Assembly: GCA_964414345.1 (NCBI GenBank)
Contig: CAYPWF010000010.1
Span: 7,115-71,114, forward strand
Length of the DNA stretch: 64,000 nucleotides
Reading direction: 5' to 3'
Source: an uncultured Desulfarculaceae bacterium
GTDB lineage: Bacteria; Desulfobacterota; Desulfocorpusculales; Desulfocorpusculum
The notes beneath the pieces were generated by a model. The model ran no database searches and was not told where the DNA came from. It saw nothing but the letters and a program-made list of their open reading frames with translations. The translations under genes were made by a program, and so were the position numbers. This document shows, in pieces, positions 1 to 64,000 of this stretch (positions within the stretch are counted from its first letter, which is position 1; every line of letters starts with the position of its first letter).

Positions 1-1128
1 ATAGAGCCCCTGGTGGCTTGCCCCCACTCCATGGACAAGGTGAGGCCTGCATCAGAGCTGGGAGATGTGGATATCGCACAGGTCATAGTGGGCTCCTCCA
101 CCAACGGCTCTTACAGGGACATAATGATGGCCGCTCTCATCCTGGATGACAGGAGGGTGCACCCCATGGTGAGCCTGGATGTGAACCCGGGAAGCCGACA
201 GGTTCTGGAAAACGTGACCCTGATGGGGGGGCTCATCAAGCTGTTGCACGGCGGGGCCAGGGTGCACCAGCCCGGCTGCCTGGGCTGCATCGGCATGGGC
301 CAGGTGCCGCCCACAGGCACCAACTCCCTTCGCACCATGCCCAGGAATTTCCCGGGCAGAAGCGGGGCCAAGGATGACAAGGTTTATCTCTGCTCCCCTG
401 AGACCGCAGCAGCATCAGCGCTGTTCGGCCGCATCGTGGATCCAAGGCAGTTGGGAGAGTATCCAGAGGTGCCTTTCCCCGAGCGCTTCTCCTGGAGCGC
501 CCAGTGGTTCCTGCAGCCATCCCAGGACCCAGAGGCAGTGGAGATCATCCGGGGCCCCAATATCCAGCCCCTCCCCCAGTTCCCCCCTCTGGAGGAGGAC
601 ATAGAGGGGGAGATCCTTCTGGTCTTGGGAGACAACATCTCCACGGACCACATCATGCCTGCCGGGAACCGGGTGCTTCCCCTCAGGAGCAACATCCCGG
701 CCATAAGCAGGTTCGTCTTCGACATGGTGGACGAGACCTTCCCCCAGAGGGCCCAGGAGGCCAGGGGCGGGATAATAGTGGGGGGGGAGAACTATGGGCA
801 GGGCTCATCCAGGGAGCACGCCGCCTTGGCCCCAAGGTACCTAGGGGTAAGGGCCAAAGTGGTCAAGAGCTTTGCCCGGATCCACAAGGCCAACCTCATC
901 AACTACGGCATAGTGCCCTTGGAGTTTGCAAACCCCCAAGACCATGCGCTCCTGAGCAAGGGCCAGAGGATGAGGCTTCCCGGGATCCGAAGTGCAGTCC
1001 TGAAGGGAGCTGGGCGGGTAAAGGCCCTGGTGGGTGACAGGGAGATCATGCTCAAGCTGGAGCTCACCCCCAGGGAGCGGGAGGTCCTGGCAGCCGGGGG
1101 GGCCCTCAACTGGGCCAGGGGGAGGTAA
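1..1128 (+). CDS. Aconitase-family protein, C-terminal swivel domain (5' end lies upstream of window)
   Basis: ORF running from window start; motifs GENYGQGSSREHAALAP and LVLGDNISTDHIMPAG typical of the aconitase/IPM-isomerase C-terminal domain. Sits next to citrate synthase. Confidence 0.75.
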   Translation: MEPLVACPHSMDKVRPASELGDVDIAQVIVGSSTNGSYRDIMMAALILDDRRVHPMVSLDVNPGSRQVLENVTLMGGLIKLLHGGARVHQPGCLGCIGMGQVPPTGTNSLRTMPRNFPGRSGAKDDKVYLCSPETAAASALFGRIVDPRQLGEYPEVPFPERFSWSAQWFLQPSQDPEAVEIIRGPNIQPLPQFPPLEEDIEGEILLVLGDNISTDHIMPAGNRVLPLRSNIPAISRFVFDMVDETFPQRAQEARGGIIVGGENYGQGSSREHAALAPRYLGVRAKVVKSFARIHKANLINYGIVPLEFANPQDHALLSKGQRMRLPGIRSAVLKGAGRVKALVGDREIMLKLELTPREREVLAAGGALNWARGR

Positions 1129-1243
1129 GCCAAGCCCTGACAAGGCCCATTGGCCGCCGCCCTCCCGAGGAGGTCCAGAAAACTTGACACGAGGGACCCT
1201 CCATGCCAAGATTCCTGCGCCGGGAAATGCCTTTGTTATGGCC

Positions 1244-1441
1244 TAGCCCGCATTATTCACGATGAGTGGGTAATGCGGGGTATCTTAGTGAGATGTTAGG
1301 GCAAACAGGCCCGTACTCCAAGAACAGGCTGATTTTTGATTTCAGATTTGGAGCTGGTTTGAGCCGGGATATATTCAAGTGTACCGGGGGTTTGGGGGCG
1401 TAGCCCCCAAAGTAATAGGCTTTGGAGAATAATCCGAGCTA
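1244..1441 (+). repeat. Copy 1 of the ~196-bp structured intergenic element (complete); starts 116 nt after the aconitase stop, co-oriented
   Basis: TAGCCCGCATTATTCAC..GTGGGTAATGCGGGG 5' hairpin, internal TTGGGGGCgtaGCCCCCAA hairpin, 3' terminus GGAGAATAATCCGAGCTA. Aligns with copies at 11121, 12298, 22880, 44665, 61765 and others. Confidence 0.9.
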
Positions 1442-1485
1442 GGTCAAGGTGCCAGAGGACTCACAACCAAAAGGGGAGGTGCACC

Positions 1486-2436
1486 ATGAGAAAGGCGATG
1501 GGTTTTGTTGTTGCATTGGCTTTGGTTTTGGGAGTGGCCCTCGGGGCTCAGGCTGCGGATGTGAAGCTCATCCTGGCCACAGGTGGCACGGCCGGAACTT
1601 ACTATCCCTTTGGCGGGGCCATGGCCAAGATCTGGAACTCCAAGATCCCTGGCATGAATGTGACGGCCCAGACAAGTGGTGCTTCGGCTGAGAACATCCG
1701 GCTCATAAACAAGAAAGAGGTGGAGCTAGCCCTGGTGCAGAGCGACACCCTGGACTTCGCCTACGCAGGCAAGGAGGTCTTCAAGGAGAAGATCACCTCC
1801 ATGAGCGCCATAGCCGTCCTGTACCCGGAGATAATCCAGGTGGTGGTCAGGGGGGACAGCCCGATTAAGTCTTTTGCGGATCTCAAGGGGATGAAAATCG
1901 GGGTTGGGGCGCCGGGAAGCGGAACCGAGGCCAATTTCCGCCAGCTCCTGGACATCTACGGGATGAAGAAGGAGGACGTGAAGGCGCAGTACCTGTCCTT
2001 TGCCGAGAGTGCGGATCAGTTCAAGGACAAGCACATAGACGCTTTCATAGTCACGGCTGGAATTCCCAACTCGGCCATCATGGACATAAGCACCCAGCAC
2101 TCCATCCGGCTTTTGAACCTCCCGGCAGACATCATTGGCAAGCTCACCCAGAAATACCCCTTCCTCTCCCAGGCCAAGGTGCCTGCCAACACTTACAAGG
2201 GCCAAACAGAGGATGTAAACACCGTGGCGGTCAATGCCGTGCTCATAGTCAGCAACGCGCTCAAGGAGGACGTGGTCTACAATCTCACCAAGGCCCTCTT
2301 TGAGAACCAGGCCGAGTTGGCCTCGGCCCATGCCAAAGGTAAGGAGCTGAGCCTCCAGACAGCCGTCAAGGGTGTCTCCATCCCCTTCCATCCAGGGGCT
2401 GTCAAGTACTACAAGGAGAAGGGTCTCATGAAGTGA
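1486..2436 (+). CDS. TAXI-family TRAP transporter substrate-binding protein
   Basis: Signal peptide MRKAMGFVVALALVLGVALGAQA. Conserved TAXI N-terminus KLILATGGTAGTYYPFGGAMAKIWN. RBS GGGGAGG upstream. Confidence 0.85.
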   Translation: MRKAMGFVVALALVLGVALGAQAADVKLILATGGTAGTYYPFGGAMAKIWNSKIPGMNVTAQTSGASAENIRLINKKEVELALVQSDTLDFAYAGKEVFKEKITSMSAIAVLYPEIIQVVVRGDSPIKSFADLKGMKIGVGAPGSGTEANFRQLLDIYGMKKEDVKAQYLSFAESADQFKDKHIDAFIVTAGIPNSAIMDISTQHSIRLLNLPADIIGKLTQKYPFLSQAKVPANTYKGQTEDVNTVAVNAVLIVSNALKEDVVYNLTKALFENQAELASAHAKGKELSLQTAVKGVSIPFHPGAVKYYKEKGLMK

Positions 2437-3047
2437 GGAGCCTAGAGATGCCGGGGCTCCCCCAGGCTGCTCTAAGGGGCCCTGGCAACTTCCCCAGCAG
2501 GGGCCATTTTCGGGCTGCTGCCTGCGCGTTTTTGATGTCGGCTCTCTTGGGGTTGGCCTTTTTGGTTCCCGTGTTCAAAACCCTGGATGTGGCCGACCCT
2601 GCTGGCGGGAGGCCCTTTTTTCGAGCCCCCATGTGGGGTAAAGAGGAGTTTCAGATCTGCTTCATCCACTCGGTGAACCGAAGGCCCGTGTGCGACAGGC
2701 TTAGGGTGGAGGGGGAAGATCTGCTGATACTCGGTTCCCGCTTTGACTCCTTCGGGGCTGGAATGCCCGATGGCTCAAGTGACGAAGGGGTCCTTCGGCG
2801 CCTCCCGGATGGCTGGCTGGAATGGAGGGTTCAAAGGCCAGTGCCAGAGGTGATCCTGAGGGTCGGCCGCACGGCCGAACACCGGCTTGTGCTAAAAGGC
2901 AAGGAGATACTTCTAAGCCAACTGGCAGAGCCCGGGCAGGCCTTGAGTTTCAGGCCGGGCCGGGCCAGCTTGTGGGAGATCCTGTGGCGGGCAGGGGTAT
3001 GGAGTGAGTCAGGAGAAGGACACGGGGGACAAGGGGCAGCCCGTTGA
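2433..3047 (+). CDS. DUF1850-like protein commonly found between TAXI SBP and fused TRAP permease
   Basis: Position and size between TAXI SBP and permease; hydrophobic N-terminal segment; IHSVNRRPV motif region. True start is probably an internal Met. Confidence 0.5.
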   Translation: MRSLEMPGLPQAALRGPGNFPSRGHFRAAACAFLMSALLGLAFLVPVFKTLDVADPAGGRPFFRAPMWGKEEFQICFIHSVNRRPVCDRLRVEGEDLLILGSRFDSFGAGMPDGSSDEGVLRRLPDGWLEWRVQRPVPEVILRVGRTAEHRLVLKGKEILLSQLAEPGQALSFRPGRASLWEILWRAGVWSESGEGHGGQGAAR

Positions 3048-5001
3048 GGGCTTGGCCGGGCAGGAAGTCGAGACCATCTCCAAGGAGGAGTTGGAGAAGA
3101 TCCTCCAGAAGGTGGACCGGGAGGCTTCCACCCGCAAGCTTTGGGGCGTCCCGCGCTGGATAGTCTACGTCATAGGGGTGGGCTGGTCTGTCTTTCAGGT
3201 CTACACGGGCGCCTTCGGTCTTTTACCTGCCCAACTCCAGCGCTCCATCCACCTGGCCTTTGCCTTTGCACTGGCCTACCTTCTCTACCCAGCCAGGCGA
3301 TCCAAGGGCTCTGGCCGGCTCCAGTGGTATAACTGGCTCCTTGCGGCCTTTGCCGTGTATGTCGGCCTTTACATGGCCATCAACTACACCCGGATCATGG
3401 AGGCGGGGGGGGATTATTCGAGCACGGATTACATCTTTGCAGGGTTGGGGATCCTGTTCACACTGGAGGCTGCAAGAAGGGTGGTGGGCCTTCCCATCAC
3501 CATGATCGCCCTGTGTTTCCTCGTTTACGCTTACTTCGGGCCCTATTTCCCGAGCTTTCTGGCCCACAGGGGCTACTCCCTAGAGCGCATAGCCTCCCAC
3601 ATGTACCTCACCACAGAGGGGATCCTGGGCATTCCCCTAGGGGTGGCGGCCACCTTTATTTACGTGTTCGTGCTCTTCGGCTCCTTTAGGGAAAAGACAG
3701 GACTCGGGCAGCTCTTCATAGACATCTCCAACGCGGTTGCCGGGTGGGCCTCGGGGGGGCCGGCCAAGATGGCCGTGGTCACAAGCGCCCTGGAGGGGAC
3801 CGTGTCCGGAAGCTCGGTGGCAAATACCGTGGAATCCGGGAGCCTCACCATCCCCATGATGAAGAAACTGGGTTACAGGCCAGAGTTTGCCGCGGCAGTG
3901 GAGGCCTCCTCTTCCACTGGCGGCCAGATAATGCCCCCCATCATGGGGGCTGCGGCCTTTATAATGGCCGAGTTTCTCAACATGCCTTACCTGGACATAG
4001 CCAAGGCTGCGGCCATCCCGGCCTGTCTTTATTTTTTCGGGGTCTTCATGGAGGTGCACTTCGAGGCCAAAAGATGCAATCTCAAGGGCTTGAGCAGGGA
4101 TGAACTGCCCAGGTTCGGCCAGGTCATGAGGGAGAGGGGCCACCTCTTCTTCCCCCTGATAGCCATCATCACCTTTCTTTCAGCGGGCTTTACCCCGCTT
4201 TACGCCGCCTTGATGGGGCTTGCGGTCTGCGTGCTGGCAGGAGCCCTGAGAAAATCCACTCGCATGAGCCTCAGGGAGATAGCAGACGCCTTCGAGCTGG
4301 GGGCCAGAAACGCGGTGGGAGTCGCCCTGGCCTGCGCCTCGGCGGGGATCATCATAGGGGTTGTGACCCTCACAGGGCTGGGGCTCAAGCTGGCCAACGG
4401 GCTGGTGGAGCTGGCAGGAGGGAACCTTCTTTTCACACTCTTCTTCACCATGATCACTTCCCTGATCCTGGGCATGGGTGCCCCCACCACGGCCAACTAC
4501 ATCATCACCTCAACCATTGCGGCCCCTGCTGTGATACTGCTGGGTGTGCACCCCTTGGCAGCTCATATGTTCGTTTTCTACTTTGGGATCGTTGCGGACA
4601 TAACCCCGCCCGTGGCCCTGGCAGCCTACGCCGGCTCCGGGATCGCCAAGTCAGATCCCATGAAGACCGGCATCACATCCACGAAGCTGGCCATAGGGGC
4701 TTTCCTGGTCCCCTACATCTTTGTGTACAACCCATCCATGCTGATGGTGGGCACAACGGCACTGGGTCTCATCCAAACCCTGATCACATCATGTTGCGGG
4801 ATGACGGCCATAGGGGCCTCCATGATCGGTTTCTTCTTGGCCCCTATGAGCTGGTGGGAAAGGCTCCTGTTCTTCGGGGGAGGCCTCATGCTCATAGACC
4901 CTGGAACAGCGACGGATGCTGCAGGGTTGGGTCTGCTTGGCCTTGGGGCCCTGTACCAGTGGTCCAAGAAGAGAAAGCACAGGGCTCAGCCCATCTGCTG
5001 A
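3004..5001 (+). CDS. TRAP transporter fused permease (DctQ-DctM fusion, TAXI type)
   Basis: 665-aa polytopic membrane protein immediately downstream of the TAXI SBP; typical DctM-like C-terminal half. Confidence 0.85.
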   Translation: MSQEKDTGDKGQPVEGLAGQEVETISKEELEKILQKVDREASTRKLWGVPRWIVYVIGVGWSVFQVYTGAFGLLPAQLQRSIHLAFAFALAYLLYPARRSKGSGRLQWYNWLLAAFAVYVGLYMAINYTRIMEAGGDYSSTDYIFAGLGILFTLEAARRVVGLPITMIALCFLVYAYFGPYFPSFLAHRGYSLERIASHMYLTTEGILGIPLGVAATFIYVFVLFGSFREKTGLGQLFIDISNAVAGWASGGPAKMAVVTSALEGTVSGSSVANTVESGSLTIPMMKKLGYRPEFAAAVEASSSTGGQIMPPIMGAAAFIMAEFLNMPYLDIAKAAAIPACLYFFGVFMEVHFEAKRCNLKGLSRDELPRFGQVMRERGHLFFPLIAIITFLSAGFTPLYAALMGLAVCVLAGALRKSTRMSLREIADAFELGARNAVGVALACASAGIIIGVVTLTGLGLKLANGLVELAGGNLLFTLFFTMITSLILGMGAPTTANYIITSTIAAPAVILLGVHPLAAHMFVFYFGIVADITPPVALAAYAGSGIAKSDPMKTGITSTKLAIGAFLVPYIFVYNPSMLMVGTTALGLIQTLITSCCGMTAIGASMIGFFLAPMSWWERLLFFGGGLMLIDPGTATDAAGLGLLGLGALYQWSKKRKHRAQPIC

Positions 5002-5052
5002 GCCGCCCTTCTTTCCCAGAGTCCCTGGGTTGCCCCTCCCGGCTTTACGGGC

Positions 5053-6270
5053 TTAACCCCTTTCCTTGAGGGGCTTCCACTCGCACTTGTCAGGGCCGCA
5101 GTAAGAGCCTATGTAATCCGCCTGGGGCCTGTAAAGCTGGGGTTTGCCCTGGGCCTCTCCCAGGCGCTCCTCTATGATGTGAGCCACCCAACCAGAGGTG
5201 CGCGCCACTGCAAAGATGGGTGTGAAGAGGTCCTTGGGGATGCCCATGGCGTTGTATGTGGGGGCGCTGTAGAAGTCCACATTGGTTGGAATTGAGCGGC
5301 CCTTGAGCCTCTGAAATGTCTCTTTGGCCACCCTCTCTATCTCCACCGCCAGCTCGTACCAGTGGGTTTGACCGGTTCTCTTGCCTATGGCTTCGGCCAT
5401 GGGTTTCAGTACCTTCACCCTGGGGTCGTCCACCTCGTAAACCGCGTGGCCCAGCCCCATGATGCGCTTGCCCTCCTGGAGCCTTCTGCTCACCCATTCC
5501 TGAGCCCGCTCCTTGGAGCCCACCTCTTCCAGCATCATCATCACCCTTGTGTTGGCCCCCCCGTGAAGCTCCCCTGCCAGAGAGGCCACGGCAGCAGCCA
5601 CTGCTCCGTAAGTATGTGACCTGGTGGATGCCACAGCCCTGGCCGTGAAAGTGGAGGCGTTGAAAGAGTGCTCTGCGTGAAGGATCAGGCAAACATCCAG
5701 ATCGCGCTCTGTGTGGGTGTCTGCCCTGACCCCCTTGAGCATGCGAAGGAAATCAGCCGCATGTGGCAGGGATGGGTCTGGAGGGATCACGGCCAGGCCC
5801 TTCCTGATCCTCTCCCAGGCGGCCACAATGGTGGGGAAGGCCCCTATGATCCTAAGGCCCCTGTCCACCTCTGCTGGGCGGCTCTCGTCTCGGATGTTGG
5901 GGTCGTGGTCCGCCAGGAAGGCGGCTGCCCCCTGGAGCACGTCCATGGGGGAAGCTGAGCTGGGCCTCAAGCGCATGGACTTTATGATCTCCCCGGGGAT
6001 TTGCCTAAAGTAGGCCAGTCTGGAAGAGAACTCCTTGAGCTCCTCGGCAGAAGGGAGCCTGGCTTCCAGGAGAAGAAAAACCGTCTCCTCGTAAGTGGCA
6101 TTGGCCGCAAGATCCAGCACGTCATATCCCCTGTAAATGAGGACCCCTTTCTTGGGGTCTATCCCGCAGATGAGGGTGTCGGCCACCGGGATATCCCTGA
6201 GGCCTATGTTCTTGATGTCCGTGATGCACTCCATGGGCGTTCCTCCTCCTGGGTTGCCGAAGCTATTCAT
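5053..6270 (-). CDS. gltA: Citrate synthase (Si-type; a 2-methylcitrate synthase cannot be excluded)
   Basis: MGLGHAVYEVDDPRVK (GxGHxVYxxxDPR) and HAEHSFNASTFTARAV...LAGELHGGAN citrate-synthase signatures. Confidence 0.85.
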   Translation of the reverse strand: MNSFGNPGGGTPMECITDIKNIGLRDIPVADTLICGIDPKKGVLIYRGYDVLDLAANATYEETVFLLLEARLPSAEELKEFSSRLAYFRQIPGEIIKSMRLRPSSASPMDVLQGAAAFLADHDPNIRDESRPAEVDRGLRIIGAFPTIVAAWERIRKGLAVIPPDPSLPHAADFLRMLKGVRADTHTERDLDVCLILHAEHSFNASTFTARAVASTRSHTYGAVAAAVASLAGELHGGANTRVMMMLEEVGSKERAQEWVSRRLQEGKRIMGLGHAVYEVDDPRVKVLKPMAEAIGKRTGQTHWYELAVEIERVAKETFQRLKGRSIPTNVDFYSAPTYNAMGIPKDLFTPIFAVARTSGWVAHIIEERLGEAQGKPQLYRPQADYIGSYCGPDKCEWKPLKERG

Positions 6271-6335
6271 CTTGGCCTTTTCTTTTCCCTTACAACATCC
6301 AGGTGCCTTTTGTCAAAGGGCCCTGGAGGGGGTTC

Positions 6336-6556
6336 AGCCAATTATTCACCCCAGAGCATGGCCGGAATTATTCGTGAAGGCCCGGGAGATCGGGGCTACA
6401 CCCCCACGAGCCCCAGGTACGCTTGGAGATATTCCGGCTCAAAGAAAGGCCAAATCTGAAAAAGAAAATCAGAGGGTCTTGGGGCATGGATAGGTTTTTC
6501 CCAATATATCCTCAAGGCAGCAGGCAGGATCCACTCATCGTGAATAATGTGCGCCA
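6336..6556 (-). repeat. Degenerate copy of the structured element, lying in the upstream/5' region of citrate synthase
   Basis: GGTACGCTTGGAGATATTCCGGCTCAAAGAAAGGCCAAATCTGAAAAAGAAAATCAGAGGG aligns with the reverse-orientation consensus. Arm-like motifs AGCCAATTATTCAC, GCCGGAATTATTCGTGAA and TCGTGAATAATGTGCGCC are present. Confidence 0.6.
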
Positions 6557-6694
6557 TAAAGCCCAAAAGAATCGGGGTATCCCCACTGACAAGGTTTGTG
6601 GGTTCCGGACCGGTTGTCGTTCCATTCCACCCTTGCTACAATTCCCCAAAAAAGTGGGTTGTTTTTAAAAGGCAATCCGGGAAAGGAGGGGATC

Positions 6695-7105
6695 ATGAGA
6701 CAGAAATGGCTGACAGGATTTCTAATGGCGTGTTTGCTTTTTTTCTGCGCAGCTCTCCAAGCGGATGCCCTCTCTCCCCCCAAGAAGATCTGCGCGGTGG
6801 ATAAGGCCTCTAGTGATTTGCTTTTCGCTGTTTCATGCAAGCCCAACGGTAAACTTCAATTTAGCTCGTCTTCTGCGACCATTTACCTGTTGACAGGCTT
6901 TTTGAGCGGAGGAATCGCTCCGGTGGTTGGAAGCGGATATGTCTTATCCTCCAATTATTTTTATTTCCTCCTGACAGGGGGGCACGTATTGGAGGTACTA
7001 CTAAATCTGGAGACCGGCCAGGGCCATTATACATTGTATCAATTTGGCGGTTGGGTGCCGTCAAGTGGAGATTTAGAGATCAAGAATTGCCTGGAGTTGC
7101 CGTGA
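6695..7105 (+). CDS. Small secreted hypothetical protein (signal peptide), visibly lower GC than surroundings
   Basis: ATG preceded by GGAAAGGAGGGG. N-terminus MRQKWLTGFLMACLLFFCAALQA is a signal peptide. No recognisable domain. Confidence 0.5.
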   Translation: MRQKWLTGFLMACLLFFCAALQADALSPPKKICAVDKASSDLLFAVSCKPNGKLQFSSSSATIYLLTGFLSGGIAPVVGSGYVLSSNYFYFLLTGGHVLEVLLNLETGQGHYTLYQFGGWVPSSGDLEIKNCLELP

Positions 7106-7265
7106 AAGAGGCATGCCCAGCCGGAGAGATCTCCTTTGAGGGGAAGGGTGGCTCAGGGCCCTCCCCCTCCCTACCCTTGGCCGGGGCCTGCTGTGGGGGC
7201 CTGGCTCTGTCCCCAGCGGTTATAATGTGTTATAAGAGGGCTTGATTGATGTGGAGGGTTGATCC

Positions 7266-7526
7266 ATGGAGCAGAAGGCGCAGGCCGTATCGCGGCGTCC
7301 CAAGGCCAAACGCATCCGGGAGCTTCGGGTGTACCGCAGCTGGTGCAAGCGCTGCGGGATCTGCGTGGGGTTCTGCCCCAAAGAGGCTCTGGAGAGGGAT
7401 GAGGCCGGGTATCCCCGATGGAGGGACGAGAAGGCCTGCGTGCTTTGCAGGCTTTGCGAGCTTAGGTGCCCTGATTTTGCCATAGAGGTGGTTGGGGAAG
7501 GAGGCAAGGATGAGCCTGAGCAGTGA
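7266..7526 (+). CDS. 2-oxoacid:ferredoxin oxidoreductase delta subunit (4Fe-4S ferredoxin)
   Basis: Two CxxCxxCxxxCP clusters (CKRCGICVGFCP, CVLCRLCELRCP); first gene of a four-gene oxidoreductase operon. Confidence 0.8.
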   Translation: MEQKAQAVSRRPKAKRIRELRVYRSWCKRCGICVGFCPKEALERDEAGYPRWRDEKACVLCRLCELRCPDFAIEVVGEGGKDEPEQ

Positions 7527-8661
7527 AGCGGCCAGGCCCAGGCTGATCCAGGGCAATGAGGCTTGCGCCGAGGGGGCTGTGGCTGCAGGTTGCAGGTTCT
7601 ATGCCGGCTACCCCATCACCCCTTCTTCAGAGATCGCAGAGGTGCTCTCCTATAGGCTCCCGGCCGTGGGGGGCACCTTCATCCAGATGGAGGACGAGAT
7701 CGCCAGCCTGGGGGCGGTGATCGGAGCCTCCTTGGCCGGGGTGAAGGCCATGACCGCCACAAGCGGGCCTGGCTTTTCTCTCATGCAGGAGCACATAGGC
7801 TTCGCCTGCATGGCTGAGGTGCCCTGCGTGATCGTCAACGTGATGAGAGGGGGGCCCAGCACAGGTCTTCCCACCCATCCCTCCCAAGGGGACGTGCAGC
7901 AGGCTCGCTGGGGCACCCATGGGGATCATCCCATCGTGGCCCTCACCCCATGGAGCGTTAAGGAATGCTTCCAGCTCACGGTGAGGGCCTTTAACCTCTC
8001 GGAGAAATACCGGACCCCGGTGATCCTGCTTATGGATGAGGTTGTGGGGCACATGAGGGAGAACCTGGTGCTCCCGGAAGCTGGATCTTTGGAGGTGCTG
8101 GACCGGGTGAAACCCAACGTGCCGCCCGAGTGGTACATACCTTATGAGGACACCCCCTTCGGTGTTCCGCCCATGGCGCCTTTCGGGGAGGGATACAGGT
8201 ACCATGTGACGGGTCTTACCCATGACGTGAGGGGATTCCCAACTCTCAGGGAGGACGAGATAGAACCTTTCATGGATCGTCTGTATCGAAAGATATGGAC
8301 CCACTTGGAGGACATCCAGAGCTGGGAGGCCTATGAGGTGGAGGACGCTAAGGCCTGTATAGTGGCCTACGGCTCTGTGGCCAGGGCGGCCAAGAGGGCG
8401 GTTGTGGAGGCCAGGGCTCAAGGCAAGAAGGTGGGTCTCCTCAGGCTCATAACCATCTGGCCCTTCTGCAGAAGGGCCGTGGAGTCGGTGTTGGAGCGGT
8501 GCCGAGTGCTCATCGTGCCGGAGATGAACCTGGGCCAGATCTCCAGGGAAGTCAAGAGGGTGGTGCAGGGCCGGGCCAGGGTGCTCACCGTTAGCAAGGC
8601 CCTGGGGAGGCTCCTTACCCCTCGGGAGATCCTGGAGCCCTTGGGGGAGGTGTGCCCGTGA
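7510..8661 (+). CDS. 2-oxoacid:ferredoxin oxidoreductase alpha subunit (likely 2-oxoglutarate specific, KorA-like)
   Basis: Pyruvate/2-oxoacid ferredoxin oxidoreductase core-domain motifs (GNEACAEGAVAAGCRFYAGYPITPSSEI). Substrate inferred only from adjacency to TCA genes. Confidence 0.8.
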   Translation: MSLSSEAARPRLIQGNEACAEGAVAAGCRFYAGYPITPSSEIAEVLSYRLPAVGGTFIQMEDEIASLGAVIGASLAGVKAMTATSGPGFSLMQEHIGFACMAEVPCVIVNVMRGGPSTGLPTHPSQGDVQQARWGTHGDHPIVALTPWSVKECFQLTVRAFNLSEKYRTPVILLMDEVVGHMRENLVLPEAGSLEVLDRVKPNVPPEWYIPYEDTPFGVPPMAPFGEGYRYHVTGLTHDVRGFPTLREDEIEPFMDRLYRKIWTHLEDIQSWEAYEVEDAKACIVAYGSVARAAKRAVVEARAQGKKVGLLRLITIWPFCRRAVESVLERCRVLIVPEMNLGQISREVKRVVQGRARVLTVSKALGRLLTPREILEPLGEVCP

Positions 8662-9545
8662 ACGGGGAGCCACGCCTGATCTACCAGTATCTCCGCCATG
8701 ACAAGAAGTTCCCCCATGTGTGGTGCCCTGGCTGTGGGAACGGGATTGTTTTGGGCTCTCTCATCCGCACCGTGCACAAGCTGGGGCTTTCCAAGGACGA
8801 GGTGGTGCTGGTCTCAGGGATCGGGTGCGCCGGGAGGCTCCCGGTGTACGTGGACTTCAATACCCTTCACACCACTCACGGCCGAGCCCTCACCTTTGCA
8901 ACAGGCATAAAGCTGGCCAAGCCCCATCTCAAGGTGATGGTGATCATGGGGGACGGGGATGCCACAGCCATAGGGGGCAACCACCTGATTCATGCGGCGC
9001 GCCGCAACGTGGACCTCACGGCCATCATAGTGAACAACAACATATACGGCATGACTGGCGGCCAATCTTCCCCCACCACTCCCCACGGGCTGAGGGCCAG
9101 CACATCCCCATACGGCCACGCCGAGCACGCCTTTGACATATCCCGCCTGGTTGAGGCTGCGGGGGCGAGTCTCGTGGCCCGAGGTACCATCTACCACGTG
9201 AACCTGCTGGACAAGCTCCTGGAAAAGGCCACGGAGAAGGTGGGCTTTGCCGTGGTGGAGGTTATAAGCCACTGCCCCACGCATTTCGGGAAGCTAAACC
9301 TGCTGGGGGGGCCTGTGGATAGCATGCGCTGGATGTCCGAGCACGCCGTGCCAGTGGAGAGGGCCAGGAAGATGAAGCCTGAGGAGCTCCAGGGCAAGTT
9401 CAGAATAGGTGTTCTGGTGGACAGGGAGATGCCCGATTACCAGAGCGAGTACGAACGGGTGAGGCAGAGGGCCATGGAGGCTGTACCCTACCGCATAGAC
9501 CCTCAGGAGATCTCCAAGATGTTGGAGTCGCATCAGATTTATTGA
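8652..9545 (+). CDS. 2-oxoacid:ferredoxin oxidoreductase beta subunit (TPP-binding)
   Basis: WCPGCGNG, GIGC, and TPP-binding GDGDATAIGGNHLIHAARRNVDLTAIIVNNNIYGMTGGQ. Confidence 0.85.
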   Translation: MPVNGEPRLIYQYLRHDKKFPHVWCPGCGNGIVLGSLIRTVHKLGLSKDEVVLVSGIGCAGRLPVYVDFNTLHTTHGRALTFATGIKLAKPHLKVMVIMGDGDATAIGGNHLIHAARRNVDLTAIIVNNNIYGMTGGQSSPTTPHGLRASTSPYGHAEHAFDISRLVEAAGASLVARGTIYHVNLLDKLLEKATEKVGFAVVEVISHCPTHFGKLNLLGGPVDSMRWMSEHAVPVERARKMKPEELQGKFRIGVLVDREMPDYQSEYERVRQRAMEAVPYRIDPQEISKMLESHQIY

Positions 9546-10135
9546 GGCAGGAGCAAATGGCCGAGCGCTACGAGGTGAGGTTCAGCGGCACAGGGGGCCA
9601 GGGGGTCGTGCTGGCGGGCATGATCCTTGCCGAGGCAGCAGGGCTTTTCGGTGGCAAGCATGTGGTGCAGACTGTGAGCTATGGCCCCCAGGTGAGAGGG
9701 GGGAACAGCAATGCCGAGGTGGTCATAAGCCAGGAGGAGATAGACCATCCACGTCCCTTGGGCCTGGATCTTCTGGTGCCTTTTACTCAGCAGGGTTGCG
9801 ATGAGGGGGCAAAGTTGCTAAAGCCCAGGGGGGTGGTGCTTGTGGATCCGGAGCTGGTAAGCCAGATGCCAGAAGGCTGGGTGGCTTCTATTCCCCTCAG
9901 GAAGACTGCTTTGGAGGCCACCGGAAAGGCCCAGATGGCCAATGTGGTGTCTTTGGGGGCTGTAGTGGTACTTTGCCCCCACGTGGATTTGGAGGCCATG
10001 GTGGCGGCTGTGAAAGAGAGGGCCCCCAGGGGCTTGGAAGAGGTTTTCTTGAAGGCGCTGGAAGCAGGCTACAGGCTTGCGGACTCCATGCGCGAGAAGA
10101 TCTCCTTCAGGGAGGCACCCTCCCCGGAAGACTGA
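9542..10135 (+). CDS. 2-oxoacid:ferredoxin oxidoreductase gamma subunit
   Basis: Pyruvate/ketoisovalerate oxidoreductase gamma-subunit fold (GTGGQGVVLAGMILAEAA). Confidence 0.8.
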   Translation: MRQEQMAERYEVRFSGTGGQGVVLAGMILAEAAGLFGGKHVVQTVSYGPQVRGGNSNAEVVISQEEIDHPRPLGLDLLVPFTQQGCDEGAKLLKPRGVVLVDPELVSQMPEGWVASIPLRKTALEATGKAQMANVVSLGAVVVLCPHVDLEAMVAAVKERAPRGLEEVFLKALEAGYRLADSMREKISFREAPSPED

Positions 10136-10195
10136 GGTCCAGCTGCAAGCCGCCCTCCTGCCCCTCTTAAAAGGCGTGGAGGGTCCCTGCCATCC

Positions 10196-10322
10196 AGCCC
10201 TCATTACTCAAGCTCAGTGTATAATGCGGCCTGTCTCAAGGATATTAGGAGAAACCGGTCCAGGCTCAAAAACACCCTGACTCTCTGTGTCAGACTCGGC
10301 CCTGGCTCGGCTCGGAACATAT
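10196..10322 (+). repeat. 3'-truncated copy of the structured element, starts 61 nt after korC stop, co-oriented
   Basis: AGCCCTCATTACTCAAG ctca GTGTATAATGCGGCCT hairpin followed by GAAACCGGTCCAGGCTCAAAAACACCCTGA...GAGTCGG... homologous to the consensus 5' half. Confidence 0.65.
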
Positions 10323-10446
10323 CTTTCCCCTACCCGATCCCTCCTATCCCGGGTTTTCCCTCCCGCTTCTCTACCTCCAAGTAAACTTTACCTGGGCAAG
10401 GGCGACCAATAGGTTACCGGCTGTTCTTTTCGGCAAGGAGGAACCA

Positions 10447-10824
10447 ATGAAAAGTAATGAAACGAAGAAGAACTCAGGTGTTATACACAGAAGGATTTTC
10501 TCCAATGGCCTCCTAAAAGGAGCAGGCACACTTGCTCTTCTTGGGCTGGCAGTGGGACTTGTAGGCTGCGCAGCCACGGGGGGTGCAGGCGGGGCCCTGC
10601 TGGGTTACGGGATCACAGGCAATGCCAGGGGGGCTGCCCTGGGGGCCGGTGCCGGAATGCTTGCCGGTTCCCTGTTTGATGTAGGGGTCATAAGGCCCCA
10701 CCCCTACTCCTATGGACCGCCGGCCTATTACGGGCCGGCCCCTGGAAGGTGGGTTTATGTGCCCGGGTACTGGGATGCTTATGGCCGCTGGGTCCCACCC
10801 CAGCGTTACTGGGCGCCTTATTGA
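10447..10824 (+). CDS. Glycine-zipper lipoprotein with aromatic/Pro-rich C-terminal tail
   Basis: Lipobox LVGC; G/A-rich hydrophobic glycine-zipper segment; C-terminal YGPPAYYGPAPGRWVYVPGYWDAYGRWVPPQRYWAPY. Confidence 0.55.
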   Translation: MKSNETKKNSGVIHRRIFSNGLLKGAGTLALLGLAVGLVGCAATGGAGGALLGYGITGNARGAALGAGAGMLAGSLFDVGVIRPHPYSYGPPAYYGPAPGRWVYVPGYWDAYGRWVPPQRYWAPY

Positions 10825-10861
10825 AGAAAACATAACGAGGTAGGCTTTTGTTGTTTGGGAT

Positions 10862-10899
10862 TTCGGGCATCCGGTTTCCGGATGCCCGAAGTTTTTTAT
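10862..10899 (+). terminator. Rho-independent terminator after the lipoprotein gene
   Basis: TTCGGGCATCCGG-ttt-CCGGATGCCCGAA perfect 13-bp stem followed by GTTTTTTAT. Confidence 0.85.
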
Positions 10900-11120
10900 C
10901 CTGTTGTTGCAGGGGCCCAAAAAACACCCTGTTCCCCTTGTGCACGCAGTTCTCTTGACTTGCTTCCAAGGAGATTGCTGAATCGGCAAAAAGTCTTTGA
11001 TGAGTCTAAAGTCCTCAGTCATTGGTTTTATCCCTAAGAGCAATTTTCCCTTTTCTTATGAACCAGCCCTACCAACACATGTTGCACACGCACAGCTCCG
11101 ATAACGGGTGCGTATAGCCT

Positions 11121-11298
11121 TAGCCTGCATTATTCAGGATGAGTGAATAATACGGGCTATCTTATTGATGTATTTTGATAAGCCGGTCTGTGCTCAAAAG
11201 CACCCTGATTTTGGTTTCCAGATTTGATCCTGCTCTGAGTCGGAATATGTGGAAGTGGACCGGGGGCTTGGGGGCTTGAGTCCCCAAAGTTACGGGCT
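11121..11298 (+). repeat. Copy of the structured element (3' end truncated by ~20 nt)
   Basis: TAGCCTGCATTATTCAGGATGAGTGAATAATACGGGCT ... GCTCAAAAGCACCCTGATTTTGGTTTCCAGATTTGATCCTGCTCTGAGTCGGAATATG ... CTTGGGGGCTTGAGTCCCCAAAGTTACGGGCT. Confidence 0.9.
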
Positions 11299-11458
11299 GT
11301 ACAGGAGGCATGGCCCTACTGCCCTTCTTTTGCGAAACTCGCTCCCTTTAAAGTAGCGCAACTCGGCTTGCACAAGCCTGAAAGGACCAGACCCCGAGGG
11401 GAGCATCCCACGGGGTCTTGGGTTAAAAAGGAACCGCTGAAATCAGCAGAAGGAGTTT

Positions 11459-11534
11459 TGGCTCCCCGAGTAGGACTCGAACCTACAACCTAGTGGTTAA
11501 CAGCCACCCGCTCTGCCGATTGAGCTATCGGGGA
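11459..11534 (-). tRNA. tRNA-Asn (anticodon GUU), CCA encoded
   Basis: Reverse complement folds as 5' UCCCCGA acceptor / D-arm GCUC..GAGC / anticodon stem GGUGG-CUGUUAA-CCACU (GUU) / T-arm GUAGG-UUCGAGU-CCUAC / UCGGGGA-G-CCA. U1-A72 start as in E. coli tRNA-Asn. Confidence 0.85.
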
Positions 11535-11748
11535 TCTGAGCAGTTCCTAAAGCACCAATCCTAGTCAAAATTTTATACCAGAGGGCACCTCGCTTGTAAA
11601 GCCCGGCACATCTTTCTGTTCTCAGCATGTGAAATGCCAGGTGGGCCTTAGAAGGCATCTGTCCGCTTTCTTTAAGCCATCACCCTGTGACCGCACACGC
11701 TTTTTTACAATGAGGGGGTAGGCAAGGCTTGAGGTAGCACGCCAAAGC

Positions 11749-11812
11749 GTACGAGGGGTTTGGGAGGGGCGTAACCCCCGTACTCAAAGGCTTTGGAAAA
11801 TAATCCTGGCTA
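11749..11812 (+). repeat. 3'-terminal fragment (~64 nt) of the structured element
   Basis: GTACGAGGGGTTTGGGAGGGGCGTAACCCCCGTACTCAAAGGCTTTGGAAAATAATCCTGGCTA matches the consensus 3' end including the GC hairpin. Confidence 0.8.
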
Positions 11813-11937
11813 AGCTGGCTCCGCTGGTCTGCCCGGAGGAATTGGCCAGCTGGAAATCAAAAAAACCATTCAGATTTCTTTCGGCAGGGATTGCCTTGGA
11901 GCCCAAGGGGAGTAAATTCAAAGAATGGAGGTGCAAG

Positions 11938-12300
11938 ATGATGGGGCTTGAGGAATTGAGGCAGAGAAAGGACATACTGGTTCAGATCGACTGGGAGCTC
12001 ACCCCCCTTGAGGCAGTGGAGATGTTCGATCACAGGACCGGGGGTTTGAAATCAAGGCTGCAGGTGAGAAGTTACAAGGAGAAGCATTACTTTTTTTGTG
12101 TCGACAATTGGCGGGAAGAGCCACGCTTGGTTCTCAAGGAGCGCTCCATAAAGGAATCCAGGGTAATAGCTGAGGTCTGCGCCCCAAAAGAACTCCTTCA
12201 GGAGTGCATCTTGCAATACGGCGACCGCCAGGGGCTTTTCCCCCCAAGCGAGGCCTTGAAAGAGTGGTTGAGAAAAAATCTTTTCTACCAGAACCCTTAG
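11938..12300 (+). CDS. Hypothetical protein (~120 aa), lower GC, orphan
   Basis: ATGATGG start 6 nt after GGAGG. The ORF track begins at TTG 11842, but the ATG with RBS is preferred. No recognisable domain. The stop codon TAG is the first three nt of the downstream element copy. Confidence 0.5.
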   Translation: MMGLEELRQRKDILVQIDWELTPLEAVEMFDHRTGGLKSRLQVRSYKEKHYFFCVDNWREEPRLVLKERSIKESRVIAEVCAPKELLQECILQYGDRQGLFPPSEALKEWLRKNLFYQNP

Positions 12301-12495
12301 CCCGGATTGTTCTCCAAAGCCCTTAACTTTGGGGGCTCAAGCCCCAAAGCCTCCGGTACACTTCGCGACATTCCGACTCAAAGCAGGACCAGATCTGAAA
12401 CCAAGAATCAGGGTGCTTTTGAGCATAGACCGGCTTCTCAAAACATCTCATTAAGATAGCCCGCATTATCCACTGATCCTGAATAACACGGGCCA
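12298..12495 (-). repeat. Complete copy of the structured element (sense strand = minus), starts 46 nt after the cNMP-binding gene stop, co-oriented
   Basis: Reverse complement gives GGCCCGTGTTATTCAGGATCAGTGGATAATGCGGGCT...CTCAAAAGCACCCTGATTCTTGGTTTCAGATCTGGTCCTGCTTTGAGTCGG...CTTTGGGGCTTGAGCCCCCAAAG...GGAGAACAATCCGGGCTA. Confidence 0.9.
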
Positions 12496-12539
12496 GCAGG
12501 TCCGATGGAGCTTCTTACACCCTCCTGTTGTGAAATAGA

Positions 12540-13022
12540 TCAGATCTCCAGGAGTTTTTGGATGTCCGGGTGCTTGCGCATCACTCTTATGAACTGGTTG
12601 GTCCTTCTCTCAAGGCGTCTTTTGAAGACTTGGAACACCCGCTTCATGACCAGGTATGCCCAACGGGGTTCTCTCTCCAAGATCTCCAGGAAAACCTCCC
12701 CTGATATGGCCAGCACCTGGGAGGGCTCCACAGCCACGGCATAGGTGGTATGGAGCCCGTCTGGCACCAGGGAAGACCATCCAAAGGAGTAACCTCTTTT
12801 TATTGAACCCAATGAGATGATGATATCCTGGGCGATCTCCACCTCTAAGAGGATTTTTCCTTCTTTGAGCATGTAGAAATCCTGCGCCCTGGCTCCTTCC
12901 TCAAATATTACGGCCCCCGAGCTATATTCAACGAGGCGGGCCTGCGGTGCCATCTCTGTGAGGATGGATTGCGGAACTCCCTGAAGGAGAAGAATATCTT
13001 GCAAATCGGATGCAGAAACCAT
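12540..13022 (-). CDS. Stand-alone cyclic-nucleotide-binding (cNMP/CAP effector) domain protein
   Basis: 160 aa, typical cNMP-binding beta-roll (FEEGARAQDFYMLKEGKILLEV...SFGWSSLV); no DNA-binding HTH. Confidence 0.7.
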   Translation of the reverse strand: MVSASDLQDILLLQGVPQSILTEMAPQARLVEYSSGAVIFEEGARAQDFYMLKEGKILLEVEIAQDIIISLGSIKRGYSFGWSSLVPDGLHTTYAVAVEPSQVLAISGEVFLEILEREPRWAYLVMKRVFQVFKRRLERRTNQFIRVMRKHPDIQKLLEI

Positions 13023-13059
13023 AGGTTCCCTCCCTAAGACCTAGCCTCTTGAGTCCTTC

Positions 13060-14832
13060 TCAGCCAAAGAGAAAAAGCAGGTAAAGAAAAAGGATTGCCA
13101 TGGCGGCTCCCAATCCCACAGGAAGAGCCCCTGTAGCCATTGCCCTTCGGACTTCTGCCGCCGCATGGGCCAGGTCTTTGCTTTTCACCCCCTTTAATTT
13201 CCAGAGCGGAAAGAGAAAGAGCAGAGCCAAGCGAGAAGGCCCGTCTTGCGAAAGGCGGCTGAGCCCCGCTGCCGCTCCGTTCACCATCAGTTTCAGCTCA
13301 AGGGCTTCCAGCCTTGGAAGCAGTCTTCCCAACCCCCTGTAAAGGGCCTTTGCCCCCTTGCGGTAGAACCAATCCGCATCCAGATTGGCGGCCCTCATCT
13401 CTGCGGGGTATATGCCCGACAGAATAAGAAGGGTGAAGGCCAAAGAGGAGTAAAAAAGCAATTGGCTTTGGCTCAGCACATGCCCCTGAGTGTAGGGCAC
13501 ATAGTCCACGGGGTAGGGCAACTGGCTGTACAGAAAGCCTGGGGCCGATCCTATGAATACGCAAAGCCCTGCCGTGAGTCCCATGGCCAGGAGCATGTGG
13601 AGAGGAGCCTCCTTGGGTCTAAGTCCACTGTCATGGGAGAAAAAGGCAAAGTAAGGTATCTTGATGCCTGCATGATGGAAAACGCCCGCTGAGGCGAAAA
13701 GCAAGATGAACCAAATCACCCGCATGTCCCCCAGGGCCGCCGCCTCCATGACCATGGACTTGCTGACAAAACCGCTGAAAAATGGAAAAGCTGAGATGGA
13801 GGCGGCCCCCACCATGCAAAAGATACAGGTAAGAGGCATTGTGCGATAAAGCCCGCCCAGATCAGTGGCATGGATCCGGCCGGTTCTGTGAAGAACTGCC
13901 CCCATGGACATGAAAAGCAAAGCCTTGAAAAGGATGTCGTTGAAGGCGTGGCTTACGGCCCCGTTCAAGGCCAGGGGGGTCCCGATTCCGATGCCGCAGA
14001 CCATGAATCCCACCTGGTTTATGAGGCTATAAGACAATACCCTTCTCAGATCGTTTTCTATCACCGCGTAGAATATGGGGAATGCCGTCATGGCCGCCCC
14101 TATCCAAATCAAAGCCGGGGTGCCCGGGAAACCTCTGGCCAGGGCGTAAACAGCCGCTTTGGTGGTAAAGGCGCTCAGGAAAACAGTGCCTGTAACCGAG
14201 GCCTCGGGATATGCGTCGGTGAGCCATGCGTGAATCCCGGGCCATGCACAGTTGACGCCCATGCCCAGAAATATGAGAAGTGAGGCCGGTCCCTGCAGGC
14301 CAATAAAGCCAAATTCAGTAGAGCCTGTCTCAGAGACCTGGAGAACTATGCCGGCCATGAGCATGAGTCCGCCTGCCACGTGCACAAGCAGGTATCGAAA
14401 TCCTGCGGCCAGAGAGGCTCTTGTCCGTCTGGCCCAAATAATGAAAGCCGAGGCAACGCTTAGCAACTCCCAAAACACAAAAAGGCTCAGAAGATCCCCT
14501 GCAAAGACCACTCCAAGGGCGCAACCGGCATAAGCCATGGCTGCCCCCAGCTCCAGGGGGTCATCAACATGAAGAGAGTAAAGAAATCCCAAGAAGGCGA
14601 TGAGATGGAAGATATAGCCGAAAATGAGGCTCAATCTATCCACCCTGACCAGCACCAAGGTGTATCCAAAAGAATCCAGGCTCCAATGAAGGCCCTCTCC
14701 CAAGTGAAGCAGGTTCAAGAACCCCAGGACCGGCACCAGCAAAAGCAGCCCCTTGCGGCCCTTTCCTTTGAGAAGAGGAACCAGGGCAGCCCCAAGAAAA
14801 AAGACAAGAAAAGGGGCCACAGGCTCACTCAT
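13060..14832 (-). CDS. Mrp/NuoL-like proton-pumping antiporter subunit (MrpA/MrpD family)
   Basis: 590-aa polytopic protein with NuoL/M/N-type antiporter-fold TM helices (FVFWELLSVASAFIIW). Confidence 0.75.
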   Translation of the reverse strand: MSEPVAPFLVFFLGAALVPLLKGKGRKGLLLLVPVLGFLNLLHLGEGLHWSLDSFGYTLVLVRVDRLSLIFGYIFHLIAFLGFLYSLHVDDPLELGAAMAYAGCALGVVFAGDLLSLFVFWELLSVASAFIIWARRTRASLAAGFRYLLVHVAGGLMLMAGIVLQVSETGSTEFGFIGLQGPASLLIFLGMGVNCAWPGIHAWLTDAYPEASVTGTVFLSAFTTKAAVYALARGFPGTPALIWIGAAMTAFPIFYAVIENDLRRVLSYSLINQVGFMVCGIGIGTPLALNGAVSHAFNDILFKALLFMSMGAVLHRTGRIHATDLGGLYRTMPLTCIFCMVGAASISAFPFFSGFVSKSMVMEAAALGDMRVIWFILLFASAGVFHHAGIKIPYFAFFSHDSGLRPKEAPLHMLLAMGLTAGLCVFIGSAPGFLYSQLPYPVDYVPYTQGHVLSQSQLLFYSSLAFTLLILSGIYPAEMRAANLDADWFYRKGAKALYRGLGRLLPRLEALELKLMVNGAAAGLSRLSQDGPSRLALLFLFPLWKLKGVKSKDLAHAAAEVRRAMATGALPVGLGAAMAILFLYLLFLFG

Positions 14833-15085
14833 AGTAGTCCTCTTTGCGGATGACCAGGGGTCTTAGAATATACTTTGCCGCCAGTACCAGGGCCACGCAG
14901 GCCACAAAACCGAAAGCCGCGTAAAATCCGGGCCACTCCTCCCAAGGGAAAAGACTATGGCGGTGCACCACCAACTCGGCCAGCAGAAGCGCTCCCAGCC
15001 AGGGATAGTAGAGTCCGAAGAGTCTCTTGACATTTCGCGGTTTGTCGAAAAGATATTGGCGCTCCTCTTGTGCCCTATCCCCCAT
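14825..15085 (-). CDS. Small 2-TM membrane protein within the Mrp-like cluster
   Basis: 86 aa; overlapping start/stop with the neighbouring antiporter genes; two hydrophobic helices. Confidence 0.45.
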   Translation of the reverse strand: MGDRAQEERQYLFDKPRNVKRLFGLYYPWLGALLLAELVVHRHSLFPWEEWPGFYAAFGFVACVALVLAAKYILRPLVIRKEDYYE

Positions 15086-15232
15086 GACTACACCTTTCTC
15101 AAAGAGTCTTCCAGAAAATCAAGCCCAGGTACAGGACCCCCAGGGCCAAGGCTCCCAAGAAGAATCTCTTGTACCCCGGCACCGGCTCATGGGCCAGCAC
15201 CATGCGATGCTCCTGCTGGGACTCCATGCTCT

Positions 15233-16714
15233 TCACACTCTCCAGACTTCTCTTACGGCCAAAGCCGTCAGGTCCAAAAGCACACCAGGGAAAAAGAAAA
15301 GCAGCACGCAGCCCAACGCTGTAACAAGGGGAGCCCAGGTGCAAAGGGAAGAAAGCTCCGGCAGCCTCTCAGTGGGTTCCCCCTTTGGGATGGGCAGAAA
15401 AAAAGCCTTATAAACCACAGGCATCAGATACGCCGCGTTTAGAAGAGAACTCAGCAAAAGGACCATGAGGGGCACTGTCTGCTCGGTTGCCACGCAGCCT
15501 AGGGCCAGATACCACTTGCTCAGGAACCCGGCCAAGGGAGGTACCCCCATAATGCTGAGGGAGGCTGCCAAAAAGGCTCCCATGGTCAGGGGCATACGTC
15601 TTCCGATACCGTGCATTTGGCTTATGCGCTGCTTTCCCGTTGCCACGTACAGGGCCCCGGCGCAAAAAAAGAGGCTTATTTTCCCAAGAGCATGAGTGGC
15701 CAGATGGGCCATTGCTCCCTGAAGGCCCTCTGGGCTGAGCAAAGCGCCCCCCAGGATTATGTATGAAAGCTGGCCCACCGTGGAATAGGCCAGCATCCTC
15801 TTGAGCCCGTCTTGGCAAAGGGCTGCAAGGGATGCCGCCACCATGGTTGCAGCTGCCAGAGCCAGAACCAGGGAATCCAAACCGCTGGAGCCAAGCAGTT
15901 CCAGTCCGAAAATCCCTGCTAGAACCCTAAGAATGCTGAACACTCCCACTTTTACCACCGCCACCGCATGCAAAAGCGCGCTTACAGGCGTGGGGGCCAC
16001 CATGGCAGCTGGAAGCCAGCCGTGAAAGGGCATTATTGCCGCCTTTGCGAAACCGAAGAGAAACATCAGGAGCAAGGTTGCCAGCTCCAGGCCCGAGAAC
16101 CCAGCCTGTTTCAATATGCCATCCGGAACAAAGTCCAAGGTGTTTGCCGCCCCGTAACACACCAGCATGGCCGGCAGCACAAGCCCAATGGATCCCCCAA
16201 CTATGTAAAGAAGATACCTGCGCCCCGCACTCCTGGCCTCCGGATCCTGGTGGTGAGTCACTAGGGGATAGGTGGCAAAAGATAGAAGTTCATAGAAGAG
16301 GTAGAGAGTCAGGAGATTCGCCGAGAAGGCAACCCCTAGTGTGGAGAAAAGGGCCAAGGCGAAATAGCAGTAATAACGGGTTTGGCCGTGCTCCTTGAGG
16401 CCCCTCATGTATCCTATGGAGTAAAGGGAAGTCACGATCCACAGGCTGGATGAGATCAAGGCGAAGAGAATACCCATCGCATCTACTCTAAAAGCAATGG
16501 GGACTCCCGGGAAAACTTCCGCCACCTGGAAGAAGAGATTCTCTCCCCCTAGAACGCTTGGTAGCATGCTTAGCACCAAGGCCAGCTTTGCCAGCCCGGC
16601 CGCCAGGGTCCAGCCTTCCCTCACGTCAGGGGAACGGGCTGAAAGCAGCAAGGGAACAACACCGAGGGATGCCCCCACAGCCAAGAGGGGAAGTGTGGAG
16701 TTCACGTCGGCCAT
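15233..16714 (-). CDS. Mrp antiporter subunit D-like (NuoN/MrpD family), second copy
   Basis: 493-aa NuoN/MrpD-type membrane protein. Confidence 0.75.
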   Translation of the reverse strand: MADVNSTLPLLAVGASLGVVPLLLSARSPDVREGWTLAAGLAKLALVLSMLPSVLGGENLFFQVAEVFPGVPIAFRVDAMGILFALISSSLWIVTSLYSIGYMRGLKEHGQTRYYCYFALALFSTLGVAFSANLLTLYLFYELLSFATYPLVTHHQDPEARSAGRRYLLYIVGGSIGLVLPAMLVCYGAANTLDFVPDGILKQAGFSGLELATLLLMFLFGFAKAAIMPFHGWLPAAMVAPTPVSALLHAVAVVKVGVFSILRVLAGIFGLELLGSSGLDSLVLALAAATMVAASLAALCQDGLKRMLAYSTVGQLSYIILGGALLSPEGLQGAMAHLATHALGKISLFFCAGALYVATGKQRISQMHGIGRRMPLTMGAFLAASLSIMGVPPLAGFLSKWYLALGCVATEQTVPLMVLLLSSLLNAAYLMPVVYKAFFLPIPKGEPTERLPELSSLCTWAPLVTALGCVLLFFFPGVLLDLTALAVREVWRV

Positions 16715-16729
16715 GGTTCAGCCTTACCT

Positions 16730-18220
16730 TCAAGAAAAAGTAAGAGGGATCACAGGCTCCACGATGCCCGAGACGATCTGCCCGCTGAAAACACCCAGAG
16801 CCACCAGCCCCCCCGCTACAAGCAAAACCGGCACCACCATCTGCACCGGGGCCTCCTGAAAGGTGTGGGAGAGATGGTGCTCTGCTCCTTCATTCTCCTG
16901 GGCGCTGAAAAAGGCCCATTCAAACACCCGGAAGAAAAGCACCACGCCCACCAGACTGCTAAATATGAGAGCTGCCAAGAAACCGTAATGCTCTGCCTCC
17001 AATGCACCCAGAAGGAGGTACCACTTGCTGAAAAAGCCGCAGGTAGGCGGCACTCCCACTATGGAAAGGGCCGTTGCCACAAGGGCTCCCATGGTAAAGG
17101 GCATCTTGGAGAAAGCTCCCTTCAACTCTGGAAACGAGCAGCCAGGAAGCCTATAAAGAAGATTTCCTACAGCCAAGAAAGCGCAAAGGGTCATGAATAT
17201 GTCGTTGAGCAAATGCAGGACGGCCCCTGTCATGCCGCTTTTGTTGCCCAGCCAGAATCCCCCCACCATGTACCCCACCTCTATGAGTATCACGTAGGTG
17301 AGCATTCTTTTTAGATCCTTTTGGGCCAAGGCCATGATGGAGCCCATTATGACCGCCAACACCGCAAGCCACATCACTGCCTTTTCAAGACCCAGTTTTT
17401 CAAAGGAGTAAACCGGGCCGAACACATTCAGGTCAATCCTGATCATTACATAGACCATTACCTTGGTCATAAGGGGAGCGATCAAACCGCTGATAGGGTA
17501 AGGGGCGTGGGTGTAAGCATTGGGAAGCCAGCCATGAAGGGGGAAAAAGGCCATCTTCAGCCACAGTCCCACCATTGTTATGATGAAGGCCACCAGGATG
17601 GCCCTCGAGCCATGAAGACCTGTGATCAGGTGGGCCAGGTCAGCCATGTTCAAGGTGCCGGTCATGATGTAAAGATAGCCCACTCCCAAGAGATAGAAGC
17701 AGGCTCCCAAGGTGCCCATGAAAACGTAATTCAGGCTTGAGAGGGAAGCCCTCTCAGGGCCCATGGCTATGAGAGCATAAGCGGTTATGGAGGCTATCTC
17801 CAGAAGCACATAGAGATTGAAGGCGTCTCCTGTGACGGTGATGCCGAGAAGGCCTGTCACAAAAAGCATCTGCAAGCCGTACAAGGCCCCCAACCTGTCC
17901 TGGAAATGGCGCTTCACACTGGGGCCGGACCAGATCCACTGGATTAAGGCGGACAAGGAAACCGCCGCCAAGACCATGCCGTTTAGAGTGTCCACCACGT
18001 AAACTATTCCCCATGGGGCTTCCCACCCGCCCAGTTTGTAAGTCACGGGGCCCCACCTTATGACCCTGAAAAGTAGGCCGATGCAGCTTGAGGCAGCAGT
18101 TGCCAGCCCAAAGAGCCCCACAGGGAAGCACAGATCCTTCCTGAGCCAACCCAATGCGAAGACCAGGAAGGAGGTAAGAAGGGGCACTACTACGATGAGG
18201 GCGGGCAGGTGCTCTTTCAT
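16730..18220 (-). CDS. Mrp antiporter subunit D (NuoM/N-like)
   Basis: True start MKEHLPALIVVVPLL overlaps the mrpC stop (ATGA). The upstream His/Gly-rich extension shown in the ORF track is read-through into mrpC in another frame. Confidence 0.75.
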   Translation of the reverse strand: MKEHLPALIVVVPLLTSFLVFALGWLRKDLCFPVGLFGLATAASSCIGLLFRVIRWGPVTYKLGGWEAPWGIVYVVDTLNGMVLAAVSLSALIQWIWSGPSVKRHFQDRLGALYGLQMLFVTGLLGITVTGDAFNLYVLLEIASITAYALIAMGPERASLSSLNYVFMGTLGACFYLLGVGYLYIMTGTLNMADLAHLITGLHGSRAILVAFIITMVGLWLKMAFFPLHGWLPNAYTHAPYPISGLIAPLMTKVMVYVMIRIDLNVFGPVYSFEKLGLEKAVMWLAVLAVIMGSIMALAQKDLKRMLTYVILIEVGYMVGGFWLGNKSGMTGAVLHLLNDIFMTLCAFLAVGNLLYRLPGCSFPELKGAFSKMPFTMGALVATALSIVGVPPTCGFFSKWYLLLGALEAEHYGFLAALIFSSLVGVVLFFRVFEWAFFSAQENEGAEHHLSHTFQEAPVQMVVPVLLVAGGLVALGVFSGQIVSGIVEPVIPLTFS

Positions 18221-18609
18221 GACTCTCGGATCTGTTTCAATATCTCGTCTTCTTCCAGGGTGCCGTATCTCCTGTACACCTTCACGGCCAGGGCCAAGGC
18301 CACCCCCAAGGTGGAGACCGCCACCACTATGGCTGTGAGCATGAGCACATGTGGCAGCGGGTTTATGTAATCCGCTGCTTGAGGCAAGCTGTGAGAAGCA
18401 TGTGCATGGAGCAGGATGGGGATGGTGGCCCCCTTTTTCATGCCCATGGAGACGAAAAAAAGGATTATAGCGGTTTGAAATATGCTCATCCCAACTATCT
18501 TCTTGACCAAGTTGTTCTTGGCTATGACCCCCCAAAGCCCGATCATCATCAGGGTGATGTAGATCCAGTAGTTATACTTGGAGATGATGAACTGAAGAGC
18601 GTTTTCCAT
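18217..18609 (-). CDS. Mrp antiporter subunit C (NuoK-like)
   Basis: MENALQFIISKYNYWIYITLMMIGLWGVIAKNNLVKKIVGMSIFQTAIILFFVSMG typical MnhC/NuoK. Confidence 0.8.
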   Translation of the reverse strand: MENALQFIISKYNYWIYITLMMIGLWGVIAKNNLVKKIVGMSIFQTAIILFFVSMGMKKGATIPILLHAHASHSLPQAADYINPLPHVLMLTAIVVAVSTLGVALALAVKVYRRYGTLEEDEILKQIRES

Positions 18610-18613
18610 GGCT

Positions 18614-19444
18614 TTAGAGCCCCTCGTCCAGCCTGCCCTCGGAGGCTAGGTTGTGGTAAATCAGGATCATTGTGGCCATAACCGCGATTCCGACTCCCAC
18701 CTCCACCAGAAAAATTCCAAGGGAGCGCGCTCCCACAGGGTCCACCCGGAAGATCTCGGCCAAGGCCGCATAGTCCAAAAAATTGGACCCCAGAACAAGG
18801 CAAAGGGCTCCGGTTCCAGCATAAACACTCACCCCTATTGCGCTCAGCATAGCAAGGGTGCGTTCCCTAAGCCTGTTCAAAGCGCTTTTCATGTCCTGGG
18901 AAATGGCCATCAGGATAAGACTGGCCCCAAGTATGACCCCCCCCTGGAAGCCGCCTCCTGGGCTGTGATGACCGTGGGCTATAACGTACAGGGCGAAAAG
19001 CTGGATAAAAGGGATCAGGAACCTACTTAGAGTGCGCAAAATGAGATCGTGTGGGGTCCAAACAGAGTCCATTCGCTCGAACTCACCCAGTTGCTCCAGC
19101 CCCTCCCTCCTCCTGCGGACCCTTATGGTAAGCCCGGTCAGCAGGTGCCTGTAATGCACGGTGTCGGGCTCTTCTTTTCCGAAAAGCCTAAGGAGTATGA
19201 AACAACTCACCCCGGCTGCGAAGATCACGGTGGTCTCGAACATGGTGTCGAAGCCTCTGTAATCCGCCAGCACCGAGGTGACTGCATTGGGCACCGAAGT
19301 CTCCTCCAGGGTTTTCTCTATGTACCTGGGGGAGACATGGAGGCTGGCCGGGGAATGGGGATCCCCCCAGTCAGGAAACTCCCCTGTGGCCCAAATCAGG
19401 AAAGCCCCTGTGACTGCCACTATTGCCAGTCCCAGTAGTTTCAA
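18614..19444 (-). CDS. Mrp antiporter subunit B
   Basis: 276-aa MnhB-like membrane protein. Confidence 0.7.
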   Translation of the reverse strand: MKLLGLAIVAVTGAFLIWATGEFPDWGDPHSPASLHVSPRYIEKTLEETSVPNAVTSVLADYRGFDTMFETTVIFAAGVSCFILLRLFGKEEPDTVHYRHLLTGLTIRVRRRREGLEQLGEFERMDSVWTPHDLILRTLSRFLIPFIQLFALYVIAHGHHSPGGGFQGGVILGASLILMAISQDMKSALNRLRERTLAMLSAIGVSVYAGTGALCLVLGSNFLDYAALAEIFRVDPVGARSLGIFLVEVGVGIAVMATMILIYHNLASEGRLDEGL

Positions 19445-19686
19445 TCTTTAGTCCTCCGGGTTGTGTGGAAGACCGCGGCCACAAAGAAAACAGTGCTTAC
19501 CCCCGCTCCCACTGCCGCCTCTGTGAAAGCCACATCCACGGCCCCCATGACAGCCCAAAGAACACACATCATGAAGCTGTAAGCCCCGAAAAGTATGGCC
19601 GAACCCAGTAGATCCCTTATCATTAAGGCTCCCACCCCGCATATCACTACCAGGGAAAGCACAAGAAGGTCCAGTTGCCATATCAT
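19441..19686 (-). CDS. DUF4040 (MrpB N-terminal-like) small membrane protein
   Basis: 81 aa, two TM helices; position as in Mbh/Mrp operons. Confidence 0.6.
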   Translation of the reverse strand: MIWQLDLLVLSLVVICGVGALMIRDLLGSAILFGAYSFMMCVLWAVMGAVDVAFTEAAVGAGVSTVFFVAAVFHTTRRTKD

Positions 19687-20015
19687 GGCCCGGTTTTCTC
19701 TCCGGATTTTTTCCAGGGCTCGAGTCCCGCTCTTACCCCCGCATCAACTATGGCGTGGGTGGCGGTGGGACTTGTAAGAAAAACTATGGCCACTATGAGC
19801 AGTATCTTGAGACTGGTGAGAACCGAGTCCAGAGAGATTGGAAAAAGCACAAAAAGGGCCAGCCCTGCCATGGCCAAAGCCGATCCTGAGGTGTCAAGCT
19901 TTCCGGCAGGATGCAAACGGGAGTAAAAATCCGGGAAGCGCAAAATCCCGATACTGCCTCCTAAAAAAAAGATGAGGCCTCCGGTCACCAAAACCACCAC
20001 GAGAAAATCAATCAT
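19683..20015 (-). CDS. Mrp antiporter subunit G
   Basis: MIDFLVVVLVTGGLIFFLGGSIGILRFPDFYSRLHPAGKLDT matches MnhG. Confidence 0.8.
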   Translation of the reverse strand: MIDFLVVVLVTGGLIFFLGGSIGILRFPDFYSRLHPAGKLDTSGSALAMAGLALFVLFPISLDSVLTSLKILLIVAIVFLTSPTATHAIVDAGVRAGLEPWKKSGEKTGP

Positions 20016-20329
20016 TGCTTCTCTCCGGATGGAAGAGCTGCTTTGTGCTGGAATGCCCTCCCAAGTCCTTTTCGTTTTTGGAAATAGCGGGAGGCCGCCA
20101 AAACAGCTATAAAGTTAAGAAGCGCATAGGCAAGGGCTATGTCTACGAACATATCCACTCTTTTGTAGAGAATGCCGATTATGACCAAAAGCACCGCGGT
20201 CTTGCTGCCGATGGCATTTACACCCACCAGCCTGTCCAGCACTGTGGGCCCAAAGACCCCTCTGTACAGGGAAAGCAGCATGAGCCCACCCAGTACCAGA
20301 GCAGCCCCCAGAAAAAAGTCCTCCATCAT
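20012..20329 (-). CDS. Mrp antiporter subunit F
   Basis: MMEDFFLGAALVLGGLMLLSLYRG... MnhF-like; ATGA overlap with mrpE stop. Confidence 0.7.
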   Translation of the reverse strand: MMEDFFLGAALVLGGLMLLSLYRGVFGPTVLDRLVGVNAIGSKTAVLLVIIGILYKRVDMFVDIALAYALLNFIAVLAASRYFQKRKGLGRAFQHKAALPSGEKQ

Positions 20330-20820
20330 TCCTCTCCGAATATGGCCCCTACCCTGCGTTCCATTTCCCCGGGAAGGGCCTCTGCACATGTCCTGTCTAT
20401 GGCATGAACCCTAAATTCACCATCCAAATCCACGAAAACGGTAATTGTTCCCGGAGTCAGGGTGATGGAGTTGGCAAAGGTGACCAGGGCCAGCTCATCC
20501 TTCAAAGGACTCTTGAATCTTACCACGCGAGGGTCTATGAGCTCCTTCATGCGTGGATGCAAAGATAACCGGAGCATGTGCAAGCTGGAAAGAAAAATCT
20601 GCAGGAAGAGCCAAGGGATGTACTTAAGGAACCCCTTGCTGAGTTCAAGCCAATTCCTGTCCCCTATGGAAGAAAGAAGCAGATCTCCAGAAAAGCCGGC
20701 CACAATGGCGCAGGAGATAACCCCCAGTACCAGGTGAAAAGGATCAAAACGTCCTGAGAGCACCAACCAAAAAGGCAACATCACGAAAAAGGTTAATACA
20801 AAATCCCTTTTCTTCTTCAT
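20326..20820 (-). CDS. Mrp antiporter subunit E
   Basis: MKKKRDFVLTFFVMLPFWLVLSGRFDPFHLVLGVISCAIVAGF typical MnhE. Confidence 0.75.
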   Translation of the reverse strand: MKKKRDFVLTFFVMLPFWLVLSGRFDPFHLVLGVISCAIVAGFSGDLLLSSIGDRNWLELSKGFLKYIPWLFLQIFLSSLHMLRLSLHPRMKELIDPRVVRFKSPLKDELALVTFANSITLTPGTITVFVDLDGEFRVHAIDRTCAEALPGEMERRVGAIFGEE

Positions 20821-20873
20821 GCCACTTCCACCCCGGGCGTTCCATGTCCTTTACCACACCCACGGCCTAACCG

Positions 20874-22064
20874 TCAATCCCCACCCTTTGACCGAGGATC
20901 CCTCGGGAGCCGAACCAAGAAGCAGGTTCCTTCTCCCGGGCGGGTCCAAAACTGGATATCTCCTCCCAACTGGGTGGCTATTCTCCTGCAGATGGGCAGC
21001 CCCAACCCGGTTCCTTTCCCCGGACCCTTGGTTGTGAAAAGCAGCTCGAAGACGCGCTCCACATGCTCCGGAGCTATCCCTGTGCCGTTGTCTATTACCT
21101 GGATCTCCCAGGCCCTCTCCGAGGCTTGGAGAACAACCCGGATGAGTCCTCCAGCCTGGGCCTTCTCCTTTATTGCATCCAGCCCGTTGCTAAGCAGGTT
21201 CACCAAGAGTTGCTCCAGCATCCTGGGGTCCGAGTTGATCCACAGCTCCCCCTCAGGCTTGATTATCTCCACTTGGACCAGGGCTTTGCTCAGCTCGTGG
21301 CGCAAGAACCCCACGGCCCGGGCCACCACTTGGGCCAAGTCCAGAGGCTGAATGGTGGGGGGTGCTTCCCTCACAAAACCCAAAAGCTGGTGGGTGATGC
21401 TGCTGCCGCGCTTGGTCTGTTCCAAAATGTCTTCCAGGGCCTTTTGCAGCTCGGCTGTGATTTTGTCCTTTTCTTTCTGGTCCGAAAGAAGGGTTATTCC
21501 CCAGCTCGCTATCTCCTGAATCACAGCCAAAGGGTTATTTATTTCGTGGGCTATGCCGGCTGCCAACCTTCCCATCTCGGCGAACCTTTCTATGGACTTC
21601 AGGCTCTCCTGGATGCTTTTCCAACGGGTTATGTCCTGGCAGATGCCTATGGTGCCCACTTGCTCGCCCCGGCGGTTTCGAAGGGCCACCAAGGAGACGT
21701 TGCAGAAGGCTTCTTGGCCGCCTTTTGTCTTGAAGGGCACATCCAGCAAACTGAGACTTCCCTTTTCTCCAGCCTCCCTTAAGGCCTCTTGAAGCCTCTC
21801 CTGTTTGACTGCTAGATCGCTTACCTTTGTACCCAGAAGCTCAGCTGCGGAAAATCCCAGTATTCTCTCGCCCCCCAAACTAAACGAGAAGAGGATGCCT
21901 TCCACGTCGGTGGCGAAGATCATGTCAGTGGTGTTCTGTAATATGCCTTGCAAGTAGGAACGAGCCTGCTCCAACTCGGCCCTGCAGATGTTCAGTTCCC
22001 TGGAAAGCCTTAAGAGCTTTGGATTTTCTTTGGGGAAGGATGCGCCTTTTTCCTGCAGATCCAT
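20874..22064 (-). CDS. PAS-domain sensor histidine kinase
   Basis: H-box HEINNPLAVI and ATPase G-boxes (DNGTGI, GTGLGLPICRRIA). Confidence 0.85.
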   Translation of the reverse strand: MDLQEKGASFPKENPKLLRLSRELNICRAELEQARSYLQGILQNTTDMIFATDVEGILFSFSLGGERILGFSAAELLGTKVSDLAVKQERLQEALREAGEKGSLSLLDVPFKTKGGQEAFCNVSLVALRNRRGEQVGTIGICQDITRWKSIQESLKSIERFAEMGRLAAGIAHEINNPLAVIQEIASWGITLLSDQKEKDKITAELQKALEDILEQTKRGSSITHQLLGFVREAPPTIQPLDLAQVVARAVGFLRHELSKALVQVEIIKPEGELWINSDPRMLEQLLVNLLSNGLDAIKEKAQAGGLIRVVLQASERAWEIQVIDNGTGIAPEHVERVFELLFTTKGPGKGTGLGLPICRRIATQLGGDIQFWTRPGEGTCFLVRLPRDPRSKGGD

Positions 22065-22159
22065 GGACCTCTCGGGCTTGGGGCGGATTGCCCGGCCTCA
22101 GCAACTGCCTTCGAACAGAACTGGCTGAGCCGCTCTTATTGGGCTTGCAAAGAAGATTC

Positions 22160-22693
22160 CTATTCCTCCGGGAAACCAAGACTTTTTCTCAACTCCACCA
22201 CCGCGCTTCTCAAAGCCTTGGCCCCTAGGCCCGCTTTGGTCAGCTCTTCCAGTCTACGGTCGAATTCCCTTTGGCGGGCTTCCATGGCCCGAACAAAGGC
22301 CCCCTTGACTGCCTCCAGAAGCACCCCGTAATCAGCCGGCTTGAGAAGGTACTGGAAGGCGTCCTGCTTGCCGCTCTCCAAAGCGGTCTGAATGGAGCCG
22401 TGGCCCGTGAGCACGATGCATTGTATAAAGGGCTGGAGCTGCTTCAGCTTCCTTTGGGTCTCAACACCGTCCATGCCCGGCATTTTGAGATCCACCACCG
22501 CCACGTCAAATGCCTGCGCGCGTGCTATCTCCAGAGCCTTTTCCCCGGACTCCGCCGTAAGTACTGAAAAACCCTCGCGCACAAGTCTTTTGGAAAGATA
22601 CTCCAAAAGCGTGCCTTCATCGTCTATCAACAGAACTCTGGCGGCCGGATCCACTTTTTCCCCTCCCCTTCCTAACCCGCACATGAACAACAA
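22160..22693 (-). CDS. Response regulator receiver-domain protein (CheY-like, no obvious output domain)
   Basis: VLLIDDEGTLLEYLSKRL...DVAVVDLKMPGMDGVE receiver motifs. Confidence 0.8.
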   Translation of the reverse strand: MLFMCGLGRGGEKVDPAARVLLIDDEGTLLEYLSKRLVREGFSVLTAESGEKALEIARAQAFDVAVVDLKMPGMDGVETQRKLKQLQPFIQCIVLTGHGSIQTALESGKQDAFQYLLKPADYGVLLEAVKGAFVRAMEARQREFDRRLEELTKAGLGAKALRSAVVELRKSLGFPEE

Positions 22694-22879
22694 TCAAAGG
22701 TTGATACGAGCCAGCTTAGAATCCTGAAGAGACAAACTCATTCCTCATGAAACTCAGCTGAATCTTGGGCTTCGGGCCCGGCCGATCTTTTAACCTCAAA
22801 GGGCCCAATGTGCCGGTGTTTGGGGCTCCAGCCCCTAAGGCCAGCGCTTTGTCAAAAAATTCAGCCCCATCAGCTGAGC

Positions 22880-23076
22880 TAGCCCGGATTATTCTCCAAA
22901 GCCCGTAACTTTGGGGGCTACGCCCCCGAACACCCGATGCACTACTATATATTCCGACTCAAAACAACACCAAATTTGAAATACAAAGGCAGGGTGCTTT
23001 TGAGTATGGACCGGTTTGTTCAAACATGTCATTAAAATGGCCCGCACTATCCACTGCGCGTGAATAATGCGGGTTG
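22880..23076 (-). repeat. Complete copy of the structured element downstream of atpC (co-oriented)
   Basis: TAGCCCGGATTATTCTCC...CTTTGGGGGCTACGCCCCCGAA...GACTCAAAA...GGGTGCTTTTGAG...GCCCGCACTATCCACtgcgcGTGAATAATGCGGGTT. Confidence 0.9.
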
Positions 23077-23095
23077 AGCGCTATTCAATCTCATT

Positions 23096-23135
23096 GGAAA
23101 CGCAAAGCGCCCTGGATGTCAACTCCTGAGGGCGC
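23096..23135 (-). terminator. Probable rho-independent terminator of the atp operon
   Basis: GCGCCCU-loop-AGGGCGC followed by UUUGCGUUUCC on the minus strand, 30 nt after the atpC stop. Confidence 0.5.
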
Positions 23136-23165
23136 CCGATTCACGACTCATTTAAAGATTCTATT

Positions 23166-23570
23166 TCACACCCTGGCCACTTTGAGCCGGGCCAGGGCTC
23201 TCTGAAGTGAGGCCTCGGCTCTGGCCACATCCACCCCCTCCTGCCTATCCTTGAGCCTTTGCTCGGCTCTGGCTTTGGAGGCCTCAGCTCTGGCTACATC
23301 TATCTCCTGGCTGGATTCAGCAGTGCGCACCAGCACCGTAACCTTGGTGGGGGTCACCTCGGCTATGCCTCTGTTAATGGCGAACCACTCCAGCTTCCCC
23401 TCAGATCTGAAATGCATGGGGCCTATCCGAAGCTCACTCAGAAAAGGTGTGTGACCAGGAAGAACCCCGAACTCCCCCAGCACCCCAGGCAGGTTGACCT
23501 CTTCCACCTGACCGGTGAAAGCCAGCTTCTCAGGTGTAACAATGTCCAGTTGAATGCGAGATTCCGCCAT
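23166..23570 (-). CDS. atpC: F1Fo ATP synthase epsilon subunit
   Basis: Size, position after atpD, and N-terminal beta-sandwich motif LDIVTPEKLAFTGQVEEVNLPG. Confidence 0.85.
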   Translation of the reverse strand: MAESRIQLDIVTPEKLAFTGQVEEVNLPGVLGEFGVLPGHTPFLSELRIGPMHFRSEGKLEWFAINRGIAEVTPTKVTVLVRTAESSQEIDVARAEASKARAEQRLKDRQEGVDVARAEASLQRALARLKVARV

Positions 23571-23622
23571 GAGCCTTCCTCTTCACCGACCATCAAGATT
23601 CGGCCGGGGTCGGTTCGCTGAT

Positions 23623-25038
<1,416 letters not shown>

Positions 25039-25095
25039 CTAGACCTCCTCGCCTAGAAGTGCCCTGACTCATCTTTGTCACGGAAAGACTATGCC

Positions 25096-25959
25096 TCATG
25101 CCTTTTTCAAGGCTTCCGCCCCTCCCACAATGTCCATGAGCTCTTTTGTGATGGCCGCCTGTCGAGCCTTGTTGTACACCAGAGTCAGCCGCTCGATCAT
25201 GTCCTTGCAGTTGCGGGTGGCATTGTCCATGGCGGTCATTCGGGCGGCCTGCTCGCTGGTATTGTTCTCCAGGAGAGCCGCAAACACCTGCACCCTTAAC
25301 TGCTCGGGAAGGATTGCCTCCAGTAGTATGTTGGGGGCTGGCTCATACAAATAGTCAACACCTCCAGGTCCTTGTTCCTGGGGAAGAGCAAAAGGCAGCA
25401 GGCTCACTACCTGCGGTCTTTGCACAGCCACGTTCACAAAGCGGCTGTAAATGAGCAGCACCTCGTCCACCTGCTCCTGCACATAGGCGGTGATAAGGTC
25501 CTCTGCCACACGGGCGGCCAGATCGTAAGTGATTCTGCGGTTGTCCACATATGTCTGACGGATGTCCCTTTTCTGGCGCCGAAAAAAGTCCCTTCCCTTG
25601 CGCCCCACCAGGAAAAAACAAACCTCTTGTCCCTGCGAGGCCCTGGCCTTGGCCTCCTTCTCGGCCTTTACTATGAGATTGGTGTTGAAGCTGCCGCAAA
25701 GCCCGCGATCCGCCGTGATCAGAAGGATCCCTACTTTGCGGACCTGCCTTCTGACCAGAAGGGGGTGAGCGTCCTGCTCCACCCTTTGGGCCACTGAGCG
25801 GCCTACCTCGCCGTACTTTTCCGCGTAGGGCCGGAAAGCCTGCACCCTCTCCTGGGCGCCTCTCAGCTTGGCCGAGGCCACCATGTTCATGGCTCTGGTG
25901 ATCTGCTGCGTCTTTTTTACCGCAGCGATCTTGCGTCGGATGTCTCTCAGCGTCGCCAT
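25096..25959 (-). CDS. atpG: F1Fo ATP synthase gamma subunit
   Basis: MATLRDIRRKIAAVKKTQQITRAMNMVASAKLRGAQ classic gamma N-terminus. Confidence 0.9.
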   Translation of the reverse strand: MATLRDIRRKIAAVKKTQQITRAMNMVASAKLRGAQERVQAFRPYAEKYGEVGRSVAQRVEQDAHPLLVRRQVRKVGILLITADRGLCGSFNTNLIVKAEKEAKARASQGQEVCFFLVGRKGRDFFRRQKRDIRQTYVDNRRITYDLAARVAEDLITAYVQEQVDEVLLIYSRFVNVAVQRPQVVSLLPFALPQEQGPGGVDYLYEPAPNILLEAILPEQLRVQVFAALLENNTSEQAARMTAMDNATRNCKDMIERLTLVYNKARQAAITKELMDIVGGAEALKKA

Positions 25960-25999
25960 CTGGGTCTCTCTCGCCTCGGGATCTCCAGCACCCGGGCCT

Positions 26000-27520
26000 T
26001 TACGCCTGGGCCTGGAACACAGTGTCGAACTCTTTCAGGGCGTTCTCAATCTTCTTGTCCAGCTCTTCATCTATAACCCACTTGGCCTTGAGGCCCGAGA
26101 AGATCTCCTTGTACTTGGTCTCCAGGAACTCAAAGAGTTCCTTCTCGTAACGCTGCACAGCCTCTACCGGGTACTTGTCCAAAAAGCCCCTGGTGCCCGC
26201 GTAAATGATCAAAATCTGCTTTTCAGCAGGCATGGGTTGATACTGAGGCTGTTTGAGCACCTCCACCAGCCTCATGCCCCTGTTGAGCTGGGCCTGGGTG
26301 GCCTTGTCCAGCTCGCTGCCGAACTGGGCGAACGCCTCCAATTCCCTGTACTGGGCCAGATCCAACCTGAGGCTGCCCGCCACCTGCCTCATGGCCTTGA
26401 CCTGTGCGCTTCCACCCACCCGCGAGACCGAGAGGCCTACGTTTACGGCAGGTCGCACCCCTGAGAAGAACAAGCCCGGCTCCAGGTAAATCTGCCCGTC
26501 GGTTATGGAGATGACGTTGGTGGGGATATAGGCGGAGACGTCTCCCTGCTGGGTCTCGATGATGGGAAGGGCCGTTAGGCTGCCTCCTCCCAACTCGTCG
26601 TTGAGCTTTGCAGCCCGCTCCAGAAGCCTGGAGTGGTTGTAGAAAATGTCCCCGGGGTAAGCCTCCCTTCCAGGGGGCCTTCTGAGCAACAAGGAAACCT
26701 GTCTGTATGCCTGAGCCTGCTTGGAGAGGTCGTCGTAGATTATCAAGGCGTGACGCCCCGAGTCCCTGTAGTATTCGCCCATGGCACAGCCTGCATAAGG
26801 GGCTATGAACTGAAGGGTTGCCGGGTCGCTGGCGCAGGCGGCCACCACCACCGTGTAGTCCATGGCCCCGTAACGCCTGAGAGCTTCCACCACTTGGGCC
26901 ACCGTGGACTTCTTCTGGCCCACTGCCACGTAAATGCATAGCACTCCGGAATCTTTCTGGTTGATGATGGCGTCCACGGCCATGGCCGTCTTGCCTATCT
27001 GCCGGTCTCCAATGATCAGCTCCCTTTGTCCGCGCCCTATGGGAGTCATGGCGTCCACAGCCTTGTAACCCGTGTACATAGGCTCTTTCACGGGCTGTCG
27101 GGCCACCACCCCAGGGGCTATCATCTCTATACGCCTGAACTCCTTGGCGTCCACCGGGCCTTTCCCGTCAAGGGGGTTCCCCACAGGGTCCACCACTCGG
27201 CCTATGACCGCGTCACCCACAGGCACCTGGGCGATACGACCGGTGCGCTTCACCAGGTCCCCTTCCTTGATCTCTTTGTCGTCTCCTAGGATGGCCACAC
27301 CCACATTGTCCTCTTCCAGGTTCAGGGCCATACCCAGAACCCCGTTGGGGAACTCCAGCAGCTCCATGGACATGACGTTTTCCACGCCGTAAACCCTGGC
27401 GATACCATCCCCAACGGACAGCACCACACCGGTCTCGCTCATCTCTATCTTCTTGTCATAATCCCGTATCTGCGCCCGGATTATTTCGCTGATCTCCTCC
27501 GCCTTGATCTGCATGGCCAT
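26000..27520 (-). CDS. atpA: F1Fo ATP synthase alpha subunit
   Basis: Walker A GDRQIGKT and alpha-subunit conserved blocks. Confidence 0.95.
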
Positions 27521-27523
27521 GGA

Positions 27524-28063
27524 TCACCCCTTCAAAAGAGTTTCTTTAATGCCCGCAAGCTGCGTGCGGACACTGCCGTCAAAAACCGTATCCCCTATCT
27601 GTGTGACCACCCCGCCGATGAGCTCCGGCTCCTGCTGCACCTGAAGGAATACCTGTTTGCCGGTCATGGTTTCCAAACGCTTCTTGAGCTCCTGGAGGAT
27701 TGCTTCATCCAGGGGAACCGCCGAGGCCACCTTGGCAGTCACCCTGCCTGCCAGCTCATCTGCCAGGGCCTCGTAGCAGCGCACTATGTCCTTGAAGGAA
27801 CCTATCCTGCGTTTGTCTACGAGAAGGAGAAGAAAATTCCTCACCACCTGGGAGAGATTCAGCCTCTTGTGTATGGCGCCGAGGAGACCTTTCTTGTCCT
27901 CCCTTTCATAAATGGGATTCACCATCACGGCCCTAAGCTCCGGGCTGGCCTCCAGCACTTCCTGAAAGGCCTTGAGCTCCCGGCCGTACTGCTCGTACTG
28001 CCCGTCTTCCTGTCCTATCTGAATGAGCGCCCTGGCGTAGCGTTTTGCTATGATCTCGTTCAT
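27524..28063 (-). CDS. atpH: F1Fo ATP synthase delta subunit (OSCP)
   Basis: Size/position; RYARALIQ OSCP N-terminal motif. Confidence 0.8.
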   Translation of the reverse strand: MNEIIAKRYARALIQIGQEDGQYEQYGRELKAFQEVLEASPELRAVMVNPIYEREDKKGLLGAIHKRLNLSQVVRNFLLLLVDKRRIGSFKDIVRCYEALADELAGRVTAKVASAVPLDEAILQELKKRLETMTGKQVFLQVQQEPELIGGVVTQIGDTVFDGSVRTQLAGIKETLLKG

Positions 28064-28641
28064 CAGGCCGTCTTCCCCACGCTCTCCACGTACTGTCGGT
28101 TCAACCTTTCATGGTCCTTGGGATCGATGCGTTCTTTAAGGAGCGCCTCGGCAATGCGCGTGGCCAGCTCCACCGCTTCCTTGCGCAGTATGGATTGGGC
28201 TTTCTTCAGTTCCTGCTCGGCCGTGATCTGGGCCTGTTTGCGGATCTTTTCCGCCTCTTTTTGGGCATTGGCCAAGATACGTTCTTTCTCCAAGCGGCCC
28301 TGCTCCAGAAGCATGCTCTTGAGCTCTTGCATCTCCTTCTGGGCCTGGGCCAGTTTCTTCTCCATCTCCTTAAAACGGACCTCGGCTTCAAGCTTGGCTC
28401 GCTCAGCTTCCTCCAAGGCCTCTTTCACGCCCTGCTGTCTTTGGTTCAAGAAATTGCGTACAGGCTTTCTGAGAAAATAATAAAGAAGCCCGGCCAGTAA
28501 AATGAAGTTCACCACCCGCATGGCCAAGGTGAAACCGCTTTCCAGCTCCACCTCATGGCCTCCGCCGGATGCAAGGGCCCAAGCCGGAAGCATCCAGGCC
28601 AGGATCACAAGAAAGCTTTTCCAAGAGCTCCTGCCCATCAT
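28063..28641 (-). CDS. atpF: F1Fo ATP synthase subunit b
   Basis: N-terminal TM then long charged coiled coil (E/K/A/Q-rich). Confidence 0.75.
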   Translation of the reverse strand: MMGRSSWKSFLVILAWMLPAWALASGGGHEVELESGFTLAMRVVNFILLAGLLYYFLRKPVRNFLNQRQQGVKEALEEAERAKLEAEVRFKEMEKKLAQAQKEMQELKSMLLEQGRLEKERILANAQKEAEKIRKQAQITAEQELKKAQSILRKEAVELATRIAEALLKERIDPKDHERLNRQYVESVGKTA

Positions 28642-29072
28642 CTGAGGCCCCTCCCCAGGATTTTCTCGGCCATTTCCAGGCCTAGGGTGTCCGCCTGGGC
28701 CCTAAGGGCCTGCCTGGCCTGCTGGAGTTGCTCTTCCAGGATCTTTCTGGACTCCTCCACCGAGCGGCTCGCCTCTAGACGGGCCTGCTCCAGAAGCTTT
28801 CGCTCCGCCTCGGTCCCCTCTGCCTTTAGTTTTTCCTTCTCGGCCGCGGCTGCACTCTTGGCCTTCTGGAGCTCAGCCTGGTATTGCTCCCACTGAATGG
28901 AGGCGCGCTCCTGGAACTCCCGGACCGAGCGCTCAGAGGCCTCCATGCGGCGCCTGCGCTCATCCAGAACTCCTAGGATAGGCTTATAGAGGAACTTGTT
29001 GAGGAGCCAAAGAAGGACCAGAAAATTGCCCATCTGGATGAGGAGCGTGTAATCGAGCTGGATCACGGCCAC
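28638..29072 (-). CDS. F1Fo ATP synthase subunit b'
   Basis: Second b-like TM plus coiled-coil protein overlapping atpF. Confidence 0.7.
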   Translation of the reverse strand: MAVIQLDYTLLIQMGNFLVLLWLLNKFLYKPILGVLDERRRRMEASERSVREFQERASIQWEQYQAELQKAKSAAAAEKEKLKAEGTEAERKLLEQARLEASRSVEESRKILEEQLQQARQALRAQADTLGLEMAEKILGRGLR

Positions 29073-29242
29073 CTCCGCATCAGCCTGGATATGTGATGCA
29101 GGACCAAGGATTCACCCCCCCCGATCCTGCGCCTCTCCCGAAAGGAACAGGAAATTCAGAACTTACACGGCCGCCTCGCGAGCTTTGCTCTTTTATCAAA
29201 ATTCCAGGGCCATGTCAAGTCAGTCGCGCCAACCCGCGCGAT

Positions 29243-29274
29243 AAGAAAACCCCGCTTGGAAATCCAAGCGGGGT
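29243..29274 (-). terminator. Rho-independent terminator downstream of the small secreted-protein gene
   Basis: CCCCGCUUGGauuuCCAAGCGGGGUUUUCUU on the minus strand. Confidence 0.7.
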
Positions 29275-29364
29275 GTGGTGCTTTCGTTTCTTCTGACACG
29301 GCTGGAAAGAGCCAAGCATCCGCCGCTTTTTTACGAGCCTGTCTCTTTAAGGAATCCCCTGGGT

Positions 29365-29733
29365 CTAACGCGCCTCCACGATAAGCCTTGTGGTGCTACC
29401 CCCTGAATCCACAATGGTGGCAAACCCTCGCACCTTCTTCTTGGAGCCGTTGAAGGTGAACTTGCAAGTGGCTGCATATACGTCAGAGCTGGTGTAAGTC
29501 ACCTGCTGGGCAACGCCTGGTGAAATTGTAAGAGTCCCCTCTGCCTTAACAACTCCCCCGTCGATCAATTCAGCGTTCACCTGAACCGAGCCTGGACCCA
29601 GATTCAATACTGTACAGCCAAGAACGTCTCCATTGCTTCGAAGAGGCGGAGTCCAAAGCTCCACAGCGAATGCCGAACCCACAAATGCCAAGGCCAGAGG
29701 TAAAACCAGGATCAAGCTCGCGCTCTTTTTCAT
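29365..29733 (-). CDS. Small secreted hypothetical protein (signal peptide)
   Basis: MKKSASLILVLPLALAFVGSAFA signal peptide; 122 aa; no recognisable domain. Confidence 0.55.
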   Translation of the reverse strand: MKKSASLILVLPLALAFVGSAFAVELWTPPLRSNGDVLGCTVLNLGPGSVQVNAELIDGGVVKAEGTLTISPGVAQQVTYTSSDVYAATCKFTFNGSKKKVRGFATIVDSGGSTTRLIVEAR

Positions 29734-29823
29734 GATTGCTCCCCCCTTTTTTTTGAACCCCTTTTCCCGCGGACATTAGCACGCTCCCTCCATGGTGTCA
29801 AGGAGCTGCGTCCGCCGACCCTT

Positions 29824-30258
29824 TTAGCTTCCTTGAAGCTCCAGGGCGTTGAAGAAGTAGGCAATCTCCACCCTGGCGTTTTCGGGGGAGTCGGAGCCGT
29901 GCACTATGTTTTGCTCCACGTTGTCTGCAAACTGTCTTCTGATGGTGCCGGGCTGTGCATCCTTGGGGTTGGTGGCCCCCATTACCCTTCTGGTCCTGGC
30001 TATGGCCTCCTCTCCTTCCAAAACCATCACCACTGCAGGGCCTGAGCTCATGAAATCAGTAAGGCTCTCAAAAAAAGGCTTTTCTTTGTGAACCGCATAA
30101 AAACCTTGGGCCTGGGTTTTTGTCATTCGAACCATCTTAAGGCCCACGACCCTGAGTCCCTCTTTTTCAAACCTTCCTATGACCTCCCCTATGAGATTCT
30201 TTGCCACCCCGTCCGGCTTCACTATGGAAAGTGTCCGTTCCAGCATCTCTTCCTCCAC
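29824..30258 (-). CDS. ndk: Nucleoside diphosphate kinase
   Basis: [12 protein letters not shown]...[15 protein letters not shown] motifs. Confidence 0.95.
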
Positions 30259-30314
30259 CTCCTTTTTCTAGGTCTCCTTTTAGGCCTCCCAAGCTTCTTT
30301 AGGCCTTTTTTATC

Positions 30315-32153
30315 TCAGCCTCCATTTTTGCCGTCCGCCTCAACCATCTTGGCCAGCTCGTCGAACTTCATGTCAGCAGCCAGAATGCCCACGATCTCGT
30401 CCTGCTCATTACGAATGGGGGCCGAGACCGTTACCGCCAGCTGGTGGGTGAAACGGGACACATAAAAATCCGTCACGTGGCTCTTGCCGTCCCTCAAAGG
30501 CCCTATGAACCAGGGCCTGTCCGAGTAATCCTCTTCTATGACCACAGGGGGGTACTTAGACCTGTCCACTATTTGAGTGATGAGCTTGGTGGTTATTCTG
30601 CCCTCCATGTTGGTTACATACACCCACTGAATAAAAGGATTCTCTTCTGCCACGGCCTCCATGAGGGGTTCCTGCTGGGCCGGATCCATGGAACGCATCT
30701 GGGGCTTTTCAGCCATTTCCTCTATGAGGTGCACTGCAACATCTGCGGCCTTCTGCTTGAGCAACTGAAGATCGCTTACGAAGTACTCGGGCAGATATTT
30801 CTTGGCAAGCCTTCTCATCTCCTCCGAGCCTATGGCCGTGGTGCGGCCTTCCTCGTACTGGCGCATGATGGCCTTGTACATCTTGGTCACCCCTGGGTGT
30901 CTCTTGTCCACCATGCGGGGGCCCGTGAGCTTAAGGTGGGTGTTCACCCAGTGCACCACACCGGCCATTCCCGACTTGTCCGTCATGATTACGCTCAAGG
31001 GCCTGTGAAGGAACTTTTCGGTGTTGAAGATTGAATAGATCTCCGGGTTCTTGAGAATACCGTCCACATGCACCCCGGCCGAGGTGGCGTTGAACTCCGA
31101 GCCTGCAAACGGGTAATTGGGAGGAAGCCTGAGGCCTATTTCCCTCTCCATGTACTCGGCTATCTCGGTGATCACCGTGGTGTCCATACCGTCGTGCTGG
31201 CCGCGAAGAGAGATATACTCTATGACCAGGGCCTCCACCGGAGTGTTGCCGGTTCTCTCCCCCAGGCCCAACAGGGCTCCATTGGCGGCACTGCAGCCGT
31301 AAAGCCAAGCTGTGGTGGCGTTTATGAGGGCCTTGTGGAAATCATTGTGGCCATGCCATTCCAGGAGCCGGCCCGGCACCCCGGCATCGTCAATCATGGC
31401 CCTGACCAGCTTGTCCACGGCCCTGGGAAGAGCCGCACCTGGGTAGGTCACCCCAAGGCCCAAGGTGTCGCAAAGCCGTATCTTTATATCTATGCCGCTT
31501 TCCTCCCTGAGCTTCATCAGCTCTTTTGCCAGGGGAACGCAAAAACCGTAAATGTCCGCTCTGGTCACATCCTCGAAGTGGCATCTGGGGATTATACCGT
31601 GGTTCAGGGCGGCCTTTGCCAAAGAGAGATACTCCTCAAAGGCCTTTCTTCGATTCCAGCCCAGTTTCAGGAAAATGTGGTAATCGGAAATGGACATGAG
31701 CATCCCGGTTTCCTTGAGCCCCATGTCCTTTACCAATCGAAGGTCATCCCTGTTGGCCCTTATCCAGGCCGTAACCTGGGGGAATCTGAAATCCCTGGCC
31801 AGACATCTTTCCACCGCCTCCCTGTCTCTGGGGCTGTAAAGGAAAAACTCGCACTGCCGTATCACCCCGTCTCGACCTCCCAGCCTATGGAGCATCACAT
31901 ACAGGTCTTCTATCTGCCTAGGGGTGAAGGGAGGGCGAGCCTGCTGCCCGTCCCTGAAGGTGGTGTCCGTTATGTACATGGCAGGGGGAGGATTGATGGG
32001 GATGATCTTCTGATCAAAATCTATCCTGGGGATCTCATCCACCGGGAAGACCCCTCTCAGCAAGTTGGGCTCCCCAACATCCCTTAAATCAGGTTCCTCA
32101 AACTTGGAAAGTTCGTGATAAAGAATCCTTTTTTCCCTGTCCCACTTGGCCAT
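30315..32153 (-). CDS. HMGL-like (LeuA/NifV/homocitrate-synthase family) 2-oxoacid:acetyl-CoA condensing enzyme with C-terminal Cache/PDC-like domain; possibly Re-citrate synthase-like
   Basis: ITDTTFRDGQQ DRE-TIM signature near the N-terminus. The last ~120 aa (RPWFIGPLRDGKSHVTDFYVSRFTHQLAVTVSAPIRNEQDEIVGILAADMKFDEL) resemble the Cache ligand-binding motif. Confidence 0.6.
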   Translation of the reverse strand: MAKWDREKRILYHELSKFEEPDLRDVGEPNLLRGVFPVDEIPRIDFDQKIIPINPPPAMYITDTTFRDGQQARPPFTPRQIEDLYVMLHRLGGRDGVIRQCEFFLYSPRDREAVERCLARDFRFPQVTAWIRANRDDLRLVKDMGLKETGMLMSISDYHIFLKLGWNRRKAFEEYLSLAKAALNHGIIPRCHFEDVTRADIYGFCVPLAKELMKLREESGIDIKIRLCDTLGLGVTYPGAALPRAVDKLVRAMIDDAGVPGRLLEWHGHNDFHKALINATTAWLYGCSAANGALLGLGERTGNTPVEALVIEYISLRGQHDGMDTTVITEIAEYMEREIGLRLPPNYPFAGSEFNATSAGVHVDGILKNPEIYSIFNTEKFLHRPLSVIMTDKSGMAGVVHWVNTHLKLTGPRMVDKRHPGVTKMYKAIMRQYEEGRTTAIGSEEMRRLAKKYLPEYFVSDLQLLKQKAADVAVHLIEEMAEKPQMRSMDPAQQEPLMEAVAEENPFIQWVYVTNMEGRITTKLITQIVDRSKYPPVVIEEDYSDRPWFIGPLRDGKSHVTDFYVSRFTHQLAVTVSAPIRNEQDEIVGILAADMKFDELAKMVEADGKNGG

Positions 32154-32302
32154 CCCATCACCTCCCTCGGATGGTCAATAAGCTCCCATGAGTTGGACCG
32201 TAAAACCTAACATTTGGGAAGTCGGGCGGGGTGCACCCTGCCCCCAACCTTGATCTGACTGCTTATTTGGAGCTTACTCCCCGGGCGGGGATAGACCCGC
32301 CA

Positions 32303-34096
32303 CTACCTGTGCCTAACCTGTATCCAGAGCTCTTCCAGTTGCTTGGGTTCCACTTGGGCAGGGGCCTCTGTGAGAAGACAGGCTCCCCTTTGAGTCTTGG
32401 GAAAAGCGATCACATCCCTGATTGTGGCCGCTTTTGCCATCAGCATGATAAGCCGGTCAAAGCCGAAGGCTATTCCGCCGTGAGGCGGGGTACCGTAGGC
32501 AAGAGCCTCCAAGAGGAACCTGAACTTCTCCTGGACTTCCTGCTCCGGGATACCCAAAGCCCTGAAAAGGGCCATTTGAAGATCCAGTCTGTGGTTACGG
32601 ATGCTCCCGCCGCCTATCTCGTTTCCGTTCAAAACCAAATCATAGGCTCTGGCCCTCACCTGGGCCGGATCCACCTCCAAGAGGTGAAGATCCTCCGGGT
32701 GGGGGGCAGTGAAGGGGTGATGAACTGCGGCAAATCTTCCCTCGGCACTGTCATATTCCAGGAGGGGGAACTCGGTCACCCAGAGGAACTTAAACTCCTC
32801 CTCCTGAATCAGACCCATCTTTTTCCCGAAGTGGCTTCTGAGAATATCCAAGGTGGGGTTCACCACCGGGAGATCCCCTGCCACAAACAGGATCAGATCA
32901 CCTGGTTGCAAGCCAGCCAGCTGTGCCACCTCTTGTTGCTCGGCGTGGCTCAAGGCCTTGGCCACCGGGCCCTGCCACCCCTCAGGGAGCAGCTTCACCC
33001 AGGCCACACCCTTGGCTCCTGTTTGCACCTGGTAGTGCAGCTTTAGATTCTCCTCCCCCTGCATTCTGTCCAGCTCGGCCCTGGACAAACCAGCCATACC
33101 CTTCAAGGGAAGAGCCTTAACCACCCCTCCTTTTTCAACGGCCTGGGCGAAAAGCTTGAAGCCGCTTTTTCGGAAGACCTGGCTTAAGTCCACCAACTCC
33201 AAGCCGTAGCGGATGTCAGGTTTGTCCGTGCCGAAGCGAGCCATGGCCTCCTGGTAGGTCAACCTGGGAAAAGGCCTGGGAAGCTCAATGCCTAAGGTCT
33301 GCCGGAAAAGGGCAGCCACCAGCCCTTCGGCCAGCTCCTGCACTGCCAGCTCGTCCACAAAGGACATCTCCAGGTCTATCTGGGTGAACTCCGGCTGCCT
33401 GTCCTTTCTGAGATCCTCGTCCCTGAAGCACTTCACTATTTGGAAATAGCGGTCAAAGCCAGCCACCATCAAGAGCTGTTTAAACAACTGGGGAGACTGG
33501 GGAAGGGCGTAGAAACGCCCTGGTTGCAGACGGCTGGGCACCAGGAAATCCCTTGCGCCCTCAGGAGTGCTTCGGGTTAGAAACGGGGTTTCCACCTCCA
33601 AGAAACCCTTTTCGTCCAAGAAACGCCTCACCGTCTGCATGGCCCTGTGCCTAAGGAGGAAATTGGAGAGCATCCTAGGCCTTCTCAAATCCAGATACCT
33701 GTAACGCAGCCTCACGTTTTCGGCCACCTCGGCCTCGTCCTCTATGGGAAAAGGAGGGGGAAGCGACTCGTTCAGTACCGAGAGCCTGCCCACCGCCACC
33801 TCCACTTTTCCGGTAAGGATTTTGGGGTTTTCCGTCTCAGGGGGCCTCTTGCGCACCTCCCCCTCCAATTCCAACACAAACTCGCTTCTGACCCCCTGTG
33901 CTTTAAGGTGGGCCTCTGGGGAAGTCTCGGCATTTATCACCACCTGAACTATACCGGTTCGGTCCCTAAGGTCGATGAATATAACCCCTCCCAGATCCCT
34001 TACGGTCTGGACCCAACCAGCCAATCGGACTTGCCTGCCGATCTGCTCTTCTCTTATTTCCCCGCAACCGTGGGTCCTGGAGAAAACCTTGGCCAC
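32303..34096 (-). CDS. aspS: Aspartyl-tRNA synthetase
   Basis: Class II aaRS motifs, anticodon-binding OB N-terminus, 597 aa. Confidence 0.95.
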   Translation of the reverse strand: MAKVFSRTHGCGEIREEQIGRQVRLAGWVQTVRDLGGVIFIDLRDRTGIVQVVINAETSPEAHLKAQGVRSEFVLELEGEVRKRPPETENPKILTGKVEVAVGRLSVLNESLPPPFPIEDEAEVAENVRLRYRYLDLRRPRMLSNFLLRHRAMQTVRRFLDEKGFLEVETPFLTRSTPEGARDFLVPSRLQPGRFYALPQSPQLFKQLLMVAGFDRYFQIVKCFRDEDLRKDRQPEFTQIDLEMSFVDELAVQELAEGLVAALFRQTLGIELPRPFPRLTYQEAMARFGTDKPDIRYGLELVDLSQVFRKSGFKLFAQAVEKGGVVKALPLKGMAGLSRAELDRMQGEENLKLHYQVQTGAKGVAWVKLLPEGWQGPVAKALSHAEQQEVAQLAGLQPGDLILFVAGDLPVVNPTLDILRSHFGKKMGLIQEEEFKFLWVTEFPLLEYDSAEGRFAAVHHPFTAPHPEDLHLLEVDPAQVRARAYDLVLNGNEIGGGSIRNHRLDLQMALFRALGIPEQEVQEKFRFLLEALAYGTPPHGGIAFGFDRLIMLMAKAATIRDVIAFPKTQRGACLLTEAPAQVEPKQLEELWIQVRHR

Positions 34097-34099
34097 CCC

Positions 34100-35395
34100 T
34101 CACCCCCTTTTCTCCCGGGAATCCGGCCTTTCTCTCCATCCTGCCATAACCTGCCCCATTCGAGCCAATTCCACCTCCACTTGAGCAGCTTGCAGCATGT
34201 CCCTCAAAGGAGCTTTTCCCGAGGCCAGTTCCTGTTCCCCAAGAATAAGCACCCTCCTGGCTCCCAGCTTGTCAGCCCGCCGAAGCTGCGCTTTCAGGCT
34301 GCCTCCTCTGAAGTCCATCTCGGCCTTTACCCCGGCCCTTCTGGCCCTCTCAACCCACAAGAATGCCTCCCTAGAGGCCTTCTCCCCCAAAGCCGCCACA
34401 AAGAGCTCCAAGGCTCGCCCCTGCAGGACCCCCTTTTGTTCAAGAACCGAAACCAGCCTCTCCTCTCCCACCGCAAAGCCTATGCCTGGCAAGTCGGGCC
34501 CGCCCAGCTCACTTATAAGCCCGTCGTAACGCCCCCCGCCGCAAACTGCGTTTTGGGCTCCCAAGGTCTTGCTCAAAACCTCGAAGGTGGTCCTTCGATA
34601 ATAGTCCAATCCGCGCACTATGAACGGGTTCAAGGAGAAAGGAACCTCCAAGAGGCTCAAGTGCTCCTTGACCCTCTCAAGGTGTTCAGCACAGGCTTTG
34701 CAGAGCCCCTCCAGGATGCTTGGGGCCCCCTCCAGGGCTTTCCTGCATCCTTCCACCTTGCAGTCGTATATCCTCAAAGGGTTCACGGAAAGCCGCCTGG
34801 TGCAATCCGCGCACAAGGATGATTTGCGGCCTTCCAGGTAGGCCACCACGCTGGATCGAAAGCCCGGCCTGCACTCGGGGCAGCCCAGGGAGTTTACTTG
34901 GAACTCCAGCTCCCTTAGGCCCAGCTCCTGGAAAAAAGCCCTCAGGGCAGCCAGCAGCTCTGCGTCCGTTCTGGGATCTGGAGAACCCAGCACCTCTGCG
35001 TCAATCTGGTGGAACTGGCGGTATCTTCCCTTCTGGGGCCTCTCGTAACGAAACATGGGGCCTATAAAGTAGAGCTTTTGAACAGGCTCACTTTGGTGCA
35101 GGCCATGCTCTATGTACGCCCTGAGTATCCCTGCTGTGGCCTCGGGTCTGAGGGTAAGGGAGATCCCGCTGCGATCCGCAAAGCTGTACATCTCCTTTTC
35201 CACTATATCGGTGGACTCCCCGATGCTCCTGGCAAAGAGCTCTGTGCGCTCCAGTATGGGAATCCGAATCTCCTGAAACCCGTACAGCTCCAGCACGCTG
35301 CGGGCGGTCTGCTCCACCCGCTGCCAAAGTTCAACCTCTGGGCCCAGCACGTCCCTGAAGCCCCGCACTGCCTGAATCGGGCTCTTGCGTTCCAT
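34100..35395 (-). CDS. hisS: Histidyl-tRNA synthetase
   Basis: MERKSPIQAVRGFRDVLGPE start; class II motifs. The ORF-track upstream extension was rejected. Confidence 0.9.
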   Translation of the reverse strand: MERKSPIQAVRGFRDVLGPEVELWQRVEQTARSVLELYGFQEIRIPILERTELFARSIGESTDIVEKEMYSFADRSGISLTLRPEATAGILRAYIEHGLHQSEPVQKLYFIGPMFRYERPQKGRYRQFHQIDAEVLGSPDPRTDAELLAALRAFFQELGLRELEFQVNSLGCPECRPGFRSSVVAYLEGRKSSLCADCTRRLSVNPLRIYDCKVEGCRKALEGAPSILEGLCKACAEHLERVKEHLSLLEVPFSLNPFIVRGLDYYRRTTFEVLSKTLGAQNAVCGGGRYDGLISELGGPDLPGIGFAVGEERLVSVLEQKGVLQGRALELFVAALGEKASREAFLWVERARRAGVKAEMDFRGGSLKAQLRRADKLGARRVLILGEQELASGKAPLRDMLQAAQVEVELARMGQVMAGWRERPDSREKRG

Positions 35396-35573
35396 GTGTG
35401 ATCCCTCACAAAAAAGAAAAATATAGACCAGCTGCGCTTGGATCGTCAATCGTCAAGTTTTCTCCTAGGTAAATAGCCTTACCCTCTTGAAACCTTTCAG
35501 CAGAGCCCCTCTGTTTCTTGACACCCTTTTCCGCCCGGGCTAGATTAGGCCTGCCTCTTAGAAAATTAAAAGG

Positions 35574-36764
35574 ATGAGTGTGTTGCGAGTCATCTATGTA
35601 GACGCCTTCAGTGGAGCCAGCGGGGACATGATCCTGGGTGCCCTTTTGGATTTGGGAGTCCCCCTGGTGGCGATAGAAGAACCCCTTAAAAAACTCCCTA
35701 TGGGTCAGTGGGGATTTAAGGTGGCAAGGGAGTCCCGTCACCACATACATGGCACCAGAGTGCATGTGGAGGTGTATCCCCAGGCTTATGAGCACACAAC
35801 CTATGCTCAAATCAGGGAGATGTTGCTGGAGTCGGGCCTTCCCCAAGGGGTCAAGCAGAGAAGCTTAAGGATCTTCCATCAGTTGGCCGAAGCTGAAGCG
35901 CGTATCCATGAGAAAGCTCCAGAGCAGATAACCTTTCACGAGGTGGGGGCAGTTGACTCCATCGTGGACATAGTGGGCGCCGTGCTGGGCTTTGAGTGGC
36001 TAAACCCACAGAAGGTCTCGGTCTCAGCCCTTCCGTTGGGGAAAGGCTTTGTGCAGGCTCATCATGGCACATTGCCCGTGCCGGCCCCGGCAACTCTTGA
36101 GCTCCTAAGGGGCGTGCCCGTGTACCAAGGGGATGAGGAAGCCGAACTGGTCACTCCCACAGGGGCGGCCATTCTCAAAGAGGTGGCACAGGAGTTCGGA
36201 GTCATGCCCCACATGAAACCACAGAAGGTGGGCTACGGGGTGGGCTCAAGGGACCTGCCCCGAAGGCCCAATTTGCTGCGCATGATCATGGGCGAGTCAG
36301 GGGTTTCGGGCCTGAGGGAGGACTGGGTCTTGGAGGCCAACATAGATGACATGAATCCAGAGTTTGTAGAGCACCTCATGGAGAGACTTCTCGAGGCCGG
36401 GGCCCTGGATGTGGGTTGGTGTCCCATGGTGATGAAGAGAGGCAGGCCTGGAGGGCTTTTGAAGGTCTTGGTTGAAAGTGGAAACAGGGAGTTTGTGTCT
36501 GAGGTTATTTTGCGGGAGTCCACCTCCATTGGGCTCAGGGCGTATCAAGTGGAGCGTGAATGTCTGGAAAGACATTACGAGGAGGTTGAGACCCCTTGGG
36601 GGAAAGCCAGGGTGAAGGTTTGCTCTTGGGGGGAAAGGGTTCTAAATGCTCTTCCAGAGTACCAAGATTGCCGGGATATCGCCCTCGAGAGCAAAGTGCC
36701 TCTCAAGGAAGTCTACTTCCGCGCCCTTGCAGCCTATTATGGCAAGGCTGGGGCTGAATCTTGA
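35574..36764 (+). CDS. larC: LarC-family nickel-insertion protein (UPF0272/DUF111)
   Basis: N-terminus VIYVDAFSGASGDMILGALLDLGVP is characteristic of LarC. Confidence 0.8.
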   Translation: MSVLRVIYVDAFSGASGDMILGALLDLGVPLVAIEEPLKKLPMGQWGFKVARESRHHIHGTRVHVEVYPQAYEHTTYAQIREMLLESGLPQGVKQRSLRIFHQLAEAEARIHEKAPEQITFHEVGAVDSIVDIVGAVLGFEWLNPQKVSVSALPLGKGFVQAHHGTLPVPAPATLELLRGVPVYQGDEEAELVTPTGAAILKEVAQEFGVMPHMKPQKVGYGVGSRDLPRRPNLLRMIMGESGVSGLREDWVLEANIDDMNPEFVEHLMERLLEAGALDVGWCPMVMKRGRPGGLLKVLVESGNREFVSEVILRESTSIGLRAYQVERECLERHYEEVETPWGKARVKVCSWGERVLNALPEYQDCRDIALESKVPLKEVYFRALAAYYGKAGAES

Positions 36765-37282
36765 GTTTGAGGCTGGGTTCCAATATAAGCAGGAAAGTCC
36801 GCTTCAGGGGGCCGAAATGGGAGAACCTGGGGCTAAAGGTGGCCACTTTGGGAGCCTTGGGCAAGGTTCCTGTTGCCCCGGGCACAGTGGCCAGCGGCTT
36901 GGGGCTTCTAATTCACCTATTTCTCCAGGGACTTCCTGGGCCTTGGAAATGGGGGATCCTGGGGTTATTGGGGGTAATCGGCATCTGGTCCGCGGGATGC
37001 GCAGAGAGAGTCTTGGATAGGAAAGACCCCCCACAAGTTGTGATAGACGAGGTTCTGGGCATGACGGCTTCCTTGGCCGGACTGGGAACTGGTCTTCTGA
37101 CACTGGGGGCCGCATTTGTGCTTTTCAGAATACTGGATGTGCTTAAACCTCCTCCCATAAGAGAGGTGGAAACCATTCTTCCGGGCGGCTGGGCAGTGGT
37201 AGGGGACGACCTGGCAGCAGCCGTGGGGGTGCAGCTGCTCCTGCGCGTTTTGGGGGCCTTTTGGCCCCTGCTTGTTCACTGA
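36761..37282 (+). CDS. pgpA: Phosphatidylglycerophosphatase A
   Basis: VATLGALGKVPVAPGTVASGLGLL PgpA motif; start codon uncertain. Confidence 0.65.
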   Translation: MSLRLGSNISRKVRFRGPKWENLGLKVATLGALGKVPVAPGTVASGLGLLIHLFLQGLPGPWKWGILGLLGVIGIWSAGCAERVLDRKDPPQVVIDEVLGMTASLAGLGTGLLTLGAAFVLFRILDVLKPPPIREVETILPGGWAVVGDDLAAAVGVQLLLRVLGAFWPLLVH

Positions 37283-37303
37283 TTAAAGAAAACGGGGGTT
37301 TTC

Positions 37304-38629
37304 ATGGCCGAGGGAATTGCACAAGGCAAAACAACCGGTCTTACAGGGCAGAGTCTCTGCCCTCCCATAGAGGTAATAACTATAGGGGACGAGATCCTCT
37401 CCGGGAGCATAGTGGATACCAACTCGGCCATGATAGCCCGGAAACTGGGTTCCGTGGGTTTGGAGCTTCGACACATGAGCTCTGTGGGAGACGATCCTCA
37501 GGAGATAATCAGAGAGCTTCGGGAGGCGGCTGCAAGAGCTCGAGCGGTGATCGTCACAGGAGGTCTGGGTCCCACCCAGGATGACCGTACCGCCTTTGCG
37601 GCCGCCCAGGCCTTTGGAGTGGATTTGGTCCTCCATGAGGAAACCCTTGAGAAACTGAGGAATTTCTTTGCCAACCTGGGCCTAGAGATGACTCGGAACA
37701 ACGAACGCCAGGCCTGGATGCCACAGGGTTCCACGGTAGTTCCAAACCCCATGGGTACGGCTCCGGGCTTTGCCTTGAGACATGGGGAGTGCCTGCTCAT
37801 CTTCTTACCTGGGGTCCCCAGGGAACTGGAAAGGATGCTGGAGGAGAGCGTGACGGCCATGCTGCTGGAGCACTGCGGCTCGGGATTCCAGGTCAGTTCG
37901 CGCACTCTCAAGATCTTCGGCCTCTCAGAGGCCAAGATCGATCAGATGGTCAAGGGGGCCCTGGAGGGTTTGGAAGGGGTCAGTCTGGCATCCTTACCCC
38001 ATTATCCTGAAAACAGGCTCAGGATCACTGTCAGGGGGAAAGATCCCGCAGACGTGTCAGTCACCCTGGAGAGGGCCGAGACCTATCTCAGGGAAAAGGT
38101 TGGGCCCTGGGTATACGGGGTGGATGAGGAGGAAATGGAAAATGTTGTGGTGCGCCTTCTGGGGGAAAAGGGGTTTGTTCTGGCCCTGGCGGAATCTTGC
38201 ACCGGGGGGCTCATAGCCCACAGGCTCACAAACGTGGCTGGAGCCTCCTTGGTTTTGAGCAGGGCTTATGTCCCTTACAGCCTGGAGGCCAAAGAGGAAA
38301 TGGGAGTCCCAGGGGACCTCTTGAGGGAACGTGGGGCGGTTTCAGCCCAGGTGGCCGAGGCCATGGCCCTGGCAGCGGTCTCAAGCTCAAGGGCGGATAT
38401 AGGAGTCTCTACAACAGGGGTGGCAGGTCCCACAGGGGGTACAGAGGAGCATCCTGTGGGTACTGTTTTCATGGGATTGGCAGCAGGCGGGAAAACCTGG
38501 AGCCAGAGGTTCCGCTTTCGAGGGGGCAGAGGGAACGTAAAGACTCTGGCCTCGGCCGTGGCCCTGGACTGGCTCAGGAGGTTCCTTTTGGGAGAAGACC
38601 CGGCTCGCTATACAGTGCCTTGGAGGTGA
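37304..38629 (+). CDS. cinA: CinA competence/damage-inducible protein (MoCF-like domain plus C-terminal NMN amidohydrolase domain)
   Basis: IEVITIGDEILSGSIVDTNS N-terminal domain and C-terminal CinA domain; true start probably downstream of the track start. Confidence 0.8.
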   Translation: MAEGIAQGKTTGLTGQSLCPPIEVITIGDEILSGSIVDTNSAMIARKLGSVGLELRHMSSVGDDPQEIIRELREAAARARAVIVTGGLGPTQDDRTAFAAAQAFGVDLVLHEETLEKLRNFFANLGLEMTRNNERQAWMPQGSTVVPNPMGTAPGFALRHGECLLIFLPGVPRELERMLEESVTAMLLEHCGSGFQVSSRTLKIFGLSEAKIDQMVKGALEGLEGVSLASLPHYPENRLRITVRGKDPADVSVTLERAETYLREKVGPWVYGVDEEEMENVVVRLLGEKGFVLALAESCTGGLIAHRLTNVAGASLVLSRAYVPYSLEAKEEMGVPGDLLRERGAVSAQVAEAMALAAVSSSRADIGVSTTGVAGPTGGTEEHPVGTVFMGLAAGGKTWSQRFRFRGGRGNVKTLASAVALDWLRRFLLGEDPARYTVPWR

Positions 38630-38638
38630 ATCGGTAAG

Positions 38639-39238
38639 GTGCGCTCTTTTGTTGCAGTGGAGCTCCCAGATGAGCTCAGAGGTTCCCTGAGCAGGATTTT
38701 GGATGAGCTTCGCCCATGCGGCGCGGATGTAAAATGGGTGAGACCTGAGGCAGTGCACCTTACCCTCAAGTTCCTGGGTGAGATACAGCCTGAGCAGGTG
38801 GAGGAGATCCGTCTGGCAGTTCAAGAAGTGGCCGGCCGCCACGGACCTTTCAAGATGGAGGCCAGGGGGCTTGGGTGCTTTCCCAGGCTGGAGCAACCCA
38901 GGGTTGTGTGGCTAGGCCTTGAGGGAGAAAAGTGGAAACTGGAGGCCCTTCAGAGGGAGGTACAGACAGCCCTTACTGAGCTAGGGTTCCCAAAGGAGGA
39001 GAGGCCTTTCAGACCGCACCTTACCTTGGGGCGTGTAAGGTCGCCCAAAGCACGCCTGGCTTTGGTCCAGAGGATAAAGAATCTGGAGGGGATCCAGGGG
39101 GGTGAGCTGGTGGTGGGCTCGGTGGCGCTTTTCAAAAGCCAGCTTCTGCCCTCTGGGGCACGTTATACAAAGCTTTGGGAGGAGAGACTTTCCCTTCCAG
39201 GCACGCAAAACACCCTCTCAGGGCCAGGTTCCGTTTGA
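38639..39238 (+). CDS. thpR: RNA 2',3'-cyclic phosphodiesterase (2H phosphoesterase, ThpR/LigT)
   Basis: Two H-x-T/S-x motifs (HLTLKFLGE ... HLTLGRV). Confidence 0.8.
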
Positions 39239-39276
39239 GAGGAGCAAAGGTTAACATAGAGCAAAGGAGGTCTGTC

Positions 39277-40299
39277 ATGGACCTGGAGAAACAAAAAGAG
39301 AGGGCCCTGGATTTGGCCGTGGCCCAGATCGAGAAGCAGTTCGGCAAGGGCTCCATAATGCGCCTTGGGGCTGGAGGCCCTCTCCAAGACGTACGGGTAA
39401 TTCCCACCGGCTCCCTGAGCTTGGATTTGGCTCTGGGAGTGGGAGGCATCCCAAGGGGGAGGGTTACCGAGATCTACGGGCCGGAGGCCTCTGGAAAGAC
39501 CACCTTGGCTTTGCATCTGGTGGCTGAAGCCCAGAAGGCAGGGGGTGTGGCCTCTTTTATAGACGCCGAGCACGCTTTGGACGTCCACTATGCCAGAAAG
39601 CTCGGGGTGAATACCGATGAGCTGCTCATCAGCCAGCCCGACACAGGGGAACAAGCCCTTGAAATTGCCGAGATACTGGTCAGAAGTGGTGCAGTGGATG
39701 TGCTTGTGGTGGACTCTGTGGCTGCCCTGGCCCCCAGAGCCGAGATAGAGGGGGAGATGGGTGATGCCCATGTGGGGCTTCAGGCCAGGCTCATGTCCCA
39801 GGCTCTAAGGAAACTTACGGCCGCCATAAGCAAGTCCCAAACGGCGGTGGTGTTCATAAACCAGATACGCATGAAGATCGGGGTGATGTTCGGGAATCCT
39901 GAGACCACCACTGGAGGCACAGCACTGAAGTTTTACGCTTCGGTGCGTCTGGACATCCGCAGGGTCGGGGCCATAAAAGAGGGCCAGGAGGTGGTGGGCA
40001 GCAGGACCCGGGTAAAGGTGGTGAAAAACAAGATTGCACCTCCTTTCAAGGAGGTGGAATTCGATATCCTTTACGGCCAGGGGATCTCAAGGGAAGGGGA
40101 TGTCTTGGATCTGGCCACTGAGCGAGGCATAGTGGAGCGCACCGGCACTTGGTACTCATATAAGGGAGAACGCTTGGGCCAGGGAAGGGAAAACGCCAAA
40201 GCTTTCCTTAGGGAACACCCTGAGACGCTCAAGAACATGGAGGCCGAGCTCATTGCCAGCGCGGGGCTCCAGGCTGCCCGCGCCGAAAAGGAGGGCTGA
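39277..40299 (+). CDS. recA: Recombinase RecA
   Basis: ATG after AGGAGG; [21 protein letters not shown], Walker [11 protein letters not shown]. Confidence 0.97.
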
Positions 40300-40303
40300 T
40301 TCC

Positions 40304-41440
40304 ATGGTAGACCTCAAGCGAATACTCACCCTTGCCGTCCAAAGAGGCGCCTCGGACGTGCACATGAAGGTGGGGCTTCCTCCCGTGCTTAGAATCCACG
40401 GCAAATTGGTCCCTGTAACAGGGGAAAAACGGCTCATGCCAGAAGACACCAGGGACATAGCCTTTTCCATTATGGGGGAAAGGCAGAAGGAGAAGTTCCG
40501 GGTCAGCAACGAGGTGGATCTGGCCTACGGGATTTCAGGTCTTGGAAGATTCAGGGTAAACATCTTCTCCCAGAGGGACTCCATCGGTATGGTGCTTCGG
40601 ACCATATCGGTGAACCCCCCCACGGTTGCCGAGCTGAACCTGCCTGAGGTGATAGAGAAGATAGCCATGGAGCCCAGAGGGCTGGTCCTGGTGACAGGCA
40701 CCACCGGAAGCGGTAAATCCACCACCCTGGCAGCCATGGTGAACCACATAAACAGCAACCGCAACTGCCATATCATCACCATAGAGGACCCCATAGAGTT
40801 CCTGCACAGGGACAAGAAAGCCATAATTAACCAAAGGGAGGTGGGGCAAGACACCCAGACCTTTGCCACGGCTCTCAGAGTGGCCCTCAGGCAGGACCCC
40901 GACGTGATACTGGTGGGGGAAATGAGGGATTTTGAGACCATCGAGACCGCTATACTGGCTGCAGAGACAGGACACTTGGTGCTAAGCACCTTGCACACCC
41001 TGGACGCCCAGGAAACAGTAAACCGTATTGTGGCCGTGTTCCCTTTCCAGCAGCAGAAGCAGATCAGGCTCCAGCTTGCCACTATCCTAAAAGGGGTGAT
41101 ATCCCAAAGGTTGGTCTCTAGGGCCGATGGTCAAGGAAGGCTTCCGGCTGTGGAAGTGATGGTCTCAACGGCCCGCGTGAGGGAATGCATAGCCGAAGAG
41201 TTGAAAACCAGGGAGCTTCACGACGCCATTTCCCAGGGCTACTCCACCTATGGAATGCAGACATTCGACCAGTCTCTCATGGACTTGTTTAGAAGGGGTT
41301 TGATCACCTACGAGGAGGCCCTTAGAAACGCCACAAATCCGGACGACTTCGCCCTTAAGGTGAGCGGCATTTCGGGCACTAGTGAGGCAAGGTGGCAGAC
41401 AGAGGAAGAAGCGCAGGAGGTGAAGCTCAAGTTCGAGTGA
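40304..41440 (+). CDS. pilT: Type IV pilus retraction ATPase PilT (twitching motility)
   Basis: ATG 5 nt after recA stop; PilT/PilU signature, Walker A GTTGSGKST. Confidence 0.85.
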   Translation: MVDLKRILTLAVQRGASDVHMKVGLPPVLRIHGKLVPVTGEKRLMPEDTRDIAFSIMGERQKEKFRVSNEVDLAYGISGLGRFRVNIFSQRDSIGMVLRTISVNPPTVAELNLPEVIEKIAMEPRGLVLVTGTTGSGKSTTLAAMVNHINSNRNCHIITIEDPIEFLHRDKKAIINQREVGQDTQTFATALRVALRQDPDVILVGEMRDFETIETAILAAETGHLVLSTLHTLDAQETVNRIVAVFPFQQQKQIRLQLATILKGVISQRLVSRADGQGRLPAVEVMVSTARVRECIAEELKTRELHDAISQGYSTYGMQTFDQSLMDLFRRGLITYEEALRNATNPDDFALKVSGISGTSEARWQTEEEAQEVKLKFE

Positions 41441-41979
41441 ACCCATCTTTTCCAAAGGAAGCCAGACAAGCCCTTGGAGCTGCCCTCAGGTACCTGGCCG
41501 CAAGGGACCGCACCAGGCACGAGGTGAGATGTTACCTAAGGAAAAAGGGGTTCTCGGATCAGGCGGCCCTGGAGGCCATAGAGAAGCTTGGGGGGTGGGG
41601 CTACCTGGACGACCAAAGGGTGGCTCTCAATTGGGCCAGAACAAAAATGCAGGTGGCCCTCTGGGGGCGCGCCAGAGTGACAGCCGGGCTTGAGAGAAGG
41701 GGTGTGGAAAGGCAGAGCATCGAGGAGCTCTTCCACCTCCTGGAGCAAGAGTTCTCTGATCAGGATTTGGCCTTGAGGGCGGCCAAGAAGTACATTCGGA
41801 CCCATCCAAGGGCCGGATCGGCCCTGACTCGCCGCCTCGCCGCTTATCTGTCCAGAAGAGGTTTTGCCCCTGAGACCATCAGGCGGCTTTTGGTGGAGGA
41901 GCTTGGGCCTGATTTGGGGGGAGAGGGTTTGGACAGGGAAGGTCTCTCCCGCAAAAAACCGCAAGGGGACTCATGCTGA
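41437..41979 (+). CDS. recX: Recombination regulator RecX
   Basis: RecX three-helix repeats (ALRYLAARDRTRHEVRCYLRKKG); probable GTG start overlapping pilT stop (GTGA). Confidence 0.75.
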   Translation: MNPSFPKEARQALGAALRYLAARDRTRHEVRCYLRKKGFSDQAALEAIEKLGGWGYLDDQRVALNWARTKMQVALWGRARVTAGLERRGVERQSIEELFHLLEQEFSDQDLALRAAKKYIRTHPRAGSALTRRLAAYLSRRGFAPETIRRLLVEELGPDLGGEGLDREGLSRKKPQGDSC

Positions 41980-41980
41980 G

Positions 41981-44644
41981 ATGAAGGGACGTGATATTCG
42001 ACTTTTTTTCCTTGAGTTCTTCAGGACTCGGGGCCACACGGTGGTGCCCAGTTCCTCCCTGGTACCTAAGGAGGACCCCTCTTTGCTTTTCACCAATGCA
42101 GGGATGGTGCAATTCAAAAAGGTTTTCCTTGGGGAGGAGAAACGTGATTACTCGAGGGCAGCCAGTTCCCAGAAGTGTGTTCGGGCAGGTGGGAAGCACA
42201 ATGACTTAGAAAACGTGGGTTGGACCGCCCGTCATCACACCTTCTTCGAGATGCTGGGGAATTTCTCCTTCGGGGATTATTTCAAAGAAGGGGCTATCCA
42301 GATGGCCTGGGAGCTCCTGGTGGGGGAGCTGGGGCTTGCTCCTGAGAAACTTTTTGCAACCATCCATGAAGGGGATGGGGGAATGGGACTCGGGCCTGAC
42401 GAGGAGGCCAGGCAGATCTGGCTCAGATATTTGCCTGCCCAAAGAATAGTGGCCTGCCCTACCAAGGACAATTTCTGGCAAATGGGGGACACCGGGCCTT
42501 GCGGGCCCTGCTCCGAGATCGTGATAGACCAAGGGCCTCAGGTGGGCTGTGGAAAGCCCCAGTGCCGGGTGGGATGCGATTGCGACCGTTTCTTGGAACT
42601 GTGGAATCTGGTCTTCATGCAGTACAGCAGGGACGAAAAAGGCGTTCTTACTCCTCTCCCCCGCCCCAGCATAGACACAGGGATGGGCCTGGAGCGAATA
42701 ACAGCGGTGTTGCAGGGAAAACTCAGCAATTATGATACGGATCTCTTCCAGCCTCTGATTCGATTCATGGAGGAGCTCTCGGGAAGGCATTACGGCAAGG
42801 AGCCCAGGGCGGACGTCTCCATGAGAGTGGCGGCCGATCATGCCAGGGGGGTGACTTTTCTCATCGGGGACGGGGTAATCCCCTCCAATGAGGGGCGGGG
42901 CTATGTGCTGCGCCGGATCATCAGAAGGGCTGCTCGCCACGGAAGACTTTTGGGGCTCCAGGAGCCTTTTCTATACAAGGCCTCCCAACTGGTGGTAGAG
43001 GAGATGCGGGAGGCCTTTCCAGAGCTGGCACAAAGAAAAGCGGCCATTGAGCAGATAATCCTCAAAGAGGAGGAGCGTTTTGCAGAGACCCTGGACAAGG
43101 GGCTCAGGCTCCTGGAAGAGGAGACTTCCCGTCTTAAGGCTCGGGGTATAGGTGTGTTGCCAGGGGATATGGTCTTCAAACTTTACGACACGTACGGATT
43201 CCCTGTGGATTTGACAGCGGACGTGGTCAAGGAAGAGGGCCTGGAAATAGATTCCCAAGGGTTTGAAAAGGCCATGGCTGAGCAGCGCAGGCGGGCCAGG
43301 GCGGCCTGGGCCGGATCCGGGGAGGAGGAGATCCCCGAGTCATACAGAAAGCTGGTTTCCAGGGGGATAACCAGCAGTTTCGTGGGTTACGATTCCCTTG
43401 TGGTGAAAAGCCGGGTGAGGGCTTTGCTGAGGGAGGGCCGGGAGGTGGAGCTTGCCCGGCAGGGGGAAAGGGTGGAGGTGATCACAGAGGAGACTCCTTT
43501 TTACGGGGAGTCAGGTGGGCAGGTGGGAGACAAGGGGCTCATTTCAGGGCCTGGATTGAAACTTCAGGTGCAGGAGACTCTCAGACCGCTGCCTGAGCTC
43601 ACGGTGCATGTGGGAACAGTCCTGGAGGGAGCCCTGGGCGTGGGCCAGGAGGTGGAGCTGCGGGTGGACGAGGAGCTCAGGTGGGATACCGCAAGGAACC
43701 ACAGCGCCACTCATGTCCTGCAGGCTGCTTTGCGGGAGATACTTGGAGAGGTGGTGCATCAGTCTGGCTCAAGGGTGACTCCGGAGGGTTTCCGTTTTGA
43801 TTACACCTATTCCTCGGGGGTGAGTTGGGAGGAATTGAGAGAGGTGGAGCGGCTGGTAAACCAGAGGATCAGGCAGAACGCCCAGGTGAGGGTGATCCTA
43901 ATGCCTTACCAGGAGGCCCTAAAGACAGGGGCCATGGCTCTATTCGATGAGAAGTACGGAGAGACCGTGAGATTGGTGGAGATGGGGGATTTCTCAAGAG
44001 AGCTTTGCGGAGGCACCCACGTGCATCGCACAGGGGATGTGGGTTTCTTCAAGATCCTCAGCGACAGGAGCATCTCAGCCGACACCCGAAGAATAGAGGC
44101 TGTCACTGGAAGGGCCGCAGTTGAGCTGGTCCAGAAAACCGAAACCACTCTTCAGGAGCTGGCGGAACTTCTAAAAGCTACCCCGGAAGAGCTCAAGGAT
44201 AAGGCCCGCAGACTTGTGGATCGCCAAAAGGAACTGGAAAAAGAGGTGAGGGCCCTCAAGGCTTGTGCCGCTGCAGGAGGCTCTGCGGATCTGCTATCCC
44301 AGGCCAGGGAGGTGGCTGGAATAAAGGTTTTGTGCGCAGAGGTGGATTTGAATGACCCCAAGGCCATGGGCCAGATGGGGGATCAACTAAGGGACAGACT
44401 GGGCTCCGGCATAGTGCTTCTGGGCTCAAGAAGCGGGCCCAAGGCGAGTCTCACCATATCGGTCTCCAAGGACTTGCAAGAACGCTTCCCTGCAGGGGAA
44501 CTCATGAGAGAGGTGGCAGAACTTCTGGGAGGAAAAGGAGGGGGGAGAGCCCATTTCGCTCAAGGAGGGGGCCCGTACAAAGAAAGACTTCCCCAAGCCT
44601 TGGAAAGGCTAAGAGAAATCCTCCTGAAGAAGGTCTCTGGGTGA
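41981..44644 (+). CDS. alaS: Alanyl-tRNA synthetase
   Basis: MKGRDIRLFFLEFFRTRGH start 2 nt after recX stop; class II AlaRS with editing-domain HxxxH and CxxxH motifs. Confidence 0.95.
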   Translation: MKGRDIRLFFLEFFRTRGHTVVPSSSLVPKEDPSLLFTNAGMVQFKKVFLGEEKRDYSRAASSQKCVRAGGKHNDLENVGWTARHHTFFEMLGNFSFGDYFKEGAIQMAWELLVGELGLAPEKLFATIHEGDGGMGLGPDEEARQIWLRYLPAQRIVACPTKDNFWQMGDTGPCGPCSEIVIDQGPQVGCGKPQCRVGCDCDRFLELWNLVFMQYSRDEKGVLTPLPRPSIDTGMGLERITAVLQGKLSNYDTDLFQPLIRFMEELSGRHYGKEPRADVSMRVAADHARGVTFLIGDGVIPSNEGRGYVLRRIIRRAARHGRLLGLQEPFLYKASQLVVEEMREAFPELAQRKAAIEQIILKEEERFAETLDKGLRLLEEETSRLKARGIGVLPGDMVFKLYDTYGFPVDLTADVVKEEGLEIDSQGFEKAMAEQRRRARAAWAGSGEEEIPESYRKLVSRGITSSFVGYDSLVVKSRVRALLREGREVELARQGERVEVITEETPFYGESGGQVGDKGLISGPGLKLQVQETLRPLPELTVHVGTVLEGALGVGQEVELRVDEELRWDTARNHSATHVLQAALREILGEVVHQSGSRVTPEGFRFDYTYSSGVSWEELREVERLVNQRIRQNAQVRVILMPYQEALKTGAMALFDEKYGETVRLVEMGDFSRELCGGTHVHRTGDVGFFKILSDRSISADTRRIEAVTGRAAVELVQKTETTLQELAELLKATPEELKDKARRLVDRQKELEKEVRALKACAAAGGSADLLSQAREVAGIKVLCAEVDLNDPKAMGQMGDQLRDRLGSGIVLLGSRSGPKASLTISVSKDLQERFPAGELMREVAELLGGKGGGRAHFAQGGGPYKERLPQALERLREILLKKVSG

Positions 44645-44664
44645 GCTTGGCGGCCCTCCAGGCC

Positions 44665-44862
44665 TAACCCGGATTATTCTCCAAAGCCCGCGACTTTGGG
44701 GGCTCAAGCCCCCAAGCCCCCGATACACTTCGACATATTCCGACTCAAACCAGGACCAGCTCTGAAGAGGAAAACAATAGTAATGTTGAGTGCATACTAG
44801 TTTAACCAAGCATGTCATTGAGATAGCCCGCATTATGCACTGATCGTGAATAATGCGGGCTA
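44665..44862 (-). repeat. Complete copy of the structured element downstream of the PocR-like gene (co-oriented), convergent with alaS
   Basis: TAACCCGGATTATTCTCC...CTTTGGGGGCTCAAGCCCCCAAG...GCCCGCATTATGCACtgatcGTGAATAATGCGGGCTA. Confidence 0.9.
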
Positions 44863-44971
44863 ATCTATTTCAGCATGCTCGGGTTTGAACTCAGGCAAGT
44901 CCTGGATTAAAAAATCAGGCCCTTTTTGACCCTCAAGGGATTTTCCCTGGACATTTTGAATTTGCACAGCA

Positions 44972-45538
44972 TCATCCAGTGCTGGGGAACCATGATGGCA
45001 GGGCTGCCAAGTTCCTTATCCTGTCAATCCATCTACCGGCGGCCTGCCAAAGCTTTTCTTCATGTATCTGGGGAGCAGAGCCCAAGAGCTCCTCGGCCTC
45101 CTTCTCGGATATACCCAGTTCTTGGGCCACCATGAAGGGATCCAGATCTTCCCCGGCCAAAGCCCTAGAGCAAGCTGCCACAGCTCCCAAGAGAACTTTT
45201 TCCCGAAAAAGAGGAATGATCATCTTGCAAAGCCCTATCTGGCAAAGATCCACTACAGGCTGGCCTGTCTTCTCCGCCTGCTTCATGAGGGCCTGGCTTG
45301 TCTGACCGCAAACAAAGGTAAGGCTCTCTGGACGATTCCGCACTCGGATGCACACGTCGGTGTAATCCCCCACGTGCACCAGGATTTTTCCCTGGGAGTC
45401 CACAAGGGTGGCCACCATACCCAGCTCCTCGGAAAGTTCCCTCAAAAGCTCGGCCCAGCGCTCTTGGGGAAGCAAATCAAGGGGGCTACCATCCCCATTG
45501 GCTTTTTTTTGATCCGTCATGTCAAGCCCTCCCCTCAA
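44972..45538 (-). CDS. Cys-containing sensory-domain protein (PocR-like?), hypothetical
   Basis: 188 aa with five Cys (CIRVR, FVCGQT, LCQIGLCK, AACS); weak resemblance to PocR/V4R-type ligand-binding domains. Low confidence. Confidence 0.3.
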   Translation of the reverse strand: MRGGLDMTDQKKANGDGSPLDLLPQERWAELLRELSEELGMVATLVDSQGKILVHVGDYTDVCIRVRNRPESLTFVCGQTSQALMKQAEKTGQPVVDLCQIGLCKMIIPLFREKVLLGAVAACSRALAGEDLDPFMVAQELGISEKEAEELLGSAPQIHEEKLWQAAGRWIDRIRNLAALPSWFPSTG

Positions 45539-45798
45539 ACAGATCCTGGTTTTCCTTTGGGGGCCCTGTGAGTCTTAAATCCCAAAAGAACCGAATTCCC
45601 CCTGGGATTGGAGGCTGGAAGCCAAAACTCACCGGCCTCAAAAAAATCAGAGTAAGCGGTCACCCCTGCGACCAATCAAAAATCAGACTTGAGCTGCTCC
45701 ATCAGCTGAATGCTGAAGCCCTGCTTTGGGCTCTGGGGCCCCAAGGCTCTAAGAGATAACGCCTTAAGTCTTCAAGAAGCTTAATTCCCCCGTGTACG

Positions 45799-46695
45799 TC
45801 AAATCTCCCACTTGAGCTTCTCCAAGGGGGGCTCGGGGGAACTTCTGAGCTCAGGCTCCAACAGCATCCATTTGCCGCTTAGGCGGGCCCAGACCTCTCC
45901 CAAGAGCCGAACATTGTTGGCCTTTGCAAAAAGCACCACCCACTGCTCGTCCAGCCAACCTTCCAAAGAGCCCCGAAGGCTTTCGGCCACCTCTTTTTCC
46001 AGATCTGCCCTGAGCAGAAAACTCCAGTTTTCCGCCTGGGAATTGGGTCTCTTGCTTCGGGCCTCTTCTTCAGAGGCTATAGTCAGTCTGAGGGCCAAGG
46101 GTTCCCTGCGGGCAAGGTTGTCTATGAGAAAAACCTGCCCGGGTCTCAAGGGGCCGTAAACCCCTGCTCTCCAGTTGAGAAAGGCGGAAAGCGGATCGTC
46201 CAAGGGCCTGCCTTGGGGCGGAACATGTTTCCTTTTGGAGCCTTCAGGGCTGAGCTTGTATTCTGTAAAAGCTTCTCCCTCCTCCTGGAACACCAATACC
46301 TTCCTTCGCCAAGATCCCTGGCGGGCTACCTGGTCTGCATGCCACAGGGGCACGAATCTGCCTTTCTTAGGCTCCCATTGCACAACAGAGGCCAGAAGGT
46401 CGGTGCGCTGCAAGGACAGAACCCCCACTATACCCTTAAGCCTGGTCTTCATACCAACAAAATACTTCCTGGAGGAGCTTACCTTCTGGATCCATATCTG
46501 GCCTTCGGCAAAGTCCTCCACAAGGGCGCAACTCGCCTTGTATTCCATGGCCCGGCCCAGCCAGGCTCCCAGATCTGGGGGCGCTGCGCTTGCTTGGGCT
46601 GTCTCAGCCACTGAGGGCCAAAGGCTCTTGAGGATCCCACCGGCCCCCAAGATCTTCAAAATAGTTCCCAGAAAAGCCCGACGATGAAACCCCAT
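45799..46695 (-). CDS. Tat-signal hypothetical periplasmic protein
   Basis: N-terminal MGFHRRAFLGTILKILGAGGIL twin-arginine motif; no recognisable domain. Confidence 0.5.
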   Translation of the reverse strand: MGFHRRAFLGTILKILGAGGILKSLWPSVAETAQASAAPPDLGAWLGRAMEYKASCALVEDFAEGQIWIQKVSSSRKYFVGMKTRLKGIVGVLSLQRTDLLASVVQWEPKKGRFVPLWHADQVARQGSWRRKVLVFQEEGEAFTEYKLSPEGSKRKHVPPQGRPLDDPLSAFLNWRAGVYGPLRPGQVFLIDNLARREPLALRLTIASEEEARSKRPNSQAENWSFLLRADLEKEVAESLRGSLEGWLDEQWVVLFAKANNVRLLGEVWARLSGKWMLLEPELRSSPEPPLEKLKWEI

Positions 46696-46703
46696 CAGCC
46701 CCC

Positions 46704-46756
46704 CAACCCGGATTCTTCTCCAAAGCCCTTAACCTTGGGGGCTAGGCCCCAAAATC
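46704..46756 (-). repeat. 3'-terminal fragment of the structured element, ending 9 nt upstream of the Tat-protein ATG
   Basis: CAACCCGGATTCTTCTCCAAAGCCCTTAACCTTGGGGGCTAGGCCCCAAAATC matches the reverse-orientation consensus terminus plus GC hairpin. Confidence 0.7.
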
Positions 46757-46803
46757 ACTTTTTGCCTTGATGCGGTTGACATTAAGCCGAAATCAGGTAG
46801 CCT

Positions 46804-47400
46804 ATGGCCTATGAACCCTGGATTTTCCTGAATCTGTTTTGCTGGAGAAAGCCCCTCATGTTTATCTTTGGTCATGCAGGCCTCACTCTAATGGGATACC
46901 AAGTTCTTTGGAGAAAGAGGGCAGGCTCCCCTCCCATAGGCATGCCTCAGCTTACAGCCATCCTCTTTTTCAGCCTTTTGCCTGACCTCTTGGACAAGCC
47001 CCTGACCCTCTGGTTTTTCCAGGAGGCCGTCTCCACTCGCTGGGTGGGCCACACCATGGCTTTCTCTTTGATGGTTTGTGCGGCCGTGTACTTCTTTATC
47101 CCTTCCCTGAAAAAATGGGTCTGGGCTTGTCCGGGTCATCTTCTCCTTGACGGGATGTGGAGATCCCCTCACACTCTGTTTTTTCCCATCCTGGGATGGG
47201 AGATGGATCCAGGCTCTGATCCCAGAATTTCCTTTTGGGAGTTCCTCACCTCCAGTATCCACAGGGTGGTAAGTGAGCCTGAGCTGGTGCTTCCCGAGCT
47301 ACTGGGGCTTCTGGTCCTATTGTTGGCACTGTTTCGTCTTAAGGCCTTTTTTCCGGGCAGGGCCCGTGTGGCCCAAAGTCTTCCCCGGCTCCAGCCCTGA
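46804..47400 (+). CDS. Membrane-bound metal-dependent hydrolase (DUF457/YdjM-like)
   Basis: Polytopic protein with FGHAGLTL and PDLLDKP motifs. Confidence 0.45.
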   Translation: MAYEPWIFLNLFCWRKPLMFIFGHAGLTLMGYQVLWRKRAGSPPIGMPQLTAILFFSLLPDLLDKPLTLWFFQEAVSTRWVGHTMAFSLMVCAAVYFFIPSLKKWVWACPGHLLLDGMWRSPHTLFFPILGWEMDPGSDPRISFWEFLTSSIHRVVSEPELVLPELLGLLVLLLALFRLKAFFPGRARVAQSLPRLQP

Positions 47401-47413
47401 GAAGGCCGAAAAT

Positions 47414-49354
47414 TCAAACTGCTCTGCCTACGCGGGCTCCGTCCAGGATAGCCTCCTTAATGCTTCTGGGCTCCAGACAATCCCCTATGCGATACACCTC
47501 CAAGCCTGCCGAACAAAGAGGCGCAAAGAGCCTGTCCTCTGGACATGTGCCAAGTGCCAGGACCACGGCCGGCGCCTCTAGGCTCAAGGGCTCCTGCTCC
47601 ACCCCCGACAGACAGCTCAGACGTCCCTCCCTGTAACCGGTGATGCGGTGGTTGGTGAGCACCTCAACCCCGTGGCTCCTCAGGCGCTCCAGGATGAGCT
47701 TCCGGGTCATGGCCTCGTATTGGCTCCCCACTCGATCGGTCATCTCCACGATGCTCACCTTGTGACCCCACTCGGCAAGGTGAAGCGCCACCTCACAGCC
47801 TATGGCACCTCCTCCGGCCACAACCACCTTCTCGGGAAGGCTCTCCGGGCTCTCCAGGGCCTCCCTGTAAGTGCACACCCCATTGGCCCCCTCTTGGAGG
47901 AAGGGAAGACGGACGGGCTTGGCCCCGGTGGCCAGGACCACCACCTCCGGCCTCATCTCCAGGATCTCCTCTGGCCCCACAACACGGCCCATGCAACAGT
48001 CCACTTTGTGGAGAGCCAGCTGACGCTTGTGGAACCTCACGATGTTAAGGAGATCCTTTTTGTGGGAAGGGGTAGCCCCCAGCAGGATCTGACCCCCTAT
48101 TTGATCTGAGGCCTCCAGTAACTCCACCCGGTGGCCTCTGCTGGCAGCAACCCATGCTGCCTCGCACCCGGCAGGCCCTGCCCCCACCACCAACACCTTA
48201 CGCCTCCTGGAGGCTGGCCTGACGGCCATCTCCTGCTCCCGGCTGAGCTCTGGATTCACAAGGCACTCCACCCTGCCCTTCTTGAATATGGAATTGATGC
48301 AGGTGTTGCAACCAACGCACCTGCGGATCTCCTCCAGCCTTCCCTCCCTGGCCTTTCTGGGAAGCTCCGGATCGGCCAGCAGGGCCCTTCCCATGCAAAC
48401 CAGGTCAGCCTTCCCCTCCCTGAGGATCTCCTCTGCCAGCATGGGGCCATTGATCCTGCCCACGCAGATCACGGGGATGTCCACTGCTTCCTTGATCCTG
48501 TGTGCCGAATCCACCAGACAGCCCCTGGGCATGAGCATTGGCTGGGAGATCCACTCCGGGGTTGCGTCGTTTCCGGCCGAGACCTGCACCGCGTCTATTC
48601 CCACCTGCCTGAGCAGCCTCACGATCTGCACGCTCTCCTCCACCGTGAGCCCGCCCGGCACGAACTCCTGGGCGCTGATCTTGAAGGATATGGGAAAATC
48701 AGGGCCTACCCTTCTTCTTACCTCTTGCACCACTTCCACTGCGAAGCGGGCACGGCGCAAGGTGTCTCCGCCGTAATCATCTTCCCTTATGTTGGAGAAA
48801 CCCGAGAGAAACTGGTTTATCAGGTAACCATGGGCCCCGTGGATCTCGATGAGCTCGAAGCCGGCCTCCATGGCCCTCTGGGCCGCATCTCCGAAGAGCC
48901 TCACGATGCGCTGGATCCCTTCACGGTCCAGGACCTCCACATCACCGCGAATGGAGGGACAAGGCAAGGGCGATGGGGCAAGGGGAGGCCGGCCTATGAC
49001 CTTGGAGGAGGTCTGCCTGCCTGCATGGTGGATTTGAATCCCGGCCCTGGCTCCCTCCTGCTTTATCACCTTTGCCAGACTCGCCAACCCAGGTACAAAG
49101 GCATCGTCGAAGATGCGCATCTGATGAAAAGAGACTATTCCCTCAGGGGCTATTGCCGAGGCCTCCACCATTACCATCCCGGCCCCTCCCCTGGCCCGCT
49201 GGCGGTAATATTCCCTGGTTCTCTCTGTTACAGAGCCGTCAGCCTCCACCAGGAAGACCCCCATGGGCGGCATGACTATGCGGTTCTTGAGGCTCAGGCC
49301 CCTTAGCTCAAAGGGGGAGAAGAGGTGTTCTAGTCTCATGGACCAACTCTCCAA
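47414..49354 (-). CDS. NADH:flavin oxidoreductase (Old Yellow Enzyme family) fused to FAD/NAD(P)-binding oxidoreductase domain (2,4-dienoyl-CoA reductase-like)
   Basis: N-terminal OYE TIM-barrel (LKNRIVMPPMG...HGAHGYLINQFLS), Cys cluster, and C-terminal GxGxxG Rossmann domain (VLVVGAGPAGCEAA). Confidence 0.8.
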   Translation of the reverse strand: MESWSMRLEHLFSPFELRGLSLKNRIVMPPMGVFLVEADGSVTERTREYYRQRARGGAGMVMVEASAIAPEGIVSFHQMRIFDDAFVPGLASLAKVIKQEGARAGIQIHHAGRQTSSKVIGRPPLAPSPLPCPSIRGDVEVLDREGIQRIVRLFGDAAQRAMEAGFELIEIHGAHGYLINQFLSGFSNIREDDYGGDTLRRARFAVEVVQEVRRRVGPDFPISFKISAQEFVPGGLTVEESVQIVRLLRQVGIDAVQVSAGNDATPEWISQPMLMPRGCLVDSAHRIKEAVDIPVICVGRINGPMLAEEILREGKADLVCMGRALLADPELPRKAREGRLEEIRRCVGCNTCINSIFKKGRVECLVNPELSREQEMAVRPASRRRKVLVVGAGPAGCEAAWVAASRGHRVELLEASDQIGGQILLGATPSHKKDLLNIVRFHKRQLALHKVDCCMGRVVGPEEILEMRPEVVVLATGAKPVRLPFLQEGANGVCTYREALESPESLPEKVVVAGGGAIGCEVALHLAEWGHKVSIVEMTDRVGSQYEAMTRKLILERLRSHGVEVLTNHRITGYREGRLSCLSGVEQEPLSLEAPAVVLALGTCPEDRLFAPLCSAGLEVYRIGDCLEPRSIKEAILDGARVGRAV

Positions 49355-49442
49355 GGCGTGGAATCGGTTCCCGAATAAGACATTTGTAACTCCCCGGCTG
49401 GGTCATGTCAAACTGGGGGGTAACTCCTTCAAACTGAATGGC

Positions 49443-50252
49443 TCAGCCAGGGCTCTGAGCAGGGCCGCACCACATCTGCTGGAACTTCTGGCGGCTTATT
49501 CTCAAATAGTCCCTGTCAGGGGAGAAGACCTCGAAGGTGGCCCAGCCTTGGTAATCACATGCCTTGAGGGCCTCCACGACCTTGGCGTAAGGAACCCTGC
49601 CTGCCCCAATAGGCAGGTGCTCGTCCCTTTCCCCCCAGTTGTCGCTTAGATGAAGATGCAGGATGCGCTCAGCATAACCGTTTAGAAATTCCTGCACCCT
49701 CTGAAGGCCTCCGCCTATAAAGGCATGTGCCACATCCAGTGTGATTCCCAGGCTCGGGAATCTCTCCATTACGGGGGCGAAGTCCTTTGCTGTTACAAGC
49801 CAGCCGCCTCTGGGGAACATGTTCTCCAGGCCCACCGGAAGCCCCAGGCTTGCGGCCTCCTTGAGCAATGTATCGAGGCTCTCGAGGGCCGCTTGAGTGC
49901 TCAAATCCTTTGCCAAGTTACCCAACCCCAAGAAGCTTCCCGGGTGCATCACCACACAATGAGCCTCAAGATAAGAGGCCAGTCTCAGCCCTTCCAAGCA
50001 CTCCTCCAGGGAGGCTTTTCTTATGCGCGGGGTCAAATCAGCCGGCCATACAAAGGTGGGGAGGTGGGCCACCAAACCCAGGGAGCACTCCTTCAAAAGC
50101 CCCAATATTCGTTCCCTGTGCTCCCAAATAAGGGCAGGCAGGCCCTTGGGAGCATCCATGGCCAACTCCAAGAAATCAAATCCCAAGGAGCTAAAGGCCT
50201 GGATCTCCTCCTCCAGGTCTCTTAGGGGGAAGTTCATGGCTCCGTAAAACAA
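49443..50252 (-). CDS. Sugar-phosphate isomerase/epimerase (xylose-isomerase-like TIM barrel)
   Basis: AP-endonuclease-2/xylose-isomerase-like TIM fold motifs. Confidence 0.6.
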   Translation of the reverse strand: MFYGAMNFPLRDLEEEIQAFSSLGFDFLELAMDAPKGLPALIWEHRERILGLLKECSLGLVAHLPTFVWPADLTPRIRKASLEECLEGLRLASYLEAHCVVMHPGSFLGLGNLAKDLSTQAALESLDTLLKEAASLGLPVGLENMFPRGGWLVTAKDFAPVMERFPSLGITLDVAHAFIGGGLQRVQEFLNGYAERILHLHLSDNWGERDEHLPIGAGRVPYAKVVEALKACDYQGWATFEVFSPDRDYLRISRQKFQQMWCGPAQSPG

Positions 50253-50254
50253 GC

Positions 50255-51100
50255 TCAGTCCTCCTGGGTTCGAGGCTCCATCATGGAAGAGCTCAGGGCC
50301 CTTATGGATTCCTCCCGGATGAGGCGGGAGACCTCGGTCTTTATTCTCAGGAACTCCGGGGATCCCTTGACCTGGTAATCCCTGGGACGGGAAAGGGGAA
50401 CCTCCAGCACTGCCTTTATCCTTCCGGGGCGTGCTGTCATGACAAAGATCCGGTCCGAAAGGAAGACCGCCTCTTCCACGTCATGGGTCACAAAAAGGAT
50501 GGTCTTGTGAAGTTCTTCCCAAATCTGCAAGAGAAGCTCCTGCATGAGGGAACGGGTCTGGGTGTCCAAAGCCCCGAAAGGTTCATCCAAGAGCAAGATG
50601 TTGGGATCATTGGCCAGGGCCCTGGCAATTGCCACCCTCTGTTTCATTCCCCCAGAGAGGCTTCTGGGATAAGCACGCTCGAATCCTGAGAGTCCTATTT
50701 TCTGGACGAATCCTCTAGCCACCGCCTCGCAATCGCTTTTTTCGCGGCCCGAGAGTCGAAGCCCAAACTGGATGTTCTCCATCACCGTAAGCCAGGGGAA
50801 AAGAGTGTAATTCTGGAACACCATGCCGCGGTCTTTTCCAGGGCCCTCTATGATCCGGCCGTCTAGGGTGGCACTCCCTGCACTGGGTCTTGAAAGACCG
50901 GCCAGGATCCTAAGCAGAGTGGACTTCCCGCATCCCGAAGGTCCCAAGATGGTGGCAAACTCCTGGTCTCGGATCTCCATCTGGATCCCCTCCAGAGCCG
51001 TGACCTCTGCCCCGTGGGAGCGGAAGCTCTTGGAGAGCCCCTCCACCCTCAATCTCACCGAATTCATTCTGTCCAAGGGAAGAGTTTCCTTTGCAACCAT
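50255..51100 (-). CDS. ABC transporter ATP-binding protein (NitT/TauT family)
   Basis: Walker A GPSGCGKST, signature LSGGMKQR, Walker B LLLDEPF. Confidence 0.9.
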   Translation of the reverse strand: MVAKETLPLDRMNSVRLRVEGLSKSFRSHGAEVTALEGIQMEIRDQEFATILGPSGCGKSTLLRILAGLSRPSAGSATLDGRIIEGPGKDRGMVFQNYTLFPWLTVMENIQFGLRLSGREKSDCEAVARGFVQKIGLSGFERAYPRSLSGGMKQRVAIARALANDPNILLLDEPFGALDTQTRSLMQELLLQIWEELHKTILFVTHDVEEAVFLSDRIFVMTARPGRIKAVLEVPLSRPRDYQVKGSPEFLRIKTEVSRLIREESIRALSSSMMEPRTQED

Positions 51101-51852
51101 TTGAAGCCCAGGTCCGTGAGCAGACCCAGCATCCCGATGGTGATGATGGAAAAGATTATGTTGCCTGTCTGAAGCAACCTCTGGGAATTCAGTATCCTAT
51201 AGCCCAGACCTGCCTCGGAGGCCACCAGCTCAGCCACTATTATGTAAGTCCAGGCCCATCCCATTATTATTCTTAAGGTATCCAGGATGCCGGGCATGCT
51301 GGCGGGAAGCAATACCTTTAGGATGACCTGAAATCTGCTTGCCCCCAATGTATAGGCTGTCTCCAATATCTCCATAGGGACCGCCCTGGCCACCACCGTA
51401 ACCATAAGGGCCAGTTGAAAGAAGCTCCCCACAAAGATGATGGCCACCTTCTCCAGATCCCCAATGCCCAACCAAAGGATGAAAAGCGGGATGAAAGCCG
51501 ATGCAGGCATGTAACGCACAAAGCCCACCAGGGGTTCGAAAAAAGCCTCAGCCGCCCTGAAGGTCCCCATTAGCAGACCCAAAGGAACCCCGAGGAGGGA
51601 TGCCACCAGGAAGCCCAAAAGTATTCTATAAGTACTGGCCCAGATGTCGGCCAAAAAGTCCAGTTCCGCAAACAGTTCGTACCCTGCACGCAGGACTTGG
51701 TCTGGCCTGGGAAGGAAAAAGGGTTGAATAAGGCCCAGGGAAGTTACTACCCACCAGAGGAAAAGAACCGCGGCGAACCCCCCAAGACCCAGACAGATCT
51801 GGAAACTCCTGGGAATAGGTGCCCTGGGGGTGAGGATTGATCTCCAGTCCAT
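51064..51852 (-). CDS. ABC transporter permease (NitT/TauT family)
   Basis: BPD-transporter inner-membrane component. Confidence 0.85.
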   Translation of the reverse strand: MDWRSILTPRAPIPRSFQICLGLGGFAAVLFLWWVVTSLGLIQPFFLPRPDQVLRAGYELFAELDFLADIWASTYRILLGFLVASLLGVPLGLLMGTFRAAEAFFEPLVGFVRYMPASAFIPLFILWLGIGDLEKVAIIFVGSFFQLALMVTVVARAVPMEILETAYTLGASRFQVILKVLLPASMPGILDTLRIIMGWAWTYIIVAELVASEAGLGYRILNSQRLLQTGNIIFSIITIGMLGLLTDLGFKWLQRKLFPWTE

Positions 51853-51949
51853 GATACTCGAGTTTGCAAACCAGCTCTCGTTCGGTTCCCTGCGCGATCT
51901 CCAGAGAAACAGACAGGGGGCCAGGTCTTGCCGGGCCCCCTCGCAGGCT

Positions 51950-52918
51950 TCACTTGATGAAGGAACCGTCTATCACGCTTTTAGGATCCACCCGCTTGGG
52001 GATCTGCTTGGTTTCCATCCAGAGATCCAGGGCCCTTTCCACCACTTTGTACAACTCTCCGGGCTTATCCCCTGTTCCGAAATAGGCCTTGTTCTCAGCC
52101 AGGCCGTAGAAGCGCACTCCCTCTATGTGTTTCTTGTAAAGCTCCGGGGTATCCTTTGTGAACTTGGCCATTATGGCGTTGGCGTCATCCGGGTTTTTCT
52201 TGTGGTATTCCAGGGCCTCGAACCATGCTGCCACTATCTTGCTGACAGCATCCTTGTTCTTTTCTATGAAGTCCGGCCTGAAAGCCAGGGCGTCCACTAT
52301 GACACCGGGGGTCTTACGGCTGTCCAGGAGCACATGCCCTTTGCCCTCCCCCGCTGCCCTGGAGAGATGAGGCTCCCAGGTTATGGCTGCGTCCACTTTG
52401 CCGGCCACAAAAGCAGAGGCCGCATCCCCGGCCGTCATGTCTATCATATTGATATCCGATAGTTTCATGTTGTGCTGGGTAAGTACATAGTTGGTCCAAA
52501 AAAGCGTGGCCCCACCCTTGTGCCCGGCCACGTTCTTGCCCTTTAGGTCCTCCACTTTTTTTATGGACTGAACAGCCACTATCCCGTCCCCGCCATAGGA
52601 ATCATCCAGAGCCAGGACCATTTTTACAGGGATGTCATTGGCCGCAGTTATGACATGGGCGTCCGCAGTGGTGCACATGCCCTGGATGTGCCCGGCAGCC
52701 AAAGCCGCCCTTCTGTCGGCCACTTTCTCGATTATTTTCACTTCCACATCCAGCCCCCTGGCTTTGAAAAAGCCCTTTTCCTGAGCCAAATAAAGGGGAG
52801 CGTAACCTATCCAATTGGACATGCCTATCAAGATCTTCTCCGCCGCCGGTGCACTTGCGGGAAGCACCACCGCGCACATGGCCGCCACCAAAAGCCATAT
52901 TCCCAGCTTTTGCCTCAT
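51950..52918 (-). CDS. ABC transporter substrate-binding protein (NMT1/THI5-like, NitT/TauT family)
   Basis: Signal peptide, GMSNWIGYAPLYLAQEKGFFK motif. Confidence 0.8.
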   Translation of the reverse strand: MRQKLGIWLLVAAMCAVVLPASAPAAEKILIGMSNWIGYAPLYLAQEKGFFKARGLDVEVKIIEKVADRRAALAAGHIQGMCTTADAHVITAANDIPVKMVLALDDSYGGDGIVAVQSIKKVEDLKGKNVAGHKGGATLFWTNYVLTQHNMKLSDINMIDMTAGDAASAFVAGKVDAAITWEPHLSRAAGEGKGHVLLDSRKTPGVIVDALAFRPDFIEKNKDAVSKIVAAWFEALEYHKKNPDDANAIMAKFTKDTPELYKKHIEGVRFYGLAENKAYFGTGDKPGELYKVVERALDLWMETKQIPKRVDPKSVIDGSFIK

Positions 52919-53010
52919 GGTCCCCTCCTGATCTTTGGTTTTTGGAAGTCTCGAATTTCTTTGGAGACAATCACAGGAGTCTGTATGCTACATTTCCTAG
53001 AGCCCTCGTG

Positions 53011-54384
53011 TCAAGAAGCGCGCCTTAGTTTGAAGGCCGAAAACCCGTCCATTCCGTGCTTATGGGGAAAGGTGCGCAGGAATCCATCCGGGCCCACCAA
53101 AGCTGCGGCCTCCAAAGGCAGCCCTTGGGCAGAGACCAGCAGTTCCAAGCCCAAGCCTTTTCCCAGAATGGCTTCCCTTACTGCTTCTGTTTCCTCCTGG
53201 GTGTGGGTGCAGACGCTGTAGAGCAATATCCCGCCAGGGGCCAAAAGAAGGGCCATATTTTCCAACATCCGGATCTGGATTTTGGACATACGGGAGATGT
53301 CTTGGGGAGTTCGCCTCCATTTGGCATCAGGATTCCTTCTCAGAACACCCAGGCCTGAACACGGGGCGTCCAGGAGAATACGCTGAAAAGGACCCCTGGG
53401 GAGACTGGAGGGATCCAAGAGATCGGTTTTCTGGATGGTTACACAGCTGATGCCCAGCCGCCTGCACTCCTGAGACAAGAGATGGAGCCTGGATTTGTGG
53501 ATATCCAGGGCCAGGATCCTTCCTTTGTTTCCCAGGAGTTGAGCCATGTGAGCGGTTTTGCCGCCCGGGGCCGCACATGCATCCAGCACAGTCTGGTCTT
53601 CCTGGAGCTCCAGCCAGTGGGAGATGAGCTGAGAGGCCTCATCCTGCACTTGGAACCAGCCGCGTCGAAAAGGCCCTAGGCTGCTCAAAGGTGTTTGAAT
53701 TTTTCCAACCTGTACAGCCTCGGGGCTGAACTTGGTGGGGAAAACCTCCAAACCTTCTTGCTCAAGAGCTTTCATCAATCCATCACGGCTGATCTTAAGG
53801 GTGTTGGTCCTCAGGGTAATGGGCGGCACCTGATTGTTGGCAAGACAAAGCGCCCTTGCTTCGCTTGAGCCCCATTGCTGAATCCATTTCTCAACCATCC
53901 AAAGGGGGTGGGATGTTTCCATGGCTATACGCTCTGAATCAGGCAAAGCGGAATCCACCTGAAGCAGAGAGCGGCCCTTTTCGGCCAGGGCTCGAAGCAC
54001 CCCATTGACGAAGCCTGCGGCATAGCCCAAACCCAACTCCCTCACCAGCTCCACGGTTTCGTTGACTGCTGCGGGGACCGGGATCCGCTCCAGGAAGAGG
54101 ATCTGATATGCACCCATGCGAAGGGCTGAGAGAAGTTTGCCGGGGATCCTGGACAAGGGGCGGGAACTCACCCGGCTTAAAGCCATGTCCAGGCTTGCCT
54201 GCCACCTAAGGGTGCCCATTACCAACTCTTGGGCAAGAGCTTTGTCTTGGCGTGCAAGTGTGGGATCCCTCTCGAGTCTGGCAGAAAGGAGCAGATCAGG
54301 GTAAGCCTCTTGGCGTTGGGTGCGCCAAAGCACTTCCCAGGCCAAGCGCCTGGCTCCTCCATATTTTCTCCTGCTTTCATCCAT
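53011..54384 (-). CDS. rsmB: 16S rRNA (cytosine-C5) methyltransferase RsmB/Sun
   Basis: NusB-like N-terminal domain plus SAM-MTase DACAAPGGKT and PCSG motifs. Confidence 0.85.
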   Translation of the reverse strand: MDESRRKYGGARRLAWEVLWRTQRQEAYPDLLLSARLERDPTLARQDKALAQELVMGTLRWQASLDMALSRVSSRPLSRIPGKLLSALRMGAYQILFLERIPVPAAVNETVELVRELGLGYAAGFVNGVLRALAEKGRSLLQVDSALPDSERIAMETSHPLWMVEKWIQQWGSSEARALCLANNQVPPITLRTNTLKISRDGLMKALEQEGLEVFPTKFSPEAVQVGKIQTPLSSLGPFRRGWFQVQDEASQLISHWLELQEDQTVLDACAAPGGKTAHMAQLLGNKGRILALDIHKSRLHLLSQECRRLGISCVTIQKTDLLDPSSLPRGPFQRILLDAPCSGLGVLRRNPDAKWRRTPQDISRMSKIQIRMLENMALLLAPGGILLYSVCTHTQEETEAVREAILGKGLGLELLVSAQGLPLEAAALVGPDGFLRTFPHKHGMDGFSAFKLRRAS

Positions 54385-54549
54385 GGGCTTCCATAGCCTT
54401 TAGGCCCACAAGATCTCCTTCTGAATTACTGGGCCTCAGATCCAAAGCCCAACCAGCCTTTGGGAGGATCCGTGCGAGGGGTTTGTGGCTGGAGAAGGGA
54501 CCAGGCCTGCCGGGAGTTTGCGACCCATTAAAGGGACTTCAGGACTGGC

Positions 54550-55491
54550 CTAATCGGATCCCAGGATTTCCCCCTCGGACATACCCCTTCCGGATATGAA
54601 GGCCTGGGCCGTCATGATCGGTCTGGCTTCAGGTTGCAGTTTCAGGACCTCCAAAATGCCTTTTCCCGTGGCTATCCAGAGGCTTTCCCCTCTGGCCTTT
54701 AGGATTGTGCCCGGCCTTTGGTCTGATTCCAGAGCCAGGGCTCTAGCCTTTAGGATCTTTAGCTGTTTGCCCCTCCAAGAGGTATAGGCAGCAGGCCATG
54801 GGAGCATGGCTCTTACCTTTCTGCATATTCTCTGTGCTGTTTCCTCCCAAATTATCCGCCCGTCCTGCTTGCGAAGCCTGGGGGCGTATGTGGCTTCTTC
54901 ATCTCTTTGGGGGGAGCAAACCAGCTCCCCCTTCTCCAGCTTATCCAAGCTCTCCACCATGAGCCCTGCCCCCAGCAAAGAGAGTCTCTCTGAGAGCTCT
55001 TGGGCATCCTCCTCCACTCCTATGGGGGTTTTTACAAAAGACAGCACAGGCCCTGTGTCCAAGCCCTCATCCATCTGAATCACGCTCAAGCCCGTCACCT
55101 CATCCCCCATCAGGATGGCCCAGGCGATGGGAGCGGCCCCTCTGTGACGAGGCAGAAGTGAGGCGTGAAGGTTAAGGCAACCCAGAGGCGGTATCTCTAA
55201 GAAAGCGGGAGGAAGAATCTGTCCATAGGCCACCACCACAGCAACATCGGGCTTTAGAAGCCGGATCTCACGCAAACAATCAGGATCTCCGGCCCGCTGT
55301 GGTTCCATGACCTTGAGGCCTGCCTTCAAGGCAGTGCTCTTCACCGGGGAAGGTTTCAGAATGCGGCCTCTGCCCGCCGGCCTGTCCGGCTGGGTGATCA
55401 CACTCAACACTTTGTGCGAAGATTCCAAGATGGCCTGCAGGGTTGGAACCGCAAAAGCTGGTGTCCCCACGAAGAGGACCCGAAGGCTCAT
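54550..55491 (-). CDS. fmt: Methionyl-tRNA formyltransferase
   Basis: Formyltransferase N-terminal HASLLPRHRGAAPI motif. Confidence 0.9.
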   Translation of the reverse strand: MSLRVLFVGTPAFAVPTLQAILESSHKVLSVITQPDRPAGRGRILKPSPVKSTALKAGLKVMEPQRAGDPDCLREIRLLKPDVAVVVAYGQILPPAFLEIPPLGCLNLHASLLPRHRGAAPIAWAILMGDEVTGLSVIQMDEGLDTGPVLSFVKTPIGVEEDAQELSERLSLLGAGLMVESLDKLEKGELVCSPQRDEEATYAPRLRKQDGRIIWEETAQRICRKVRAMLPWPAAYTSWRGKQLKILKARALALESDQRPGTILKARGESLWIATGKGILEVLKLQPEARPIMTAQAFISGRGMSEGEILGSD

Positions 55492-56000
55492 GCCGAAGCC
55501 CTTGCGGCCTCTTTGAGCCGCCTGCGCCGGTAAAGCTCTCTTTTGAGGGAACTTACTTTGTCAATGATCAACCTGCCGTCCAGATGATCCAGCTCGTGTT
55601 GTAGGGCTATTGCCAGAAGTCCCTCGGCCTTTATCTGAAATCTCTTCCCCGAGAGATCCTGGCCTGCCATGAGCACCTTTTCCATGCGGGAGACTTCCAC
55701 CAGCATGTCAGGCACGCTCAGGCAACCCTCTTCCCAGATGATCTGGCCCTCCCCTTCTAAAATCTCAGGATTAATAAAGACCATGGGTCCGGCATTCTCC
55801 TGGTGGGAGGAGACATCCACCACAAAAAGCCGTATGTTTCGACCCACCTGCGGTGCTGCTAGCCCTACTCCAGGAGCCTGGTACATGGTTTGGAACATGT
55901 CTTCCACCAGCCGTTTCAGATCCTGAGGGTTTCCCTTCACCGGCAGACTGGGTCGCTTAAGAATTGGGTCCGGATATGTAAGAATCTTAAGCAGGCTCAT
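55488..56000 (-). CDS. def: Peptide deformylase
   Basis: GVGLAAPQVG, EGCLS, HELDH motifs. Confidence 0.95.
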   Translation of the reverse strand: MSLLKILTYPDPILKRPSLPVKGNPQDLKRLVEDMFQTMYQAPGVGLAAPQVGRNIRLFVVDVSSHQENAGPMVFINPEILEGEGQIIWEEGCLSVPDMLVEVSRMEKVLMAGQDLSGKRFQIKAEGLLAIALQHELDHLDGRLIIDKVSSLKRELYRRRRLKEAARASA

Positions 56001-56812
56001 TGCGAGGCCCCTTGTCAGCGCAAGCCATTTTCTTTACTATAGAAAACCGGTCAGACCAAGTCAAGGAATCCGCCTTGCAGACAAAAGAAAACTTGATCTC
56101 CAGATCCGCCAAAATAGCCCCGTCGCTCTTGTCCGCCGACTTCGGCCGCCTGGCAGAGGAAGTCCTGGCTTTGGAACGGGCCGGAGCAGACTGGATCCAT
56201 CTGGATGTGATGGACGGGCATTTTGTGCCCAACATCACCTTCGGTCCCCGCACCGTGGAGGCAGTGCGCAGTGTCACCAGCCTCCCCTTGGAAGCACACC
56301 TTATGGTGGAAAACCCGGATCGTCATCTCAAGGCCTTTGTCTCGGCAGGAGCAGACCTGGTCACCGTGCATGTGGAGGTATGCACCCATCTTCACAGGAC
56401 CTTGCAACGCATCCGGGATCTTGGGGCCAGCCCGGGGGTGGTTCTAAACCCTTCCACCCCTCTGAGTTCCTTGGAATATGTGCTGGAGGAAGTAGCACTG
56501 GTGATGATAATGACCGTGAATCCGGGTTTTGGGGGGCAGAACTTTATTCAAGCCATGATTCCCAAGATCCGGACCCTGCGCAAGATGATGGACGAGAGGG
56601 ATTCCCGGGCTGAGTTGGAGGTGGACGGGGGGGTTCACTTGGGCAACCTCAAAGAGGTGGCAAGGGCCGGGGCCACGGTTTTCGTCTCCGGCACAGGCAT
56701 CCTGGGTACAGAGGACTACGCGACCACCATCCGACGCATGCGGGAGGAGATAAGACTGGCCAAGGCTGGGGGAGGTTTGGATGCGGCGGACAAAGGTTCC
56801 TCCGCTGGATGA
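56000..56812 (+). CDS. rpe: Ribulose-phosphate 3-epimerase
   Basis: IAPSLLSADFGRL...HLDVMDGHFVPNITFG; start likely downstream of the track start (non-ATG). Confidence 0.85.
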   Translation: MRGPLSAQAIFFTIENRSDQVKESALQTKENLISRSAKIAPSLLSADFGRLAEEVLALERAGADWIHLDVMDGHFVPNITFGPRTVEAVRSVTSLPLEAHLMVENPDRHLKAFVSAGADLVTVHVEVCTHLHRTLQRIRDLGASPGVVLNPSTPLSSLEYVLEEVALVMIMTVNPGFGGQNFIQAMIPKIRTLRKMMDERDSRAELEVDGGVHLGNLKEVARAGATVFVSGTGILGTEDYATTIRRMREEIRLAKAGGGLDAADKGSSAG

Positions 56813-58577
56813 GGACAAGATACTGGATGCGCCCATAGGCCTGGACGCAGAGGTCCTTGGGGGAAAAGACTTGGGGCCTCTTTCCCCCAGACAGCACTCC
56901 AGCAAAAAGAAAAAAGGGCGGGCTAAGGGTGCCTGGATCCTGGTGGGTTTCTTGCTGGGGGTGGGAGTGGCAGGATTTCTTTTTTGGGAGCTCACCCCCA
57001 GAACCAAAACTGTTTCCAGAGGTGCTCATTCTAGCTCGCTTTTTTCTTATCCGGTCCAGGGAATCAGGGTTCAGAGAACAGGGTCGGACAAAGGGGACGC
57101 GCAAGGCCAAGACTCCTCGGTGCTTTTGAGGGAGCAGACCCTGCGGGTGCGCTATGGGAAGGAAACCGTGAGGTTTGTCTCCGTAGAGCGAGACCCTTCG
57201 ATTTGGGCCCGCATGCTGACGGTGTTCTTGAGCCCGCCCAGATTGTATTTTGAGGGCAGTGTTGTGGAGCCAGGCCAGGACCTCATGGCTGCTACGGCTC
57301 CTGAGAGGAGCCTCACTTATGAGCTTTCATTGAAGAGCCAGCCCGGCGCGGCACCCCTTGCCCGATTTTTCCTGGAGCTGGAGATGAGCGCTGAGACCTG
57401 GGCCGCCAGGGCAAAGCAGCTCAAGGAGCCCCAGGCCCAGAGGGCATGTCTGGAGCAGGCCCTGAAGGCGGAGCCGGGCAACGTGCATGTTCTGTTGGCT
57501 TTGGGGAACCTACTTTGGGAACAAAACGAGCCCTTGGCGGCAGCCGAGAGGTTCGAGGAGCTGCTAAAGCGCTCCCCAAAGCGCAAAGAAGCTGCAGCAG
57601 CCCTTGCCTCCATCTACCAGAAATCCAAGCCCAAGAGGGCCCTGGAGATGTACAGGCTGCTTAGCGAGATAGACCCGGATCGTAGAGTTGAGCATCTCAG
57701 GCAGATGGCCGAACTCCAAGAGCGTCTCGGGATCTCCCCGGTTGAGACCTACAGGAAGATCCTGTCCCTCAAGAAAAACGATCCGGACGCCCAAAGGGGC
57801 CTTGACACACTTTATGCCAAGCAGGTGGAGAAGGCCCAGCAGGCTGAAAAAAAGGGGGAACTCTCCCAGGCCGTCCAGCAGATGAAGCAGGCTTTGGAGC
57901 TTCATCCCACCAAGAAAGGGAAGGCCTATCTGGCTACTCTTCACAACAACCTGGCATACTCCTTAGCCAAGCAGGGCAAGTACAAGGAGGCCATACCTCA
58001 CTATGAGGCATCTCTGAAGCTGGAAGAAAGCGCCGTCACACACTTGAACTTGGCTGATGCCTACGCCAAGACCAAACAAATCGACAACGCTCTCAAGAGC
58101 TTGGAGAAGGCCTGGGGCATGAAACCCAAAGAGCAAGAGGTGGTCAAGAATCTCCTTTTTCTTTGGGCCGAACTACTCACCCAGAAAAAGGATCTTCACG
58201 GAGCCATAGCCAAGCTCAAGGAACTGCACGCCAGGTTTCCAAAGGATCCGGAGGCGGCCAAGATGCTGGCGGCAGCCTACTGGAATCAGAAGGATTTGGC
58301 CAAGGCCCTGGAAGTGCTCAAAAAGGTGCCTCAGCTTATGAGTTCGCACCCACCCAAGGCAAGGGCCGAGATCCACGGTATGTTGGGGGACCTGTACAGG
58401 GCCTTGGGAGATCAGGAAAAAAACGTTAAAGGCCGCATATCCCGTTATGACGAGGCGCTAAAAGAGTACAAGGCGGCTTTGGTCTTGAACAAAGGCGACA
58501 CTCAGATTCAAAAAAAGAAGGAAGAGCTGGAAAAGGAACGAATGGCCCTGGTGAAACGCTCCCTTAGAGCCTCCTAA
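56781..58577 (+). CDS. Tetratricopeptide-repeat protein with N-terminal TM anchor
   Basis: N-terminal TM helix then multiple TPR units; stop codon TAA coincides with the first nt of an element fragment. Confidence 0.7.
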   Translation: MRRTKVPPLDEDKILDAPIGLDAEVLGGKDLGPLSPRQHSSKKKKGRAKGAWILVGFLLGVGVAGFLFWELTPRTKTVSRGAHSSSLFSYPVQGIRVQRTGSDKGDAQGQDSSVLLREQTLRVRYGKETVRFVSVERDPSIWARMLTVFLSPPRLYFEGSVVEPGQDLMAATAPERSLTYELSLKSQPGAAPLARFFLELEMSAETWAARAKQLKEPQAQRACLEQALKAEPGNVHVLLALGNLLWEQNEPLAAAERFEELLKRSPKRKEAAAALASIYQKSKPKRALEMYRLLSEIDPDRRVEHLRQMAELQERLGISPVETYRKILSLKKNDPDAQRGLDTLYAKQVEKAQQAEKKGELSQAVQQMKQALELHPTKKGKAYLATLHNNLAYSLAKQGKYKEAIPHYEASLKLEESAVTHLNLADAYAKTKQIDNALKSLEKAWGMKPKEQEVVKNLLFLWAELLTQKKDLHGAIAKLKELHARFPKDPEAAKMLAAAYWNQKDLAKALEVLKKVPQLMSSHPPKARAEIHGMLGDLYRALGDQEKNVKGRISRYDEALKEYKAALVLNKGDTQIQKKKEELEKERMALVKRSLRAS

Positions 58578-58612
58578 GCCGCATTGTCCACTGATCTTGA
58601 ATAATGCGGGCT
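58575..58612 (+). repeat. 5'-hairpin-only fragment of the structured element wedged between TPR gene stop and tRNA-Pro 3' end
   Basis: TAAGCCGCATTGTCCACtgatcttGAATAATGCGGGCT; 2 nt separate it from the tRNA-Pro 3' terminus. Confidence 0.75.
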
Positions 58613-58614
58613 GA

Positions 58615-58689
58615 TCGGGGAGAGGCGATTTGAACGCCCGACCTCTTGCTCCCGAAGCAAGCGCTCTGACCAGTCTGAGCTACTCCCCG
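58615..58689 (-). tRNA. tRNA-Pro (anticodon CGG)
   Basis: Reverse complement CGGGGAG-UA-GCUC...GAGC-G-CUUGC-UUCGGGA-GCAAG-AGGUC-GGGCG-UUCAAAU-CGCCU-CUCCCCG-A cloverleaf; CCA not encoded. Confidence 0.85.
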
Positions 58690-58776
58690 AAAAGTCTGCC
58701 TGAAGACTTCTGATTCGGACTAGGCGCCAATATATGTGGCACTGGGGGCTCTATTCCCACAACCCCCTAGAAAAAG

Positions 58777-59289
58777 CTAATGCACGGTCTCTCCGGGCTC
58801 GGTCTTGGTAAGGATCTCTTCCAGCTCGTCTACGAACTTATCGGCCAGCTTGTTGACCACGAATATGGGCACTCCCAGCCGCATTGCCAAGGCTATGGCA
58901 TCGCTGGGCCGACTGTCCACCGCCAGCTCTTTCCCGTCCTGTTTTATGTAAATAAAGGCGTAGAATATGTTCTCCTTGAGGTCTGTGACCACTATCCTCA
59001 AGACCTCTCCATCCAGTCCTTTAATCAGACTGGCCATGAGATCGTGGGTAAGAGGCCTGGCCGCAGGGATTCCTCGAAGGACCATGGCTATTGCGTTTCC
59101 CTCGAAAGCCCCCACAAAAATGGGAAGCACCTTTCCTGTGGACTCCTCCTTGAGGTTCACCCTGTACATGGAGCCTTGAGCCTCATAGGAGACGCTATCT
59201 ACGATTACAGGGATCATTGCCCCTTTGCTCTCCGCACTCAAGAAGCCTTCCTTTCCCCCGATTTGAACCGGCTCCCGGATTTTCTCCAA
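58777..59289 (-). CDS. Bifunctional nuclease (BFN/DUF151) family protein
   Basis: IPVIVDSVSY...LPIFVGAFEGNAIAMVLRG...RPLTHDLM...DSRPSDAIALA conserved blocks of BFN domain. Confidence 0.7.
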   Translation of the reverse strand: MEKIREPVQIGGKEGFLSAESKGAMIPVIVDSVSYEAQGSMYRVNLKEESTGKVLPIFVGAFEGNAIAMVLRGIPAARPLTHDLMASLIKGLDGEVLRIVVTDLKENIFYAFIYIKQDGKELAVDSRPSDAIALAMRLGVPIFVVNKLADKFVDELEEILTKTEPGETVH

Positions 59290-59300
59290 CCCAAGAAAAA

Positions 59301-59957
59301 ATGTATCATAGGGCTCGCAGAGGCGTCAATCAGACCCTTAGGGACGGGAAGCTCTTGTTCCTTACAGCATCATTAATTCTGGGAGCCTATCTAATGGGTT
59401 CTGTGCCTTTTGGGCTTTTGTTCTCCAAGGCCCTGGGGGGCCAGGATCCAAGGTGCGTGGGCAGCAGGAACATAGGGGCCACCAACGTGCTTCGAGCCTC
59501 AGGGGCGGGAGCTGCGGTTCTCACCCTTTTGGGGGATGCACTAAAAGGATATATTCCAGCTTGGGGTGCAGGAGCCCTCGGACTGGGGCCTTGGGAGTGC
59601 TCCTGGGTCAGCCTGGCAGCTTTTACGGGGCATTTGTTTCCTCTTTATCTGGGGTTCAGGGGGGGAAAGGGTGTGGCCACAGCGGCCGGCATCATGGCCG
59701 CCTGGGCTCCTTTGCTCCTTGCGGGTTGCCTAGGGTTGTTCCTTGTGGGGCTTGTCCTGAGCAGATTTGTTTCCGTAGGTTCATTGCTGGCGGCCATGGG
59801 GGCCCCTCTAGGGGCGGCTCTTCTGGGAAGCCATGGCCCTTTGCTTTTTTTGTGCTTGGCTCTGGCCTCGGGCATCTTGTGGCGTCACAAGGAGAACATA
59901 AGGAGGCTTTTTAAGGGCCAAGAAAAGCGCTTGGCCCTAAAGGGCAATAGAAACTAA
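59301..59957 (+). CDS. plsY: Glycerol-3-phosphate acyltransferase PlsY
   Basis: YLMGSVPFGLLFSK...GSRNIGATNVLR...GKGVATAAG PlsY motifs; ATG at 59301 chosen over the overlapping track start. Confidence 0.85.
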   Translation: MYHRARRGVNQTLRDGKLLFLTASLILGAYLMGSVPFGLLFSKALGGQDPRCVGSRNIGATNVLRASGAGAAVLTLLGDALKGYIPAWGAGALGLGPWECSWVSLAAFTGHLFPLYLGFRGGKGVATAAGIMAAWAPLLLAGCLGLFLVGLVLSRFVSVGSLLAAMGAPLGAALLGSHGPLLFLCLALASGILWRHKENIRRLFKGQEKRLALKGNRN

Positions 59958-59974
59958 TAAACCCACCCGGATCG

Positions 59975-60115
59975 CTGCTCAAAATCAATACTCAAAAGCA
60001 CCCCGCCTTTGGGTTTCGGATTCAATCCTGCTTTGGGTCGGAACATGTGCAAGTGTACCGGGGGCTTGGGGGATTGGCCCCCAAAGTTGCGGGCTCCAGA
60101 GAATAATCCGGGTTA
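59975..60115 (+). repeat. 5'-truncated copy of the structured element immediately after plsY (co-oriented)
   Basis: ATACTCAAAAGCACCCCGCCTTTGGGTTTCGGATTCAATCCTGCTTTGGGTCGGAACATGTGCAAGTGTACCGGGGGCTTGGGGGATTGGCCCCCAAAGTTGCGGGCTCCAGAGAATAATCCGGGTTA. Confidence 0.85.
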
Positions 60116-60184
60116 GAGATATGGAGACCCAGACATTGGCTGGAATGGGTAAAGGAGAATCTGGGGGTTTTTGAGGTATGGGGG

Positions 60185-60721
60185 CTAGAGTTTACGGAGT
60201 TTTCTGGCTTGCCTGCGCTCTTTTCGGGAAAGCCTACGGGCTGGGCCCTTTTTCTTGGAACCCCATCCACCCAGGGATTCCTCCTCCCAGGAATCTTCTT
60301 TTGGCAGCTCAAGACCAGCCTCCCTGTATCCCAAAGCTCTTTCCAGGCGACCCCAAAGCTCCTGGGAGCTTATCACAGCAGCTCCCATCCTGCGGCAGTT
60401 TTCTGCCAGGGCACGATCCGAAGTGGCCACCACCACCCCTTGGGGATTCCCCCGGACCATGCCTGCTATAGCCTCATCCGCCCTCCCCCTGCCTCCGGCA
60501 AAGGCCACCCTTATGCCAGCCCGAGACTCCCAGGTTGTCTTTGCTTCCTTCCCGTCAAATACCACCGTGATTCTCAAGGGTTTTCGGATGCGAAAAGTAT
60601 GTAGACGTTTCAGGAGAGCTTCTCTGGAAAACTCCAGGTCCACCCCCGGGTTCAAGCCTCCCCCTCGGGCCGCCCCCATGAGATTATAACCGTCTATGAT
60701 CAAGTGAAGGGCCAAGGCCAC
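60185..60721 (-). CDS. NYN-domain protein, YacP-like
   Basis: HLIIDGYNLMGAAR ... RITVVFDGK ... VVVATSDRAL pattern of YacP/NYN. Confidence 0.7.
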   Translation of the reverse strand: MALALHLIIDGYNLMGAARGGGLNPGVDLEFSREALLKRLHTFRIRKPLRITVVFDGKEAKTTWESRAGIRVAFAGGRGRADEAIAGMVRGNPQGVVVATSDRALAENCRRMGAAVISSQELWGRLERALGYREAGLELPKEDSWEEESLGGWGSKKKGPARRLSRKERRQARKLRKL

Positions 60722-60827
60722 CTCTTGCGTTGACCGGCTAGTTCGGCCATCGTAGCATGGAATGGGCCGCAGCCCAATGAGGGCCTCTTTTATTCAGATC
60801 CAGACCCTGAAGGAGGGTCTCACCCAA

Positions 60828-61724
60828 ATGCTGACCAAAAGGATAATACCATGCTTGGATGTGCGGCTGGATGAGAAGGGCCGCCCTGTGGTCACAAAAG
60901 GCCACCAATACGACGTCAGGGGACTAGATGGAAGGATCCGCAACCTGGGCGACCCGGTGGCCATGGCAAAACTTTATGACCAGGAAGGGGCGGATGAGCT
61001 GGTTTTCTTGGACATCACCAGAACAGCCCACGGCAGAAGCCCTCTTATCTCCATCATAGAGAAGGTATCTGATCAAGTTTTCATGCCGCTAACCATAGGA
61101 GGAGGCATTAGAACTCTGGATGATGCACGCAGGTATTTTGACGCCGGGGCGGACAAGGTCTCCCTTGGAAGCATGGCGGTGGAGATAGTCCTTAGGGCTC
61201 TCGGGGCAGAGGCTGCCTTGGGTCCCAACCCCATAGAGGAAATAGCTAGGCTTTACGGCTCTCAGGCCTGCGTAATCTCCATTGACCCTGTGCGAAGGTA
61301 CGTAAGTTCTTCCCAGGAAACCCGCCATCCTACAGTGGCCACAACCCTGCCGGGGCCCAATGGAGAGGGGTATTGCTGGTTTCAATGTTCCGTGAAAGGG
61401 GGGAGGGAATTTCTGGATGTGGACGCGGTGAGCCTGGCTCGGCTGGTTGAGCAGATGGGGGCCGGGGAGATCCTTCTGAACTCCATAGATCGGGATGGGA
61501 CGCGCTTAGGTTTTGACATAGAGCTTGTGCGAGCGGTGGCCCAAGCCGTCTCCATCCCGGTGATTGCCTCCAGCGGGGCAGGCAGGCCCGAGCATTTCCT
61601 GGAAGTACTGACCCAGGGGGGTGCAGACGCGGCCCTGGCTGCCAGCCTATTTCATTACGGAGAGTTGAGCATAAAGGAAGTGAAAGCATATCTGGACTCA
61701 AGAGGAATCCCGGTCAGAATTTGA
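60828..61724 (+). CDS. hisF: Imidazole glycerol phosphate synthase cyclase subunit HisF (slightly extended)
   Basis: [12 protein letters not shown] ... [13 protein letters not shown] ... [11 protein letters not shown] ... GADKVSLGS ... [15 protein letters not shown]. Confidence 0.8.
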
Positions 61725-61764
61725 AACAAGAATCTCCCAGGGGGCAAGGACGGTCACTCATGAT

Positions 61765-61960
61765 TAGCCCGCATTCTTTACGCTTAGTGGATAATGCGGG
61801 CTATCTTAATAAAATATTTGAATAAACTGCTCCATACTCAAAAGCAGCCTGATTTTGGGTTTTAGATTGGGTGCTGCTTTGAGTAGGAGTATATGGAGAT
61901 TTTCCGGGTGCTTGGGGCCTAGCTTCCAAAGTTACGGGCTTTGGAGAATAATCCGGGCTA
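61765..61960 (+). repeat. Complete copy of the structured element 40 nt after hisF (co-oriented), convergent with the radical SAM gene
   Basis: TAGCCCGCATTCTTTACgcttaGTGGATAATGCGGGCTATCTTAAT...ACTCAAAAGCAGCCTGATTTTGGGTTTTAGATTGGGTGCTGCTTTGAGTAGG...GCTTGGGGCCTAGCTTCCAAAGTTACGGGCTTTGGAGAATAATCCGGGCTA. Confidence 0.9.
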
Positions 61961-61994
61961 AGGCGGCTGGTCACGAGGGTGATGGGGTTGAGGG

Positions 61995-63428
61995 CTAGGA
62001 GGTTTTCTTTTGAAGCTCTCGGTGTAGCTTGGCCTTGAGGTGCAGGAACCCATCGTAAGAAAAACCTTCCCACCTGCAGGGAAGCAAAGTGTTGTTATGA
62101 AACAGGGGTTCTTGAGAGATGGGGAAGGGGCTTTTTCTGACTGCCTCTTCCCAAAGTTGAGTGCCTGGAATAGGGGAGTACTCGGCAAGGTGCGGCCGCA
62201 AGCCCCGCTCGAGCAAATAACTTAGGCTTTTTTCCACTTCTTGGAGGCTCTGGCCTGGAAGCCCGGCCAGAACATAGACGCCTATCTCCCGGGGGGAATA
62301 GCCTGCCCGGACAAGAAAACTCACCGCGGCCTCAAAATCCTCCATGCTCAGCTTACCTCCTGTGCACTGGTGAAAGGAATCCTTGATGCTTTCCAAGCCC
62401 AGGCGCAGGGTTGTAAATCCGTGTTCTTTGAAGGCTAGGGCTAGGTCCAAATCCAGATACCTGGCATGAAGCCCGTTGGGGCAATGAAATCTAAGCTTCC
62501 GATTCAATTCCCTTTGTACGCTTTCAAGGGCCGGGAGCAGACATGAGTCAGCCCTCCACAAGAGGGCGTCGTCGTAAAAGACAACATCCTGGATCCCCAA
62601 GGCGCGCACACCGCTTATGATTTCTTGAGCCACCCTTTGAGAAGGCCTTGGGCCTTTTGAATAGGAAAGAAGATGAGAAGCGCAATAGGCGCATCTAAAA
62701 GGACATCCCTCTGAGCTTCTCACACATATGGAACGGGCTCCGGCTGCCAGGTCCCAGGCAGGCAGATCAGACAAGGAATCCTCCGGATCATCCACACAGA
62801 AGAGTCCGGCCAAAGTTTTTTTGATTTCTGTCCAGTCACTGCCTGGAATCACCAGGTCAGCTCCGCTGAACTGCCTGGCATGTTCTGGAAGAAGGGTGGC
62901 ATAGATGCCTCCCAACACCACAGGTACATCTGGGAAAATCCTGTGACAATAGGAGATGGTCTCCTGCACTCCCGAATACCAGTAAGTCATTGTGGAGCTG
63001 ACCAGGATGAAGTCGGGTCTGGGTTGCCTTTTGAGGGAGGACTCCAGAAAGGCGGGTGGTATTCCGTATCTCTTGTAACGGCGCGGGAACCATTGGAGTA
63101 TCTCGGGCTTTGGTATCTCTTCCCGGTAAAAGGCTCCATGGTCTCCTGGGAAACGTTTCAGTTTTTCCGTTGGAAGACCTGGATGGTGCGGGTTCAGGCA
63201 GTCCAACAGGGCCACCTCCACCCCAAGGGAGCGCAAATAGCCCCCTATTCTGAGAAGCCCCACCGGACGCACCCATAGGTCGTAAGCCGCAAAATCGTGA
63301 ATCCATGGCTGTATGAGAAGAGCTCTGGGCAAGTTGAGTCTCCTGCCAACAAAAAGGCAAGATATCTCGGCATCTGGTCTTACAAGGGCCGCGTCACTTA
63401 TTATGGATCCCCAGGCAAGCCGGGACAA
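61995..63428 (-). CDS. B12-binding-domain radical SAM protein
   Basis: N-terminal cobalamin-binding Rossmann-like region (RALLIQP...GLLRIGGYLRSLGVEVALLD) and radical-SAM CPFRCAYC (CxxxCxxC) cluster. Confidence 0.75.
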   Translation of the reverse strand: MSRLAWGSIISDAALVRPDAEISCLFVGRRLNLPRALLIQPWIHDFAAYDLWVRPVGLLRIGGYLRSLGVEVALLDCLNPHHPGLPTEKLKRFPGDHGAFYREEIPKPEILQWFPRRYKRYGIPPAFLESSLKRQPRPDFILVSSTMTYWYSGVQETISYCHRIFPDVPVVLGGIYATLLPEHARQFSGADLVIPGSDWTEIKKTLAGLFCVDDPEDSLSDLPAWDLAAGARSICVRSSEGCPFRCAYCASHLLSYSKGPRPSQRVAQEIISGVRALGIQDVVFYDDALLWRADSCLLPALESVQRELNRKLRFHCPNGLHARYLDLDLALAFKEHGFTTLRLGLESIKDSFHQCTGGKLSMEDFEAAVSFLVRAGYSPREIGVYVLAGLPGQSLQEVEKSLSYLLERGLRPHLAEYSPIPGTQLWEEAVRKSPFPISQEPLFHNNTLLPCRWEGFSYDGFLHLKAKLHRELQKKTS

Positions 63429-63526
63429 CCTATTGACATGGCTTGGTCTTTCTCATTATAGTGCAGCCAGTGAGTTGCTGGGGCAAAACCGCCCCGGGGA
63501 TTTAGAGCAGTTGCAGAGGCACGGGG

Positions 63527-64000
63527 ATGGATTTTTATGAAGAGAATCCAGATCAGGTGAAACAGGCCGACATAGTAGTTGGCATTCCTTCTTATAACGA
63601 AGCTCGACTTATCCCTTATCCCACTCAGCAGGCCAGCTTGGGTTTGACCCAATTCTTTTCGGATTACAGCTCGGCCATCATCAATGTGGACAACCACTCC
63701 ACTGACGGCACCAAGGAAGCCTTTTTCGGGACCGAAACCCAGGTGCCAAAGATTTACATCTCCACCCCCGAAGGGGTGGTAGGAAAGGGTTTGAATCTTA
63801 GGAACTTCTTCCGAAAGGCCTGTGAGCTGGGGGCCAGGGCTTGTGTGGTGGTGGACGCGGATCTGAGAAGCATCACGCCACGCTGGATCAAGAATCTGGT
63901 TGAGCCTGTGTTTCAGGATTTTGGTTTTGTCTCGCCCCTTTACGTACGGCACAAGTACGACGGGACCATAACCAACAGCATCGGATATCCGCTTACCCGC
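63527..64000 (+). CDS. Glycosyltransferase family 2 protein (N-terminal fragment, continues beyond window)
   Basis: Open frame from ATG 63527 to window end with no stop. ADIVVGIPSYNEARLI GT2 N-terminal motif and DADL (DxD-like). Divergent from the radical SAM gene. Not in ORF track because it has no stop. Confidence 0.55.
   Translation, partial: MDFYEENPDQVKQADIVVGIPSYNEARLIPYPTQQASLGLTQFFSDYSSAIINVDNHSTDGTKEAFFGTETQVPKIYISTPEGVVGKGLNLRNFFRKACELGARACVVVDADLRSITPRWIKNLVEPVFQDFGFVSPLYVRHKYDGTITNSIGYPLTR

Follow-up and report, generated by a model that had tools for sequence, protein, structure and literature searches.

Bacterial non-autonomous DNA transposons (MITEs) such as Correia/NEMIS, Nezha, Chunjie, ERIC and RUP are short, non-coding, intergenic elements that occur in many dispersed copies (PMC3184786). 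They have terminal inverted repeats like those of insertion sequences (IS), a target duplication, hairpin-forming interiors, and filled and empty sites. The element described here resembles them in all of these respects, but its sequence is unrelated to theirs, its ends are of the IS1380 type rather than the IS630, IS5 or ISNpu3 type, and one of its ends carries a doubled, tail-to-tail terminal repeat. Chunjie, a deltaproteobacterial MITE of Geobacter, has 21-bp repeats and a 9-bp duplication (PMC3184786). By this description Chunjie is set apart from the present element, which has 12-14-bp repeats and a 4-bp YTAR duplication, and identity of the two was rejected.

Members of the IS1380 family of insertion sequences (ISPa33, ISSp1, IS1247, ISEcp1 and ISPme1) have CCCGGAT… termini and a 4-bp duplication, which is CTAA/CTAA in the ISPa33 type; a 5-bp duplication is reported for IS1247, as against 4 bp here. 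The present element differs from the family in carrying no transposase gene, and has only its ends in common with the members sampled. Eukaryotic piggyBac transposons duplicate a palindrome-like 4-bp target, TTAA, and have CCC…GGG termini and asymmetric ends with extra sub-terminal repeats. IS1380 transposases have been paired with piggyBac as its prokaryotic counterpart (PMC5718144, PMC10813416). The CCC ends of the present element are similar to those of piggyBac, but its target is YTAR rather than TTAA, its host is bacterial and there is no sign of precise excision. By analogy, the CCCG ends together with the YTAR duplication would fit the kinship of IS1380 with piggyBac. A further likeness is to REP and REPIN elements: near-perfect palindromes of 26-39 bp, found as hairpin H1 of the element and as solo units, look like REP doublets and lie at gene ends. 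Unlike REP/REPIN, each is made up of two DDE-transposon ends and goes with a 4-bp target duplication, and they show neither an association with RAYT nor a conserved GTAG head.

The repeat family, its ends and its target site

The window, a 64-kb stretch of DNA from an uncultured Desulfarculaceae bacterium, had been described from its sequence as holding a ~196-bp repeat family in 12 copies. An nhmmer profile made from five full copies regained every one of these in the window (E 1e-63 to 2e-6), with one additional weak fragment. The 17-nt terminal motif TAGCCCGCATTATTCAC has 20 matches in the 64-kb window at three or fewer mismatches, compared with 0.09 in dinucleotide-preserving shuffles. The six full copies align over ~197 columns with a mean column identity of 82%. 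Stop codons interrupt five of the six reading frames in every one of these copies and the remaining frame (+2) is open in a single copy, so that no frame is open throughout, as had been claimed. Likewise, Pfam scans and homology searches found no transposase in the 64-kb window, in line with the statement that none is nearby. All copies in the window are intergenic and lie amid housekeeping genes, the neighbors being aconitase, citrate synthase, 2-oxoacid:ferredoxin oxidoreductase, ATP synthase, Mrp antiporter, alaS, recA and two tRNAs, among others. The copies, with the parts of the reference copy, are as follows:

1243-1442, plus strand: full reference copy between the aconitase and TRAP/NMT1-like genes (nhmmer hit 1244-1441)
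1243-1246 and 1439-1442: target duplication CTAG of the reference copy
1247-1260: left terminal repeat of the reference copy
1266-1279: inner inverted copy of the repeat in the reference copy, pairing with the left repeat to give H1
about 1315-1363: H2 of the reference copy
1392-1410: H3 of the reference copy
1427-1438: right terminal repeat of the reference copy
6361-6554, minus strand: full-length but degenerate copy (70.6% identity to the consensus), lying upstream of the citrate synthase gene
10196-10322, plus strand: 5' fragment (model 2-130) with the POR gamma gene on one side and a small lipoprotein gene on the other
11121-11300, plus strand: copy (model 1-179) in which the right terminal repeat is missing, with TTAG on its left flank
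11744-11812, plus strand: 3' fragment (model 132-197), complementing fragment 10196-10322
12297-12496, minus strand: full copy (nhmmer 12298-12494; element proper 12301-12492)
22879-23077, minus strand: full copy (nhmmer 22880-23075) between atpC and a response-regulator gene
44664-44863, minus strand: full copy (nhmmer 44665-44862) directly downstream of alaS
44864-44928, plus strand: weak partial copy (model 1-93; nhmmer hit 44824-44928, E=1.8e-5)
46705-46754, minus strand: 3'-end fragment (model 147-196), with a gene start 10 bp downstream
58574-58616, minus strand: solo H1 palindrome of 33 bp (hit 58576-58612), two terminal repeats tail to tail
59984-60115, plus strand: copy truncated at its 5' end (model 66-197), lying between the neighbors plsY and YacP-like gene
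61764-61961, plus strand: full copy (nhmmer 61765-61960) between His_biosynth-family and radical SAM genes, with decayed flanks TTAG / CTAA

The fragments at 10196-10322 and 11744-11812 are on the same strand, 1.4 kb apart, and complement each other exactly (model 2-130 and 132-197). Between them lie the small Gly-rich lipoprotein gene, the copy at 11121-11300 and a tRNA-Asn (11459-11534, minus strand). In two relatives (L153 and L154) the same interval holds other genes and no tRNA, which marks 10196-11812 as a variable spot. The weak copy at 44824-44928 is on the strand opposite to that of the copy at 44665-44862, and the two apparently have an H1 palindrome in common; they may be a head-to-head pair or the relic of a second insertion.

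The true termini are CCCG[C/G]ATTATTC…GAATAAT[C/G]CGGG. The 15-bp terminal inverted repeat that had been noticed is present in the consensus, with its single mismatch (C/G) at position 8. The preliminary description set the boundaries 3 nt too far out on either side: the outer TAG and CTA are part of a 4-bp target duplication, so the element proper, which starts with CCCG and ends with CGGG, is about 190-192 bp long. The four bases beyond CCCG…CGGG are nearly always YTAR, and the sites in use are CTAG, CTAA and TTAG. The flanks were counted in 43 short units with the same ends and with YTAR on both sides, among the metagenome matches listed. The flank pair was CTAG/CTAG in 16 of these 43 units, TTAG/TTAG in 7 and CTAA/CTAA in 7; the inverted arrangements TTAG/CTAA and CTAA/TTAG occurred in 1 and 0, respectively. 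Non-palindromic YTAR flanks are hence repeated directly in 14 of the units listed and inverted in 1, which identifies YTAR as a 4-bp direct target duplication and rules out the TA-only duplication of the IS630 type. Within the window, the duplication is intact in two of the five full copies, 1247-1438 (CTAG/CTAG) and 44668-44859 (CTAA/CTAA), and has decayed in the others. The non-palindromic duplication kept by the second of these consists of CTAA at 44664-44667 and CTAA at 44860-44863.

Full copies are 73-83% identical to each other in pairwise comparison and 84-88% identical to the consensus. To judge by this divergence the ~192-bp family is old, and it is probably inactive in the window, no longer moving. 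The signs of age include the 12-16% decay from the consensus, the presence of several truncated copies, and one insertion that is common to relatives at 80-90% nucleotide identity.

IS1380-family insertion sequences with the same ends

Public metagenome contigs were scanned with the 15-nt end motif TAGCCCGSATTATTC alone, which returned at least 120 loci. The interior sequence of the window element was absent from all of the loci listed. Many of them have two inverted copies of the motif 70-400 bp apart with unrelated interiors between, and at least 17 encode homologues of IS1380-family transposases. In at least eight of the loci listed (L030, L084, L090, L110, L123, L125, L126 and L129) two inverted copies of the motif enclose the transposase gene, making complete elements of 1637-1837 bp. 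The 502-aa protein of L090 matches Pfam DDE_Tnp_1_4 (5.8e-118) and NCBIfam transpos_IS1380, "IS1380 family transposase" (4.5e-99). The metagenomic IS1380 elements have the identical 12-nt end CCCG[C/G]ATTATTC; the complete ones sampled have in common with the window element only the ~14-bp ends, not the interior. Another locus, L070, is an internally deleted, 1.2-kb derivative. The transposase clade of L090 is very large: a threshold of E<=1e-30 gave 6319 protein clusters, most of them from contigs of ~1.7-2 kb.

Related ends are found in annotated plasmid copies of the family, whose proteins are at most 35% identical to those of the metagenomic clade with the identical ends:

ISPa33-type, Pseudomonas putida pKF715A: CCCGGATTTCTCATGA…TCATGAGAAATCCGGG, flanked on both sides by CTAA
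ISPa33-type ends, short form: CCCGGATTTCTC…GGG, flanked on both sides by CTAA
IS1380-family copy, Acidovorax pEP1: CCCGGATATTTCAC…GTGAAATATCCGGG, flanked on both sides by CTAG
IS1380-family copy, Methylocystis plasmid: CCCATCTTATTCGCG…, preceded by CTAG

Since IS1380 elements from both metagenomes and plasmids have the same or related ends, the window element carries ends of the IS1380 type. The autonomous elements with matching ends encode IS1380-family DDE transposases, which contradicts the IS200/IS605 (TnpA/TnpB) parent that had been proposed as a source. No IS1380 transposase of the window's own lineage was present in the window or in the same-lineage DNA examined; a homology search with L090 returned its close relatives only, those named being Acidimicrobiia and Planctomycetota, with none of the window's lineage.

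An origin as a MITE of the IS630/Tc1-mariner type (Correia-like, with a TA duplication) or of the IS5 type would account for the TA that is found at every junction. YTAR is the classical IS5 target, and two loci with the motif, L024 and L070, contain IS630-like ORFs. The bases next to the TA, however, repeat directly (CTAA/CTAA 7 and TTAG/TTAG 7 versus 1 inverted) and not as complements. The IS630-like element of L024 is nested in a short unit and has 62-nt inverted repeats of its own, and that of L070 lies outside the unit. All eight listed complete elements with these ends encode transposases of the IS1380 type, and we regard an IS630 or IS5 origin as extremely improbable. The L024 unit itself (3161-4856) is 1.7 kb long with IS1380-type ends; its nested IS630-like element has a 460-aa ORF, and repeats at 3226-3287 and 4695-4756.

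The ~192-bp element is thus very probably a non-autonomous DNA transposon with IS1380-family ends. The preliminary description had likened it to a MITE, and this part of it has held up: this is a short, non-coding element that has terminal inverted repeats and a target duplication, is present in many dispersed intergenic copies with filled and empty sites, and has the ends of an autonomous IS. We infer that it was mobilized in trans by an IS1380 transposase of the window's lineage and that it has no host function. In this scheme a DDE transposase of the IS1380 type, produced from another place in the genome or present in an ancestor, would have recognized the 12-14-bp ends CCCG[C/G]ATTATTC(AC) and inserted the element at YTAR (CTAG, CTAA or TTAG), duplicating those 4 bp. 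H2 and H3 would be internal palindromes of the founder sequence. Internal palindromes are usual for MITEs.

Hairpins and other short families

All three hairpins reported earlier, H1, H2 and H3, are present in the consensus. H1 is CCCGCATTATTCAC-5 nt-GTGGATAATGCGGG, 33 bp in which two terminal repeats are placed tail to tail. At least 38 short families of about 60-400 bp with unrelated interiors have the same ends (loci L014-L133), and in other families with such termini a tail-to-tail repeat module of 26-39 bp is found at one end or at both. As the module recurs in other families and also occurs alone, H1 is best read as a minimal unit of "two ends only" and not as an RNA device; in the 192-bp element it is best read as the doubled, asymmetric left end. 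The module is carried by a nine-member family of ~210-230 bp, and a family of that length has a terminal-repeat hairpin at both ends (L037, L049, L071, L073, L075, L082, L097 and L133). Another short family with CCCG[C/G]ATTATTC ends has 14 members among the matches listed. Solo palindromes consisting of the terminal repeats only, each flanked by CTAG/CTAG, were seen in L053 (1957-1982, 26 bp) and L103 (2020-2058, 39 bp). These may be minimal mobile units that resemble REPs.

Such palindromes are what could suggest a REP/REPIN element spread by a RAYT (HUH/Y1), or a palindrome-associated element derived from IS200/IS605: H1 is a near-perfect palindrome of 33-39 bp that also occurs solo, in the manner of a REP doublet. 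HUH/Y1 transposition leaves no target duplication. The 4-bp direct duplication seen here therefore contradicts the REP-like reading that had been entertained. In addition, the terminal inverted repeats are true ones, identical to the ends of DDE (IS1380) elements, the Pfam hits of the window's main ORFs include no Y1 transposase or TnpB domain, and no IS605-associated RNA was matched in Rfam. We give this origin almost no credence. A derivation from IS200/IS605 as a PATE or omega-RNA element was likewise tried and rejected, given the true inverted repeats, the duplication and the lack of an IS605-related Rfam match.

The hairpins could also belong to a family of structured small RNAs or cis-regulatory RNAs. 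H1-H3 would then be helices under selection, and each repeat a gene or a UTR module instead of a transposon relic. The consensus folds into the three hairpins, and does so somewhat better than shuffled sequence (z about -2.1). Three copies lie between two genes of the same direction, and in each of them the sense strand matches that of the genes. In the named structure, assessed on only 9 copies, 87.0% of cells are paired, slightly above the 86.0±0.5% of column shuffles (a value reached by 20 of 500). For covariation, however, these copies score 0.169 versus 0.165 in the column shuffles (167 of 500 as high), and the covariation term of RNAalifold is positive, that is a penalty, with both 5 and 9 copies (+2.4). 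The two strands fold equally (z -2.15 and -2.14), as DNA palindromes would. Both orientations are represented among the copies, as are convergent, divergent and tandem gene junctions. The orthologue in L154 is so decayed that it can hardly be recognized, and H1 is explained as a doubled transposase-binding end. At the gathering score Rfam matched only two tRNAs in the whole window, and relaxed E-values over one copy gave noise; the absence of a relevant match in either scan agrees with the earlier failure to place the element in a named family. A structured RNA, offered as an alternative in the preliminary description, is on this evidence highly improbable: the covariation is penalized, the pairing may be taken as no better than that of column shuffles, and both strands fold alike. 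The hairpins would rather be properties of the founder DNA, the aligned copies bearing no sign of upkeep as RNA.

Filled and empty sites, gene ends and meaning of the family

DNA 99.6-99.9% identical to the window is present in several JGI, ENA and Logan metagenome assemblies. Differences in copies at the strain level were sought in these same-species assemblies, which have the same copies everywhere or break at them; the copy at 22879-23077 was found in six of six other assemblies of the species. The nearest named relative is the Desulfarculaceae MAG JBBIOJ01, whose coding DNA is about 80-87% identical and which has diverged family members (L003, L005). When a genome collection was scanned with a 23-nt pattern from the interior, no more than three matches proved true, all of them in Desulfarculaceae MAGs and none in the window's own genome, and a search of plasmids, phages and viral contigs with the consensus or the internal pattern gave none. 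Contigs of the same species from other samples often end within the element (L134, L136 and L137), near window positions ~1384-1441 and 44665-44862, which indicates that the repeat fragments assemblies of the organism.

Two sites are filled in some lineages and empty in others. At the first, the window has the copy 12301-12492 after the TAG stop of a DVU0772-family gene, in a 239-bp spacer to a convergent gene for a cNMP-binding protein. L152 (89% nucleotide identity) has an element here in the same orientation, and so has L154 (the JBBIOJ01 MAG), where it is heavily decayed; the spacers measure 233-254 bp in the three lineages. The site is empty in L153 (GCA_900174595.1), where the genes are 13 bp apart; this empty site is too diverged to display a clean single YTAR. 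At the empty site in L153 (4345-4409) the ORF is four codons longer, which suggests that insertion or later decay may have trimmed the C-terminus of the DVU0772-family protein. The second site is the spacer between the cNMP and mrp genes, which is empty and 37 bp long in the window (13023-13059), L152 and L153, and is 151 bp long in L154, where it holds a partial copy (5118-5206). Five related contigs, with ~14-21 kb of synteny each, have no copy where the window has six. That filled and empty sites differ by lineage indicates that copies were gained at different places in different lineages, at least one of them long enough ago for several lineages to share it. Beside aconitase/NMT1 and POR/lipoprotein no clean empty site was found, the intergenic DNA of the relatives being too diverged for alignment. 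A TRAP/TAXI-type operon (NMT1-like, DUF1850 and fused DctM; 1129-5052) and the copy 1244-1441 lie between aconitase and citrate synthase in the window and in L139/L140. Both are absent from the closer MAG L138 (11183-11222) and from L141/L142, in which the gap between aconitase and citrate synthase is 25-40 bp.

YTAR contains TAA or TAG, which the duplication restores, and the element can thus land on a stop codon and leave the protein unchanged. Of 119 YTAR flanks among the units listed, 13 serve as the stop codon for an open frame that is 250 codons or more in length, as against 2.2% of all YTAR sites in the same DNA (binomial p=3e-6). In the window the stop of the upstream gene serves as flank for two copies. 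The TTAG flank (12297-12300) of the copy at 12297-12496 includes the TAG stop (12298-12300) of the DVU0772-family gene. The solo H1 at 58574-58616 has the flanks CTAA / CTGA, of which CTAA holds the TAA stop (58575-58577) of a TPR gene, and it adjoins the 3' end of a tRNA-Pro. The excess of stop codons is most simply explained by target preference together with purifying selection, and not by function; regeneration of TAA or TAG by the duplication is a simple reason for tolerance at gene ends.

The number of copies at the 3' ends of genes may also be read as a sign of domestication, in which a MITE that arrived by transposition is now kept as a terminator or insulator, as a stabilizer of mRNA 3' ends or as a protein-binding site. 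Copies of full length are still present although they differ from the consensus by 12-16%, and the insertion at the DVU0772 stop codon has been kept at similar length in three lineages of 80-90% nucleotide identity. For inert DNA, this long retention of full-length copies, an orthologue among them, is somewhat unexpected. In one copy, H1 and the T-rich stretch that follows it were scored as terminator-like. Against domestication, orthologous retained copies diverge freely in sequence, several copies are truncated, scans for promoters and terminators gave no consistent motif among the copies, and the preservation of stem pairing (the 9-copy comparison above) seems no greater than chance. We consider domestication improbable, and prefer the reading of the family as a MITE with IS1380-family ends and without a host role.

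Searches of the literature for MITEs tied to IS1380, and for repeats of Desulfarculaceae, found none. The particular family and its link to IS1380 do not seem to have been described, while in kind it is an ordinary bacterial MITE that leaves current concepts of bacterial mobile DNA unchanged. The family accounts for an abundant repeat that breaks metagenome assemblies of a Desulfarculaceae-like organism, its exact boundaries can be used for masking and annotation, and it connects the bacterial relatives of piggyBac, IS1380, with a MITE family whose YTAR target is defined. In the at least 120 contigs sampled, CCCGSATTATTC ends and a YTAR target were seen around dozens of unrelated interiors, and the 26-39-bp palindromes of "two ends only" mimic REPs and land preferentially on stop codons. 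It is conceivable, if rather doubtful, that the window family is one visible part of a very large superfamily of piggyBac-like (IS1380-type) MITEs, so far undescribed, among environmental bacteria. If that were so, and if some copies were kept for a host function, the superfamily would represent a route by which DDE transposases give rise to REP-like palindromes and gene-end modules.

Follow-up and report, generated by a model that had tools for sequence, protein, structure and literature searches.

The region around the tRNA-Asn gene of the 64-kb window (the whole stretch of DNA that was analyzed) is very probably a gap in the core chromosome in which one abundant MITE family has inserted repeatedly around a resident tRNA-Asn gene and a resident gene of the DVU0772 family; our verdict is that the locus is an ordinary insertion hotspot. 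In the scenario that we favor, the intergenic DNA of the host, an uncultured Thermodesulfobacteriota bacterium, would have been struck repeatedly by the MITE: at least four insertions, independent of one another, would have accumulated from 10.2 to 12.5 kb and then decayed, leaving one copy without its 3′ end, one without its interior, and one as a 5′ part only. The DVU0772-family and tRNA-Asn genes would be normal residents that happen to lie between the insertions. One reading offered in the original prediction, that of a hotspot of repeated element insertion, is upheld by the four separate copies or remnants found within 2.3 kb and by the variation in the content of this slot among relatives.

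An abundant MITE family

The repeat is a noncoding MITE of about 200 nt, in which only chance ORFs of 40 to 50 aa occur, and the family appears to be undescribed. It is bounded by 12-nt terminal inverted repeats (CCCGSATTATTC), with ends reading CCCGCATTATTC on one side and GAATAATCCGGG on the other; across 115 copies, these repeats pair in 84% of cells, with one fixed C-C mismatch. At the 5′ end, an additional, inward copy of the terminal repeat gives rise to a hairpin of 17 bp; a second hairpin, GGGGGC/GCCCCC, lies near the 3′ end. The copies share a mean pairwise identity of 72%, and subfamilies are visible within the family.

Using nhmmer with a profile of 207 model positions built from the window's own copies, we located six full, one near-full, and five partial copies in the 64 kb, amounting to about 2.8% of the window. 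Another 130 full-length matches came from 0.74 Mb of related loci in metagenomes. The copies occupy both strands, and 104 of 117 lie outside long ORFs. Two sit within other copies as nested insertions (L048 and L088), and the related contigs L109 and L080 provide a pair of filled and empty sites.

A scan of species-representative genomes with a conserved 21-mer of the MITE returned only six single matches, five of which gave no element match when scanned with the element profile; the true match, a 3′ fragment of the MITE, opens a contig labeled uncultured Desulfarculaceae (L012). With one true match of six, the species-representative collection therefore covers the source lineage poorly. One sister contig stops about 290 nt past the tRNA gene, and a species-representative contig starts within a MITE copy.

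Target duplication and the predicted source of the transposase

Analysis of the flanks revealed that the MITE generates a 4-bp target duplication of the form YTAR. The four bases flanking the element on the left match those on the right in 74 to 82% of copies, and this agreement falls to 13 to 29% one base further out or in. Perfect 4-nt direct repeats are present at 51 of 109 unique sites (CTAG at 20, TTAG at 14, CTAA at 9, and TTAA at 3). The variable outer bases of the flanks covary as direct repeats (Fisher P values of 7e-14 and 9e-6) and show no covariation as inverted repeats (P values of 0.42 and 0.54).

These statistics bear on the possibility that the element is of the IS630/Tc1-mariner type, with duplication of TA only, as in Correia elements. 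TA is indeed the conserved center of the tetranucleotide at the flanks, it is found on both flanks in 69 of 115 copies, and a 2-bp TA duplication accounts equally well for the two nested insertions, from which we had first read such a duplication. However, direct-repeat agreement extends to the bases adjoining the TA (82% and 74% identity), and the 2-bp model predicts no such match, since it places one of the two compared bases inside the element and its counterpart in the flank. The flank statistics thus overturned the TA-only duplication, and we regard an IS630/Tc1-mariner assignment as very unlikely.

IS5 produces YTAR target duplications (PMC5009759), and the MITE is therefore most likely mobilized by an IS5-family DDE transposase supplied in trans, an assignment made by analogy with the target duplication of IS5. 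With IS5 and IS5-derived MITEs, the family shares the 4-bp YTAR duplication, short terminal inverted repeats, and a preference for noncoding insertion. It differs in that its terminal repeat has no obvious match to that of Escherichia coli IS5 (GGAAGGTGCGAA), in its third, inward repeat copy forming the 5′ hairpin, and in that neither a transposase gene nor an autonomous partner turned up in 865 kb. Pairs of terminal repeats 0.7 to 3 kb apart disclosed no autonomous element in those 865 kb, and tblastn with E. coli InsH against the same DNA recovered no IS5-type transposase, in both cases in a small sample picked for its MITE content. The sole candidate for an autonomous partner, in L078, encodes unrelated proteins and was rejected.

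Organization of the locus

The five features listed in the original prediction (a near-complete element copy, the tRNA-Asn gene, a 3′ fragment, an ORF of about 120 aa, and an inverted complete copy) are all present and lie almost exactly where it had placed them. The three element copies that it counted were all recovered; it had overlooked a fourth piece, a 5′ fragment of the MITE at 10195 to 10322 on the plus strand (model positions 6 to 135, nhmmer E value of 2.8e-23), which lies between a gene for a 2-oxoacid oxidoreductase gamma subunit and a gene for a small protein of 125 aa. The latter (10447 to 10824, plus strand, from the ORF list) is present in the relatives L006 and L007, and its product has a weak Gly-zipper match that is below the Pfam threshold. 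It is the conserved left neighbor of the variable slot.

The near-complete copy occupies 11119 to 11305 on the plus strand (model positions 4 to 190 of 207, E value of 8e-58). Its target duplication, TTAG, lies at 11120 to 11123 and is followed from 11124 by the element proper, which is cut off after model position 190 or so and lacks the 3′ terminal repeat. A short TAGCCT duplication had been described in front of this copy. The string in question, TATAGCCTTAGCCTGCATT, is indeed found at 11113 to 11131, but its second TAGCCT consists of the target duplication and the first bases of the element, and a significance of the first TAGCCT beyond chance is not demonstrable. A 12-nt extra stretch within the left copy in L001 proved to be an assembly gap with NN and no real variant.

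The tRNA-Asn gene (anticodon GTT, CCA encoded; 11459 to 11534, minus strand) was identified with ARAGORN and matches Rfam RF00005 with 69.9 bits. Directly downstream of it, at 11434 to 11449 on the minus strand, a consensus scan marked a terminator-like hairpin followed by a T-run, which is a pattern match only. On its other side, what had been taken for a 3′ fragment is element sequence but is really the tail of a whole, old, degenerate copy at about 11697 to 11813 on the plus strand, from whose interior about 90 nt have been deleted. Its recognizable 3′ part spans 11744 to 11809 (nhmmer match from 11744 to 11815, model positions 137 to 206, E value of 2e-9), and its target duplication, CTAA, lies at 11810 to 11813. 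The deletion emerges from comparison with the sister genome L050, which is about 90% identical and retains a longer version at its positions 444 to 640. We also considered whether the tRNA gene might lie inside one split MITE copy and rejected this: the two pieces overlap in model coordinates (4 to 190 and 137 to 206), and in L050 the right-hand piece stands as a full copy of its own.

The ORF of 120 aa, which belongs to the DVU0772 family (see below), runs from 11938 to 12300 on the plus strand. The claim that it has its own ribosome-binding site holds, as a Shine-Dalgarno-like GGAGG, read from the sequence, lies at 11927 to 11931 on the plus strand, 6 nt before the ATG. A full-length MITE copy on the minus strand follows immediately, with the element proper at 12301 to 12492 (nhmmer match from 12296 to 12496, E value of 9e-65). 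One copy of its YTAR duplication, TTAG (12297 to 12300, plus strand), includes the TAG stop codon of the gene (12298 to 12300), and the tetranucleotide on its far side, CCAG (12493 to 12496), is the decayed duplicate, decay of this degree being expected of an insertion older than the split from the L007 lineage. The next gene (12540 to 13022, minus strand) codes for a protein with a cNMP-binding domain (Pfam PF00027, E value of 2e-14) and was assigned also by synteny. It is convergent with the DVU0772-family gene and is the conserved right neighbor of the slot.

The arrangement at the stop codon recurs in the family: at least 11 other MITE copies adjoin a reading frame of at least 300 codons whose last codon coincides with the TAR of the YTAR at the flank. 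Since TAA and TAG form part of YTAR, stop codons offer the MITE a natural target, one at which insertion does no harm. We propose that one copy landed on the stop-containing TTAG at the end of the DVU0772-family gene, in which case the target duplication would have preserved the stop codon.

The DVU0772-family gene and its neighborhood

The ORF had been called an orphan with no recognizable domain. A Pfam search with its product yields nothing; however, the product matches NCBIfam NF045682 with 86.4 bits (E value of 1.2e-24, against a cutoff of 45 bits) over model positions 1 to 100 of 100, so that the gene falls in a named family. We recovered 17 homologues at 59 to 86% identity, and invariant TPxEAVEMFDHR and FFCVDNW motifs are common to the ORF product and 16 homologues. 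Relative to the DVU0772 family, the product is without any distinguishing feature. Comparison with the syntenic orthologues in L006 and L007 gave dN/dS values of 0.06 to 0.18, by which measure the ORF is under purifying selection. Together with the conserved synteny, these observations dispose of its orphan status. The structure prediction that had been proposed as a check gave a fold with no match in the PDB; no solved structure is found among the sequence relatives of the product, and a literature search for DVU0772 returned no papers.

The visibly lower GC content ascribed to the ORF is real for total GC (51.2%, compared to 56.4% for the window, placing it in the 7th percentile of 363-nt windows) but does not extend to the third codon positions, where its GC content of 67.8% is normal, with eight other genes of the window ranging from 57 to 74%. 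The neighboring cNMP-binding gene has a GC content of 51.8%, and the GC content of homologues of the ORF in other genomes tracks that of the respective genome.

Comparison of the locus across relatives places the gene at the same position in both L006 and L007 (GCA_900174595.1 and GCA_037443445.1), with identical neighbors: the oxidoreductase gamma and 125-aa genes on one side and the cNMP-binding and Mrp antiporter genes on the other. The site beside the ORF carries the MITE in the window, in L050, where the copy is orthologous, and in L007, where it is degenerate. It is empty in L006, where the ORF and the cNMP-binding gene are separated by only 13 nt and the 8.4 kb of sequence examined contains no detectable copy of the element. 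On the other side of the ORF, as far as the 125-aa gene, the content differs in each of the relatives that we examined. From the occupation of the same syntenic slot in relatives, together with purifying selection, we take the ORF for a long-standing resident rather than captured cargo; the earlier suggestion of a mobilized or captured gene is thus refuted by the yardstick that the original prediction itself had set, synteny with normal GC, here at third codon positions.

A specific version of that suggestion is that the inverted copies at 11119 and 12296 mobilized the ORF, perhaps with the tRNA gene, as composite-transposon-like cargo. These copies are mutually inverted, bracket the ORF, and resemble each other more than any other two copies of the window do (84% over 176 nt). 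Beyond the window, however, each is nearer to an unlinked copy in L102 (90.4% and 89.5%) than to its partner (86.5%). The left copy is without a 3′ terminal repeat, the outer tetranucleotides of the would-be unit are unlike (TTAG and CCAG), and the gene occupies its slot in L007 and, with no detectable element copy, in L006. L050 has the tRNA gene, the ORF, and the right-hand copy, but past the tRNA gene its sequence bears no relation to that of the window. Composite capture of the ORF is therefore extremely improbable and in practice refuted.

The tRNA-Asn gene

The original prediction had described a micro-island at tRNA-Asn, tRNA loci being classic integration hot spots, and one could regard the locus as the remnant of an integrase-mediated island with the ORF as its surviving cargo. 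The tRNA gene does adjoin a stretch that varies between relatives, and the total GC content is slightly below the window average. Much of this deficit, however, comes from the MITE copies, which have GC contents of 44 to 52%, and the third-position GC of the ORF is, as noted, normal. A search of the whole window with the 28-mer from the 3′ end of tRNA-Asn, allowing up to 3 mismatches, found no second match. The interval bounded by the 125-aa and cNMP-binding genes has no ORF above 176 aa, which leaves no space for an integrase. The tRNA gene is also found in the sister genome L050, but L006 and L007, both of which have the ORF, lack a tRNA at this locus. With no repeat of the tRNA 3′ end, no ORF of integrase size, and no tRNA in these ORF-sharing relatives, the notion of the tRNA as an integration site is without support, and we consider an island remnant highly improbable. 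Repeated insertion of the MITE around resident genes remains our preferred account of the locus.

Orientation relative to genes and RNA folding

A further alternative, which is compatible with a MITE origin, is that the repeat serves chiefly as a functional RNA or as a transcript module, comparable to REP or ERIC sequences (a stabilizer of mRNA 3′ ends or a terminator), with its copies under selection. The Correia elements of Neisseria and the ERIC elements of enterobacteria are noncoding sequences of 100 to 200 nt with inverted-repeat ends, which are multicopy, intergenic, and often cotranscribed with genes, and orientation-dependent effects on neighboring transcripts have been reported for both. 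To our knowledge, the MITE has no sequence similarity to either, and Correia elements duplicate TA only, unlike the YTAR of the MITE. REP sequences and REPINs are abundant, hairpin-forming intergenic repeats, often at gene 3′ ends, that are mobilized by RAYT transposases; REPINs are shorter, being pairs of palindromes of about 20 to 25 nt, and are not known to make a target duplication. The MITE is likewise abundant, hairpin forming, intergenic, and often found at gene 3′ ends, but it differs in having terminal inverted repeats and a 4-bp duplication.

In gaps between codirectional genes, 24 of 30 deduplicated copies are oriented with the genes (P = 0.0014), with ratios of 18:5 and 16:5 under stricter ORF cutoffs, and gaps between convergent genes are enriched for copies (32 of 80, compared to a background of 88 of 454), although all of these counts use crude ORF calls as gene calls. 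In the window, the copies or fragments at 1241 (plus), 10195 (plus), 22878 (minus), and 46705 (minus) have the same direction as the adjacent long ORFs. Such a bias would fit the orientation effects reported for ERIC and Correia elements. An orientation bias between codirectional genes is not predicted by simple neutral decay.

The consensus folds far below shuffled sequences (z = −6.2), and the 5′ hairpin has 33 double changes, compared to 15.6 in shuffled controls, with none of 500 shuffles reaching 33. On the other hand, this signal comes mostly from one position (G-C to A-U), and the 3′ terminal repeat changes likewise, a parallel that fits a subfamily marker. In the body of the fold, covariation is in no excess (0.147, compared to 0.151 in shuffles), RNAalifold found almost no consensus structure (−4.8 kcal/mol), and about 10 to 16% of pair cells are broken, which matches neutral decay. 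Searches of Rfam retrieved no family match to the element even at E values of up to 1, with only tRNAs matching. The RNA-structure reading of the element is thus unsupported, and we consider it unlikely, on these data together, that the repeat is mainly a selected transcript module.

Implications

For annotation, the appropriate name for the ORF is DVU0772-family protein, which clears a false lead, and the surrounding repeats should be masked as MITE and not taken for an island or a composite transposon. The findings leave existing knowledge of mobile elements unchanged, and the MITE family is of modest interest in its own right. MITE insertions may be a cause of assembly breaks in metagenome-assembled genomes of this lineage. 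The family offers a clear natural example of a YTAR-targeting element coming to rest on stop codons. The bias in orientation gives a slight, testable indication that the element influences transcripts. It is conceivable, though unlikely, that the MITE is more than genomic litter: with a YTAR target that includes TAA and TAG, it would dock precisely on the ends of genes and leave them undamaged, and its strong orientation bias between codirectional genes would then reflect co-option, or filtering through selection, as a module at transcript 3′ ends that stabilizes, processes, or terminates mRNA across hundreds of genes in this uncultured lineage.

Features of the tRNA-Asn locus

Genes for aconitase, citrate synthase, ATP synthase beta, and AlaRS mark the window as core chromosome; for the ATP synthase beta subunit, the nearest relatives with a name are MAGs carrying the label Thermodesulfobacteriota. 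A repeat search of the whole window established the element, a MITE, as a multimember family of ~200 nt, and a profile built from seven of the window's copies detected six full, one near-full, and five partial copies in the 64 kb. The locus coordinates of the original prediction were upheld by ARAGORN, Rfam, and the repeat and profile searches. The tRNA-Asn(GTT) gene, on which ARAGORN and Rfam agree, lies at 11459-11534 on the minus strand and owns the terminator-like hairpin found here. The profile search placed the left copy, which is missing its last ~16 nt, at 11119-11305 (+), a 3' part at 11744-11815 (+), and a full-length right copy at 12296-12496 (-). All three copies claimed earlier were thus recovered, together with a fourth piece that had been overlooked, a 5' part at 10195-10322 (+). 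The 3' part, which separates the tRNA from the ORF, is the leftover of a distinct full copy, of which ~90 nt more survive in the sister genome. In the same-strain contig L001 (3460-3475), the GGGGGCTTG motif of the left copy contains a 12-nt extra stretch with NN, which we rejected as a real variant and attribute to an assembly gap.

The bracketed ORF is a resident gene

The ORF (11938-12300, plus strand) is preceded by GGAGG six bases upstream of its ATG. It had been described as an orphan without a recognizable domain. Although Pfam returned no match, the protein matches NCBIfam NF045682, "DVU0772 family protein," across the whole model (86.4 bits; cutoff, 45). A search of a large protein collection recovered, besides the window's own protein, 16 full-length homologues (117 to 138 aa; 59 to 86% identity) sharing the long invariant motifs TPxEAVEMFDHR and FFCVDNW. 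Its AlphaFold model is confident (pLDDT 83.6), and no solved structure resembling it was found. The dN/dS ratio is 0.18 and 0.06 against two syntenic orthologues and 0.49 against the close sister, the last figure resting on few changes. The lower GC noted earlier holds for total composition (51.2%, versus 56.4% for the window) but not for third positions, where 67.8% is normal for the window; the cNMP-binding gene next door is equally low (51.8%), and in other genomes the orthologue tracks local GC (66.4 versus 65.9; 60.5 versus 60.5).

The two syntenic orthologues, in GCA_900174595.1 (locus L006; 80% protein identity) and GCA_037443445.1 (L007; 77%), share the surroundings seen in the window, with the 2-oxoacid:ferredoxin oxidoreductase gamma subunit and the 125-aa gene on the left and, on the right, the convergent cNMP-binding gene followed by genes of the Mrp antiporter. 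Homologues at a greater distance (70% and 66%) occur in different gene neighborhoods. In L006, just 13 nt separate the ORF from the cNMP-binding gene and no element copy was detected within the 8.4 kb examined; L007 has a heavily decayed copy at the identical junction, likewise providing TAG, and the sister genome (L050/L126; ~90% identical) carries the same full right-hand copy. This distribution indicates that the right-hand insertion is old, preceding these lineage splits, and has not moved since. An 89-nt direct repeat (71% identity; 15507-15595 and 17016-17104) lies within a pair of neighboring long ORFs whose counterparts in L001 are antiporter (PF00361) genes; it is unrelated to the MITE and appears to reflect paralogy of coding sequence.

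It had further been proposed that the ORF looks like mobilized or captured cargo, with a comparison of the flanking copies to each other and to other copies suggested as a check. The flanking copies are 86.5% identical, yet an unlinked copy on another contig (L102) is closer to each of them (90.4% and 89.5%). With the copies unpaired, the left one lacking its 3' terminal repeat, and the gene syntenic in both relatives, the cargo reading fails.

Slot variability and the tRNA genes

The proposal of a hot spot fared better, since the contents of the slot that separates the 125-aa gene from the ORF differ among the window, L006, and L007. Where the window has tRNA-Asn, L006 (4345-5770) carries a SnoaL-like gene together with a nucleotidyltransferase (Polbeta) gene whose short partner is HepT-like, the latter two looking like a toxin-antitoxin pair; L007 has two small unknown ORFs. 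The tRNA is common to the window and the sister genome, and L006 and L007 lack a tRNA at this locus. Its suggested role as an integration site is not borne out: no repeat of its 3' end was found anywhere in the window, no ORF exceeds 176 aa from the 125-aa gene to the cNMP-binding gene, so that an integrase does not fit, and nothing links slot variability to the tRNA.

Elsewhere, a solitary 5' hairpin of the element, CAGCCCGCATTATTCAAGATCAGTGGACAATGCGGCT (58574-58612, minus strand), lies directly against the 3' end of tRNA-Pro (58613-58690), occupying the gap up to a convergent ORF ending at 58577. A diverged hairpin is present at the equivalent tRNA-Pro-adjacent spot in the related contig L029 (~6035-6063), and further solitary ones are located at L035:5646 and L095:2045.

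Ends and target duplication of the element

Scanning metagenomes with a conserved 21-mer of the element yielded 108 stretches, mostly long contigs from a few samples; across these 0.74 Mb the profile search gave 130 full-length and 84 partial hits. Mean pairwise identity among 118 distinct full copies is 72%, with visible subfamilies. Conservation starts and stops abruptly, delimiting the element proper from CCCGCATTATTC to GAATAATCCGGG, ends that form inverted repeats with one fixed mismatch. The left and right outer tetranucleotides are identical in 74 to 82% of copies per position, versus only 13 to 29% one base further out or in, and perfect 4-nt repeats flank 51 of 109 unique sites (CTAG 20, TTAG 14, CTAA 9, TTAA 3). 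The variable bases 1 and 4 covary in the manner of direct repeats (Fisher p 7e-14 and 9e-6), with no such covariation for the inverted arrangement (p 0.42 and 0.54). The element therefore duplicates a 4-bp target at YTAR, as reported for IS5 (PMC5009759); an initial reading as a 2-bp TA duplication was overturned by these flank statistics. The family appears to be new, with IS5-like target behavior. Within the 5' hairpin (e.g., window 12455-12492), the inner arm GTGGATAATGCGGG loosely resembles the inward-reading terminal repeat of Escherichia coli IS5, GGTGCGAATAAGCGGG, which may be chance.

As to a structured RNA, Rfam gave no match to the element even at E up to 1, and RNAalifold recovered almost no consensus structure. 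The 17-bp 5' hairpin has a small excess of double changes; because a single position, at which the 3' terminal repeat changes in the same way, accounts for most of this excess, the signal looks like a subfamily marker. The remainder of the best fold has no covariation beyond shuffled controls, and the copies have the appearance of transposon relics in decay.

Relationship to genes

The stop codon of the ORF (12298-12300) falls within the duplication TTAG (12297-12300). In at least 11 other copies (L105:2030, L032:2672, L059:14235, L054:1470, L024:3003, L103:12119, L120:429, L062:5831, L043:5858, L025:3737, and L042:9084), a frame of at least 300 codons terminates exactly on the TAR (TAA or TAG) of the flanking YTAR. 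Gene stop codons are a habitual location of the element, since YTAR includes TAA and TAG and insertion there spares the gene. Using crude ORF calls for full-length copies of L018 to L125 and the window, we found 24 of 30 deduplicated copies between codirectional genes oriented with them (p 0.0014; 18:5 and 16:5 under stricter calls) and convergent pairs enriched for copies (32/80 versus 88/454). The window copies and fragments at 1241, 10195, 22878, and 46705 are each oriented with adjacent long ORFs; as the genes change direction several times within the window, the bias tracks local transcription rather than replication direction. It is the sole hint of a function for the element.

Movement and distribution

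Past movement is evident from two cases of one copy inserted into another (L048, 6684-7060; L088, 4310-4690), head-to-tail pairs with one common tetranucleotide (L029, 7432-7762; L035, 3234-3623), and a filled/empty site pair between related contigs (L109 versus L080). L066:4817-5225 is also listed among the nested or head-to-tail copies, and the partial copy at window 59984-60116 corresponds in L029 to a partial and a full copy. The 865 kb of DNA searched yielded no autonomous partner.

Overall, the observation behind the original prediction was confirmed and its interpretation partly supported: the locus is an ordinary MITE pile-up around resident genes. The sole true match among species-representative genomes is situated right at the beginning of a contig labelled uncultured Desulfarculaceae (CAZOXN010000064.1; L012:2-59), and sister contig L126 ends ~290 nt past tRNA-Asn. 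The repeat may break short-read assemblies of this lineage.

Follow-up and report, generated by a model that had tools for sequence, protein, structure and literature searches.

Downstream of hisF, at positions 61765-61961 on the plus strand of the 64-kb window (the whole stretch of DNA that was analysed), lies a full-length copy of a repeat of about 198 nt (nhmmer E of about 2e-59). The initial annotation had assigned the element at 61765 to a multi-copy repeat, and an nhmmer search of the window with a profile built from six of its copies bears this out, recovering 12 full or partial copies. Pfam matches on the flanking ORFs agree with every gene named in that annotation. The copies are listed below, followed by the parts of the hisF (focal) copy.

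1244..1442, plus strand: full copy in the spacer between acn (plus) and an NMT1-like gene (plus), with CTAG on both sides; co-oriented and orientation-informative
6358..6556, minus strand: full but diverged copy, with citrate synthase (minus) 90 nt downstream of it; it sits in a divergent spacer and is therefore outside any 3' UTR
10196..10322, plus strand: partial copy (5' two-thirds), with korC/POR gamma (plus) 60 nt before it
11121..11301, plus strand: near-full copy without the 3' end, in the spacer between korC and tRNA-Asn (minus)
11744..11812, plus strand: 3'-end fragment
12297..12495, minus strand: full copy in a convergent spacer, with the cNMP-binding gene (minus) 45 nt before it
22878..23075, minus strand: full copy with atpC (minus) 90 nt before it and a response-regulator gene (minus) downstream; informative and co-oriented
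44664..44862, minus strand: full copy in the convergent spacer between alaS (plus) and a PocR-domain gene (minus), with TTAG on both sides
46705..46754, minus strand: 3'-end fragment; its spacer, with a DUF3108 gene (minus) on one side and YdjM (plus) on the other, is divergent
58576..58612, no strand assigned: solo H1 mini-element of about 33 nt in the spacer from the TPR gene to tRNA-Pro, consisting of nothing but two inverted end motifs
59985..60116, plus strand: partial copy (3' two-thirds), with plsY (plus) 27 nt before it, in a convergent spacer with an NYN gene (minus)
61764..61961, plus strand: focal full-length MITE copy after hisF, core at 61768-61957; the insertion is common to the ortholog in locus L124
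61765..61803, plus strand: H1 of the focal copy, made of the 5' terminal repeat R1 and an inverted internal copy, R2
61828..61891, plus strand: H2 palindrome of the focal copy, ACTCAAAAGCAGC...GCTGCTTTGAGT
61909..61957, plus strand: degraded H3 of the focal copy, then H4 (CCAAAG...CTTTGG), then the 3' terminal repeat R3 (GAATAATCCGGG)

The core of the element is about 190 nt long and is bounded by imperfect terminal inverted repeats of about 13 nt, CCCGCATTATTC...GAATAATCCGGG. The 5' repeat CCCGCATTATTC and CCCGGATTATTC, which is the reverse complement of GAATAATCCGGG, are identical at 11 of 12 positions, and the window contains the 12-nt end motif CCCGSATTATTC 17 times where 0.6 would be expected. 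Within the element this motif is present a third time, inverted and adjoining the 5' end, with which it forms the long H1 hairpin; H1 is two transposon ends placed back to back. The solo H1 at 58576-58612 has an ortholog (L124:6049-6085) flanked by TTAG, and there are shorter variants (L139:2661, L182:1097, L162:9718 and L164:3778) that keep the same 5' end motif while their interior is different or deleted, the end motif being fused straight to H3 in one of them. Together, the TTAG-flanked solo H1 and the same-ended variants indicate that the ends behave as a mobile unit. The solo H1 may therefore be an independently mobile mini-element instead of a remnant, and to judge by their sequences the shorter variants look like sister MITE families of one transposase.

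The 4-mers just outside the element ends follow the pattern YTAR, which is the target that IS5 duplicates (PMC5009759). Left and right 4-mers are the same in 40 of 89 copies, where 5000 permutations give 13.4, with a maximum of 24; this agreement sits at the variable YTAR positions 1 and 4. The element thus has a 4-bp YTAR target-site duplication, an IS5-type target. Many of the duplications are imperfect, including the focal one, where TTAG (61764-61767) faces CTAA (61958-61961) in what is a degraded duplication. No motif beyond the Y at position -1 was found in the flanks. Two empty sites complete the picture: L160:12838 has a single TTAG where L183:572-768 carries the element, and in a sister lineage (L197/L198) whose atpD is 95% identical, the spacer between atpC and the response-regulator gene is 94 nt long and lacks the element. 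Being short, non-coding and dispersed, with inverted ends, a target-site duplication and presence/absence polymorphism, the element is a MITE (a non-autonomous DDE transposon). Searches of 724 kb for orphan end motifs and for inverted end pairs 0.6-3.5 kb apart gave no autonomous element with matching ends, and the 10 candidate ORFs enclosed by end motifs were ordinary host genes by Pfam, with no transposase among them. With no autonomous partner in the 724 kb, the IS family is assigned solely from the target-site duplication.

These 724 kb comprise the window, the atpC loci and 82 metagenome-contig loci matching a 25-base pattern. They hold 176 non-overlapping nhmmer matches, which correspond to 139 distinct insertion sites after de-duplication, and 91 distinct full-length copies were aligned. 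The aligned copies have a median pairwise identity of about 75% and vary in length through indels; from base counts, the element has about 48% G+C and is not A+T-rich. The repeat is a high-copy one in an uncultured Thermodesulfobacteriota lineage of hot-spring-type metagenomes, represented in both JGI and ENA data. When genome contigs were scanned with a 17-base pattern, almost all other matches were due to chance, and one genuine partial copy was found at the end of a contig from a Desulfarculaceae MAG (L062:1-59, CAZOXN010000064.1) that has nothing else in common with the 724-kb set. Since this copy is in a different MAG, the family reaches past one species and breaks short-read assemblies; MITE copies explain MAG contig breaks at their sites. 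Viral contigs contained no copy of the element. At the gathering threshold, Rfam reported two tRNAs only in the whole window and no match to the element, and a scan of the element at E<=1 gave no match either. A literature search with the element end sequences returned nothing relevant. The MITE family was thus found neither in the literature nor in Rfam as searched, and in this sense is previously undescribed. A clean description of its ends, target and variants helps annotation in this uncultured thermophilic lineage.

The initial annotation listed eight pairs of upstream gene and element (acn, korC, cNMP, atpC, PocR, TPR, plsY and hisF), and all eight are indeed co-oriented; the distances from stop codon to element in these pairs are 0-115 nt, in line with its statement that most copies start about 120 nt or less past the stop. 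Its wider claim, that every copy with an assignable upstream gene is co-oriented, is true of the listed copies but omitted those in divergent spacers at 6361 (minus) and 46705 (minus). Six of the window copies lie in convergent spacers, where either orientation matches a neighbour, so that they say nothing on orientation, and only the copies at 1244 and 22879 are orientation-informative in the window. Genes were called with a codon-usage caller made for this analysis, which agreed with the JGI calls at one locus (L105), and the orientation set consists of the 123 sites that have a called gene on each flank. Between same-direction genes, 55 sites are co-oriented and 17 anti-oriented (p = 8e-6); the other sites are in convergent (37) or divergent (14) spacers. 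The bias with respect to flanking genes therefore holds metagenome-wide, at a weaker 3-4:1 or so (76-80%), and becomes significant only with the metagenome-wide set. Co- and anti-oriented copies stand at 41:10 (flanking-gene score of at least 30) and at 20:2 when the flanking genes are confident calls, at 40:14 in single-element spacers, and at 39:12 and 11:3 in two large samples.

Convergent spacers are enriched about threefold over their 10.7% share, and divergent ones are rare. The median distance from stop codon to element is 80 nt, and the bias does not clearly change as this distance grows. Canonical terminators between stop and element are few in this organism (9/65 upstream, 4/52 downstream). 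Within the window, orientation tracks the local gene strand, being plus at 1244, 10196, 11121, 59985 and 61765 and minus at 12298, 22879 and 44664, which means that it is not a replication-strand effect. As the target is symmetric and the flanks carry no further motif, the most likely origin of the bias is selection acting on inserted copies, not the insertion step itself.

Co-orientation with flanking genes at 55:17 and the 80-nt median distance would also be expected of a structured sense RNA module in the 3' UTR of the upstream gene, acting as a stabiliser, a processing site or a source of sRNA. There are precedents in ERIC, REP and Correia sequences, which are co-transcribed and act on mRNA stability (PMC3184786). 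Such a module is nevertheless unlikely here. The sense RNA is indeed the more stable one: its folding energy averages -71.5 kcal/mol against -60.1 for antisense and is the lower of the two in 88 of 91 copies. However, when the focal copy is compared with its dinucleotide shuffles, the sense strand (MFE -73.6, shuffle mean -53.6 kcal/mol) and the antisense strand (MFE -55.2, shuffle mean -37.7 kcal/mol) have z-scores of -4.90 and -4.62. The shuffles reproduce the energy gap of this copy, which consequently stems from the 55% G+T composition of the sense strand and not from structure.

The mismatches in the helices lead to the same conclusion. The initial annotation had taken strand-specific wobbles and compensatory changes to imply a function as single-stranded RNA. 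The G:U wobbles that it cited do exist, and on the sense strand the T15:G28 wobble of H1 is fixed in 78 of 91 copies, but mismatches are not mostly G:U on one strand: over the four helices of the 91 distinct copies, G:T occurs 133 times and A:C 129 times (p = 0.85), a count from which the two to three consensus-fixed wobbles, such as T15:G28, are excluded. Measured per site from the consensus, C>T, G>A, A>G and T>C substitutions occur at similar rates, a strand-symmetric pattern, and no signal of a transcription-linked mutation asymmetry was seen when C>T was compared with G>A by context. RNAalifold applied to the 91 copies predicted only H4 (7 pairs, -3.7 kcal/mol), so the helices used for counting were delineated manually. 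Their cells are paired in 84.6% of cases, compared with 83.4% in shuffles. Double changes affect 43 cells (27.4 in shuffles, with 0 of 500 reaching 43), and the small covariation measures are above all 500 shuffles. This modest surplus favours an RNA module, but about 555 cells are unpaired, and some of the double changes in H1 (CCGGATT/AATCCGG) merely make both arms match the form found in the 3' end repeat. The GCAGC/GCTGC extension of H2 cited for the hisF copy exists, but covariation is weak across the family. That the H3 stem is kept while its loop varies was correctly described: pairing in the stem reaches 94%, and the loop comes in two variants. Co- and anti-oriented copies have similar HMM scores (p = 0.58) and are equally intact. 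With mismatches symmetric, z-scores equal on both strands and most substitutions breaking pairs, a function as single-stranded RNA does not follow from these features. The symmetric decay of both strands indicates that the hairpins are palindromes handed down from a master copy, not RNA helices under selection in each copy. Wobbles on one strand and a better fold of one strand can both be products of base composition and inherited palindromes, and here the question was settled by a simple count of G:T against A:C and by shuffle z-scores for both strands.

The genomic positions also argue against an RNA module: the element is nearer the co-oriented gene of a convergent spacer no more often than the other one (17 vs 20), and the 14 divergent-spacer copies and the lack of any Rfam match even at the relaxed threshold point the same way. 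At the atpC locus, a terminator-like hairpin with a T-rich tail lies at about 23096-23137 (minus strand), between the atpC stop codon (23166) and the element (23075). In the sister lineage the matching place (L197:~4880-4925) is likewise occupied by a hairpin, whose stem differs in a compensating manner (GCGCCCT/AGGGCGC vs AGCCCTTCG/CGAAGGGCT). This hairpin looks like the operon's own terminator, with the MITE, absent from the sister lineage, located beyond it. At the hisF locus, the element diverges faster than its surroundings: it differs from its ortholog (L124:9417-9613) at 27 positions (86% identity), compared with about 93% identity for the flanking 120 nt, and the H1 changes between the two are uncompensated. 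Conservation of orthologous copies is mixed over the three usable pairs, the element at the PocR locus having no mismatches between flanks that are 90-96% identical.

Two side observations concern neighbouring DNA. The sister lineage also lacks the stretch of about 190 nt (about 22690-22875) that separates the atpC element from the response-regulator gene, and within it CCTTAGGGGCTGGAGCCCCAAACACCGG resembles the antisense H3 region; from this resemblance, it is possibly the remnant of a second, inverted copy. Elsewhere, in the Mrp antiporter cluster, an 89-nt direct repeat with 71% identity (15507-15595 and 17016-17104) falls in two adjacent long ORFs, which are probably paralogous Proton_antipo_M subunits unrelated to the element.

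Even less probable than the structured RNA module is a mobile module for transcription punctuation, in which sense H1 with a U-rich tail would terminate transcription and a sigma-70-like promoter would restart it toward the downstream gene, polarity then giving rise to the bias. In the atpC copy, H1 followed by CCATTTTAAT scored as terminator-like, and 25 of 91 copies carry at least 5 T within the 8 nt that follow H1. A sigma-70-like match on the sense strand (ATGACA, 18 nt, then CATACT or TATACT) is found at one alignment column in 35 of 91 copies, compared with 5 scattered promoter-like matches on the antisense strand, and in the -10-like hexamer the A at position 2 and the T at position 6 are at least 90% conserved. 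However, the promoter-like and terminator-like motifs are both weak consensus matches, most copies fail the scan rules (the focal copy fails the one for terminators) and the U-tract is interrupted. A sense terminator within operons would moreover be harmful instead of favoured, and the orientation bias is alike in short and long native spacers. The promoter-like motif itself (ATGAnA, 18 nt, yATACT) spans alignment columns 47-76, or 61808-61838 in the focal copy.

IS200/IS605 elements are not known to have either a target-site duplication or terminal inverted repeats. Descent from such a single-strand DNA transposon (as a PATE), or an orientation set by the replication strand, would account for the subterminal hairpins and for an orientation bias with a G+T-rich sense strand, but is hardly credible given the clear 4-bp duplication and terminal inverted repeats, the strand-symmetric mismatches and an orientation that flips with the local gene strand.

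The best reading overall, in which we have good confidence, is that of a non-autonomous DNA transposon (MITE) with palindromic hairpins, whose orientation is filtered after insertion. From the anatomy, a DDE transposase supplied in trans would bind the ends, insert the element into YTAR and duplicate 4 bp, as IS5 does. Inserted copies decay symmetrically on both strands and survive mainly downstream of genes. Antisense-oriented copies could be the more harmful ones when they are read through or fire: their C/A-rich and poorly folded transcript is plausibly prone to Rho-dependent termination, and the promoter-like motif of the element would face back into the upstream gene. The sense transcript, G/U-rich and strongly folded, would be tolerated. 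The bias is best read as selection acting against antisense insertions where a spacer is transcribed. Of the two explanations offered by the initial annotation, orientation-dependent selection on a MITE thus fits the evidence, while an RNA-level element acting in one sense is unlikely. A transposon whose target is symmetric, yet whose copies are biased 3-4:1 in orientation, offers a usable natural experiment in the filtering of insertions by transcription. One could go further and suppose that the family has been co-opted, or at least selection-filtered, as an orientation-dependent transcript-end module, in which the G/U-rich, folded sense RNA would shield upstream mRNAs, or H1 and the promoter-like motif would insulate adjacent transcription units, antisense copies being purged via polarity or pairing with sense copies. 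We regard this extension as doubtful; if true, a selfish MITE would be shaping 3'-end architecture genome-wide.

Among known systems, the IS5-group ISs and the MITEs derived from them come closest. They share with the element the 4-bp YTAR duplication (CTAG/TTAG/CTAA/TTAA; PMC5009759), short terminal inverted repeats and a preference for non-coding DNA. The element differs from this group in its third, inverted copy of the end motif, and no transposase partner was found for it in the 724 kb. IS5 ends start with GG, whereas those of the element start with CC, so that a different family with 4-bp duplications, for example IS1380 or IS701, is also possible.

REPs, units of 20-40 nt mobilised by a Y1 transposase, are not known to duplicate their target site, whereas the element has inverted terminal repeats and a duplication. 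The two are alike in being enriched in convergent spacers, at least as REP placement is summarised where Tobes and Pareja are cited (in PMC3184786). SPRITE sequences contain terminator-like hairpins (PMC10969869), a feature that is weak in the element. The Chunjie MITE of Geobacter uraniireducens, a former deltaproteobacterium, is of a similar kind: it is 178-235 bp long, has very stable predicted RNA folds and lies between operon genes (PMC3184786). However, Chunjie has 21-bp terminal inverted repeats and 9-bp direct repeats and is A+T-rich (PMC3184786), whereas the element has inverted repeats of about 13 nt, a 4-bp YTAR duplication and about 48% G+C. Finally, the ERIC (or IRU) sequences of enterobacteria are MITE-like, about 100-200 nt long, located at gene 3' ends, co-transcribed and folded into long hairpins, and they affect the upstream mRNA in an orientation-dependent manner (PMC3184786). 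They have no sequence relation to the element and belong to another host phylum, and experiments have demonstrated their effect at the RNA level (an RNase E site), where the element offers an orientation bias alone. By analogy with these systems, an ERIC- or REP-like role at the RNA level is possible for the element.
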